This document shows, in pieces, positions 1-64,000 of a stretch of DNA of 64,000 nt. A program made the position numbers and the translations under genes. Under the pieces are notes generated by a model. It saw only the letters and a list, made by a program, of their open reading frames with translations. It did not search any database and had not been told where the DNA came from. Origin of the DNA: Pristiophorus japonicus (Eukaryota); assembly GCF_044704955.1 (NCBI RefSeq), contig NC_091995.1, positions 53,506,001-53,570,000 of the forward strand, given 5' to 3'. Position 1 is the stretch's first letter; each line of letters begins with the position of its first letter.

Positions 1-122
1 CTTCTGGCTGCTTCCTTCCGTAGGCCGGGGTTAGGGGAGTGGTCAAAAGTGGTTCATGGTCTGACCCTGCCGGTTCTGGGCCCCTCCCACCTTCACAATT
101 CTGCTCCGTGTTCTCTCCTCAG

Positions 123-371
123 GCCCCCACACCTCGATGCACCTTTACATCCACTCCAACAACCTCCCTGACCTGCCGGCCTTCTCTGTGCCCGGGATGT
201 TGGATAACCTTCAGACTGAGTACTACGACAGCCTCCTGAACAAGACCGAACCCAGGCAACAGTGGATGGCCGACAATTTTGCAGACGACTACTGGCTGGA
301 GCAGACCAAGACTGCCGACACCATTCACAGGCTCCTCTCCAGCAACATCGCCCGATTGACCATGCTCACTG
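123..371 (+). CDS. MHC class I-like heavy chain, alpha1 domain exon (phase 1-1)
   Basis: Acceptor ttctctcctcAG at 121-122 and donor G|GTGCGT at 372. Translates (G)PHTSMHLYIHSNNLPDLPAFSVPGMLDNLQTEYYDSLLNKTEPRQQWMADNFADDYWLEQTKTADTIHRLLSSNIARLTMLT, with class I alpha1 motifs GxH, LPxF, YYDS, PRQQWM and YW. 249 nt. Confidence 0.9.
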
Positions 372-439
372 GTGCGTCTCCTTTAACTTCCGCTGTGCCT
401 TCAGGTTAAAACAGAACTGGGCTGTGTGTAGTTGCCCAT

Positions 440-915
440 TAGACAACTGATCCCTGGGATGAGAGGGCTGTCTTATGATGAGAGGGTGTGTAGAATGGGC
501 CTCTGGAGTTTAGGCGAATGATAGGTAATCTCATTGAAACCGATAAGATTCTGAAGGGGATTGACAGGGTAGATGCTGAGAGATTATTTCCCTTGGCTGG
601 AGTGTCTGGAACTAGGGGGCACAGTCTCAGGATAAGCGGTCGGCCATTTAAGACTGAGATGGGGAGGAATTTCTTCACTCAGAGGGTGGTGAATCTTTGG
701 AATTCTCTGCCCCAGAGGGCTGTGGAGGGTGAGTCGTTGAGTATATTCAAGGCGGAGATGGACAGATTTTTGGACTCTCGGGGAATCAAGGGATATGGGG
801 ATAGTGCAGGAAAGTGGAGTTGTGGTGGAAGATCGGCCATGATCTTATAGAATGTTGGAGCAGGCTCGAGGGGCCGAATGGCTTAGTCCTGCTCCTTATG
901 TCATGTTCTTTTGTG
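440..915 (+). mobile_element. CR1 LINE 3' fragment
   Basis: ORF 518-850 matches the CR1 ORF2 C-terminus (TRGHSLRI...FFTQRVVNLWNSLP), followed by the CR1 3'UTR stem ggctcgaggggccgaatggc. Confidence 0.9.
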
Positions 916-1024
916 TTGATCCATCAAAGGTTTCTCAGTGAGGATTGTTGCTCCCAAGAGACATTGAGAACGGGCTATTCACCTCCACTTACACAATTAA
1001 AAGGGAAAAAAAGATGACAACACC

Positions 1025-1285
1025 GTTAACGTAGTATAACATCCCAAGGTAATTCACAGGAGCGATTATCAAACATTAGCACAGGTCACCCAAACCTTGG
1101 TCAAAGAGGTAGGTTTTAAGGAGCGTCTTAAAGGAGGAAAGAGAGGCGGAGAGGTTTAGACAGGGAGTTCCAGAGCTTGGGGTCCAGGCAGCAGAAGGCA
1201 CGTCCACCAATGGTTGAGCGATTATAAGGGGGGATGCTCAAGAGGGCAGAATTAGAAGAGCGCAGACATCTCGGAGGGTTGTATT
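1025..1285 (-). mobile_element. L2-like LINE 3' fragment
   Basis: Starts with a degenerate ttaacgtagt..catcccaagg..ttcacagg, as in the reversed tail at 4340-4405, followed by typical reversed L2 coding remnant. Recognised by eye. Confidence 0.5.
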
Positions 1286-1704
1286 GCTGGCTGCCTGTAA
1301 TTGAAGTTGCTAAGGCAACAGCTTGAGGGTTTTGTTAATTAACAACCAATGAGATCTCTTTCAGCAGCCCTACACTACAATCTGAAGGCACTGCCTGAGA
1401 GAGCTGTCAGTGCTATTTTAGACTTTAGACTTTATTTCTCTTTGTCTTGTTTATCCGCTGCTGTAAGTGATGTGTACGCGCTGTGTGTCTCTGCTCTGTT
1501 AAGCATTTTGTGTATTTCCCATTATCAAGCCACACAGCAGCAAAAGCGTATCTAACAGGATTTCCATTTTGATTTCATGCTCCCCAGCGACATCAGCTGG
1601 TGAATAGGACAATGAGGAGAGGGCCGAGTGTAGGGCCCTGCACCCTGCCCCCACTCCAAACTCCACCGACACCACCCTGACAATGCTTTTATACTCCCTC
1701 TCAG

Positions 1705-1855
1705 GAGCTTGACGTCACTGGCAAGGCTGGCATTTATTGCACATCCCGGATACCACAGGGTACCTCGCTCGACCCCTCCACAGGGCAGCTAGAGTCAACC
1801 ACCTTGGCGTGGGACTGGAGCCAGACCGGGTGAAGACGGCAGGTTTCCTTCTCTA
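1705..1855 (-). mobile_element. Partial reverse copy of the tRNA-derived SINE seen at 8763-9125
   Basis: ctggcaaggctggcatttattgc and ccagaccgggtgaagacggcaggtttccttctcta are reverse complements of the SINE 3' half. Confidence 0.6.
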
Positions 1856-2030
1856 ATCATCCCATCATCATAGTCAGTCCCTCAACATCGAGGAAGGCTT
1901 TGAAGGGGTGGAAGATGCCTGTGCATGAGTTCTTTTAAAGTGGGGTGGTCGTTGCACACTGGCTACCACGCAGGCTTAGCAGAGCGAGGTCTTGGTCCAG
2001 TGGCAAGGGGGTCCAAGACGACTGGAGACC
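1855..2030 (-). mobile_element. Non-autonomous RTE-related element fragment
   Basis: Begins catcatcatagtcagtccctc, like the RTE tail at 19202-19250; its body matches 12400-12522. Confidence 0.6.
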
Positions 2031-2319
2031 TGTACAGGCCTAGTTGCGTACGAGTGGGATGCGAGCTGTAAGCTCGGGGCTGAGCAGCGCCCTTCAGTGA
2101 GATGGTGAGAGATCCGAGGCGTGGGAAGTGGGGGTGAGAGAGTTGAGGTACTACCTCCTGACTGAGGGCAGGCATTGGGATGGCCAGAGGTCCACTTTGT
2201 GGAAGGAGGAGAGGTCAGATTGGCCGCAGCCATTGCACACACCACGTGCTCGCCAGGGGCTCCACAGTTGATGGGAGCAGCGGCCGGAGGAAGATCCAAG
2301 ATGGCGGACGGGATGGTTT

Positions 2320-2442
2320 CCCCAGTGCAGTGCTGAGGGTGTGCTGCACTGTCAGAGATGCCGTCTTTCAGACGAGTCGGCAAACTGAGGCCCTGTCTGC
2401 TCTCTCAGGTGAACGCAAGAGATCCCATGGCACTATTTCGAT
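2320..2442 (+). mobile_element. Deu-domain SINE fragment (SacSINE1/AmnSINE-like)
   Basis: gtgctgcactgtcagagatgccgtctttcagacgag...ctctctcaggtgaacgcaagagatcccatggcactatttcga resembles the DeuSINE core domain as recalled. Confidence 0.65.
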
Positions 2443-2956
2443 ATTTCTATCTTCTAACGTCATGTCAACCCTGTTAGGCTCCTGGTCAATATGGAGGTAA
2501 AGTAATTATTCAATATTTCTGCTATTTCGCCGTGAGTTTATCGTGTGTGTCCCTTAGTGGACCTGTTCCTATCCTGTGTTACCTTTTGTTATTTCTGCGT
2601 CAGTAGAATACTTTTCAAATCTTTTTCTATTCTTTGGTAATTTAATTTCGTAGATCCTCTTTGCCTTCCTGATTTTTTTTTGTCTTTGATCCTAATCTCT
2701 TTGTATTCCCTATTGTCATTCTCTTCTTTATTGTCTATGTACTTGGTGTCTGCCTTTTGCTTTCAATTTTGCCCTTATCTCTTTATTCATCTCTGGTCCT
2801 TCATCACTGGCTAGTTTGCTCGTGTTTTTTTATTGAATGAGAAATGTAAATTCAGTTTAAAGGATGTGACGTAGAGGCCATCACTGAGACCTGGCTGGGT
2901 ATGATTCTAGGTTATTAGTTCTTTAGGCAGGTCAGGGAAATTGGAGCAGCAATATT

Positions 2957-3720
2957 GGCCCTGAAATTCCGGTCGGAGGCTTCTTTCGGACTAACGCCTC
3001 CGACCGGAGAAATTTTCCGGAAGTACCTGGTGGTCCCGGAGACCTCTTCGATTCCGGTGGGGAGGCCTTCTCTTCCCGTGCTGCGAAGCGCACTCCCGTC
3101 CTCGAGGTACGGACGCAGAAGGTGCAGTCACATGTGACTGCTCAACCAATCAGGTAAAGTATTCTCAATTAATAGCAATGGGAACTCTGTATCTACAAGT
3201 TCTCACTGTTACTGAGAACAAAAAATCCCAAACACAATAACACCAAATAAAAAATAAAAAACACACCTCACATAATTAAAATGAATTGAAATGAAAGTTA
3301 ATAAATATCTCGGAGAAAAAAATCCGTGTTTTTAAAAAGTTTTAAAAATTATGGTTTAAAATAAATTTAATGTAGTGGGCAGGGTTTTAAACTTAAAATG
3401 TGTTTTTTAAATGTTATTTTTTATGTTTGAAGTGTGTTTTAAAACTCTTACGCTGTAAAAGTAGACTATGCACCTGCTTTTATCAGGCGCAAGAGTTTTG
3501 AGGACATTTGCTGGGCAAGATATGGGTAAATCCCGCAATCTTGCCCTTGCAAATGTCCTCGTTCCCGAGATATAGAAGATCTGTCAAGTTCCAGCTTGAC
3601 ACATCGGAAAAGCCGGTTTTCAGCACATGTGCATTGTGTGCTGAAAACCGGCTTTTGCGATGCCTTCCCGGGTCTGTACACACTCCGTATGGACCCGGGG
3701 GAGGCCGGGATTGCTACCTC
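2957..3720. mobile_element. MITE-like non-autonomous DNA element inserted in the CR1 endonuclease
   Basis: Interrupts CR1 coding sequence; degenerate terminal inverted repeat (aaattccggtc / ggccgggatt); possible ATT target duplication; AT-rich core; internal hairpins. Confidence 0.5.
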
Positions 3721-4339
3721 ATTGTTACAGCATTAGATATCACTCAGGGTGAGCAGGCAGTAGAAACGCTATGGGTAGAACTGAGAAATAGAAAAGGATG
3801 TAAGACTTTGGTGGGAGTTTTCTACAGCAGTGATAGCAGTGATAAAGTAGCAGGATACATAAACATGGAGATCAGAGATACTTGCTGGAAAAGCACAGTG
3901 GTTATAATGGGAGTCTTTGGAGTCGCAAAGGCAGAAAATTTCTTGAGTGTATTCGGGACAGTTTTCTAGAACAATATGTTCCCGAACCAAGAAGAGAACC
4001 GACCATCTTAGATTTAGTGATGAGTAATGAGCCTGAATCAGTCAATGATCTAACGGTGTGGGAACATCGAGCGAACAGTGACCATAATATGATTGAATTC
4101 GATATTAGGTTTGAGAGGGAAAGGGTGAGTCACGAACCAAGGTTTTAAATCTAGGTAAGGTTGACATTGGAGGGATGAGGCAGGAATTGACCACAATAGA
4201 CTGGGCAGAACTATTAATAGATAAAACTACAGATGAAAGTGGGAGGTCTTCAAAAACAGTATTTGGTAGAATACAAGACCTGCACATACCCCTAATAGGA
4301 GATACGAGGAAAATTAAAATAAATCAAGGGGAGGAACTA

Positions 4340-4405
4340 AACAACAACAACTTGTATTTATATAGCGCCTTTAACGTAGTGAAACCTCCCAAGGCGCTTC
4401 ACAGT
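4340..4405 (-). mobile_element. Short L2/SINE 3' tail ending in (TTG)n
   Basis: aacaacaacaacttgtatttatatagcgcctttaacgtagtgaaacctcccaaggcgcttcacag. Confidence 0.6.
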
Positions 4406-4884
4406 ATGAGATAAAAAATTTGAAAGTGGAGGAACTAACTAGGTTAATATATAAAACATTACAAATTCATGATGTTCCAAAACACTCTCGATTCAGGAAT
4501 TGTCCCCATGGATTTTAAAACTGCCAATGTCACACCATTATTTAAGAACGGTAGGAGAGATAAACTAGAAATGATAGACCTATTAGTCTAACGTCGGTTG
4601 TGGGGAAGTTACTTGAATCTGATATTAGGGACTGAGTGACTGAGCACTTGGACAAATATTAACTGATCAGAGAGAGCCAGCATGGATTTGTAAAGGGTAA
4701 GTCATGTCTAACGAAGTTAGTTGAATTCTTTGAGGAGATAACCAATGTGGTAGACAAAGAACATCAGTGAAGTATGTTGGTGAACCACTTGGGTTCACTG
4801 GTTAGCTTCATGGTCATTTTTATAGACACAGGATTTTTAAAGTAAACTCAAATTTTCACAGTTCGCTGGTAGGATTTGAACACT

Positions 4885-5730
4885 CAGTGCCCCCCCAATA
4901 TCACCCCCAGTGCCCCCCCAATATCACTCCCAGTGCCCCCCCAATATCACCCCCAGTGCCCCCCCCAATATCACCCCCAGTGCCCCCCCAATATCACCCC
5001 CAGTGCCCCCCCCAATATCACCCCCAGTGCCCCCCCCAATATCACCCCCAGTGCCCCCCCCAATATCACCCCCAGTGCCCCCCCCAATATCACCCCCAGT
5101 GCCCCCCCAATATCACCCCCAGTGCCCCCCCAATATCACCCCCAGTGCTCCGCCCAATATCACCCCCAGTGCCCCCCAATATCACCCCCAGTGTCCCCCC
5201 AATATCAGTCCTAGTGCCCCCCACCCAAATGACCCCCGGTGCCCCCCCAAAATCACCCCCGGTGCCCCCAATATCAACCCCAGTGCCCCTAATATCACCC
5301 CCAGTGCCCCCCCAATATCACCCCCAGTGCCCCCCCCAATATCACCCCCAGTGCCCCCCCAATATCACCCCCAGTGCCCTCCCCAATATCACCCCCTGTG
5401 CCCACAATATCACCCCCAGTGTCCCCCCAATATCACCCCCAGTGCCCACAATATCACCCCTAGAGAGCCCCCCATATCACCCCCAGTGCCCCCCCAATAT
5501 CACCCCCAGTGCCCCCCACTCTCACCCCCAGTGTCCCTAGTGCCCCCCAACAATATCACTCCCAGAGAGCCCCCCCAATATCACCCCCAGTGCCCCCCAC
5601 TATCACCCCCAGTGCCCCCCAATATCACCCCCATTGTCCCTCGTGCCCCCCAATATCACCCCCAGAGAGCCCCCCCCCAACATCACCCACAGTGCCCCCC
5701 CAATATCACCCCAGAGAAATCCCCCCAGAG
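4885..5730. repeat. C-rich minisatellite, ~22-23 bp unit (CCCCCAATATCACCCCCAGTGCC)
   Basis: Roughly 35 tandem copies with variable C-run length. Confidence 0.95.
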
Positions 5731-5941
5731 AAGTTCCTCCCCTATGAACCCTGCGGATTCCAGCCCCCTCCCCTGCCGCCCCCCCCCCCACCCCGGACTC
5801 GCTCTGTACCCTTCATTGCCACTCACTGAACACCGAGAACTTTCTCATTTAGCCACGGGGGCTATGGGGGTTCTGGCCAGCGGGGAGATAAATGGAGATG
5901 TTCTGCCAATAACATCGGCCTGACCTGTTGTTCCTTTCCAG

Positions 5942-6214
5942 ATGTCAAGTACTTCCAGGGGCTCTGGGGCTGCACACTGTACGATAACAACAGCACCAAC
6001 GGGTTTATAAAGTTGCACTTGAATACCTTTAGCGAGATTGAATGTGACACGAGCACAGTGCGTTGCAACGCAACAGGAGCCCTTGCATTTCTGAAGAATA
6101 TAATTACTCGGATCTTCACCAAAGATATTACTTTTATCCAGTCAATGTGTACCAGCTGTATTCAACATTTGCAGAAAGCCCTTCAAGTTGGGAAAGCAGC
6201 ACTGGACAAAAAAG
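5942..6214 (+). CDS. MHC class I-like heavy chain, alpha2 domain exon (phase 1-1, GC donor)
   Basis: Acceptor ttcctttccAG (5940-5941). Translates DVKYFQGLWGCTLYDNNSTNGFIKLHLNTFSEIECDTSTVRCNATGALAFLKNIITRIFTKDITFIQSMCTSCIQHLQKALQVGKAALDKK, with QxxxGC (C101) and CIxxLxKxLxxGK (C164) motifs. 273 nt, ending AAG|GCAAGT. Confidence 0.85.
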
Positions 6215-6314
6215 GCAAGTGTGAAATCTAATCTGGGTATGAATTTTTTATCTGGTGTGGGTGTAAACTGGATGTGGGTGTAATCTGGGTGGCGAGTGTA
6301 ATCTCGATGTGACG

Positions 6315-7925
6315 TTGACTATCACTAAAGAAGTAGTATTCGGTAAAATAATGGGACTAAAGACGAACAAGTCCCCTGGACCTGATGGCTTACATCCCAG
6401 GGTCTGAAAAGAAGTGGCTACAGCGATAGTGGATGCATTGGTTGTAATCTACCAAAATTCCCTGGATTCTGGGGCGGTCCCAGCGGATTGGAAAACTGCA
6501 ATTGTAACACCCCTATTTAAAAAAGGAGGCAGGCAGAAAACAGGAAACTATAAACCAGTTAGCCTAACATCTGTCGTTGGGAAAATGCTGGAGTCCATAA
6601 TTAAGGAAGCAGTAGCGGGACATTTGGAAAAGCATAATTCAATCAAGCAGAGTCAGCATGGTTTTATAAAAGGAAAATCATGTTTGACAAATTTGCTGGA
6701 GTTCTTTGATGATGTAACGAGCAGGGTGGGTAAAGAGGAACTAGTGGATGCAGTGTATTTTGATTTCCAGAAGGCATTCGATAAGATGCTACCTAAAAGG
6801 TTAACTGCACAAGATAAAAGTTCACGGGGTTGGGGGTAATATATTAGCATGGATAGAGGATTGGCTAACTAATAGAAAACAGAGAGTCAGGATAAAAGGG
6901 TAATTTTTCAATTGGCAAACAGTGACTAGTGGGGTGCCGTAGGGATCGGTGCTGGGGCCTCAACTATTTACAATCTATTGTAATGACTTAGATGAAGTAC
7001 CGAGTGTAATGTAGCCAAGTTTGCTATGATACAAAGATGGGTGGGAAAGCAAATTGTGAGGACACAAAAAATCTGCAAAAGGCTATAGACAGGCTAAGTG
7101 AGTGGGCAAAAATTTGGCAGATGGAATATAGTGTGGGAAAATTGTTATCCACTTTGGCAGAAAAAGTGAAAAGCAAATTATAATTTAAATGGAGAAAAAT
7201 TGCAAAGTGCTGCAGTACAGAGGGACCTGGGGGTCCTTGTGCATGAAACACAAAAGGTTAGTATGCAGGTACAGCAAGTAATCAGGAAGGCAAATAGAAC
7301 GTTGGCCTTTATTGCAAGGGAGATAGAGTATAAAAGCAGGGAAGTCCTGCTACAACTGTACAGGGTATTGGTGAGGCCACACCTGGAGTACTGCATATTT
7401 AAGGGGGGATATACTTGCATTGGAGGCTGTTCAGAGAAGGTTCACTCGGTTGATTCTGGAGATGAGGGGGTTGACTTATGAAGATAGGTTGAGTAGGTTG
7501 GGCCTATACACATTGGAGTTCAGAAGAATGAGAGGTGATCTTATCGAAATATATAAGATAATGAGGGAACTCGACAAGGTGGATGCAAAGAGGATATTTC
7601 CACTCATAGGGGAAACTAAAACTAGGGGGCATAGTCTCGGAATAAGGGGCCGCCCATTTAAAACGGAGATGAGGAGGAATATCTTCTCTCAGAGGGTTAC
7701 AAATCTATGGAATTCTCTGCCCCAGAGAGCTGTGGAGGCTGGGCCATTGAATATATTTAAGGTGGAGATAGACAGATTTTTGAGCGATAAGGGAATAAAG
7801 GGTTATGGGGAGCGGGCAGGGAATTGGGGCTGAGTCCATGGTCAGATCAACCTGATCTTATTAAATGGCGGAGCAGGCTCGAGGGGCCAAATGGCCTACT
7901 CCTGCTCCTATTTCTTATGATCTTG
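6315..7925 (+). mobile_element. 5'-truncated CR1 LINE (RT domain plus 3'UTR), frameshifted
   Basis: KSPGPDG, NYKPVSLTSVVGKMLE, QHGF..GKSCLTNL and VYFDFQKAFDK motifs, plus 3' stem and ttcttatg tail. Confidence 0.95.
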
Positions 7926-7980
7926 TGATTGTCCAACCAATGTTCTGGAGTTAGTGATGTGATTCTCAGTGCCTCCTCAG

Positions 7981-8256
7981 TTGCCCCGAAGGTGCTGGTT
8001 TTCCAAAGGCAGTCCCCCAGTGAGGAGAGCGCGAGTCTTCTGTGCCTCATCACGCCCTTCTACCCTCGCGCCGTCAATGCCACCTGGCTGAGGAATGGAG
8101 AGGCTGTATCGGATGGCTATGTCGTGCAAGTCCTACCCAACCACGACGAGACATATAGGATGGAGATCCTCATCGAGATCCAGGACAATGACCCAAAGAA
8201 CTACTCCTGTCAGGTCCAACACAGCAGCCTGTCAAAGACGCTGACAGTGAGGTCGG
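7981..8256 (+). CDS. MHC class I-like heavy chain, alpha3 (Ig C1-set) exon
   Basis: Acceptor cctcctcAG (7979-7980) and donor G|GTAAGT (8257). Translates VAPKVLVF...LLCLITPFYPRAVNATWLRNG...VLPNHDETYRM...YSCQVQHSSL, the canonical class I alpha3 motifs. 276 nt. Confidence 0.95.
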
Positions 8257-8762
8257 GTAAGTCACGTGTCCTAGAATGCTGCAGCACCGACGGGTGCCTT
8301 TGGTGCCGGCTCTTTCAGAGAGCTATCCAATTAGTCCTACTGCCCTGCTCCTTCCTCATGCTCCTGCAAATTTCTCCTTTCAGAATATATCCAATTCCCT
8401 TTTAAATGTTGCAACTCAATCTGTCTCCTCCACCCTTTCAGGCAGTGCGTTCCAGATCACAACAACTCGCATCCCTCTTTCTGGTTCTTCTACCTTCAAT
8501 CTGTGTCCTCTGGTTACCAACCCTCCTGCCTCCTGCCACTGGAAACCGTTTCTCTTTATTTACTCATCGCGAGTCGCGGGTCGAGGAAATATAAAGGAAC
8601 GTGGGGCGGGCGGGGCGGGGCGAGCGGGGTGGAGGGAGGGCGGGGGGGGGGGTGGTGGTTGCGGTGCAGAGAGAGAGATTGGAGAAACCAATGGAAGAGT
8701 GAGGAGAGCATATCTGTAGAATTTGACCAGCACCAGGCTGGAAAGTGACTGAAATTAAACTA

Positions 8763-9125
8763 CGGTAGCATAATGGTTATGTTACTGGACGAGTAATCCA
8801 GAGGCCGGGACTAATGATCCGGAGACGTGAGTTCAAATCCTACCATGGCAGCTGGGGAATTTAAATTCAATTATTTAATTAAATCTGGAATAAAAGAACT
8901 ATGATCAGTAACAATGACCGTGAAACCATTGGATTGTTGTAAAAACCTGTCTGGTTCACGAATGTCCTCTAGAGAAGGAAATCTGCTGTCCTTACCTGGT
9001 CTGGCCAATATGTGACTCCAGACCCACAGCAATGTGGCTCTCCACCATCTTCTCAAGGGCAATTAGGGATGAGCAATAAATGCTGGCCTTGCCAGCGATG
9101 CCCACATCCCATGAATGAATAAAAT
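8763..9125 (+). mobile_element. tRNA-derived SINE with LINE-like tail
   Basis: Pol III A box TAGCATAATGG (~8766) and B box GTTCAAATCC (8831); tail gcaataaatgctggccttgccagcgatgcccacatcccatgaatgaataaaa. Confidence 0.8.
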
Positions 9126-9513
9126 AAATGAGACATACAACACATGATCAGATGTAGGTGCTGAGACCGGGGACCAAATAGTCACTCTCCAATGGGAGGA
9201 ATTCATATCCTCCGCTCTTCGAGCTCCCCACAAGGGGAAGGCTGGCAAATCATGGGCGTGTGGCAGATGATGTCCAGCCTCAGCTCAGTGAGTGATACTG
9301 AGAGAAAGGAGAGAAAATATTAACACGTTTTAATAAAATCAACTAGCAGCAATGCAACAAAAAGGAAAAGGTTAATATTTATTTATTTATGTCCCCATCA
9401 AGGAGAGGGACATTGGTGTGCGTGAGTGAGTGAGTGCAATACTTCACAGTTCCAGCACCCAATATCACCCATCAAACACTCTCGAGGTCAGGTATTATAT
9501 ATCCAGACTTATA

Positions 9514-10080
9514 TCCAGAGTAACATTCCCTCTACACCGCCCATCCCACACTCCCAGGGAGGAATACTAGACCAGGAGTAACGATCCCTCTACACCGCCC
9601 ATCCCACACTCCCAGGGAGGAATACAAGACCAGGAGTAACGATCCCTCTACACTGCCCATCCCACACTCCCAGGGAGGAATACAAGACCAGGAGTAATGT
9701 TCCCTCTACACTGCCCGTTCCACACTCCCAGGGAGGAATACAAGACCAGGAGTAACGTTCCCTCTACATCGCCCATCCCACACTCCCGGGGAGGAATACT
9801 AGACCAGGAGTAACGTTCCCTCTACACCGCCCATCCCACACTCCCGGGGAGGAACACTAGACCAGGAGTAACGTTCCCTCTACACCGCCCATCCCACATT
9901 CCCAGGGAGGAATACATGACCAGGATTAACGTTCCCTCTACACTGCCCATCCCACATTCCCAGGGAGGAATACAAGACCAGGAGTAATGTTCCCTCTACC
10001 CAGCCCATTCCTCACTCCCGAGGGAGGAACACTAGACCAGGAATAACGTTCCCTCTACCCAGCCCATTCCTCATTCCTGG
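9514..10080. repeat. 58-bp minisatellite, ~10 copies
   Basis: Unit ccaggagtaacgttccctctacaccgcccatcccacactcccagggaggaatacaaga; period 58 (9572 to 9630). Confidence 0.95.
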
Positions 10081-10289
10081 ATGAGCACTCCTGTGTTGGA
10101 CTGCTTTCTTGGTCTAATTTGTGTCGTTACTTTAAAGACCAGAGTTAACACACATTCAGTTGTAACAATGCAGGAGTAGGTCCTTATTGAAACATCATCC
10201 TACACCATTCCAGTAGGAGTGCTCAAGTCTTTAATGAGACATCATGCTACACGATTCCAGCATAAGCGAGCAGCAGAGACTCACAAACA

Positions 10290-11765
10290 CAGTCTATCGA
10301 CTCTGGATCGGTTCCTATGGACTGGAGGGTAGCTAAAGTGACACCACTTTTTAAGAAAGGAAGGAGAGAGAAGGCGGGTAATTATAGACCGGTTAGTAGT
10401 GGGGAAAATGTTGGAATCAATTATTAAAGATGAAAAGCAGCATATTTGGAAAGCAGTGACGGGATCGGTCCAAGTCAGCATGGATTTATGAAAGGGAAAT
10501 CATGCTTGACAAATCTTCTGGAATTTTTTGAGGATGTAACTAGTAGAGTGGACAAGGGCGAACCAGTGGATGTGGTGTATTTGGACTTTCAAAAGGCTTT
10601 TCACAAGGTCCCACACAAGAGATTGTTGTGCAAAATTAAAGCACATGGTATTGAGGTAATGTACTGACGTGGATAGAGAACTTGTTGGCGGACAGGAAGC
10701 AGAGAGTCGGGATAAACGGGTCATTTTCAGAATGGCAGGCAGTGACTAGTGGGCTGCCGCAGGGCTCAGTGCTGGGACCCCAGCTCTTTACAATATACAT
10801 CAATGATTTGGATGAGGGAATTGAGTGTAATATCTCCAAGTTTCCAGATGACACTAAGCTGGGTGGAGGTGTGAGCTGTGGGGAGGACGCTAAAAGGCTG
10901 CAGGATGACTTGGACAGGTTAGGTGAGTGGGCAAACGCATGGCAGATGCAGTATAATGTGGATAAATGTGAGGTTATCCACTTTGGTGGCAAAAGCATGA
11001 AGGCAGAATATTATCTGAATGGTGACAGATTAGGAAAAGGGGAGGTGCAACGAGACCTGGGTTTCATGATACATCAGTCATTGAAAGTTGGAATGCAGGT
11101 ACAGCAGGCAGTGAAGAAGGCAAATGGTATGTTGGCCTTCATAGCTAGGGGATTTGAGTATCGGAGCAGGGAGGTCTTACTGCAGTTGTACAGGGCCTTA
11201 GTGAGACCTCACCTGGAATATTGTGTTCAGTTTTGGTCTCCTAATCTGAGGAAGGACGTTCTTGCTATTGAGGGAGTGCAGTGAAGATTCACCAGACTGA
11301 TTCCCGGCAGGACTGACATATGAGGAGAGACTGGATTGACTGGGCCTGTATTCACTGGAGTTTAGAAGGATGAGAGGGGATCTCATAGAAACATATAAAA
11401 TTCTGACGGGACTGGATAGGTTAGATGCGGGAAGAATGTTCCCAATGTTGGGGAAGTCCAGAACCAGGGGACATAGTCTAAGGATAAAGGCTAAGCCAAT
11501 TAGGACTGAGATGAGGAGAAACTTCTTCACTCAGAGAGTTGTTAACCTTTGGAATTCCCTACCGCAGAGAGTTGTTGATGCCAGTTCATTGGATATATTC
11601 AAGAGGGAGTTGGATATGGCCCTTACTGCTAAAGGGATCAAGGGGTATGAAGAGAAAGCAGGAAAGGGGTACTGAGGTGAATGATCAGCCATGATCTTAT
11701 TGAATGGCGGTGCAGGCTCAAAGGGCCGAATGGCCTACTCCTGCACCTAGTTTCTATGTTTCTAC
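10290..11765 (+). mobile_element. 5'-truncated CR1 LINE with frameshifts and stops
   Basis: RT motifs GLPQGSVLGP and SKFPDDTK (FADD altered); (TTCTATGT)-type tail at ~11751-11764. Confidence 0.95.
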
Positions 11766-12293
11766 CAATTCCCCCTTTGATCCCTCCATTCCATGCAAAG
11801 CACCAATAAATCACAGTAAAACAAAGATATGTACAAATAGCAACAGAATTACAACACGGACCCAACAAACATGCACTTAGCTTTTCTCAATCTCTTCCAA
11901 TCATTTTATTGCCATGGTTGCATTGCACTCAAACTCTTCCCATTCCCATAAACACAAGTGACAGAGTTGGCACATTCCAGACCATCACAGACATGGCTGA
12001 GCTACTTTCACACATTGAGTCACCCTCCTTATCTCTGCAGATACATTTGTCTTAAACCTGCTTACACAATACATAGCTCACAACCTGTGCTCAGCTGTTT
12101 TGGCTCATCCTGCACTGGTCCCACAGACAGCCTGGAAAGGGCATTGAGACACTCGGGTAGTGTGACACAGAACACAGTCCCGATCCAGAGTAACATTCCC
12201 TCTACACAGTCCATTCCTCACTCCCGGGAGGAGTAACACTAGACCAGGAGTAACATTCCCTCTACATAGCCCATTCCATGTTCCTGGGGAGCA

Positions 12294-12960
12294 ATCATAG
12301 GCGGCAGTCCCTCGAACTAGGATGACTTGCTTCCACACGAGTTCACTGATGTTTCAATGAAGGACCCGATATTCCAGTCCTGAACTCCAGTTGAGGGGAT
12401 GGAAGATGCCTGTGCGTGGATCTTTTTAACGTGTGGTGACCGTTGCACACCAGCCACCACACGGGCTCGACAGAGCTAGGCCTTTATCCAGTGGCAAGGA
12501 TTAACCAGGATGACTGGAGACCTGTTCTGCTGCACAGATCTAGTGCGCACACATATCGCAGTGTGGGCTGGCCCGTGCTGCCCCTGGGTCCTCGGCTCTT
12601 CTGGGCTCTGAACTCAAGCCTCTCCTAGACCCTAATCACATCCCTCTACAGTCTCTCGCCGCTCCTTCGCCCTGACCTCGCCGCTCCTGCTGTACCTGCC
12701 CACGTGCCAATCACCGACCTGGATCTTGGTGATGTCCCTCTTCACTGACGTCGCTCTCCTGCTCCAGTGCGTGCTGCTCTCTGGAGTGGTACGCCCCCAC
12801 GCTGCTCCTTCCGCTCCCCGGCCTGCTCCGAAGGTGCTCTCAGGCTGGGGGCCGCTCAGCCTGTTGGGCCAGGCCTCCATGCTGCTTCTTCCGCTCCCCA
12901 GCCTGCTCCTACAGATAGCCTGAGGAATTGCTTTTCTTACAGATGGGAGCTGGTGCACAG
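12294..12960 (-). mobile_element. Non-autonomous RTE-related element
   Basis: atcataggcggcagtccctcgaactaggatgacttgcttccac matches the RTE 3' tail at 19202-19250, but the body is non-coding and shared with 1855-2030. Confidence 0.6.
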
Positions 12961-13395
12961 TCCAGCTGGACCATTCTCAAAGTCTCTGGGGGGTGGGGGT
13001 GGAGGGGGAGGGGGGGTGGGGGGGGAGAGGTGAACCTGATCTCAGGCCGCAGCACAGAAACTGGTGACAGCGAATCAGCAGGTCTGCTTTACACCCCGCT
13101 CGAAGTCAACGGAAAAGAAAAGTGGGGCAGGGGGTAAAACAGGAGCCCCCTGGCGATCAGCCAAGACCAATCCCACCCCTCACTGCAAAATGGAAAGTTG
13201 AGGGATTTCACTGTCGGGCCGATTGCTGTTTCGGGGACGGGGACGGGGGGACGGGGGGACGGGGGTCGATGATCGGAGAGGTGCTTCCATTGTCAGGGCC
13301 ATGAAGGCTCCTGGTGAAGTGGATTGAGATCTTCAGCACCTTGCCCTTCACTGTCACTGTCCCCTAACATGCTGTATATTTTACCTGGTGTGCAG

Positions 13396-13522
13396 GAGGA
13401 CGAGGGTCGAGTGACACCATTAGTCCTGGCCCAGTGCTGGGGCTGTTGGCTGTGCTGGCAATAATGGCGGGAGTGGTGTAGAGAACGAGAGCAGCAAGGA
13501 GAGAGCAAAGGTGTACGCACAG
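13396..13522 (+). CDS. MHC class I-like connecting peptide/transmembrane exon with in-frame TAG at 13479-13481
   Basis: Acceptor tgcAG (13394-13395) in phase 1 and donor AG|GTGAGT at 13523. Reads GGRGSSDTISPGPVLGLLAVLAIMAGVV*RTRAARREQRCTH: a hydrophobic stretch followed by a basic stop-transfer cluster. Confidence 0.75.
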
Positions 13523-13631
13523 GTGAGTAGGGACACGGGTCCGGCTCCAGATTCCTCTTCACCACCTCAAAACAAACTACTTGACAAGTGAATGTGGCAA
13601 TCTCTAACCTCGTCCCCTTTCTCATCCCCAG

Positions 13632-14562
13632 ATCAGCATTAATTGCTAACCCAAACCGTGACTCTCACTAGCTGCACTGCTCTCAGTACAAGATGGAGGC
13701 TCTCGCTGCTGTACAGACAAGTGAAGACGAACCTGAGCAAGTTCTGCGTTTCCTCCAACATGGTCACTGGTTGGATGGATCTTTTGCTACTTTGCACTGA
13801 CCTCTGTTATTAATTTTGTACTGTTTTGTTTAAGGCCAAACTCTGGGCCTGGGTCTCAATGTACTGCCGCTTAACCTTTGAACCTTGGCTTCTCAATCGG
13901 CACCTTGACTTTTGAACCCTAGCTTCCCAATCGGCGCCTTGACCGTTGAATCCGAGCATCCCAATCGGCATCTTGACCGTTGAACCCTGGCTTCCCAATC
14001 GACAGCTTGACCATTGAATCCTGGGAATCCGATCAGCACCTTGACCGTTGAACCCAAGTGTCCTAATCTGCACCGTGACCCTTGAACCCTGCAGTTCCCT
14101 TTGGCACCTTAACCTTTGAACCCTAGGTTCCTATTCGGCACCTTGACCTTTGAACACTCGGGTTCCCAGTCAGCCCAGACACACTGGGGCATAGTCTCCT
14201 ATCTCCAATGACTTACACGAGATGAATTAGCGTCCGTCTCAGTCCAGTTCTGAAGCTCTCCCCGACTCTAACTGGCAATGGCCCTGGGAGAGGCCCCTGG
14301 CCGGTGCGGCAAAGGGAACAATGCCAGAGCAGTGCCAGGGCGGGTTGGGGCTGAGACATGTTGATGGCACAGAGTAGAGGGAGCTTTCCTATGCAGCTGA
14401 CGCTGTGGGACATTCATGGACTAGTGTCATCAAACATGGACAACACTGGAATAAATCAGGACCGTGGGATGTACGAACCCTTCAGCTCAGGGATTTCTTA
14501 AACTGGAAATGATAAATATTTTCAATCTGTATTTTTGTATGAAATTTTTTCCTGCTATTAAA
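13632..14562 (+). other. Last exon: in-frame cytoplasmic tail (R)SALIANPNRDSH* at 13632-13671, then 3'UTR
   Basis: Intron 13523-13631 has a branch-like ctctaac and a pyrimidine tract ending ccccAG; phase 2 matches the TM exon donor. Candidate poly(A) signals are AATAAA 14450-14455 and ATTAAA 14557-14562. Confidence 0.55.
13865..14170. repeat. Degenerate 34-bp tandem repeat (~9 copies) in the putative 3'UTR
   Basis: Unit ~cggcaccttgaccgttgaaccctggcttcccaat; period 34 (13898 to 13932). Confidence 0.85.
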
Positions 14563-14655
14563 GTGTGTGGTGAGTACAGGCTATCTTGAGGGATCACAAT
14601 GGTTGTCTTGTCTCATCTTCAAAATTGGCAACTGAAGTTGTAACGAGACTGACGG

Positions 14656-15007
14656 TGTCATGTATCCTACATGGCTACTGTTGGTACTATCACAAGGTGT
14701 GCCACCAGAGGGCACAGCAGTGGGAGACTTGTAGGTTACCTGTACAGGTGTGCCTGGCCTAGTGTAAAGTCCTTACACAATACTACAAATCCACACGAGG
14801 CGCATTCTGTAGATAAGGTCACTCTGTGACCTGAACCTGTATTCACAGAACCAAGAAGTGATGACCCTGCGTAGGACCTCCCTTTATATACCTGGATGAC
14901 CCAGGTGAGGAGTGCCTCCCACAAGTTCACCCGCTGTGGTCGAGGTGTGCATTTCTTAGGTGCATACAGTATTGCAGTGTTGTTACATGAAGGTTACAAA
15001 CATGACA
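14656..15007 (-). mobile_element. 3' LTR of Gypsy element
   Basis: 8-bp terminal inverted repeat TGTCATGT...ACATGACA; minus-strand polypurine tract GGGGGAGGGAGGTGA (15008-15022) abuts the LTR; minus-strand TATATAAA at ~14883-14890. Confidence 0.7.
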
Positions 15008-15037
15008 TCACCTCCCTCCCCCAACGTCTTATTGGAA

Positions 15038-17597
15038 TCATAGATTAAGTCTCTCAGGTGGTCTGCGCTCCCTCGTGGAGCGCCGCAGTTGGGGCTCTGG
15101 CTGTTGAGCCTTGGCCTGCGTGTCTGTCCCCTGTGGTGATTCCGGCCTGTCCGGGCTGACCGCAGGGACTGTGCATGCTACTGAATGTTCTTGTTGCTTG
15201 TTCACTGGTGGTGGTGTGAATACCATCTCATGATCTTCCTCAGGTTCCTCAGTGTCCATGCTGAACCTTTTTTTTTACTTGGTCTAGATGCTTGCGGCAT
15301 ATCTGCCCATTGTTAAGTCTAACCACTTTGACCCTATTCCCCTCTTTCCCTATTACAGTACCTTCAAGCCATTTGGACCCCGAAGCATGATTGAGAACAA
15401 ATACAGGGTCATCGATTTCTATACATCACCCCTTTGAATTACGGTCATGGTACTCGTTTTGGGACTGGGGCTTGCCCTCAACAATGTCTGACAGGACTGG
15501 ATGAATGAGGGACAGCCGAGTTTTGAGTGTACGTTTCACAAGTAGTTCTGCGGGCGGGACCCCCGTGAGCGAGTGCGGTCGGGACCTATAGGCCAGTAGG
15601 AGGCGCGATAGGCGGCATTGAAGGGAGGGTCCTTGAATCCGGAACATGCCCTGTTTTATGATTTGGACCGCACGTTCCGCCTGACCATTGGAGGCCGGCT
15701 TGAACGGTGCTGTCCTGACATGGTTGATGCCATTACCCAACATGAACTCCCGGAATTCATAGCTAGTGAAACACGGGCCGTTGTCGCTAACAAGGATCTC
15801 CGGCAAGCCATGGGTCGCAAAGACCGCACGTAGACTCTCCACAGTGGTGGATGTTGTGCACGAATTCAAAATGATGCACTCGATCCATTTCGAGTAGGCA
15901 TCAACTGCAATGAGAAACATTTTTCCCCTGAACGGGCCCGCGTAGTCTACGTGAATACGTGACCATGCCCTGGTAGGCCAGGGCCACGGGCTGAGTGCGC
16001 CCTCCCTGGGGGCATTGCCCAACTGGGCACATGTTGTGCACCTGCGAACACAGTGTTCCAGGTCTGAGTCAATTCCCGGCCACCACACATGTGACCGGGC
16101 AATGGCCTTCATCAGCACGATGCCTGGGTGCTCGCTGTGGAGTTCCCTGATGAATGCTTCCCTGCCCCTCTGGGGCATAACTACCCGGCTGTCCCAGAGT
16201 AGGCAGTCGGCTTGGATGGAGAGCTCATCCATCCATCTGTGAAACGGTCTGAGCTCCTCAGGGCATGCTCCGTGTGCGGGCACTCAATCCCCAGTCAGGA
16301 CACATTTCTTAATCAGGGATAGGAGGGGATCTCTGTTTGTCCAAATTTTGATCTGGCGGGCTGTGATGGGGGAGCCTGCACTGTCAAAGGCATCAACGGC
16401 CATGACCATCTCAGCGCTTTGCTCAGCTGCCCCCTCGGTGGTGGCCAGTGGAAGCCTGCTGAGTGCATCAGCGCAATTTTCGGTGCCTGGCCGGCGCCAT
16501 ATGGCGTAATCATACGCAGCCAGCGTGAGAGCCCATCGCTGTATTCGAGCTGACGCATTGGCATTGACAGCTTTGCTGTCAGACAGCAGGGATGTTAATG
16601 GCTTGTGGTCCGTTTCTAACTCGAATCTCCTGCCAAAAAGGTACTGATGCATCTTTTTCACCCCATTGACACATGCGAGTGCTTCCTTTTCAAACTTCCC
16701 ATATCCCCGTTCTGCTTGAGAAAGTGATCTGGAGGCATAAGCCACAGGTTGGAGGTGGCCCTCATCATTACTCTGCTGCAACACGCACCCAATCCCATAG
16801 GATGATGCATCACATGTCAGAACCAATTTCTTACAGGGGTCGTACAGGGTCAACAGCTTATTTGAACAAAGTAGGTTCCGTGCCCGATTGAAAGCCCGTT
16901 CCTGACAGTTCCCCAAAACCAATCATAACCCTTACGCAGGAGCACGTGTAGCGGCTTCAACAATGTGCTTAAGTTCGGCAGAAAGTTCCCGAAATAGTTC
17001 AAGAGTCCCAGAAATGAACGCAACTCCGATGTGTTGCAGGGTCTAGGCGCTCGTCGAATCGCCTCTGTTTTGGATTCGGTGGGCCGAATCCAGACTGCAG
17101 CAACCCTCCTGCCCAGAAACTCGCCCTCGGGGGCCAAAAACACAAACGTAGGCTTCTTGAGTCGCAGGCCTACCCGGTCCAGTCGGCGTAGCTCCTCCTC
17201 CAGGTTATGGAGGTGTTCCTCGGTGCCTTGACCCATGAAATACAATTGTTCCAGGAATGGATTTGAGCAGGCTTTCCATGTTCCTTTGAAAAATCGCGGC
17301 TCCTGATCGAATGCCAAACGGACATCTGTTGTAGACAAACAGTCCCTTTTGCGTGGTGATGGTGGTCAGTAGTTTGGATTCGTCGGCCAGTTCCTGGGTC
17401 ATGTAGGCTGCACGCACGGCATTCCACTGATCTTACCCCCAAGGAATCCCCGAGGAAATACCCGGCGTCCGACCGGAAACGACTTCGAATTGCAGCCGGA
17501 GATTTGTCATGTTCATAATGTGACACCAGTGTTACTGGGCCACCTACAGATGTCACAGGGTTAGTATGGACACTAACAGGGCAAAAACCCATCGGAC
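15038..17597 (-). pseudogene. pol: Decayed Gypsy/Ty3 pol (RT - RNase H - integrase)
   Basis: Integrase with H..HPG...C..C zinc finger, HVDYAGP, VSDNGP and SNGQAERAV; RNase H LTCDASSYG, EKEALA, TDHKPL; RT fragments. In-frame TGA at 16284-16286, frameshifts, and RT catalytic DD motif missing. Confidence 0.92.
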
Positions 17598-19112
17598 AGT
17601 CATTTTCCAACATTCCATTGACTCTGGATCAGTTCCTATGGAGTGGAGGGTAGCCAATGTAACCCCACTTTTTAAAAAAGGAGGGAGAGAGAAAACAGGG
17701 AATTATAGACCGGTCAGCCTGACATCGGTAGTGGGTAAAATGATGGAATCAATTATTAAGGATGTCATAGCAGTGCATTTGGAAAGAGGTGACATGATAG
17801 GTCCAAGTCAGCATGGATTTGTGAAAGGGAAATCATGCTTGACAAATCTTCTGGAATTTTTTGAGGATGTTTCCAGTAGAGTGGATAAGGGAGAACCAGT
17901 TGATGTGGTATATTTGGACTTTCAGAAGGCGTTCGACAAGGTCCCACACAAGAGATTGATGTGCAAAGTTAGAGCACATGGGATTGGGGGTAGTGTACTG
18001 ACATGGATTGAGAACTGGTTGTCAGACAGGAAGCAAAGAGTAGGAGTAAATGGGTACTTTTCAGAATGGCAGGCAGTGACTAGTGGGGTACCGCAAGGTT
18101 CTGTGCTGGGGCCCCAGCTGTTTACACTGTACATTAATGATTTAGATGAGGGGATTAAATGTAGTATCTCCAAATTTGCGGATGACACTAAGTTGGGTGG
18201 CACTGTGAGCTGCGAGGAGGATGCTGTGAGGCTGCAGAGCGACTTGGATAGGTTAGGTGAGTGGGCAAATGCATGGCAGATGAAGTATAATGTGGATAAA
18301 TGTGAGGTTATCCACTTTGGTGGTAAAAACAGAGAGGCAGACTATTATCTGAATGGTGACAGATTAGGAAAAGGGGAGGTGCAAAGAGACCTGGGTGTCA
18401 TGGTACATCAGTCATTGAAGGTTGGCATGCAGGTGCAGCAGGCGGTTAAGAAAGCAAATGGCATGTTGGCCTTCATAGCAAGGGGATTTGAGTACAGGGG
18501 CAGGGAGGTGTTGCTACAGTTGTACAGGGCATTGGTGAGTCCACACCTGGAGTATTGTGTACAGTTTTGGTCTCCTAACCTGAGGAAGGACATTCTTGCT
18601 ATTGAGGGAGTGCAGCGAAGGTTCACCAGACTGATTCCCGGGATGGCGGGACTGACCTATCAAGAAAGACTGGATCAACTGGGCTTGTATTCACTGGAGT
18701 TCAGAAGAATGAGAGGGGACCTCATAGAAACATATAAAGTTCTGACGGGGTTAGACAGGTTAGATACAGGAAGAATGTTCCCAATGTTGGGGAAGTCCAG
18801 AACCAGGGGTCACAGTCTAAGGATAAGGGGTAAGCCATTTAGGACCGAGATGCGGAGGAACTTCTTCACCCAGAGAGTGGTGAACCTGTGGAATTCTCTA
18901 CCACAGAAAGTTGTTGAGGCCAATTCACTAAATATATTCAAAAAGGAGTTAGATGAGGTCCTTACTGCTAGGGGGATCAAGGGGTATGGCGAGAAAGCAG
19001 GAATGGGGTACTGAAGTTGAATGTTCAGCCATGAACTCATTGAATGGCGGTGCAGGCTAGAAGGGCCGAATGGCCTACTCCTGCACCTATTTTCTATGTT
19101 TCTATGTTTCTA
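17598..19112 (+). mobile_element. Young 5'-truncated CR1 LINE with uninterrupted RT frame (~470 aa)
   Basis: Open frame to 19014 with GVPQGSVLGP and SKFADDTK; 3'UTR stem and (TTCTATGT)n tail at ~19092-19112. Confidence 0.97.
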
Positions 19113-19201
19113 TAAGAGTTATCAATGGGAGGGTGTGACAGGTATAGAGATTTTAATAATACACTGGCTGATCTCCCCTGTACACAGTGAGTCAAGGCTT
19201 A

Positions 19202-19800
19202 ATCATCATCATAAGCAGTCCCTCGGAATCGAGGAAGACTTGCTTCCACTCTAAAAGTGAGTTCTCAGGTGACTGAACAGTCCAATACTGGAATTACAGT
19301 CTCTGTCACAGGTGGGACAGACCGTGGTTGAAGGAAAGGGTGGGTGGGGAGTCTGGTTTGCCGCACGCTCCTTCTGCTGCCTGCGCTTGTTTTCTGCATG
19401 CTCTCGACGACGAGACTCGAGATGCTCAGCGACCTTCTTCCACTTAGGACGATCTTGGGCCAGGGACTTCCAGGTGTCAGTGAGGATGTTGTACTTTATC
19501 AGGGGGGTATTGAGGGTGTCCTTGTAACGTTTCCACTGCCCACCTGGGGCTCGCTTACCATGTAGGAGTTCCGAGTAGAGCACTTGCTTTGGGAATCTTG
19601 TGTCTGGCATGCGGACCATCCAACGGAGCTGGTCGAGTGTGGTCAGTGCTTCGATGCTGGAGATGTTGGCCTGATCGAGAACACTGACTTTGGTGCGTCT
19701 ATCCTCCCAGGGGATTTGCAGGATCTTGCGGAGGCAGCGTTGGTATTTCTCCAGTGTTTTGAGGTGTCTACTGTATATGGTCCACGTCTCTGAGCCATAT
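19202..19800 (-). mobile_element. RTE-clade LINE 3' fragment
   Basis: RMPDTRFPKQVLYSEL..GKRAPGGQWKRYKD...CPTCDRDCNSSIGLFSHLRTH, the RTE C-terminus with C2H2-like motif; (ATG)n tail on the minus strand. Confidence 0.85.
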
Positions 19801-19906
19801 ATAGCCGACAGGTGATGCAGGGTTAGTGGGTGGAAGATAATTAGACCTGGTGGAGCAGTTGTAATTCACTGCTTCTTACAGTCAGAGGTTCGGTCCTTAT
19901 TTTTGG

Positions 19907-20106
19907 NNNNNNNNNNNNNNNNNNNNNNNNNNNNNNNNNNNNNNNNNNNNNNNNNNNNNNNNNNNNNNNNNNNNNNNNNNNNNNNNNNNNNNNNNNNNNN
20001 NNNNNNNNNNNNNNNNNNNNNNNNNNNNNNNNNNNNNNNNNNNNNNNNNNNNNNNNNNNNNNNNNNNNNNNNNNNNNNNNNNNNNNNNNNNNNNNNNNNN
20101 NNNNNN
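19907..20106. other. Assembly gap (200 N)
   Basis: Run of exactly 200 N, likely a fixed-size scaffolding placeholder. Confidence 0.99.
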
Positions 20107-23100
20107 ACAGGACAGAGAATGGAGAGCACCAGTTCAAACTGTCACAGGACAGAGAGTGGAGAGCACCAGTTCCAACTGTCACAGGACAGAGAGTGGAGAG
20201 CACCAGTTCAAACTGTCACAGGACAGAGAGTGGACAGCACCAGTTCAAACTGTCACAGGACAGAGAGTGGAGAGCACCAGTTCAAACTGTCACAGGACAG
20301 TGAGTGGAGAGCACCAGTTCCAACTGTCACAGGACAGAGAGTGGAGAGAACCAGTTCAAACTGTCACAGGATGGGAGAGTGGAGAGCACCAGTTCAAACT
20401 GTCAGAGGACAGAGAGTGGAGAGCACCAGTTCAAACTGTAACAGGACAGTGAGTGGAGAGCAACAGTTCAAACTGTCACAGGACAGAGAGTGGAGAGCAC
20501 CAGTTCAAACTGTCACAGGACAGAGAGTGGAGAGCACCAGTTCAAACTGTCACAGGAGAGAGAGTGGAGAGCACCAGTTCAAACTGTCACAGGACAGAGA
20601 GTGGAGAGCACCAGTTCAAACTGTCACAGGACAGAGAGTGGAGAGCACCAGTTCCAACTGTCACAGGACGGGAGAGTGGAGAGCACCAGTTCACACTGTC
20701 ACAGGACAGAGAGTGGGGAGCACCAGTTCCAACTGTCACAGGACAGAGAGTGGAGAGCACCAGTTCAAACTGTCACAGGACAGAGAGTGGAGAGCACCAG
20801 TTCCAACTGTCACAGGACAGAGAGTGGAGAGCACCAGTTCCAACTGTCACAGGACAGAGAGTGGAGAGCACCAGTTCAAACTGTCACAGGACAGAGAGTG
20901 GAGTGCACCAGTTCAAACTGTCACAGGACAGAGAGTGGAGAGCACCAGTTCAAACTGTCACAGGACAGAGAGTGGAGAGCACCAGTTCCAACTGTCACAG
21001 GACATAGAGTGGAGAGCACCAGTTCAAACTGTCACAGGACAGAGAGTGGAGAGCACCAGTTCAAACTGTCACAGGACAGAGAGTGGAGAGCACCAGTTCA
21101 AACTGTCACAGGACAGAGAGTGGAGAGCACCAGTTCCAACTGTCACAGGACAGAGAGTGGACAGCACCAGTTCAAACTGTCACAGGACAGAGCGTGGAGA
21201 GCACCAGTTCCAACTGTCACAGGACAGAGAGTGGAGAGCACCAGTTCAAACTGTCACAGGACAGAGAGTGGAGAGCACCAGTTCCAACTGTCACAGGAAA
21301 GAAAGTGGAGAGCACCAGTTCAAACTGTCACAGGACAGAGAGTGGAGAGCACCAGTTCCAACTGTCACAGGACAGAGAGTGGAGAGCACCAGTTCAAACT
21401 GTCACAGGACAGAGAGTGGAGAGCACCAGTTCCAACTGTCACAGGACAGAGAGTGGAGAGCACCAGTTCAAACTGTCACAGGACAGAGAGTGGAGAGCAC
21501 CAGTTCAAACTGTCACAGGACAGAGAGTGGAGAGCACCAGTTCAAACTGTCACAGGAGAGAGAGTGGAGAGCACCAGTTCAAACTGTCACAGGACAGAGC
21601 GTGGAGAGCACCAGTTCCAACTGTCACATGACGGGAGAGTGGAGAGCACCAGTTCAAACTATCACAGGACAGAGAGTGGAGAGCACCAGTTCCAACTGTC
21701 ACAGGACAGAGAGTGGAGAGCACCAGTTCAAACTGTCACAGGACAGAGAGTGGAGAGCACCAGTTCCAACTGTCACAGGACAGAGAGTGGAGAGCACCAG
21801 TTCCAACTGTCACAGGACAGAGAGTGGAGAGCATCAGTTTCAACTGTCACAGGACAGAGAGTGGAGAGCACCATTTCCAACTGTCACAGGACAGAGAGTG
21901 GAGAGCACCAGTTCCAACTGTCACAGGACAGAGAGTGGAGAGCACCAGTTCCAACTGTCACAGGACAGTGAGTGGAGAGCACCAGTTCCAACTGTCACAG
22001 GACGGGAGAGTGGAGAGCACCAGTTCACACTGTCACAGGACAGAGAGTGGGGAGCACCAGTTCCAACTGTCACAGGACAGAGAGTGGAGAGCACCAGTTC
22101 AAACTGTCACAGGACAGAGAGTGGAGAGCACCAGTTCCAACTCTCACAGGACAGAGAGTGGAGAGCACCAGTTCCAACTGTCACAGGACAGAGAGTGGAG
22201 AGCACCAGTTCAAACTGTCACAGGACAGAGAGTGGAGAGCACCAGTTCAAACTGTCACAGGACAGAGAGTGGAGAGCACCAGTTCCAACTGTCACAGGAC
22301 AGAGAGTGGAGAGCACCAGTTCAAACTGTCACAGGACAGAGAGTGGAGAGCACCAGTTCAAACTGTCACAGGACAGAGAGTGGACAGCACCAGTTCCAAC
22401 TGTCACAGGACAGAGAATGGAGAGCACCAGTTCAAACTGTCACAGGACAGTGAGTGGAGAGCACCAGTTCCAACTGTCACAGGACAGAGAGTGGAGAGCA
22501 CCAGTTCAAACTGTCACAGGATGGGAGAGTGGAGAGCACCAGTTCCAACTGTCACAGGAAAGAAAGTGGAGAGCACCAGTTCAAACTGTCACAGGACAGA
22601 GAGTGGAGAGCACCAGTTCCAACTGTCACAGGACAGAGAGTGGAGAGCACCAGTTCAAACTGTCACAGGACAGAGAGTGGAGAGCACCAGTTCCAACTGT
22701 CACAGGACAGAGAGTGGAGAGCACCAGTTCAAACTGTCACAGGACAGAGAGTGGAGAGCACCAGTTCAAACTGTCACAGGACAGAGAATGGAGAGCACCA
22801 GTTCAAACTGTCACAGGAGAGAGAGTGGAGAGCACCAGTTCAAACTGTCACAGGACAGAGCGTGGAGAGCACCAGTTCCAACTGTCACATGACGGGAGAG
22901 TGGAGAGCACCAGTTCAAACTATCACAGGACAGAGAGTGGAGAGCACCAGTTCCAACTGTCACAGGACAGAGAGTGGAGAGCACCAGTTCAAACTGTCAC
23001 AGGACAGAGAGTGGAGAGCACCAGTTCCAACTGTCACAGGACAGAGAGTGGAGAGCACCAGTTCCAACTGTCACAGGACAGAGAGTGGAGAGCATCAGTT

Positions 23101-26100
23101 TCAACTGTCACAGGACAGAGAGTGGAGAGCACCAGTTCAAACTGTCACAGGACAGAGAGTGGAGAGCACCAGTTCCAACTGTCACAGGATAGAAAGTGGA
23201 GAGCACCAGTTCAAACTGTCACAGGACAGAGAGTGGAGAGCACCAGTTCCAACTGTCACAGGACAGAGAGTGGAGAGCACCAGTTCAAACTGTCACAGGA
23301 CAGAGAGTGGAGAGCACCAGTTCCAACTGCCACAGACAGAGAGTGGAGAGCACCAGTTCAAACTGTCACAGGACAGAGAGTGGAGAGCACCAGTTCAAAC
23401 TGTCACAGGACAGAGAGTGGAGAGCACCAGTTCAAACTGTCACAGGAGAGAGAGTGGAGAGCACCAGTTCAAACTGTCACAGGACAGAGCATGGAGAGCA
23501 CCAGTTCCAACTGTCACAGGACGGGAGAGTGGAGAGCACCAGTTCAAACTATCACAGGACAGAGAGTGGAGAGCACCAGTTCCAACTGTCACAGGACAGA
23601 GAGTGGAGAGCACCAGTTCAAACTGTCACAGGACAGAGAGTGGAGAGCACCAGTTCCAACTGTCACAGGACAGAGAGTGGAGAGCACCAGTTCCAACTGT
23701 CACAGGACAGAGAGTGGAGAGCATCAGTTTCAACTGTCACAGGACAGAGAGTGGAGAGCACCAGTTCCAACTGTCACAGGACAGAGAGTGGAGAGCACCA
23801 GTTCAAACTGTCACAGGACAGAGAGTGGAGAGCACCAGTTCCAACTGTCACAGGACAGAGAGTGGAGAGCACCAGTTCAAACTGTCACAGGACAGTGAGT
23901 GGAGAGCACCAGTTCCAACTGTCACAGGACGGGAGAGTGGAGAGCACCAGTTCACACTGTCACAGGACAGAGAGTGGGGAGCACCAGTTCCAACTGTCAC
24001 AGGACAGAGAGTGGAGAGCACCAGTTCAAACTGTCACAGGACAGAGAGTGGAGAGCACCAGTTCCAACTCTCACAGGACAGAGAGTGGAGAGCACCAGTT
24101 ACAACTGTCACAGGACAGAGAGTGGAGAGCACCAGTTCAAACTGTCACAGGACAGAGAGTGCAGAGCACCAGTTCAAACTGTCACAGGACAGAGAGTGGA
24201 GAGCACCAGTTCCAACTGTCACAGGACAGAGAGTGGAGAGCACCAGTTCAAACTGTCACAGGACAGAGAGTGGAGAGCACCAGTTCAAACTGTCACAGGA
24301 CAGAGAGTGGAGAGCACCAGTTCCAACTGTCACAGGACAGAGAGTGGAGAGCACTAGTTCAAACTGTCACAGGACAGAGAATGGAGAGCACCAGTTCAAA
24401 CTGTCACAGGACAGAGAGTGGAGAGCACCAGTTCCAACTGTCACAGGACAGAGAGTGGAGAGCACCAGTTCAAACTGTCACAGGACAGAGAGTGGACAGC
24501 ACCAGTTCAAACTGTCACAGGACAGAGAGTGGAGAGCACCAGTTCAAACTGTCACAGGACAGTGAGTGGAGAGCACCAGTTCCAACTGTCACAGGACAGA
24601 GAGTGGAGAGCACCAGTTCAAACTGTCACAGGATGGGAGAGTGGAGAGCACCAGTTCAAACTGTCAGAGGACAGAGAGTGGAGAGCACCAGTTCAAACTG
24701 TAACAGGACAGTGAGTGGAGAGCAACAGTTCAAACTGTCACAGGACAGAGAGTGGAGAGCACCAGTTCAAACTGTCACAGGACAGAGAGTGGAGAGCAAC
24801 AGTTCAAACTGTCACAGGAGAGAGAGTGGAGAGCACCAGTTCAAACTGTCACAGGACAGAGAGTGGAGAGCACCAGTTCAAACTGTCACAGGACAGAGAG
24901 TGGAGAGCACCAGTTCCAACTGTCACAGGACGGGAGAGTGGAGAGCACCAGTTCACACTGTCACAGGACAGAGAGTGGGGAGCACCAGTTCCAACTGTCA
25001 CAGGACAGAGAGTGGAGAGCACCAGTTCAAACTGTCACAGGACAGAGAGTGGAGAGCACCAGTTCCAACTGTCACAGGACAGAGAGTGGAGAGCACCAGT
25101 TCCAACTGTCACAGGACAGAGAGTGGAGAGCACCAGTTCAAACTGTCACAGGACAGAGAGTGGAGAGCACCAGTTCAAACTGTCACAGGACAGAGAGTGG
25201 AGAGCACCAGTTCAAACTGTCACAGGACAGAGAGTGGAGAGCACCAGTTCCAACTGTCACAGGACAGAGAGTGGAGAGCACCAGTTCAAACTGTCACAGG
25301 ACAGAGAGTGGAGAGCACCAGTTCAAACTGTCACAGGACAGAGAGTGGAGAGCACCAGTTCAAACTGTCACAGGACAGAGAGTGGAGAGCACCAGTTCCA
25401 ACTGTCACAGGACAGAGAGTGGACAGCACCAGTTCAAACTGTCACAGGACAGAGCGTGGAGAGCACCAGTTCCAACTGTCACAGGACAGAGAGTGGAGAG
25501 CACCAGTTCAAACTGTCACAGGACAGAGAGTGGAGAGCACCAGTTCCAACTGTCACAGGAAAGAAAGTGGAGAGCACCAGTTCAAACTGTCACAGGACAG
25601 AGAGTGGAGAGCACCAGTTCCAACTGTCACAGGACAGAGAGTGGAGAGCACCAGTTCAAACTGTCACAGGACAGAGAGTGGAGAGCACCAGTTCCAACTG
25701 TCACAGGACAGAGAGTGGAGAGCACCAGTTCAAACTGTCACAGGACAGAGAGTGGAGAGCACCAGTTCAAACTGTCACAGGACAGAGAGTGGAGAGCACC
25801 AGTTCAAACTGTCACAGGAGAGAGAGTGGAGAGCACCAGTTCAAACTGTCACAGGACAGAGCGTGGAGAGCACCAGTTCCAACTGTCACATGACGGGAGA
25901 GTGGAGAGCACCAGTTCAAACTATCACAGGACAGAGAGTGGAGAGCACCAGTTCCAACTGTCACAGGACAGAGAGTGGAGAGCACCAGTTCAAACTGTCA
26001 CAGGACAGAGAGTGGAGAGCACCAGTTCCAACTGTCACAGGACAGAGAGTGGAGAGCACCAGTTCCAACTGTCACAGGACAGAGAGTGGAGAGCATCAGT

Positions 26101-29100
26101 TTCAACTGTCACAGGACAGAGAGTGGAGAGCACCATTTCCAACTGTCACAGGACAGAGAGTGGAGAGCACCAGTTCCAACTGTCACAGGACAGAGAGTGG
26201 AGAGCACCAGTTCCAACTGTCACAGGACAGTGAGTGGAGAGCACCAGTTCCAACTGTCACAGGACGGGAGAGTGGAGAGCACCAGTTCACACTGTCACAG
26301 GACAGAGAGTGGGGAGCACCAGTTCCAACTGTCACAGGACAGAGAGTGGAGAGCACCAGTTCAAACTGTCACAGGACAGAGATTGGAGAGCACCAGTTCC
26401 AACTCTCACAGGACAGAGAGTGGAGAGCACCAGTTCCAACTGTCACAGGACAGAGAGTGGAGAGCACCAGTTCAAACTGTCACAGGACAGAGAGTGGAGA
26501 GCACCAGTTCAAACTGTCACAGGACAGAGAGTGGAGAGCACCAGTTCCAACTGTCACAGGACAGAGAGTGGAGAGCACCAGTTCAAACTGTCACAGGACA
26601 GAGAGTGGAGAGCACCAGTTCAAACTGTCACAGGACAGAGAGTGGACAGCACCAGTTCCAACTGTCACAGGACAGAGAGTGGAGAGCACCAGTTCAAACT
26701 GTCACAGGACAGTGAGTGGAGAGCACCAGTTCCAACTGTCACAGGACAGAGAGTGGAGAGCACCAGTTCAAACTGTCACAGGATGGGAGAGTGGAGAGCA
26801 CCAGTTCCAACTGTCACAGGAAAGAAAGTGGAGAGCACCAGTTCAAACTGTCACAGGACAGAGAGTGGAGAGCACCAGTTCCAACTGTCACAGGACAGAG
26901 AGTGGAGAGCACCAGTTCAAACTGTCACAGGACAGAGAGTGGAGAGCACCAGTTCCAACTGTCACAGGACAGAGAGTGGAGAGCACCAGTTCAAACTGTC
27001 ACAGGACAGAGAGTGGAGAGCACCAGTTCAAACTGTCACAGGACAGAGAATGGAGAGCACCAGTTCAAACTGTCACAGGAGAGAGAGTGGAGAGCACCAG
27101 TTCAAACTGTCACAGGACAGAGCGTGGAGAGCACCAGTTCCAACTGTCACATGACGGGAGAGTGGAGAGCACCAGTTCAAACTATCACAGGACAGAGAGT
27201 GGAGAGCACCAGTTCCAACTGTCACAGGACAGAGAGTGGAGAGCACCAGTTCAAACTGTCACAGGACAGAGAGTGGAGAGCACCAGTTCCAACTGTCACA
27301 GGACAGAGAGTGGAGAGCACCAGTTCCAACTGTCACAGGACAGAGAGTGGAGAGCATCAGTTTCAACTGTCACAGGACAGAGAGTGGAGAGCACCATTTC
27401 CAACTGTCACAGGACAGAGAGTGGAGAGCACCAGTTCCAACTGTCACAGGACAGAGAGTGGAGAGCACCAGTTCCAACTGTCACAGGACAGTGAGTGGAG
27501 AGCACCAGTTCCAACTGTCACAGGACGGGAGAGTGGAGAGCACCAGTTCACACTGTCACAGGACAGAGAGTGGGGAGCACCAGTTCCAACTGTCACAGGA
27601 CAGAGAGTGGAGAGCACCAGTTCAAACTGTCACAGGACAGAGAGTGGAGAGCACCAGTTCCAACTCTCACAGGACAGAGAGTGGAGAGCACCAGTTCCAA
27701 CTGTCACAGGACAGAGAGTGGAGAGCACCAGTTCAAACTGTCACAGGACAGAGAGTGGAGAGCACCAGTTCAAACTGTCACAGGACAGAGAGTGGAGAGC
27801 ACCAGTTCCAACTGTCACAGGACAGAGAGTGGAGAGCACCAGTTCAAACTGTCACAGGACAGAGAGTGGAGAGCACCAGTTCAAACTGTCACAGGACAGA
27901 GAGTGGACAGCACCAGTTCCAACTGTCACAGGACAGAGAGTGGAGAGCACCAGTTCAAACTGTCACAGGACAGTGAGTGGAGAGCACCAGTTCCAACTGT
28001 CACAGGACAGAGAGTGGAGAGCACCAGTTCAAACTGTCACAGGATGGGAGAGTGGAGAGCACCAGTTCAAACTGTCAGAGGACAGAGAGTGGAGATCACC
28101 AGTTCAAACTGTAACAGGGCAGTGAGTGGAGAGCAACAGTTCAAACTGTCACAGGACAGAGAGTGGAGAGCACCAGTTCAAACTGTCACAGGACAGAGAG
28201 TGGAGAGCACCAGTTCAAACTGTCACAGGAGAGAGAGTGGAGAGCACCAGTTCAAACTGTCACAGGAGAGAGAGAGGAGAGCACCAGTTCAAACTGTCAC
28301 AGGACAGAGCGTGGAGAGCACCAGTTCCAACTGTCACACGACAGAGAGTGGAGAGCACCAGTTCCAACTGTCACAGGACAGAGAGTGGAGAGCACCAGTT
28401 CAAATTGTCACAGGACAGTGAGTGGAGAGCACCAGTTCAAACTGTCACAGGACAGAGAGTGGAGAGCACCAGTTCCAACTGTCACAGGACAGAGAGTGGA
28501 GAGCATCAGTTTCAACTGTCACAGGACAGAGATTGGAGAGCACCATTTCCAACTGTCACAGGACAGAGAGTGGAGAGCACCAGTTCAAACTGTCACAGGA
28601 CAGAGAGTGGAGAGCACCAGTTCCAACTGTCACAGGACAGAGAGTGGAGAGCACCAGTTCAAACTGTCACAGGACAGAGAGTGGAGAGCACCAGTTCAAA
28701 CTGTCACAGGACAGAGAGTGGAGAGCACCAGTTCCAACTGTCACAGGACGGGAGAGTGGAGAGCACCAGTTCACACTGTCACAGGACAGAGAGTGGGGAG
28801 CACCAGTTCCAACTGTCACAGGACAGAGAGTGGAGAGCACCAGTTCAAACTGTCACAGGACAGAGAGTGGAGAGCACCAGTTCCAACTGTCACAGGACAG
28901 AGAGTGGAGAGCACCAGTTCCAACTGTCACAGGACAGAGAGTGGAGAGCACCAGTTCAAACTGTCACAGGACAGAGAGTGGAGAGCACCAGTTCAAACTG
29001 TCACAGGACAGAGAGTGGAGAGCACCAGTTCCAACTGTCACAGGACAGAGAGTGGAGAGCACCAGTTCAAACTGTCACAGGACAGAGAGTGGAGAGCACC

Positions 29101-32100
29101 AGTTCAAACTGTCACAGGACAGAGTGTGGAGAGCACCAGTTCCAACTGTCACAGGACGGGAGAGTGGAGAGCACCAGTTCAAACTGTCACAGGACAGAGA
29201 GTGGAGAGCACCAGTTCCAACTGTCACAGGACAGAGAGTGGAGAGCACCAGTTCAAACTGTCACAGGACAGAGAGTGGAGAGCACCAGTTCCAACTGTCA
29301 CAGGACAGAGAGTGGAGAGCACCAGTTCCAACTGTCACAGGACAGAGAGTGGAGAGCATCAGTTTCAACTGTCACAGGACAGAGAGTGGAGAGCACCAGT
29401 TCCAACTGTCACAGGACAGAGATTGGAGAGCACCAGTTCAAACTGTCACAGGACAGAGAGTGGAGAGCACCAGTTCCAACTGTCACAGGACAGAGAGTGG
29501 AGAGCACCAGTTCCAACTGTCACAGGAGAGAGAGTGGAGAGCACCAGTTCAAACTGTCACAGGACAGAGAGTGGGGAGCACCAGTTCCAACTGTCACAGG
29601 ACAGAGTGTGGAGAGCACCAGTTCAAACTGTCACAGGACAGAGAGTGGAGAGCACCAGTTCAAACTGTCACAGGAGAGAGAGTGGAGAGCACCAGTTCAA
29701 ACTGTCACAGGACAGAGAGTGGAGAGCACCAGTTCCAACTGTCACAGGACAGAGAGTGGAGAGCACCAGTTCAAACTGTCACAGGACAGAGAGTGGAGAG
29801 CACCAGTTCAAACTGTCACAGGACAGAGAGTGGAGAGCACCAGTTCAAACTGTCACAGGACAGAGAGTGGAGAGCACCAGTTCAAACTGTCACAGGACAG
29901 AGAGTGGAGAGCACCAGTTCCAACTGTCACAGGACAGAGAGTGGAGAACACCAGTTCCAACTGTCACAGGACAGAGAGTGGAGAGCACCAGTTCAAACTG
30001 TCACAGGACAGAGAGTGGAGAGCACCAGTTCAAACTGTCACAGGACAGAGAGTGGAGAGCACCAGTTCCAACTGTCACAGGACAGAGAGTGGAGAGCACC
30101 AGTTCAAACTGTCACAGGACAGAGAATGGAGAGCACCAGTTCAAACTGTCACAGGACAGAGAGTGGAGAGCACCAGTTCAAACTGTCACAGGACAGAGAG
30201 TGGACAGCACCAGTTCAAACTGTCACAGGACAGAGAGTGGAGAGCACCAGTTCAAACTGTCACAGGACAGTGAGTGGAGAGCACCAGTTCCAACTGTCAC
30301 AGGACAGAGAGTGGAGAGCACCAGTTCAAACTGTCACAGGATGGGAGAGTGGAGAGCACCAGTTCAAACTGTCAGAGGACAGAGAGTGGAGAGCACCAGT
30401 TCAAACTGTCACAGGACAGTGAGTGGAGAGCACCAGTTCAAACTGTCACAGGACAGAGAGTGGAGAGCACCAGTTCAAACTGTCACAGGACAGAGAGTGG
30501 AGAGCACCAGTTCAAACTGTCACAGGAGAGAGAGTGGAGAGCACCAGTTCAAACTGTCACAGGACAGAGAGAGGAGAGCACCAGTTCAAACTGTCACAGG
30601 AGAGAGCGTGGAGAGCACCAGTTCCAACTGTCACAGGACAGAGAGTGGAGAGCACCAGTTCCAACTGTCACAGGACAGAGAGTGGAGAGCACCAGTTCAA
30701 ACAGTCACAGGACAGTGAGTGGAGAGCACCAGTTCCAACTGTCACAGGACAGAGAGTGGAGAGCACCAGTTCCAACTGTCACAGGACAGAGAGTGGAGAG
30801 CATCAGTTTCAACTGTCACAGGACAGAGAGTGGAGAGCACCAGTTCCAACTGTCACAGGACAGAGAGTGGAGAGCACCAGTTCCAACTGTCACAGGACAG
30901 AGTGTGGAGAGCACCAGTTCAAACTGTCACAGGACAGAGAGTGGAGAGCACCAGTTCAAACTGTCACAGGAGAGAGAGTGGAGAGCACCAGTTCAAACTG
31001 TCACAGGACAGAGAGTGGAGAGCACCAGTTCAAACTGTCACAGGACAGAGAGTGGAGAGCACCAGTTCAAACTGTCACAGGACAGAGAGTGGAGAGCACC
31101 AGTTCCAACTGTCACAGGACAGAGAGTGGAGAGCACCAGTTCAAACTGTCACAGGACAGAGAGTGGAGAGCACCAGTTCAAACTGTCACAGGACAGAGAG
31201 TGGAGAGCACCAGTTCAAACTGTCACAGGACAGAGAGTGGAGAGCACCAGTTCAAACTGTCACAGGACAGAGAGTGGAGAGCACCAGTTCCAACTGTCAC
31301 AGGACAGAGAGTGGAGAGCACCAGTTCCAACTGTCACAGGACAGAGAGTGGAGAGCACCAGTTCAAACTGTCACAGGACAGAGAGTGGAGAGCACCAGTT
31401 CAAACTGTCACAGGACAGAGAGTGGAGAGCACCAGTTTCAACTGTCACAGGACAGAGAGTGGAGAGCACCAGTTCAAACTGTCACAGGACAGAGAGTGGA
31501 GAGCACCAGTTCAAACTGTCACAGGACAGAGAGTGGAGAGCACCAGTTCAAACTGTCACAGGACAGAGAGTGGAGAGCACCAGTTCAAACTGTCACAGGA
31601 CAGAGAGTGGACAGCACCAGTTCAAACTGTCACAGGACAGAGAGTGGAGAGCACCAGTTCAAACTGTCACAGGACAGTGAGTGGAGAGCACCAGTTCCAA
31701 CTGTCACAGGACAGAGAGTGGAGAGCACCAGTTCAAACTGTCACAGGATGGGAGAGTGGAGAGCACCAGTTCAAACTGTCAGAGGACAGAGAGTGGAGAG
31801 CACCAGTTCAAACTGTCACACGACAGTGAGTGGAGAGCACCAGTTCAAACTGTCACAGGACAGAGAGTGGAGAGCACCAGTTCAAACTGTCACAGGACAG
31901 AGAGTGGAGAGCACCAGTTCAAACTGTCACAGGAGAGAGACTGGAGAGCACCAGTTCAAACTGTCACAGGAGAGAGAGAGGAGAGCACCAGTTCAAACTG
32001 TCACAGGAGAGAGCGTGGAGAGCACCAGTTCCAACTGTCACAGCACAGTGAGTGGAGAGCACCAGTTCCAACTGTCACAGGACAGAGAGTGGAGAGCACC

Positions 32101-35100
32101 AGTTCAAACAGTCACAGGACAGTGAGTGGAGAGCACCAGTTCCAACTGTCACAGGACAGAGAGTGGAGAGCACCAGTTCCAACTGTCACAGGACAGAGAG
32201 TGGAGAGCATCAGTTTCAACTGTCACAGGACAGAGAGTGGAGAGCACCAGTTCCAACTGTCACAGGACAGAGAGTGGAGAGCACCAGTTCAAACTGTCAC
32301 AGGACAGAGAGTGGAGAGCACCAGTTCCAACTGTCACAGGACAGAGAGTGGAGAGCACCAGTTCAAACTGTCACAGGACAGTGAGTGGAGAGCACCAGTT
32401 CAAACTGTCACATGACAGAGTGTGGAGAGCACCAGTTCCAACTTTCACAGGACGGGAGAGTGGAGAGCACCAGTTCACACTGTCACAGGACAGAGAGTGG
32501 GGAGAACCAGTTCCAACTGTCACAGGACAGAGAGTGGAGAGCACCAGTTCAAACTGTCACAGGACAGAGAGTGGAGAGCACCAGTTCCAACTGTCACAGG
32601 ACAGAGAGTGGAGAGCACCAGTTCCAACTGTCACAGGACAGAGAGTGGAGAGCACCAGTTCAAACTGTCACAGTACAGAGAGTGGAGAGCACCAGTTCAA
32701 ACTGTCACAGGACAGAGAGTGGAGAGCAGCAGTTCCAACTGTCACAGGACAGAGAGTGGAGAGCACCAGTTCAAACTGTCACAGGACAGAGAGTGGAGAG
32801 CACCAGTTCAAACTGTCACAGGACGGGAGAGTGGAGAGCACCAGTTCAAACTGTCACAGGACAGAGAGTGGAGAGCACCAGTTCCAACTGTCACAGGACA
32901 GAGAGTGGAGAGCTCCAGTTCAAACTGTCACAGGACAGAGAGTGGAGAGCACCAGTTCCAACTGTCACAGGACAGAGAGTGGAGAGCACCAGTTCCAACT
33001 GTCACAGGACAGAGAGTGGAGAGCATCAGTTTCAACTGTCACAGGACAGAGAGTGGAGAGCACCAGTTCCAACTGTCACAGGACAGAGAGTGGAGAGCAC
33101 CAGTTCAAACTGTCACAGGGCAGAGAGTGGAGAGCACCAGTTCCAACTGTCACAGGACAGAGAGTGGAGAGCACCAGTTCCAACTGTCACAGGACAGAGA
33201 GTGGAGAGCACCAGTTCAAACTGTCACAGGACAGTGAGTGGAGAGCAACAGTTCCAACTGTCACAGGACGGGAGAGTGGAGAGCACCAGTTCACACTGTC
33301 ACAGGACAGAGAGTGGGGAGCACCAGTTCCAACTGTCACAGGACAGAGTGTGGAGAGCACCAGTTCAAACTGTCACAGGACAGAGAGTGGAGAGCACCAG
33401 TTCAAACTGTCACAGGAGAGAGAGTGGAGAGCACCAGTTCAAACTGTCACAGGACAGAGAGTGGAGAGCACCAGTTCCAACTGTCACAGGACAGAGAGTG
33501 GAGAGCACCAGTTCAAACTGTCACAGGACAGAGAGTGGAGAGCACCAGTTCCAACTGTCACAGGACAGAGAGTGGAGAGCACCAGTTCAAACTGTCACAG
33601 GACAGAGAGTGGAGAGCACCAGTTCAAACTGTCACAGGACAGAGAGTGGAGAGCACCAGTTCCAACTGTCACAGGACAGAGAGTGGAGAGCACCAGTTCA
33701 AACTGTCACAGGACAGAGAGTGGAGAGCACCAGTTCCAACTGTCACAGGACAGAGAGTGGAGAGCACCAGTTCAAACTGTCACAGGACAGAGAGTGGAGA
33801 GCACCAGTTCCAACAGTCACAGGACAGAGAGTGGAGAGCACCAGTTCAAACTGTCACAGGACAGAGAGTGGAGAGCACCAGTTCAAACGGTCACAGGACA
33901 GAGAGTGGAGAGCACCAGTTCCAACTGTCACAGGACAGAGAGTGGAGAGCACCAGTTCAAACTGTCACAGGACAGAGAGTGGAGAGCACCAGTTCCAACT
34001 GTCACCGGACGGGAGAGTGGAGAGCACCAGTTCAAACTGTCACAGGACAGAGAGTGGAGAGCACCATTTCAAACTGTCACAGGACAGAGAGCGGAGAGCA
34101 CCAGTTCCAACTGTCACAGGCCAGAGAGTGGGGAGCACCAGTTCCCACTGTCACAGGACGGGAGAGTGGAGAGCACCAGTTCAAACTGTCACAGGACAGA
34201 GAGTGGACAGCACCAGTTCAAACTGTCACAGGACAGTGAGTGGAGAGCACCAGTTCCAACTGTCACAGGACAGAGAGTGGAGAGCACCAGTTCAAACTGT
34301 CACAGGACAGAGAGTGGAGAGCACCAGTTCAAACTGTCACAGGAGAGTGAGTGGAGAGCACCAGTTCAAACTGTCACAGGAGAGAGAGTGGAGAGCACCA
34401 GTTCAAACTGTCACAGGACAGAGCGTGGAGAGCACCAGTTCAAACTGTCACAGGACGGGAGAGTGGAGAGCACCAGTTCAAACTGTCACAGGACAGAGAG
34501 TGCAGAGCACCAGTTCCAACTGTCACAGGACAGAGAGTGGAGAGCACCAGTTCAAACTGTCACAGGACAGAGAGTGGAGAGCACCAGTTCCAACTGTCAC
34601 AGGACAGAGAGTGGAGAGCACCAGTTCAAACTGTCACAGGACAGAGAGTGGAGAGCACCAGTTCCAACTGTCACAGGACAGAGATTGGAGAGGACCAGTT
34701 CAAACTGTCACAGGACAGAGAGTGGAGAGCACCAGTTCAAACTGTCACAGGACAGTGAGTGGAGAGCACCAGTTCCAACTGTCACAGGACGGGAGAGTGG
34801 AGAGCACCAGTTCACACTGTCACAGGACAGAGAGTGGGGAGCACCAGTTCCAACTGTCACAGGACAGAGAGTGGAGAGCACCAGTTCAAACTGTCACAGG
34901 ACAGAGAGTGGAGAGCACCAGTTCCAACTGTCACAGGACAGAGAATGGAGAGCACGAGTTCCAACTGTCACAGGACAGAGAGTGGAGAGCACCAGTTCCA
35001 ACTGTCACAGGACAGAGAGTGGAGAGCACCAGTTCAAACTGTCACAGGACAGAGAGTGGAGAGCACCAGTTCCAACTGTCACAGGACAGAGAGTGGAGAG

Positions 35101-38100
35101 CACCAGTTCAAACTGTCACAGGACAGAGAGTGGAGAGCACCAGTTCAAACTGTCACAGGACAGAGCGTGGAGAGCACCAGTTCCAACTGTCACAGGACGG
35201 GAGAGTGGAGAGCACCAGTTCAAACTGTCACAGGACAGAGAGTGGAGAGCACCAGTTCCAACTGTCACAGGACAGAGAGTGGAGAGCACCAGTTCAAACT
35301 GTCACAGGACAGAGAGTGGAGAGCACCAGTTCCAACTGTCACAGGACAGAGAGTGCAGAGCACCAGTTCCAACTGTCACAGGACAGAGAGTGGAGAGCAT
35401 CAGTTTCAACTGTCACAGGACAGAGAGTGGAGAGCACCAGTTCCAACTGTCACAGGACGGGAGAGTGGAGAGCACCAGTTCAAACTGTCACAGGACAGAG
35501 AGTGGAGAGCACCAGTTCCAGCTGTCACAGGACAGAGAGTGGAGAGCACCAGTTCAAACTGTCACAGGACAGAGAGTGGAGAGCACCAGTTCCAACTGTC
35601 ACAGGACAGAGAGTGGAGAGCACCAGTTCCAACTGTCACAGGACAGAGAGTGGAGAGCATCATTTTCAACTGTCACAGGACAGAGAGTGGAGAGCACCAG
35701 TTCCAACTGTCACAGGACTGAGAGTGGAGAGCACCAGTTCAAACTGTCACAGGACAGAGAGTGGAGAGCACCAGTTCCAACTGTCACAGGACAGAGAGTG
35801 GAGAGCACCAGTTCAAACTGTCACAGGACAGTGAGTGGAGAGCACCAGTTCCAACTGTCACAGGACGGGAGAATGGAGAGCACCAGTTCACACTGTCACA
35901 GGACAGAGAGTGGGGAGCACCAGTTCCAACTGTCACAGAACAGAGAGTGGAGAGCACCAGTTCAAACTGTCACAGGACAGAGAGTGGAGAGCACCAGTTC
36001 AAATTGTCACAGGACAGTGAGTGGAGAGCACCAGTTCCAACTGTCACAGGACAGAGAGTGGAGATCACCAGTTCAAACTGTCAGAGGACAGAGAGTGGAG
36101 AGCACCAGTTCAAATTGTCACAGGACAGTGAGTGGAGAGCACCAGTTCAAACTGTCACAGGACAGAGAGTGGAGAGCACCAGTTCAAACTGTCACAGGAG
36201 AGAGAGTGGAGAGCACCAGTTCAAACTGTCACAGGAGAGAGAGTGGAGAGCACCAGTTCAAACTGTCACAGGAGAGAGAGTGGAGAGCACCAGTTCAAAC
36301 TGTCACAGGACAGAGCGTGGAGAGCACCAGTTCCAACTGTCACAGGACGGGAGAGTGGAGAGCACCAGTTCAAACTGTCACAGGACAGAGAGTGGAGAGC
36401 ACCAGTTCCAACTGTCACAGGACAGAGAGTGGAGAGCACCAGTTCAAACTGTCACAGGACAGAGAGTGGAGAGCACCAGTTCCAACTGTCACAGGACAGA
36501 GAGTGGAGAGCACCAGTTCCAACTGTCACAGGACAGAGAGTGGAGAGCATCAGTTTCAACTGTCACAGGACAGAGAGTGGAGAGCACCAGTTCCAACTGT
36601 CACAGGACAGAGAGTGGAGAGCATCAGTTTCAACTGTCACAGGACAGAGAGTGGAGAGCACCAGTTCCAACTGTCACAGGACAGAGAGTGGAGAGCACCA
36701 GTTCCAACTGTCACAGGACAGAGAGTGGAGAGCTCCAGTTCAAACTGTCACAGGACAGAGAGTGGAGAGCACCAGTTCCAACTGTCACAGGACAGAGAGT
36801 GGAGAGCACCAGTTCCAACTGTCACAGGACAGAGAGTGGAGAGCATCAGTTTCAACTGTCACAGGACAGAGAGTGGAGAGCACCAGTTCCAACTGTCACA
36901 GGACAGAGAGTGGAGAGCACCAGTTCAAACTGTCACAGGGCAGAGAGTGGAGAGCACCAGTTCCAACTGTCACAGGACAGAGAGTGGAGAGCACCAGTTC
37001 CAACTGTCACAGGACAGAGAGTGGAGAGCACCAGTTCAAACTGTCACAGGACAGTGAGTGGAGAGCAACAGTTCCAACTGTCACAGGACGGGAGAGTGGA
37101 GAGCACCAGTTCACACTGTCACAGGACAGAGAGTGGGGAGCACCAGTTCCAACTGTCACAGGACAGAGTGTGGAGAGCACCAGTTCAAACTGTCACAGGA
37201 CAGAGAGTGGAGAGCACCAGTTCAAACTGTCACAGGAGAGAGAGTGGAGAGCACCAGTTCAAACTGTCACAGGACAGAGAGTGGAGAGCACCAGTTCCAA
37301 CTGTCACAGGACAGAGAGTGGAGAGCACCAGTTCAAACTGTCACAGGACAGAGAGTGGAGAGCACCAGTTCCAACTGTCACAGGACAGAGAGTGGAGAGC
37401 ACCAGTTCAAACTGTCACAGGACAGAGAGTGGAGAGCACCAGTTCAAACTGTCACAGGACAGAGAGTGGAGAGCACCAGTTCCAACTGTCACAGGACAGA
37501 GAGTGGAGAGCACCAGTTCAAACTGTCACAGGACAGAGAGTGGAGAGCACCAGTTCCAACTGTCACAGGACAGAGAGTGGAGAGCACCAGTTCAAACTGT
37601 CACAGGACAGAGAGTGGAGAGCACCAGTTCCAACAGTCACAGGACAGAGAGTGGAGAGCACCAGTTCAAACTGTCACAGGACAGAGAGTGGAGAGCACCA
37701 GTTCAAACGGTCACAGGACAGAGAGTGGAGAGCACCAGTTCCAACTGTCACAGGACAGAGAGTGGAGAGCACCAGTTCAAACTGTCACAGGACAGAGAGT
37801 GGAGAGCACCAGTTCCAACTGTCACCGGACGGGAGAGTGGAGAGCACCAGTTCAAACTGTCACAGGACAGAGAGTGGAGAGCACCATTTCAAACTGTCAC
37901 AGGACAGAGAGCGGAGAGCACCAGTTCCAACTGTCACAGGACAGAGAGTGGGGAGCACCAGTTCCCACTGTCACAGGACGGGAGAGTGGAGAGCACCAGT
38001 TCAAACTGTCACAGGACAGAGAGTGGACAGCACCAGTTCAAACTGTCACAGGACAGTGAGTGGAGAGCACCAGTTCCAACTGTCACAGGACAGAGAGTGG

Positions 38101-41100
38101 AGAGCACCAGTTCAAACTGTCACAGGACAGAGAGTGGAGAGCACCAGTTCAAACTGTCACAGGAGAGTGAGTGGAGAGCACCAGTTCAAACTGTCACAGG
38201 AGAGAGAGTGGAGAGCACCAGTTCAAACTGTCACAGGACAGAGCGTGGAGAGCACCAGTTCAAACTGTCACAGGACGGGAGAGTGGAGAGCACCAGTTCA
38301 AACTGTCACAGGACAGAGAGTGCAGAGCACCAGTTCCAACTGTCACAGGACAGAGAGTGGAGAGCACCAGTTCAAACTGTCACAGGACAGAGAGTGGAGA
38401 GCACCAGTTCCAACTGTCACAGGACAGAGAGTGGAGAGCACCAGTTCAAACTGTCACAGGACAGAGAGTGGAGAGCACCAGTTCCAACTGTCACAGGACA
38501 GAGATTGGAGAGGACCAGTTCAAACTGTCACAGGACAGAGAGTGGAGAGCACCAGTTCAAACTGTCACAGGACAGTGAGTGGAGAGCACCAGTTCCAACT
38601 GTCACAGGACGGGAGAGTGGAGAGCACCAGTTCACACTGTCACAGGACAGAGAGTGGGGAGCACCAGTTCCAACTGTCACAGGACAGAGAGTGGAGAGCA
38701 CCAGTTCAAACTGTCACAGGACAGAGAGTGGAGAGCACCAGTTCCAACTGTCACAGGACAGAGAATGGAGAGCACGAGTTCCAACTGTCACAGGACAGAG
38801 AGTGGAGAGCACCAGTTCCAACTGTCACAGGACAGAGAGTGGAGAGCACCAGTTCAAACTGTCACAGGACAGAGAGTGGAGAGCACCAGTTCCAACTGTC
38901 ACAGGACAGAGAGTGGAGAGCACCAGTTCAAACTGTCACAGGACAGAGAGTGGAGAGCACCAGTTCAAACTGTCACAGGACAGAGCGTGGAGAGCACCAG
39001 TTCCAACTGTCACAGGACGGGAGAGTGGAGAGCACCAGTTCAAACTGTCACAGGACAGAGAGTGGAGAGCACCAGTTCCAACTGTCACAGGACAGAGAGT
39101 GGAGAGCACCAGTTCAAACTGTCACAGGACAGAGAGTGGAGAGCACCAGTTCCAACTGTCACAGGACAGAGAGTGCAGAGCACCAGTTCCAACTGTCACA
39201 GGACAGAGAGTGGAGAGCATCAGTTTCAACTGTCACAGGACAGAGAGTGGAGAGCACCAGTTCCAACTGTCACAGGACGGGAGAGTGGAGAGCACCAGTT
39301 CAAACTGTCACAGGACAGAGAGTGGAGAGCACCAGTTCCAGCTGTCACAGGACAGAGAGTGGAGAGCACCAGTTCAAACTGTCACAGGACAGAGAGTGAA
39401 GAGCACCAGTTCCAACTGTCACAGGACAGAGAGTGGAGAGCACCAGTTCCAACTGTCACAGGACAGAGAGTGGAGAGCATCATTTTCAACTGTCACAGGA
39501 CAGAGAGTGGAGAGCACCAGTTCCAACTGTCACAGGACTGAGAGTGGAGAGCACCAGTTCAAACTGTCACAGGACAGAGAGTGGAGAGCACCAGTTCCAA
39601 CTGTCACAGGACAGAGAGTGGAGAGCACCAGTTCAAACTGTCACAGGACAGTGAGTGGAGAGCACCAGTTCCAACTGTCACAGGACGGGAGAATGGAGAG
39701 CACCAGTTCACACTGTCACAGGACAGAGAGTGGGGAGCACCAGTTCCAACTGTCACAGAACAGAGAGTGGAGAGCACCAGTTCAAACTGTCACAGGACAG
39801 AGAGTGGAGAGCACCAGTTCAAATTGTCACAGGACAGTGAGTGGAGAGCACCAGTTCCAACTGTCACAGGACAGAGAGTGGAGATCACCAGTTCAAACTG
39901 TCAGAGGACAGAGAGTGGAGAGCACCAGTTCAAATTGTCACAGGACAGTGAGTGGAGAGCACCAGTTCAAACTGTCACAGGACAGAGAGTGGAGAGCACC
40001 AGTTCAAACTGTCACAGGAGAGAGAGTGGAGAGCACCAGTTCAAACTGTCACAGGAGAGAGAGTGGAGAGCACCAGTTCAAACTGTCACAGGAGAGAGAG
40101 TGGAGAGCACCAGTTCAAACTGTCACAGGACAGAGCGTGGAGAGCACCAGTTCCAACTGTCACAGGACGGGAGAGTGGAGAGCACCAGTTCAAACTGTCA
40201 CAGGACAGAGAGTGGAGAGCACCAGTTCCAACTGTCACAGGACAGAGAGTGGAGAGCACCAGTTCAAACTGTCACAGGACAGAGAGTGGAGAGCACCAGT
40301 TCCAACTGTCACAGGACAGAGAGTGGAGAGCACCAGTTCCAACTGTCACAGGACAGAGAGTGGAGCGCCAGTTCAAACTGTCACAGGACAGAGAGTGGAG
40401 AGCACCAGTTCCAACTGTCACAGGACAGAGAGTGGAGAGCACCAGTTCCAACTGTCACAGGACAGAGAGTGGAGAGCACCAGTTCCAACTGTCACAGGAC
40501 AGAGAGTGGAGAGCACCAGTTCAAACTGTCACAGGACAGAGAGTGGAGAGCACCAGTTCGAACTGTCACAGGACAGAGAGTGGAGAGCACCAGTTCAAAC
40601 TGTCACAGGACAGAGAGTGGAGAGCACCAGTTCAAACTGTCACAGGACAGAGAGTGAAGAGCACCAGTTCCAACTCTCACAGGACGGGAGAGTGGAGAGC
40701 ACCAGTTCACACTGTCACAGGAGAGAGAGTGGGGAGCACCAGTTCCAACTGTCACAGGACAGAGTGTGGAGAGCACCAGTTCAAACTGTCACAGGACAGA
40801 GAGTGGAGAGCAGCAGTTCAAACTGTCACAGGAGAGAGAGTGGAGAGCACCAGTTCAAACTGTCACAGGACAGAGAGTGGAGACCACCAGTTCCAACTGT
40901 CACAGGACAGAGAGTGGAGAGCACCAGTTCAAACTGTCACAGGACAGAGAGTGGAGAGCACCAGTTCCAACTGTCACAGGACAGAGAGTGGGGAGCACCA
41001 GTTCCAACTGTCACAGGACAGAGTGTGGAGAGCACCAGTTCAAACTGTCACAGGACAGAGAGTGGAGAGCACCAGTTCCAACTGTCACAGGACAGAGAGT

Positions 41101-44100
41101 GGAGAGCACCAGTTCCAACTGTCACAGGAGAGAGAGTGGAGAGCACCAGTTCAAACTGTCACAGGACAGAGAGTGGAGCACCAGTTCAAACTGTCACAGG
41201 ACAGAGAGTGGAGAGCACCAGTTCCAACTGTCACAGGACAGAGAGTGGAGAGCACCAGTTCCAACTGTCACAGGACAGAGAGTGGAGAGCACCAGTTCCA
41301 ACTGTCACAGGACAGAGAGTGGAGAGCACCAGTTCAAACTGTCACAGGACAGAGAGTGGAGAGCACCAGTTCCAACTGTCACAGGACAGAGAGTGGAGAG
41401 CACCAGTTCAAACTGTCACAGGACAGAGAGTGGAGAGCACCAGTTCAAACTGTCACAGGACAGAGAGTGGAGAGCACCAGTTCCAACTGTCACAGGACGG
41501 GAGAGTGGAGAGCACCAGTTCACACTGTCACAGGACAGAGAGTGGGGAGCACCAGTTCCAACTGTCACAGGACAGAGTGTGGAGAGCACCAGTTCAAACT
41601 GTCACAGGACAGAGAGTGGAGAGCAGCAGTTCAAACTGTCACAGGAGAGAGAGTGGAGAGCACCAGTTCAAACTTTCACAGGACAGAGAGTGGAGAGCAC
41701 CAGTTCCAACTGTTACAGGACAGAGAGTGGAGAGCACCAGTTCAAACTGTCACAGGACAGAGAGTGGAGAGCACCAGTTCCAACTGTCACAGGACAGAGA
41801 GTGGAGAGCACCAGTTCAAACTGTCACAGGACAGAGAGTGGAGAGCACCAGTTCAAACTGTCACAGGACAGTGAGTGGAGAGCACCAGTTCCAACTGTCA
41901 CAGGACAGAGAGTGGAGAGCACCAGTTCAAACTGTCACAGGACAGAGAGTGGAGAGCACCAGTTCAAACTGTCACAGGAGAGAGAGTGGAGAGCACCAGT
42001 TCAAACTGTCACAGGAGAGAGAGTGGAGAGCACCAGTTCAAACTGTCACAGGACAGAGCGTGGAGAGCACCAGTTCCAACTGTCACAGGACGGGAGAGTG
42101 GAGAGCACCAGTTCAAACTGTCACAGGAAAGAGAGTGGAGAGCACCAGTTCCAGCTGTCACAGGACAGAGAGTGGAGAGCACCAGTTCAAACTGTCACAG
42201 GACAGAGAGTGGAGAGCACCAGTTCCAACTGTCACAGGACAGAGAGTGGAGAGCACCAGTTCCAACTGTCACAGGACAGAGAGTGGAGAGCATCATTTTC
42301 AACTGTCACAGGACAGAGAGTGGAGAGCACCAGTTCCAACTGTCACAGGACAGAGAGTGGAGAGCACCAGTTCAAACTGTCACAGGACAGAGAGTGGAGA
42401 GCACCAGTTCCAACTGTCACAGGACAGAGAGTGGAGAGCACCAGTTCAAACTGCCACAGGACAGTGAGTGGAGAGCACCAGTTCCAACTGTCACAGGACG
42501 GGAGAATGGAGAGCACCAGTTCACACTGTCACAGGACAGAGAGTGGGGAGCACCAGTTCCAACTGTCACAGAACAGAGAGTGGAGAGCACCAGTTCAAAC
42601 TGTCACAGGACAGAGAGTGGAGAGCACCAGTTCAAACTGTCACAGGACAGTGAGTGGAGAGCACCAGTTCCAACTGTCACAGGACAGAGAGTGGAGATCA
42701 CCAGTTCAAACTGTCACAGGACAGAGAGTGGAGAGCACCAGTTCAAACTGTCACAGGACAGTGAGTGGAGAGCACCAGTTCAAACTGTCACAGGACAGAG
42801 AGTGGAGAGCACCAGTTCAAACTGTCACAGGAGAGAGAGTGGAGAGCACCAGTTCAAACTGTCACAGGAGAGAGAGTGGAGAGCACCAGTTCAAACTGTC
42901 ACAGGAGAGAGAGTGGAGAGCACCAGTTCAAACTGTCACAGGACAGAGCGTGGAGAGCACCAGTTCCAACTGTCACAGGACGGGAGAGTGGAGAGCACCA
43001 GTTCAAACTGTCACAGGACAGAGAGTGGAGAGCACCAGTTCCAACTGTCACAGGACAGAGAGTGGAGAGCACCAGTTCAAACTGTCACAGGACAGAGAGT
43101 GGAGAGCACCAGTTCCAACTGTCACAGGACAGAGAGTGGAGAGCACCAGTTCCAACTGTCACAGGACAGAGAGTGGAGAGCATCAGTTTCAACTGTCACA
43201 GGACAGAGAGTGGAGAGCACCAGTTCCAACTGTCACAGGACAGAGAGTGGAGAGCACCAGTTCAAACTGTCACAGGACAGAGAGTGGAGAGCACCAGTTC
43301 CAACTGTCACAGGACAGAGAGTGGAGAGCACCAGTTCCAACTGTCACAGGACAGAGAGTGGAGAGCACCAGTTCCAACTGTCACAGGACAGAGAGTGGAG
43401 AGCACCAGGTCAAACTGTCACAGGACAGAGAGTGGAGAGCACCAGTTCAAACTGTCACAGGACAGAGAGTGGAGAGCACCAGTTCCAACTGTCACAGGAC
43501 AGAGAGTGGAGAGCACCAGTTCAAACTGTCACAGGACAGAGAGTGGAGAGCACCAGTTCAAACTGTCACAGGACAGAGAGTGGAGAGCACCAGTTCCAAC
43601 TGTCACAGGACAGAGAGTGGAGAGCACCAGTTCCAACTGTCACAGGACAGAGAGTGGAGAGCACCAGTTCAAACTGTCACAGGACAGAGAGTGGAGAGCA
43701 CCAGTTCAAACTGTCACAGGACGGGAGAGTGGAGAGCACCAGTTGAAACTGTCACAGGACAGAGAGTGGAGAGCACCAGTTCAAACTGTCACAGGACAGT
43801 GAGTGGAGAGCACCAGTTCCAACTGTCACAGGACAGAGAGTGGAGAGCACCAGTTCAAACTGTCACAGGACAGAGAGTGGAGAGCACCAGTTCAAACTGC
43901 CACAGGAGAGAGAGTGGAGAGCAACAGTTCAAACTGTCACAGGAGAGAGAGTGGAGAGCACCAGTTCAAACTGTCACAGGACAGAGAGTGGAGAGCACCA
44001 GTTCCAACTGTCACAGGACGGGAGAGTGGAGAGCACCAGTTCAAACTGTCACAGAACAGAGAGTGGAGAGCACCAGTTCCAACTGTCACAGGACAGAGAG

Positions 44101-47100
44101 TGGAGAGCACCAGTTCAAACTGTCACAGGACAGAGAGTGGAGAGCAGCAGTTCCAACTTTCACAGGACAGAGAGTGGAGAGCACCAGTTCCAACTGTCAC
44201 AGGACAGAGAGTGGAGAGCATCAGTTTCAACTGTCACAGGACAGAGAGTGGAGAGCACCAGTTCCAACTGTCACAGGACAGAGAGTGGAGAGCACCAGTT
44301 CAAACTGTCACAGGACAGAGAGTGGAGAGCACCAGTTCCAACTGTCACAGGACAGAGAGTGGAGAGCACCAGTTCAAACTGTCACAGGACAGTGAGTGGA
44401 GAGCACCAGTTCCAACTGTCACAGGACCGGAGAGTGGAGAGCACCAGTTCACACTGTCACAGGACAGAGAGTGGGGAGCACCAGTTCCAACTGTCACAGG
44501 ACAGAGAATGGAGAGCACCAGTTCAAACTGTCACAGGACAGAGAGTGGAGAGCACCAGTTCCAACTGTCACAGGACAGAGAGTGGAGAGCATCAGTTCCA
44601 ACTGTCACAGGACAGAGAGTGGAGAGCACCAGTTCAAACTGTCACAGGACAGAGAGTGGAGAGCACCAGTTCACACTGTCACAGGACAGAGAGTGGAGAG
44701 CACCAGTTCCAACTGTCACAGGACAGAGAGTGGAGAGCACCAGTTCCAACTGTCACAGGACAGAGAGTGGAGAGCACCAGTTCAAACTGTCACAGGACAG
44801 AGAGTGGAGAGCACCAGTTCAAACTGTCACAGGACAGAGAGTGGAGAGCACCAGTTCAAACTGTCACAGGACAGAGAGTGGACAGCACCAGTTCAAACTG
44901 TCACAGGACAGAGAGTGGAGAGCACCAGTTCAAACTGTCACAGGACAGTGAGTGGAGAGCACCAGTTCCAACTGTGACAGGACAGAGAGTGGAGAGCACC
45001 AGTTCAAAGTGTCACAGGATGGGAGAGTGGAGAGCACCAGTTCCAACTGTCAGAGGATGGGAGAGTGGAGAGCACCAGTTCAAACTGTCACAGGACAGTG
45101 AGTGGAGAGCACCAGTTCAAACTGTCACAGGACAGAAAGTGGAGAGCACCAGTTCAAACTGTCACAGGACAGAGAGTGGAGAGCACCAGTTCAAACTGTC
45201 ACAGGAGAGAGAGTGGAGAGCACCAGTTCAAACTGTCACAGGAGAGAGAGTGGAGAGCACCAGTTCAAACTGTCACAGGACAGAGCGTGGAGAGCACCAG
45301 TTCCAACTGTCACAGGACAGAGAGTGGAGAGCACCAGTTCCAACTGTCACAGGACAGAGAGTGGAGAGCACCAGTTCAAACTGTCACAGGACAGAGAGTG
45401 GAGAGCACCAGTTCCAACTGTCACAGGACAGAGAGTGGAGAGCACTAGTTCCAACCGTCACAGGACAGAGAGTGGAGAGCATCAGTTTCAACTGTCACAG
45501 GACAGAGAGTGGAGAGCACCAGTTCCAACTGTCACAGGACAGAGAGTGGAGAGCACCAGTTCAAACTGTCACAGGACAGAGAGTGGAGAGCACCAGTTCC
45601 AACTGTCACAGGACAGAGAGTGGAGAGCACCAGTTCAAACTGTCACAGGACAGAGAGTGGAGAGCACCAGTTCAAACTGTCACAGGACAGTGAGTGGAGA
45701 GCACCAGTTCCAACTGTCACAGGACCGGAGAGTGGAGAGCACCAGTTCACACTGTCACAGGACAGAGAGTGGGGAGCACCTGTTCCAACTGTCACAGGAC
45801 AGAGAGTGGAGAGCACCAGTTCAAACTGTCACAGGACAGAGAGTGGAGAGCACCAGTTCAAACTGTCACAGGACAGAGAGTGGAGAGCACCAGTTCAAAC
45901 TGTCACAGGACAGAGAGTGGAGAGCACCAGTTCCAACTGTCACAGGACAGAGAGTGGAGAGCACCAGTTCAAACTGTCACAGGACAGAGAGTGGAGAGCA
46001 CCAGTTCAAACTGTCACAGGACAGAGTGTGGAGAGCACCAGTTCCAACTGTCACAGGACGGGAGAGTGGAGAGCACCAGTTCAAACTGTCACAGGACAGA
46101 GAGTGGAGAGCACCAGTTCCAACTGTCACAGGACAGAGAGTGGAGAGCACCAGTTCAAACTGTCACAGGACAGAGAGTGGAGAGCACCAGTTCCAACTGT
46201 CACAGGACAGAGAGTGGAGAGCACCAGTTCCAACTGTCACAGGACAGAGAGTGGAGTGCATCAGTTTCAACTGTCACAGGACAGAGAGTGGAGAGCACCA
46301 GTTCCAACTGTCACAGGACAGAGAGTGGAGAGCACCAGTTCAAACTGTCACAGGACAGAGAGTGGAGAGCACCAGTTCAAACTGTCACAGGACAGTGAGT
46401 GGAGAGCACCAGTTCGAACTGTCACAGGACGGGAGAGTGGAGAGCACCAGTTCACACTGTCACAGGACAGAGAGTGGGGAGCACCAGTTCCAACTGTCAC
46501 AGGACAGAGTGTGGAGAGCACCAGTTCAAACTGTCACAGGACAGAGAGTGGAGAGCACCAGTTCAATCTGTCACAGGAGAGAGAGTGGAGAGCACCAGTT
46601 CAAACTGTCACAGGACAGAGAGTGGAGAGCACCAGTTCCAACTGTCACAGGACAGAGAGTGGACAGCACCAGTTCAAACTGTCACAGGACAGAGAGTGGA
46701 GAGCACCAGTTCAAACTGTCACAGGACAGAGAGTGGAGAGCACCAGTTCCAACTGTCACAGGACAGAGAGTGGAGAGCACCAGTTCAAACTGTCACAGGA
46801 CAGAGAGTGGAGAGCACCAGTTCCAACTGTCACAGGACAGAGAGTGGAGAGCACCAGTTCAAACTGTCACAGGACAGAGAGTGGAGGGCACCAGTTCCAA
46901 CTGTCACAGGACAGAGAGTGGGGAGCACCAGTTCCCACTGTCACAGGACGGGAGAGTGGAGAGCACCAGTTCAAACTGTCAAAGGACAGAGAGTGGAGAG
47001 CACCAGTTCAAACTGTCACAGGACAGAGAGTGGAGAGCACCAGTTCAAACTGTCACAGGACAGAGAGTGGAGAGCACCAGTTCCAACTGTCACAGGACAG

Positions 47101-50100
47101 AGAGTGGAGAGCACCAGTTCAAACTGTCACAGGAGAGAGAGTGGAGAGCACCAGTTCAAACTGTCACAGGAGAGAGAGTGGAGAGCACCAGTTCAAACTG
47201 TCACAGGACAGAGCGTGGAGAGCACCAGTTCCAACTGTCACAGGACGGGAGAGTGGAGAGCACCAGTTCAAACTGTCACAGGACAGAAAGTGGAGAGCAC
47301 CAGTTCCAACTGTCACAGGACAGAGAGTGGAGAGCACCAGTTCAAACTGTCACAGGACAGAGAGTGGAGAGCACCAGTTCCAACTGTCACAGGACAGAGA
47401 GTGGAGAGCACCAGTTCAAACTGTCACAGGACAGAGAGTGGAGAGCACCAGTTCCAACTGTCATAGGACAGAGAGTGGAGAGCACCAGTTCAAACTGTCA
47501 CAGGACAGAGAGTGGAGAGCACCAGTTCCAACTGTCACAGGACAGAGAGTGGAGAGCACCAGTTCCAACTGTCACAGGACAGAGAGTGGAGAGCACCAGT
47601 TCCAACTGTCACAGGACAGAGAGTGGAGAGCACCAGTTCAAACTGTCACAGGACAGAGAGTGGAGAGCACCAGTTCAAACTGTCACAGGACAGAGAGTGG
47701 AGAGCACCAGTTCCAACTGTCACAGGACAGAGAGTGGAGAGCACCAGTTCAAACTGTCACAGGACAGAGAGTGGAGAGCACCAGTTCAAACTGTCACAGG
47801 ACAGAGAGTGGAGAGCACCAGTTCCAACTGTCACAGGACAGAGAGTGGAGAGCACCAGTTCAAACTGTCACAGGACAGAGAGTGGAGAGCACCAGTTCCA
47901 ACTGTCACAGGACAGAGAGTGGAGAGCACCAGTTCAAACTGTCACAGGACAGAGAGTGGACAGCACCAGTTCTAACTGTCACAGGACAGAGAGTGGAGAG
48001 CACCAGTTCAAACTGTCACAGGACAGAGAGTGGAGAGCACCAGTTCAAACTGTCACAGGACAGAGAGTGGAGAGCACCAGTTCCAACTGTCATAGGACAG
48101 AGAGTGGAGAGCACCAGTTCAAACTGTCACAGGACAGAGAGTGGAGAGCACCAGTTCCAACTGTCACAGGACAGAGAGTGGAGAGCACCAGTTCCAACTG
48201 TCACAGGACAGAGAGTGGAGAGCACCAGTTCCAACTGTCACAGGACAGAGAGTGGAGAGCACCAGTTCAAACTGTCACAGGACAGAGAGTGGAGAGCACC
48301 AGTTCAAACTGTCACAGGACAGAGAGTGGAGAGCACCAGTTCCAACTGTCACAGGACAGAGAGTGGAGAGCACCAGTTCAAACTGTCACAGGACAGAGAG
48401 TGGAGAGCACCAGTTCAAACTGTCACAGGACAGAGAGTGGAGAGCACCAGTTCCAACTGTCACAGGACAGAGAGTGGAGAGCACCAGTTCAAACTGTCAC
48501 AGGACAGAGAGTGGAGAGCACCAGTTCCAACTGTCACAGGACAGAGAGTGGAGAGCACCAGTTCAAACTGTCACAGGACAGAGAGTGGACAGCACCAGTT
48601 CTAACTGTCACAGGACAGAGAGTGGAGAGCACCAGTTCAAACTGTCACAGGACAGAGAGTGGAGAGCACCAGTTCCAACTGTCACCGGACGGGAGAGTGG
48701 AGAGCACCATTTCAAACTGTCACAGGACAGAGAGAGGAGAGCACCAGTTCCAACTGTCACAGGACAGAGAGTGGGGAGCACCAGTTCCCAATCTCACAGG
48801 ACGGGAGAGTGGAGAGCACCAGTTCCAACTGTCACAGGACAGAGAGTGGACAGCACCAGTTCAAACTGTCACAGGACAGAGCGTGGAGAGCACCAGTTCA
48901 AACTGTCACAGGACAGTGAGTGGAGAGCACCAGTTCAAACTGTCACAGGACAGAGAGTGGAGAGCACCAGTTCAAACTGTCACAGGACAGAGAGTGGAGA
49001 GCACCAGTTCCAACTGTCACAGGACAGAGAGTGGAGAGCACCAGTTCAAACTGTCACAGGACAGAGAGTGGACAGCACCAGTTCCAACTGTCACAGGACA
49101 GAGAGTGGAGAGCACCAGTTCAAACTGTCACAGGACAGAGAATGGAGAGCACCAGTTCCAACTGTCACCGGACGGGAGAGTGGAGAGCACCAGTTCAAAC
49201 TGTCACAGGACAGAGAGTGGAGAGCACCATTTCAAACTGTCACAGGACAGAGAGGAGAGCACCAGTTCCAACTGTCACAGGACAGAGAGTGGGGAGCACC
49301 AGTTCCCACTGTCACAGGACGGGAGAGTGGAGAGCACCAGTTCAAACTGTCACAGGACAGAGAGTGGAGAGCACCAGTATAAACTGTCACAGGACAGTGA
49401 GTGGAGAGCACCAGTTCCAACTGTCACAGGACAGAGAGTGGAGAGCACCAGTTCAAACTGTCACAGGACAGAGAGTGGAGAGCACCAGTTCAAACTGTCA
49501 CAGGAGAGAGAGTGGAGAGCACCAGTTCAAACTGTCACAGGAGAGAGAGTGGAGAGCACCAGTTCAAACTGTCACAGGACAGAGCGTGGAGAGCACCAGT
49601 TCCAACTGTCACAGGACGGGAGAGTGGAGAGCACCAGTTCAAACTGTCACAGGACAGAGAGTGGAGAGCACCAGTTCCAACTGTCACAGGACAGAGAGTG
49701 GAGAGCACCAGTTCAAACTGTCACAGGACAGAGAGTGGAGAGAACCAGTTCCAACTGTCACAGGACGGGAGAGTGGAGAGCACCAGTTCACACTGTCACA
49801 GGACAGAGAGTGGGGAGCACCAGTTCCAACTGTCACAGGACAGAGAGTGGAGAGCACCAGTTCAAACTGTCACAGGACAGTGAGTGGAGAGCACCAGTTC
49901 CAACTGTCACAGGACGGGAGAGTGGAGAGCACCAGTTCACACTGTCACAGGACAGAGAGTGGGGAGCACCAGTTCCAACTGTCACAGGACAGAGAGTGGA
50001 GAGCACCAGTTCAAACTGTCACAGGACAGAGAGTGGAGAGCACCAGTTCAAACTGTCACAGGACAGAGAGTGGAGAGCACCAGTTCCAACTGTCACAGGA

Positions 50101-53100
50101 CAGAGATTGGAGAGCACCAGTTCAAACTGTCACAGGACAGAGAGTGGAGAGCACCAGTTCAAACTGTCACAGGACAGAGAGTGGAGAGCACCAGTTCCAA
50201 CTGTCACAGGACAGAGAGTGGAGAGCACCAGTTCAAACTGTCACAGGACAGAGAGTGGAGAGCACCAGTTCAAACTGTCACAGGACAGAGAGTGGAGAGC
50301 ACCAGTTCAAACTGTCACAGGACAGAGAGTGGAGAGCACCAGTTCAAACTGTCACAGGACAGAGAGTGGACAGCACCAGTTCAAACTGTCACAGGACAGA
50401 GAGTGGAGAGCACCAGTTCAAACTGTCACAGGACAGTGAGTGGAGAGCACCAGTTCCAACTGTCACAGGACAGAGAGTGGAGAGCACCAGTTCAAACTGT
50501 CACAGGATGGGAGAGTGGAGAGCACCAGTTCAAACTGTCACAGGACAGTGAGTGGAGAGCACCAGTTCAAACTGTCACAGGACAGAGAGTGGAGAACACC
50601 AGTTCAAACTGCCACAGGACAGAGAGTGGAGAGCACCAGTTCAAACTGTCACAGGAGAGAGAGTGGAGAGCACCAGTTCAAACTGTCACAGGAGAGAGAG
50701 TGGAGAGCACCAGTTCAAACTGTCACAGGACAGAGCGTGGAGAGCACCAGTTCCAACTGTCACAGGACAGAGAGTGGAGAGCACCAGTTCCAACTGTCAC
50801 AGGACAGAGAGTGGAGAGCACCAGTTCCAACTGTCACAGGACAGAGAGTGGAGAGCACCACTTCCAACTGTCACAGGACAGAGAGTGGAGAGCATATGTT
50901 CAAACTGTCACAGGACAGAGAGTGGAGAGCATCAGTTTCAACTGTCACTGGACAGAGAGTGGAGAGCACCAGTTCAAACTGTCACAGGAGAGAGAGTGGA
51001 GAGCACCAGTTCAAACTGTCACAGGACAGAGAGTGGAGAGCATCAGTTTCAACTGTCACAGGACAGTGAGTGGAGAGCACCAGTTCAATCTGTCACAGGA
51101 CAGAGAGTGGAGAGCACCAGTTCAAACTGTCACAGGACAGAGAGTGGACAGCACCAGTTCAAACTGTCACAGGACAGAGAGTGGAGAGCACCAGTTCAAA
51201 CTGTCACAGGACAGTGAGTGGAGAGCACCAGTTCCAACTGTCACAGGACAGAGAGTGGAGAGCACCAGTTCAAACTGTCACAGGATGGGAGAGTGGAGAG
51301 CACCAGTTCAAACTGTCACAGGACAGTGAGTGGAGAGCACCAGTTCAAACTGTCACAGGACAGAGAGTGGAGAGCACCAGTTCAAACTGTCACAGGACAG
51401 AGAGTGGAGAGCACCAGTTCCAACTGTCACAGGACAGAGAGTGGAGAGCACCAGTTCCAACTGTCACAGGACAGAGAGTGGAGAGCACCAGTTCAAACTG
51501 TCACAGGAGAGAGAGTGGAGAGCACCAGTTCAAACTGTCACAGGACAGTGCGTGGAGAGCACCAGTTCCAACTGTCACAGGACAGAGTGGAGAGCACCAG
51601 TTCCAACTGTCACAGGACAGAGAGTGGAGAGCACCAGTTCCAACTGTCACAGGACAGAGAGTGGAGAGCATATGTTCAAACTGTCACAGGACAGAGAGTG
51701 GAGAGCATCAGTTTCAACTGTCACTGGACAGAGAGTGGAGAGCACCAGTTCAAACTGTCACAGGAGAGAGAGTGGAGAGCACCAGTTCAAACTGTCACAG
51801 GACAGAGCGTGGAGAGCACCAGTTCCAACTGTCACAGGACAGAGAGTGGAGAGCACCAGTTCCAACTGTCACAGGACAGAGAGCGGAGAGCACCAGTTCC
51901 AACTGTCACAGGACAGAGAGTGGAGAGCATATGTTCAAACTGTCACAGGACAGAGAGTGGAGAGCACCAGTTCAAACTGTCACAGGACAGTGAGTGGAGA
52001 GCACCAGTTCACACTGTCACAGGACAGAGAGTGGGGAGCACCAGTTCCAACTGTCACAGGACAGAGAGTGGAGAGCACCAGTTCCAACTGTCACAGGACA
52101 GAGAGTGGAGAGCATATGTTCAAACTGTCACAGGACAGAGAGTGGAGAGCACCAGTTCAAACTGTCACAGGACAGTGAGTGGAGAGCACCAGTTCACACT
52201 GTCACAGGACAGAGAGTGGGGAGCACCAGTTCCAACTGTCACAGGACAGAGAGTGGAGAGCACCAGTTCAAACTGTCACAGGACAGAGAGTGGAGAGCAC
52301 CAGTTCCAACTGTCACAGGACAGAGAGTGGAGAGCACCAGTTCCAACTGTCACAGGACAGAGAGTGGAGAGCACCAGTTCAAACTGTCACAGGACAGAGA
52401 GTGGAGAGCACCAGTTCAAACTGTTACAGGACAGAGAGTGGAGAGCACCAGTTCCAACTGTCACAGGACAGAGAGTGGAGAGCACCAGTTCCAACTGTCA
52501 CAGGACAGAGAGTGGAGAGCACCAGTTCAAACTGTCACAGGACAGAGTGTGGAGAGCACCAGTTCCAACTGTCACAGGACGGGAGAGTGGAGAGCACCAG
52601 TTCAAACTGTCACAGGACAGAGAGTGGAGAGCACCAGTTCCAACTGTCACAGGACAGAGAGTGGAGAGCACCAGTTCCAACTGTCACAGGACAGAGAGTG
52701 GAGAGCATCAGTTTCAACTGTCACAGGACAGAGAATGGATTGCACCAGTTCCAACTGTCACAGGACAGAGAGTGGAGAGCACCAGTTCAAACTGTCACAG
52801 GACAGAGAGTGGAGAGCACCAGTTCAAACTGTCACAGGACAGTGAGTGGAGAGCACCAGTTCGAACTGTCACAGGACGGGAGAGTGGAGAGCACCAGTTC
52901 ACACTGTCACAGGACAGAGAGTGGGGAGCACCAGTTCCAACTGTCACAGGACAGAGTGTGGAGAGCACCAGTTCAAACTGTCACAGGACAGAGAGTGGAG
53001 AGCACCAGTTCAAACTGTCACAGGAGAGAGAGTGGAGAGCACCAGTTCAAGCTGTCACAGGACAGAGAGTGGAGAGCACCAGTTCCAACTGTCACAGGAC

Positions 53101-56100
53101 AGAGAGTGGAGAGCATCAGTTCAAACTGTCACAGGACAGAGAGTGGAGAGCACCAGTTCCAACTGTCACAGGACAGAGAGTGGAGAGCCCCAGTTCAAAC
53201 TGTCACAGGACAGAGAGTGGAGAGCATCAGTTCAAACTGTCACAGGACAGAGAGTGGAGAGCACCAGTTCCAACTGTCACAGGACAGAGAGTGGAGAGCA
53301 CCAGTTCAAACTGTCACAGGACAGAGAGTGGAGAGCACCAGTTCCAACTGTCACAGGACAGAGAGTGGAGAGCACCAGTTCAAACTGTCACAGGACAGAG
53401 AGTGGAGAGCACCAGTTCCAACTGTCACAGGACAGAGAGTGGAGAGCACCAGTTCAAACTGTCACAGGACAGAGAGTGGAGAGCACCAGTTCCAACTGTC
53501 ACAGGACAGAGAGTGGAGAGCACCAGTTCAAACTGTCACAGGACAGAGAGTGGAGAGCACCATTTCAAACTGTCACAGGACAGAGAGTGGAGAGCACCAG
53601 TTCCAACTGTCACAGGACAGAGAGTGGGGAGCAACAGTTCCCACTGTCACAGGACGGGAGAGTGTAGAGCACCAGTTCAAACTGTCACAGGACAGAGAGT
53701 GGAGAGCACCAGTTCAAACTGTCACTGGACAGTGAGTGGAGAGCACCATTTCCAACTGTCACAGGACAGAGAGTGGAGAGCACCAGTTCAAACTGTCACA
53801 GGACAGAGAGTGGAGAGCACCAGTTCAAACTGTCACAGGAGAGAGAGTGGAGAGCACCAGTTCAAACTGTCACAGGAGAGAGAGAGGAGAGCACCAGTTC
53901 CAATTGTCACAGGACAGAGAGTGGAGAGCACCAGTTCAAACTGTCACAGGACAGAGAGTGGAGAGCACCAGTTCCAACTGTCACCGGACGGGAGAGTGGA
54001 GAGCACCAGTTCAAACTGTCACAGGACAGAGAGTGGAGAGCACCATTTCAAACTGTCACAGGACAGAGAGTGGAGAGCACCAGTTCCAACTGTCACAGGA
54101 CAGAGAGTGGGGAGCACCAGTTCCCACTGTCACAGGACGGGAGAGTGGAGAGCACCAGTTCAAACTGTCACAGGACAGAGAGTGGAGAGCACCAGTTCAA
54201 ACTGTCACTGGACAGTGAGTGGAGAGCACCAGTTCCAACTGTCACAGGACAGAGAGTGGAGAGCACCAGTTCAAACTGTCACAGGACAGAGAGTGGAGAG
54301 CACCAGTTCAAACTGTCACAGGAGAGAGAGTGGAGAGCACCAGTTCAAACTGTCACAGGAGAGAGAGTGGAGAGCACCAGTTCAAACTGTCACAGGACAG
54401 AGCGTGGAGAGCACCAGTTCCAACTGTCACAGGACGGGAGAGTGGAGAGCACCAGTTCAAACTGTCACAGGACAGAGAGTGGAGAGCACCAGTTCCAACT
54501 ATCACAGGACAGAGAGTGGAGAGCACCAGTTCAAACTGTCACAGGACAGAGAGTGGAGAGCACCAGTTCCAACTGTCACAGGACAGAGAGTGGAGAGCAC
54601 CAGTTCAAACTGTCACAGGACAGAGAGTGGAGAGCACCAGTTCCAACTGTCACAGGACAGAGAGTGGAGAGCACCAGTTCAAACTGTCACAGGACAGAGA
54701 GTGGAGAGCACCAGTTCAAACTGTCACAGGACAGTGAGTGGAGAGCACCAGTTCCAACTGTCACAGGACGGGAGAGTGGAGAGCACCAGTTCACACTGTC
54801 ACAGGACAGAGAGTGGGGAGCACCAGTTCCAACTGTCACAGGACAGAGAGTGGAGAGCACCAGTTCAAACTGTCACAGGACAGAGAGTGGAGAGCACCAG
54901 TTCCAACTGTCACAGGACAGAGAGTGGAGAGCACCAGTTCCAACTGTCACAGGACAGAGAGTGGAGAGCACCAGTTCAAACTGTCACAGGACAGAGAGTG
55001 GAGAGCACCAGTTCAAACTGTCACAGGACAGAGAGTGGAGAGCACCAGTTCCAACTGTCACAGGACAGAGAGTGGAGAGCACCAGTTCAAACTGTCACAG
55101 TACAGAGAGTGGAGAGCACCAGTTCAAACTGTCACAGGACAGAGCGTTGTGAGCACCAGTTCCAACTGTCACAGGACGGGAGAGTGGAGAGCACCAGTTC
55201 AAACTGTCACAGGAGAGAGAGTGGAGAGCACCAGTTCCAACTGTCACAGGACAGAGAGTGGAGAGCATATGTTCAAACTGTCACAGGACAGAGAGTGGAG
55301 AGCACCAGTTCCAACTGTCACAGGACAGAGAGTGCAGAGCACCAGTTCCAACTGTCACAGGACAGAGAGTGGAGAGCATCAGTTTCAACTGTCACAGGAC
55401 AGAGAGTGGAGAGCACCAGTTCCAACTGTCACAGGACAGAGAGTGGAGAGCACCAGTTCAAACTGTCACAGGACAGAGAGTGGAGAGCACCAGTTCAAAC
55501 TGTCACAGGACAGAGAGTGGAGAGCACCAGTTCACACTGTCACAGGACAGAGAGTGGAGAGCACCAGTTCAAACTGTCACAGGACAGTGAGTGGAGAGCA
55601 CCAGTTCCAACTGTCACAGGACGGGAGAGTGGAGAGCACCAGTTCACACTGTCACAGGACAGAGAGTGGGGAGCACCAGTTCCAACTGTCACAGGACGGG
55701 AGAGTGGAGAGCACCAGTTCACACTGTCACAGGACAGAGAGTGGAGAGCACCAGTTCCAACTGTCACAGGACAGAGAGTGGAGAGCACCAGTTCAAACTG
55801 TCACAGGACAGAGAGTGGAGAGCACCAGTTCAAACTGTCACAGGACAGTGAGTGGAGAGCACCAGTTCCAACTGTCACAGGACGGGAGAGTGGAGAGCAC
55901 CAGTTCACACTGTCACAGGACAGAGAGTGGGGAGCACCAGTTCCAACTGTCACAGGACAGAGTGTGGAGAGCACCAGTTCAAACTGTCACAGGACAGAGA
56001 GTGGAGAGCACCAGTTCAAACTGTCACAGGACAGAGAGTGGAGAGCACCAGTTCCAACTGTCACAGGACAGAGAGTGGAGAGCACCAGTTCCAACTGTCA

Positions 56101-59100
56101 CAGGACAGAGAGTGGAGAGCACCAGTTCAAACTGTCACAGGACAGAGAGTGGACAGCACCAGTTCCAACTGTCACAGGACAGAGAGTGGAGAGCACCAGT
56201 TCAAACTGTCACAGGACAGAGAATGGAGAGCACCAGTTCCAACTGTCACCGGACGGGAGAGTGGAGAGCACCAGTTCAAACTGTCACAGGACAGAGAGTG
56301 GAGAGCACCATTTCAAACTGTCACAGGACAGAGAGTGGGGAGCACCAGTTCCCACTGTCACAGGACGGGAGAGTGGAGAGCACCAGTTCAAACTGTCACA
56401 GGACAGAGAGTGGAGAGCATCAGTACAAACTGTCACAGGACAGTGAGTGGAGAGCACCAGTTCCAACTGTCACAGGACAGAGAGTGGAGAGCACCAGTTC
56501 AAACTGTCACAGGACAGAGAGTGGAGAGCACCAGTTCAAACTGTCACAGGAGAGAGAGTGGAGAGCACCAGTTCAAACTGTCACAGGAGAGAGAGTGGAG
56601 AGCACCAGTTCAAACTGTCACAGGACAGAGCGTGGAGAGCACCAGTTCCAACTGTCACAGGACGGGAGAGTGGAGAGCACCAGTTCAAACTGTCACAGGA
56701 CAGAGAGTGGAGAGCACCAGTTCTAACTGTCACAGGACAGAGAGTGGAGAGCACCAGTTCCAACTGTCACAGGACAGAGAGTGGAGAGCACCAGTTCCAA
56801 CTGTCACAGGACAGAGAGTGGAGAGCACCAGTTCCAACTGTCACAGGACAGAGAGTGGAGAGCACCAGTTCAAACTGTCACAGGACAGAGAGTGGAGAGC
56901 ACCAGTTCAAACTGTCACAGGAGAGAGAGTGGAGAGCACCAGTTCAAACTGTCACAGGAGAGAGAGTGGAGAGCACTAGTTCAAACTGTCACAGGACAGA
57001 GCGTGGAGAGCACCAGTTCCAACTGTCACAGGACAGAGAGTGGAGAGCACCAGTTCCAACTGTCACAGGACAGAGAGTGGAGAGCACCAGTTCAAACTGT
57101 CACATGACAGAGAGTGGAGAGCACCAGTTCCAACTGTCACAGGACAGAGAGTGGAGAGCACCAGTTCCAACTGTCACAGGACAGAGAGTGGAGAGCACCA
57201 GTTCAAACTGTCACAGGACAGAGAGTGGAGAGCACCAGTTCCAACTGTCACAGGACAGAGAGTGGAGAGCACCAGTTCCAACTGTCACAGGACAGAGAGT
57301 GGAGAGCACCAGTTCAAACTGTCACAGGACAGAGAGTGGAGAGCACCAGTTCCAACTGTCACAGGACAGAGAGTGGAGAGCACCAGTTCAAACTGTCACA
57401 GGACAGAGAGTGGAGAGCACCAGTTCCAACTGTCACAGGACAGAGAGTGGAGAGCACCAGTTCAAACTGTCACAGGACAGAGAGTGGAGAGCACCAGTTC
57501 AAACTGTCACAGGACAGAGAGTGGAGAGCACCAGTTCCAACTGTCACAGGACAGAGAGTGGAGAGCACCAGTTCAAACTGTCACAGGACAGAGAGTGGAG
57601 AGCACCAGTTCCAACTGTCACCGGACGGGAGAGTGGAGAGCACCAGTTCAAACTGTCACAGGACAGAGAGTGGAGAGCACCATTTCAAACTGTCACAGGA
57701 CAGAGAGTGGAGAGCACCAGTTCCAACTGTCACAGGACAGAGAGTGGGGAGCACCAGTTCCCACTGTCACAGGACGGGAGAGTGGAGAGCACCAGTTCAA
57801 ACTGTCACAGGACAGAGAATGGAGAGCACCAGTTCAAACTGTCACTGGACAGTGAGTGGAGAGCACCAGTTCCAACTGTCACAGGACAGAGAGTGGAGAG
57901 CACCAGTTCAAACTGTCACAGGACAGAGAGTGGAGAGCACCAGTTCAAACTATCACAGGAGAGAGAGTGGAGAGCACCAGTTCAAACTGTCACAGGAGAG
58001 AGAGTGGAGAGCACCAGTTCAAACTGTCACAGGACAGAGCGTGGAGAGCACCAGTTCCAACTGTCACAGGACGGGAGAGTGGAGAGCACCAGTTCAAACT
58101 GTCACAGGACAGAGAGTGGAGAGCACCAGTTCCAACTGTCACAGGACAGAGAGTGGAGAGCACCAGTTCAAACTGTCACAGGACAGAGAGTGGAGAGCAC
58201 CAGTTCCAACTGTCACAGGACAGAGAGTGGAGAGCACCAGTTCAAACTGTCACAGGACAGAGAGTGGAGAGCACCAGTTCCAACTGTCACAGGACAGAGA
58301 GTGGAGAGCACCAGTTCAAACTGTCACAGGACAGAGAGTGGAGAGCACCAGTTCAAACTGTCACAGGACAGTGAGTGGAGAGCACCAGTTCCAACTGTCA
58401 CAGGACGGGAGAGTGGAGAGCACCAGTTCACACTGTCACAGGACAGAGAGTGGGGAGCACCAGTTCCAACTGTCACAGGACAGAGAGTGGACAGCACCAG
58501 TTCCAACTGTCACAGGACAGAGAGTGGAGAGCACCAGTTCAAACTGTCACAGGACAGAGAATGGAGAGCACCAGTTCCAACTGTCACCGGACGGGAGAGT
58601 GGAGAGCACCAGTTCAAACTGTCACAGGACAGAGAGTGGAGAGCACCATTTCAAACTGTCACAGGACAGAGAGTGGGGAGCACCAGTTCCCACTGTCACA
58701 GGACGGGAGAGTGGAGAGCACCAGTTCAAACTGTCACAGGACAGAGAGTGGAGAGCACCAGTACAAACTGTCACAGGACAGTGAGTGGAGAGCACCAGTT
58801 CCAACTGTCACAGGACAGAGAGTGGAGAGCACCAGTTCAAACTGTCACAGGACAGAGAGTGGAGAGCACCAGTTCAAACTGTCACAGGAGAGAGAGTGGA
58901 GAGCACCAGTTCAAACTGTCACAGGAGAGAGAGTGGAGAGCACCAGTTCAAACTGTCACAGGACAGAGCGTGGAGAGCACCAGTTCCAACTGTCACAGGA
59001 CGGGAGAGTGGAGAGCACCAGTTCAAACTGTCACAGGACAGAGAGTGGAGAGCACCAGTTCAAACTGTCACAGGACAGAGAGTGGAGAGCACCAGTTCCA

Positions 59101-62100
59101 ACTGTCACAGGACAGAGAGTGGAGAGCACCAGTTCCAACTGTCACAGGACAGAGAGTGGAGAGCACCAGTTCCAACTGTCACAGGACAGAGAGTGGAGAG
59201 CACCAGTTCAAACTGTCACAGGACAGAGAGTGGAGAGCACCAGTTCAAACTGTCACAGGAGAGAGAGTGGAGAGCACCAGTTCAAACTGTCACAGGAGAG
59301 AGAGTGGAGAGCACTAGTTCAAACTGTCACAGGACAGAGCGTGGAGAGCACCAGTTCCAACTGTCACAGGACAGAGAGTGGAGAGCACCAGTTCCAACTG
59401 TCACAGGACAGAGAGTGGAGAGCACCAGTTCAAACTGTCACAGGACAGAGAGTGGAGAGCACCAGTTCCAACTGTCACAGGACAGAGAGTGGAGAGCACC
59501 AGTTCCAACTGTCACAGGACAGAGAGTGGAGAGCACCAGTTCAAACTGTCACAGGACAGAGAGTGGAGAGCACCAGTTCCAACTGTCACAGGACAGAGAG
59601 TGGAGAGCACCAGTTCAAACTGTCACAGGACAGAGAGTGGAGAGCACCAGTTCCAACTGTCACAGGACAGAGAGTGGAGAGCACCAGTTCAAACTGTCAC
59701 AGGACAGAGAGTGGAGAGCACCAGTTCAAACTGTCACAGGACAGAGAGTGGAGAGCACCAGTTCCAACTGTCACAGGACAGAGAGTGGAGAGCACCAGTT
59801 CAAACTGTCACAGGACAGAGAGTGGAGAGCACCAGTTCCAACTGTCACCGGACGGGAGAGTGGAGAGCACCAGTTCAAACTGTCACAGGACAGAGAGTGG
59901 AGAGCACCATTTCAAACTGTCACAGGACAGAGAGTGGAGAGCACCAGTTCCAACTGTCACAGGACAGAGAGTGGGGAGCACCAGTTCCCACTGTCACAGG
60001 ACGGGAGAGTGGAGAGCACCAGTTCAAACTGTCACAGGACAGAGAATGGAGAGCACCAGTTCAAACTGTCACTGGACAGTGAGTGGAGAGCACCAGTTCC
60101 AACTGTCACAGGACAGAGAGTGGAGAGCACCAGTTCAAACTGTCACAGGACAGAGAGTGGAGAGCACCAGTTCAAACTATCACAGGAGAGAGAGTGGAGA
60201 GCACCAGTTCAAACTGTCACAGGAGAGAGAGTGGAGAGCACCAGTTCAAACTGTCACAGGACAGAGCGTGGAGAGCACCAGTTCCAACTGTCACAGGACG
60301 GGAGAGTGGAGAGCACCAGTTCAAACTGTCACAGGACAGAGAGTGGAGAGCACCAGTTCCAACTGTCACAGGACAGAGAGTGGAGAGCACCAGTTCAAAC
60401 TGTCACAGGACAGAGAGTGGAGAGCACCAGTTCCAACTGTCACAGGACAGAGAGTGGAGAGCACCAGTTCAAACTGTCACAGGACAGAGAGTGGAGAGCA
60501 CCAGTTCCAACTGTCACAGGACAGAGAGTGGAGAGCACCAGTTCAAACTGTCACAGGACAGAGAGTGGAGAGCACCAGTTCAAACTGTCACAGGACAGTG
60601 AGTGGAGAGCACCAGTTCCAACTGTCACAGGACGGGAGAGTGGAGAGCACCAGTTCACACTGTCACAGGACAGAGAGTGGGGAGCACCAGTTCCAACTGT
60701 CACAGGACAGAGAGTGGAGAGCACCAGTTCAAACTGTCACAGGACAGAGAGTGGAGAGCACCAGTTCCAACTGTCACAGGACAGAGAGTGGAGAGCACCA
60801 GTTCCAACTGTCACAGGACAGAGAGTGGAGAGCACCAGTTCAAACTGTCACAGGACAGAGAGTGGAGAGCACCAGTTCAAACTGTCACAGGACAGAGAGT
60901 GGAGAGCACCAGTTCCAACTGTCACAGGACAGAGAGTGGAGAGCACCAGTTCAAACTGTCACAGGACAGAGAGTGGAGAGCACCAGTTCAAACTGTCACA
61001 GGACAGAGCGTTGTGAGCACCAGTTCCAACTGTCACAGGACGGGAGAGTGGAGAGCACCAGTTCAAACTGTCACAGGACAGAGAGTGGAGAGCACCAGTT
61101 CCAACTGTCACAGGACAGAGAGTGGAGAGCACCAGTTCAAACTGTCACAGGACAGAGAGTGGAGAGCACCAGTTCCAACTGTCACAGGACAGAGAGTGGA
61201 GTGCACCAGTTCCAACTGTCACAGGACAGAGAGTGGAGAGCATCAGTTTCAACTGTCACAGGACAGAGAGTGGAGAGCACCAGTTCAAACTGTCACAGGA
61301 CAGAGAGTGGAGAGCACCAGTTCCAACTGTCACAGGACAGAGAGTGGAGAGCACCAGTTCAAACTGTCACAGGACAGAGAGTGGAGAGCACCAGTTCAAA
61401 CTGTCACAGGACAGTGAGTGGAGAGCACCAGTTCCAACTGTCACAGGACGGGAGAGTGGAGAGCACCAGTTCACACTGTCACAGGACAGAGAGTGGGGAG
61501 CACCAGTTCCAACTGTCACAGGACAGAGTGTGGAGAGCACCAGTTCAAACTGTCACAGGACAGAGAGTGGAGAGCACCAGTTCAAACTGTCACAGGACAG
61601 AGAGTGGAGAGCACCAGTTCCAACTGTCACAGGACAGAGAGTGGACAGCACCAGTTCAAACTGTCACAGGACAGAGCGTGGAGAGCACCAGTTCAAACTG
61701 TCACAGGACAGTGAGTGGAGAGCACCAGTTCAAACTGTCACAGGACAGAGAGTGGAGAGCACCAGTTCAAACTGTCACAGGACAGAGAGTGGAGAGCACC
61801 AGTTCCAACTGTCACAGGACAGAGAGTGGAGAGCACCAGTTCAAACTGTCACAGGACAGAGAGTGGACAGCACCAGTTCCAACTGTCACAGGACAGAGAG
61901 TGGAGAGCACCAGTTCAAACTGTCACAGGACAGAGAATGGAGAGCACCAGTTCCAACTGTCACAGGACAGAGAGTGGAGAGCACCAGTTCAAACTGTCAC
62001 AGGACAGAGAGTGGAGAGCACCAGTTCAAACTGTCACAGGACAGAGAGTGGAGAGCACCAGTTCAAACTGTCACAGGACAGAGAGTGGAGAGCACCAGTT

Positions 62101-64000
62101 CCAACTGTCACAGGACAGAGAGTGGAGAGCACCAGTTCCAACTGTCACAGGACAGAGAGTGGAGAGCACCAGTTCAAACTGTCACAGGACAGAGAGTGGA
62201 GAGCACCAGTTCCAACTGTCACAGGACAGAGAGTGGAGAGCACCAGTTCAAACTGTCACAGGACAGTGAGTGGAGAGCACCAGTTCCAACTGTCACAGGA
62301 CGGGAGAGTGGAGAGCACCAGTTCACACTGTCACAGGACAGAGAGTGGGGAGCAGCAGTTCCAACTGTCACAGGACAGAGAGTGGAGAGCACCAGTTCAA
62401 ACTGTCACAGGACAGAGAGTGGAGAGCACCAGTTCCAACTGTCACAGGACAGAGAGTGGAGAGCACCAGTTCCAACTGTCACAGGACAGAGAGTGGAGAG
62501 CACCAGTTCAAACTGTCACAGGACAGAGCGTGGAGAGCACCAGTTCAAACTGTCACAGGACAGAGAGTGGAGAGCACCATTTCAAACTGTCACAGGACAG
62601 AGAGTGGAGAGCACCAGTTCCAACTGTCACAGGACAGAGAGTGGGGAGCACCAGTTCCCACTGTCACAGGACGGGAGAGTGGAGAGCACCAGTTCAAACT
62701 GTCACAGGACAGAGAATGGAGAGCACCAGTTCAAACTGTCACTGGACAGTGAGTGGAGAGCACCAGTTCCAACTGTCACAGGACAGAGAGTGGAGAGCAC
62801 CAGTTCAAACTGTCACAGGACAGAGAGTGGAGAGCACCAGTTCAAACTATCACAGGATAGAGAGTGGAGAGCACCAGTTCAAACTGTCACAGGAGAGAGA
62901 GTGGAGAGCACCAGTTCAAACTGTCACAGGACAGAGCGTGGAGAGCACCAGTTCCAACTGTCACAGGACGGGAGAGTGGAGAGCACCAGTTCAAACTGTC
63001 ACAGGACAGAGAGTGGAGAGCACCAGTTCCAACTGTCACAGGACAGAGAGTGGAGAGCACCAGTTCAAACTGTCACAGGACAGAGAGTGGAGAGCACCAG
63101 TTCCAACTGTCACAGGACAGAGAGTGGAGAGCACCAGTTCAAACTGTCACAGGACAGAGAGTGGAGAGCACCAGTTCCAACTGTCACAGGACAGAGAGTG
63201 GAGAGCACCAGTTCAAACTGTCACAGGACAGAGAGTGGAGAGCACCAGTTCAAACTGTCACAGGACAGTGAGTGGAGAGCACCAGTTCCAACTGTCACAG
63301 GACGGGAGAGTGGAGAGCACCAGTTCACACTGTCACAGGACAGAGAGTGGGGAGCACCAGTTCCAACTGTCACAGGACAGAGAGTGGACAGCACCAGTTC
63401 CAACTGTCACAGGACAGAGAGTGGAGAGCACCAGTTCAAACTGTCACAGGACAGAGAATGGAGAGCACCAGTTCCAACTGTCACCGGACGGGAGAGTGGA
63501 GAGCACCAGTTCAAACTGTCACAGGACAGAGAGTGGAGAGCACCATTTCAAACTGTCACAGGACAGAGAGTGGGGAGCACCAGTTCCCACTGTCACAGGA
63601 CGGGAGAGTGGAGAGCACCAGTTCAAACTGTCACAGGACAGAGAGTGGAGAGCACCAGTACAAACTGTCACAGGACAGTGAGTGGAGAGCACCAGTTCCA
63701 ACTGTCACAGGACAGAGAGTGGAGAGCACCAGTTCAAACTGTCACAGGACAGAGAGTGGAGAGCACCAGTTCAAACTGTCACAGGAGAGAGAGTGGAGAG
63801 CACCAGTTCAAACTGTCACAGGAGAGAGAGTGGAGAGCACCAGTTCAAACTGTCACAGGACAGAGCGTGGAGAGCACCAGTTCCAACTGTCACAGGACGG
63901 GAGAGTGGAGAGCACCATTTCAAACTGTCACAGGACAGAGAGTGGAGAGCACCAGTTCAAACTGTCACAGGACAGAGAGTGGAGAGCACCAGTTCCAACT
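20107..64000. repeat. 37-bp satellite DNA array, ~1,190 monomers, continuing past the window end
   Basis: Monomer ACAGGACAGAGAGTGGAGAGCACCAGTTC(A/C)AACTGTC repeated head-to-tail with no visible interruption; minor 38-bp (GGACGGGAGAG) and shorter variants. Confidence 0.99.

Follow-up and report, generated by a model that had tools for sequence, protein, structure and literature searches.

We analyzed the exon organization of an MHC class I gene on the forward strand of a 64,000-nt stretch of the Japanese sawshark (Pristiophorus japonicus) genome (termed the window, with positions counted from its first nucleotide). The alpha1 exon (123 to 371, 249 nt) is bounded by an AG acceptor at 121 to 122 and a GT donor at 372 to 373, the alpha2 exon (5942 to 6214, 273 nt) by an AG acceptor and a GC donor, and the alpha3 exon (7981 to 8256, 276 nt), which encodes an Ig C1-set domain, by AG and GT. 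A 127-nt exon with AG and GT borders (13396 to 13522) encodes the connecting peptide and a C-terminal hydrophobic segment. These four exons are all in phase 1, and their translations amount to 83 + 91 + 92 + 28 = 294 residues, split codons included; sequence, splice sites, and translation thus bear out the open chain of about 294 aa proposed in the initial annotation. In the C-terminal exon, coding sequence runs to 13478 (...GRGSSDTISPGPVLGLLAVLAIMAGVV), an in-frame TAG at 13479 to 13481 directly follows the hydrophobic segment, 41 nt 5' of the last exon junction, and the remainder is 3' untranslated region (3'UTR). A 109-nt GT..AG intron (13523 to 13631) separates it from the last exon, which extends from 13632 to approximately 14470, carries AATAAA at 14450 to 14455, and is 3'UTR only. 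Six exons make up the gene: a leader exon located upstream of the window, alpha1, alpha2, alpha3, the C-terminal hydrophobic exon, and the 3'UTR exon. Five had been annotated initially; the fifth of these (13632 to 13671) is real but noncoding, and the true fifth coding exon is the leader.

The intron between alpha2 and alpha3 (6215 to 7980), absent from the initial annotation as a GC-AG intron, starts at a non-canonical donor (AAG/GCAAGT) that is the only one preserving phase 1 at the 3' end of alpha2. The codon formed across this junction (G+TT, valine) agrees with the motif DKKVAPK in a public 320-aa P. japonicus model, P0139. The same intron contains sense-strand LINE reverse-transcriptase fragments, with an RVT_1 match at 6414 to 6839. 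P0139 is a UniRef/RefSeq entry annotated as "MR1-like isoform X1", and the translations of the alpha1, alpha2, alpha3, and C-terminal exons are 100% identical to it, so the gene was not hidden, as had been thought. Whole-chain analyses used this identical database protein, and searches of the window used single exons; by tblastn, each exon is single-copy in the window, which contains no neighboring gene.

We then analyzed transcripts, mapping reads over positions 7900 to 13750 of the window, that is, from alpha3 to the 3'UTR. The joint between alpha3 and the C-terminal exon, which skips 5139 nt (GT..AG), was found in three cDNA runs and was absent from the DNA run. cDNA contigs of 843 to 1900 nt from three samples (X5, X6, and X7) connect alpha3, the transmembrane (TM) exon, and the 3'UTR exon exactly as modeled, with the 109-nt intron removed; they cover alpha3 without mismatch and include both downstream joints and the TAG, which showed 0 mismatches in the transcripts of all three samples. 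The junction check on RNA-seq data suggested at the outset therefore recovered both downstream joints in cDNA. The spliced mRNA was assembled at a depth of 10 to 195 across the three samples, with zero differences among the three individuals from alpha3 to the 3'UTR. The contig from X6 extends 708 nt beyond 13750 and stops at about 14458, adjoining the AATAAA at 14450. On the 5' side, contigs reach 2 nt ("AG") beyond the alpha3 acceptor, as expected if alpha2 ends in ...AAG, and 638 and 668 nt of contig sequence lie 5' of alpha3, equal to the length of alpha2, alpha1, and leader/5'UTR; the alpha1-alpha2 and alpha2-alpha3 joints are deduced from these lengths and from the public model. These results demonstrate that the gene is transcribed and that alpha3, the TM exon, and the UTR exon are spliced together in this order.

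The three ectodomains all have the same best match in the PDB, chain 8gm8_A. The E values were 1e-19 for alpha1 (next chain 4e-12, UGA), 2.7e-17 for alpha2 (next chain 0.045, none other being below 0.04), and 5e-35 for alpha3 (next chain 1e-17), and Pfam identified a C1-set domain in alpha3 (6e-16) and an MHC_I domain in alpha1 (4e-6); the domain matches are far above chance. The title of PDB entry 8GM8, released on 2024-11-27, reads "shark nonclassical MHC class I, UFA". In a maximum likelihood (ML) tree (LG+C20) without UBA, UDA, UEA, CD1, or MR1 as labeled rows, the sawshark protein fell within a clade of 23 shark and ray members that includes nurse shark UFA (support, 100/100), in its shark half and with branching in species-tree order, and UGA-like proteins were sister to this clade (100/99). 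The search recovered UFA orthologues from no fewer than 9 genera of sharks and 6 of rays; among 25 matches, one protein came from the sawshark, and rays had two to six. An AF2 model of the sawshark protein (pLDDT, 84) superimposed on 8GM8 over 256 of 257 residues (VIA Z score, 25.2; root mean square deviation, 2.7 Å; 50% identity; Foldseek E value, 1e-30; TM score, 0.88). The gene is thus very probably the Japanese sawshark orthologue of UFA, a nonclassical class I lineage that occurs across elasmobranchs, apparently at single or low copy number, and is regarded in the field as CD1-like.

The initial annotation had left two options, placement in an already described shark lineage, CD1-like ones included, or in a new one. 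The strong divergence of alpha1 and alpha2 favors the latter, since the Pfam MHC_I profile gives 33.6 bits for the sawshark protein versus 175 bits for the classical UAA of Triakis scyllium, and alpha2 has a single PDB match below an E value of 0.04; but this match is nurse shark UFA itself, and the 100/100 clade follows the species tree across the shark and ray genera listed above. Sequence searches and phylogeny therefore both recovered a named chondrichthyan lineage as closest relative, and the odds of a new, undescribed lineage of sharks are close to nil. UFA has been described as CD1-like in its binding region and as located in an MHC-Ib cluster together with UDA and UEA (PMC10751288); in the supplement of that study, the genes are designated simply "MHC-Ib", without the name UFA, and our literature search did not retrieve a primary UFA paper.

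Membership of CD1 proper was also considered and was rejected. P0139 has no match to the CD1-type Pfam family PF16497 (MHC_I_3) at an E value of ≤0.01, nurse shark UFA scores 21.6 bits, under the 35-bit cutoff, and the sawshark protein, which ends in ...AIMAGVV, has no cytoplasmic residues and hence no tyrosine-based sorting motif. In the ranking of structures against the AF2 model, classical class I, FcRn, chicken YF1*7.1, and UGA lie at Z scores of 22 to 24, a tie within about 1 to 2 Z units, and chicken CD1-1 ranks 42nd (Z score, 22.3); such a fold-level ranking among class I-like families gives no information on kinship with CD1. The discoverers of UFA call its orthology with CD1 hard to assess (PMC10751288). 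What the two share is a hydrophobic binding region devoid of peptide-terminus anchors, and lipids like those of CD1d have been reported for UFA (PMC12562908, PMC10751288); the sawshark protein differs in having no PF16497 match, no tail, and no YxxPhi endosomal sorting motif.

We evaluated the groove in an alignment with Triakis UAA, using only motif-anchored positions. Among the nine residues that anchor peptide termini (Y7, Y59, Y/R84, T143, K146, W147, Y159, W167, and Y171), Y59 alone is kept, as originally claimed: position 7 is H, T143 is replaced by K/L, K146 and W147 by I, Y159 by S, W167 by H, and Y171 by A. The L84 put forward with them holds if the helix is ungapped, and in the MAFFT alignment the position falls within a 4-residue deletion. 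Alpha1 carries a single sequon, NKT at precursor residue 66, which confirms that the N86-type site is missing. Hydrophobic residues make up a fraction of 0.53 of the alpha2 helix, versus 0.35 ± 0.06 across the 24 class I proteins used for comparison, a value of more than 2.5 standard deviations above them that was measured on helix segments, not on a modeled pocket. The alpha2 domain has the conserved C101/C164-type cysteine pair (precursor C120/C182), a clade-specific additional pair (C144/C151), and one further cysteine, C179. The short alpha1, the lack of N86, and the hydrophobic alpha2 helix, although correctly observed in the initial annotation, characterize the UFA clade as a whole and are not peculiar to this gene; the 4-residue gap at the end of alpha1, for example, is common to all members. 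Based on the alignment and on helix hydrophobicity, the protein is a nonclassical class I chain that has lost its peptide-terminus anchors and whose groove appears unusually hydrophobic, in agreement with the first description.

We propose that the heavy chain adopts the usual class I ectodomain fold, with alpha3 presumably mediating its association with beta2-microglobulin. Since eight of the nine peptide-clamping residues are lost and the alpha2 helix is apolar, the ligand would most likely be a lipid or another hydrophobic molecule, which the protein may present to receptors of T or NK type. Lipid binding by UFA and UGA, as judged by crystal structure and mass spectrometry, is mentioned in a review as a personal communication (PMC12562908).

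Alternatively, UFA could have a closed or empty groove and, in place of antigen presentation, serve as a receptor, a ligand, or a transporter, like FcRn, HFE, ZAG, or the NKG2D ligands. An empty groove would be equally compatible with the lost peptide anchors, GPI-type C termini are typical of the stress ligands ULBP, RAE-1, and MILL, and FcRn chains rank high among the structural matches. The latter are tied with others, however, and the second-best matches include, in a statistical tie, the lipid-presenting chicken YF1*7.1. Moreover, the alpha2 helix is enriched in apolar residues, whereas the grooves of FcRn and HFE are closed by charged or bulky ones, and the lipids seen in UFA, according to the personal communication, resemble those of human CD1d (PMC12562908). 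We therefore consider a non-presenting function unlikely and favor a groove that would hold a hydrophobic ligand.

The protein terminates directly after a hydrophobic stretch of 15 to 17 residues preceded by a cluster of small residues. By eye, the pattern is SGGRGSS / DTISPGP / VLGLLAVLAIMAGVV, and the same pattern occurs in all 22 orthologues. We asked whether the gene could be decaying, with the TAG having arisen by recent nonsense mutation and cut off a cytoplasmic tail. The TAG is in the next-to-last exon, and downstream of it 27 codons remain open in frame, beginning with a basic, stop-transfer-like run (RTRAARREQR...SALIANPNRDSH). Yet 27 open codons have a probability of about 0.27 by chance, and every full-length UFA-clade protein of sharks and rays (22/22) stops at this position, 0 to 4 residues after the hydrophobic stretch; the stop therefore predates the shark-ray split. 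All other exons are intact, and the spliced mRNA was assembled in each of the three samples at the depth given above. Stops within 50 to 55 nt of the last junction are usually tolerated by nonsense-mediated decay, and the 41 nt found here are within this limit. Decay of the gene is accordingly very improbable. We also rejected a conserved readthrough tail, given the chance expectation for the open frame and the stop shared at the same site by every orthologue.

Since the stop after the hydrophobic segment is clade-wide, it is ancestral and resembles a GPI signal rather than a defect. UGA and UAA have TM segments of 22 to 27 residues followed by tails of 28 to 43 residues. We tentatively suggest, at a confidence slightly short of even, that the UFA lineage, including the sawshark gene, is GPI-anchored or otherwise without a cytoplasmic tail and would bind lipids without the endosomal recycling that a tail motif provides. 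The anchor could be GPI, as in mouse Qa-2, or the product could be a tail-less membrane protein; either way, a CD1-type tyrosine sorting motif would be unusable. Ligands would then be loaded in the secretory pathway or at the surface, a cell biology unlike that of CD1 despite the "CD1-like" label. Our literature search found no earlier statement of this proposal.

Mouse Qa-2, a GPI-anchored class Ib protein with a stop codon in its transmembrane exon, is a recent, peptide-binding derivative of classical H-2. Both proteins are class I heavy chains in which a stop truncates the TM exon, leaving a short hydrophobic end and no tail; in UFA, the truncation is old and found throughout the clade, the groove is of a non-peptide type, and the GPI anchor is putative.

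With an intact, expressed UFA gene now seen in a squalomorph shark, there is further support for the view that both shark superorders and the rays have retained this CD1-like lineage from a time before they diverged. The tail-less ending of the whole clade is a concrete and testable difference from CD1 that bears on the site of ligand loading. The importance is modest, since UFA was already named, its structure deposited, and the sawshark gene publicly modeled as a generic MR1-like protein: this is not a new kind of molecule.

With respect to the nearest relatives, classical UAA (Triakis scyllium O46840, P0083) shares the exon-per-domain, phase-1 plan, the C101-C164-type disulfide, and the Ig C1 alpha3 domain with sawshark UFA; identity is about 30%, and the sawshark protein keeps 1 of 9 anchors and lacks the N86 sequon and the tail. 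UGA (PDB 9CH4; sawshark orthologue P0039), the nonclassical sister lineage encoded in the same genome, has also been called CD1-like (PMC12562908). It is about 30% identical to UFA, matches MHC_I with 97 bits versus 34 for sawshark UFA, and differs by an N-x-S/T where alpha1 ends, a charged alpha2 helix, and a TM segment of 22 residues followed by a basic cytoplasmic tail of 28. Nurse shark UFA (8GM8; UniRef A0ABF7PPZ1_GINCI) is the closest in all ectodomains (alpha1, 46%; alpha2, 38%; alpha3, 67% identity) and shares the 4-residue shortening of alpha1, the lack of the N86 sequon, the additional cysteine pair of the alpha2 sheet, and the apolar alpha2 helix; its crystal construct was made without the C-terminal segment, so the comparison covers the ectodomains and not the anchoring. 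The nurse shark belongs to the Orectolobiformes and the sawshark to the Pristiophoriformes, and position 7 is Y in the former and H in the latter. Most orthologues carry an N-x-S/T sequon at the site of sawshark C179; H7 and the unpaired cysteine that replaces this sequon might shift the ligand of the sawshark protein further.

We read the gene as four phase-1 exons on the + strand, directly from the window and with a scripted check of the splice contexts: alpha1 at 123-371 (249 nt; acceptor ...ctcctcag/GC, donor TCACTG/gtgcgt), alpha2 at 5942-6214 (273 nt; ...cctttccag/AT, AAAAAG/gcaagt), alpha3 at 7981-8256 (276 nt; ...cctcctcag/TT, GGTCGG/gtaagt), and a C-terminal exon at 13396-13522 (127 nt; ...gtgtgcag/GA, GCACAG/gtgagt). 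All four exons are present as single copies in the window; the leader exon lies outside the window, of which just 122 bases precede alpha1. The alpha2 donor is GC instead of GT, a rare donor type, which makes 6215-7980 a GC-AG intron; its context, AAG/GCAAGT, is the customary form of such introns, and only this donor keeps phase 1 after alpha2. Both a protein model in public databases and an overlap of 2 nt in cDNA contigs back its use. The translated alpha1-alpha2-alpha3 chain ends in ...GRGSSDTISPGPVLGLLAVLAIMAGVV, followed by TAG at 13479-13481, and has 294 residues including split codons, the same count as that of the open chain in the initial annotation.

The public model is P0139 (UniRef UPI00398EE1A0), a 320-aa protein of the Japanese sawshark, Pristiophorus japonicus, that is 100% identical to the translations of all four exons and has G, D, V, and G at the exon junctions, in agreement with the split codons. 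The gene, taken at first to be hidden, was thus already public under a generic name, [quoted passage not shown] The window searches were made with single, unjoined exons and the whole-chain analyses with P0139. In Pfam, alpha3 matched C1-set (6e-16), alpha1 matched MHC_I weakly (4e-6), and alpha2 had no match. Among sequences of solved structures, the best match of all three domains was 8gm8_A, the chain of nurse-shark UFA (alpha1, 1e-19; alpha2, 2.7e-17; alpha3, 5e-35); for alpha2, no other chain in that set fell below E 0.04. When alpha1 was run with HMMER against 1.84 billion representative proteins, just 14 reached E ≤ 1e-10, and a collection search with the top full-length match gave 25 proteins, exclusively from sharks and rays.

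We searched an AlphaFold2 model of P0139 (55-sequence alignment, mean pLDDT 84) against the PDB. The top match was 8GM8, "Crystal structure of shark nonclassical MHC class I, UFA" (released 2024-11-27), with E 1e-30 and TM 0.88 in Foldseek and Z 25.2, rmsd 2.7 Å over 256/257 residues, and 50% identity in VIA. A maximum-likelihood tree was built from 54 class I proteins, with no labeled UBA, UDA, UEA, CD1, or MR1 rows, and in it the window protein and nurse-shark UFA fell into one clade of 23 proteins with 100/100 support. UGA-like proteins form its sister group (100/99); the sawshark UGA orthologue is a separate protein, P0039 (E 1e-138 to 9ch4_A; the title of 9CH4 ends in "UGA"). Within the UFA clade sharks separate from rays, and the sharks branch in the order Heptranchias, Pristiophorus, Heterodontus, orectolobiforms, lamniforms, carcharhiniforms, which matches the species tree, the pattern shown by orthologues. 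The gene therefore does not represent a new lineage, one of the options first considered, since both the clade and the best structural match place it in a described one: it is a new species member of UFA, a known, named, and crystallized lineage.

Among the proteins recovered, each sampled shark was represented by one UFA gene, and the gene has expanded in rays, with at least five copies in Mobula birostris (P0148, P0149, P0152, P0154, and P0155), three in Hemitrygon akajei (P0009, P0151, and P0157), and two in Pristis pectinata (P0145 and P0146); the ray copies make up at least two old ray sublineages. UFA and UGA have been described as single- or low-copy, and crystallography together with mass spectrometry has pointed to lipids like those of human CD1d in both (PMC12562908, citing a personal communication). 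Our literature search found no primary paper on UFA.

UFA is called CD1-like. The Pfam MHC_I profile scored 33.6 bits over the whole P0139 chain, 97 bits for UGA, and 175 bits for UAA, the classical shark class I protein; the CD1-type profile PF16497 had no match in the P0139 chain. Behind 8GM8, the fold matches at Z 23 to 24 were the lipid presenter chicken YF1*7.1, UGA, FcRn, and classical class I of birds; chicken CD1-1 stood at rank 42 with Z 22.3. By the tool's own criterion, differences of this size count as ties. In its predicted fold, P0139 does not stand nearer to CD1 than to the other class I molecules. We file the gene under UFA and not under CD1; the resemblance to CD1 is one of groove chemistry, as reported by others.

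The residues of the groove were compared by alignment with classical UAA of Triakis scyllium (P0083). Of the nine residues that hold peptide termini, Y59 alone is kept, in line with the loss of peptide anchors originally proposed: Y7 is replaced by H, T143 by K (L if ungapped), K146 and W147 each by I, Y159 by S, W167 by H, and Y171 by A, and Y/R84 corresponds to L if the helix is left ungapped and lies within a 4-residue gap in the MAFFT alignment. NKT at precursor residue 66 is the sole sequon of alpha1, which leaves no N86-type glycan site, as also first noted, and a 4-residue shortening of alpha1 is common to all UFA proteins. In the alpha2 helix, already singled out as very hydrophobic, the fraction of apolar residues is 0.53 and the Kyte-Doolittle mean is +0.58 (UFA clade mean, 0.48 and +0.24), versus 0.35 ± 0.06 and -0.89 in 24 other class I proteins; for its first half the apolar fraction is 0.57 versus 0.31 ± 0.07. 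All of these, from anchor loss to the apolar helix, are traits of the lineage. Homology lends support to the non-peptide ligand originally proposed. Two further features, both in window 6040-6160, concern cysteines (precursor numbering): an extra alpha2 pair, C144/C151 (IECDTSTVRC), is kept in nearly all UFA proteins and is missing in Heptranchias, and an additional C179, specific to the sawshark, lies in SMCTSC at a place where an N-x-S/T sequon is found in most orthologues.

The TAG leaves the chain without a cytoplasmic tail, and we considered whether it was a lesion of the sawshark gene. This was rejected, the ending being clade-wide: all full-length UFA-clade proteins (22/22) end 0 to 4 residues past a hydrophobic stretch of 15 to 17 residues, itself preceded by a Gly/Ser-rich cluster, whereas UGA and UAA have transmembrane segments of 22 to 27 residues followed by tails of 28 to 43 residues. 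The stop therefore goes back to before sharks and rays split; NCBI isoforms vary only at the N terminus or the alpha1 end. The succession of small residues, a short polar spacer, and a short apolar end fits a GPI-attachment signal, an ending with a precedent in mouse Qa-2, and from this sequence pattern we lean slightly toward the UFA C terminus being such a signal. Whether GPI anchored or not, UFA has no cytoplasmic sorting motif, a real difference from CD1. This clade-wide, tail-less, GPI-like ending is the most useful by-product of the analysis.

Transcripts bear on the same stop codon. Four DNA runs, all from a sample that was probably the assembly source, contain the alpha3 exon, as do three small runs from three other samples of a second study. 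With reads placed on window 7900-13750, each small run gave a single contig, of 1719, 1900, and 843 nt at word depths of 17.6, 195, and 10, respectively, that, with zero mismatches, covers alpha3 and passes from it over 5139 skipped nt (GT..AG) to 13396-13522 and then over 109 skipped nt (GT..AG) to 13632, continuing beyond 13750. Neither joint appears in the DNA run, which identifies the three small runs as cDNA and places the TAG in mature mRNA from three individuals. The 638 and 668 nt of contig 5' of alpha3 equal alpha2 (273), alpha1 (249), and 116 to 146 nt of leader and 5'UTR, and the contig overlap at the alpha3 acceptor is the two letters AG, as expected with alpha2 ending in ...AAG at 6214. 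The longest contig terminates at ~14458, adjoining AATAAA at 14450, and the exon from 13632 onward is therefore 3'UTR only. The TAG thus lies in the penultimate exon, 41 nt upstream of the last exon junction, a distance that nonsense-mediated decay normally tolerates, and the spliced 109-nt intron (to 13631) is a 3'UTR intron. The frame past the TAG is open for 27 codons, no more than expected by chance (probability, ~0.27). The arrangement of stop codon and 3'UTR intron (13479-13631) appears to be left over from an earlier exon layout that encoded a cytoplasmic tail.

The introns carry repeats. Fragments of non-LTR retrotransposons (LINEs; endonuclease and RVT_1, + strand) lie in sense orientation in introns 1, 2, and 3 (3882-4148, 6414-6839, and 10446-11284), with very high contig depth there in all runs. 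Two intronic tandem arrays consist of a C-rich 23/47-bp repeat (4885-5712; ~28 copies), which creates long proline-rich pseudo-ORFs, and a 58-bp repeat (9518-10067; 9.5 copies). Downstream of the gene are a retroelement pol remnant with integrase zinc-binding and core domains and RT-RNase H (15426-16922, - strand) and an open LINE reverse-transcriptase ORF of 482 aa (17566-19014, + strand). Directly after an assembly gap of 200 N (19907-20106) comes a satellite with a 37-bp unit (consensus, ACAGGACAGAGAGTGGAGAGCACCAGTTCAAACTGTC), which occupies the window's final 44 kb (20107-64000). Its ~1184 copies run head to tail and are 94% identical, its AT skew is strong (0.4), and it yields a spurious ORF of 1331 aa.
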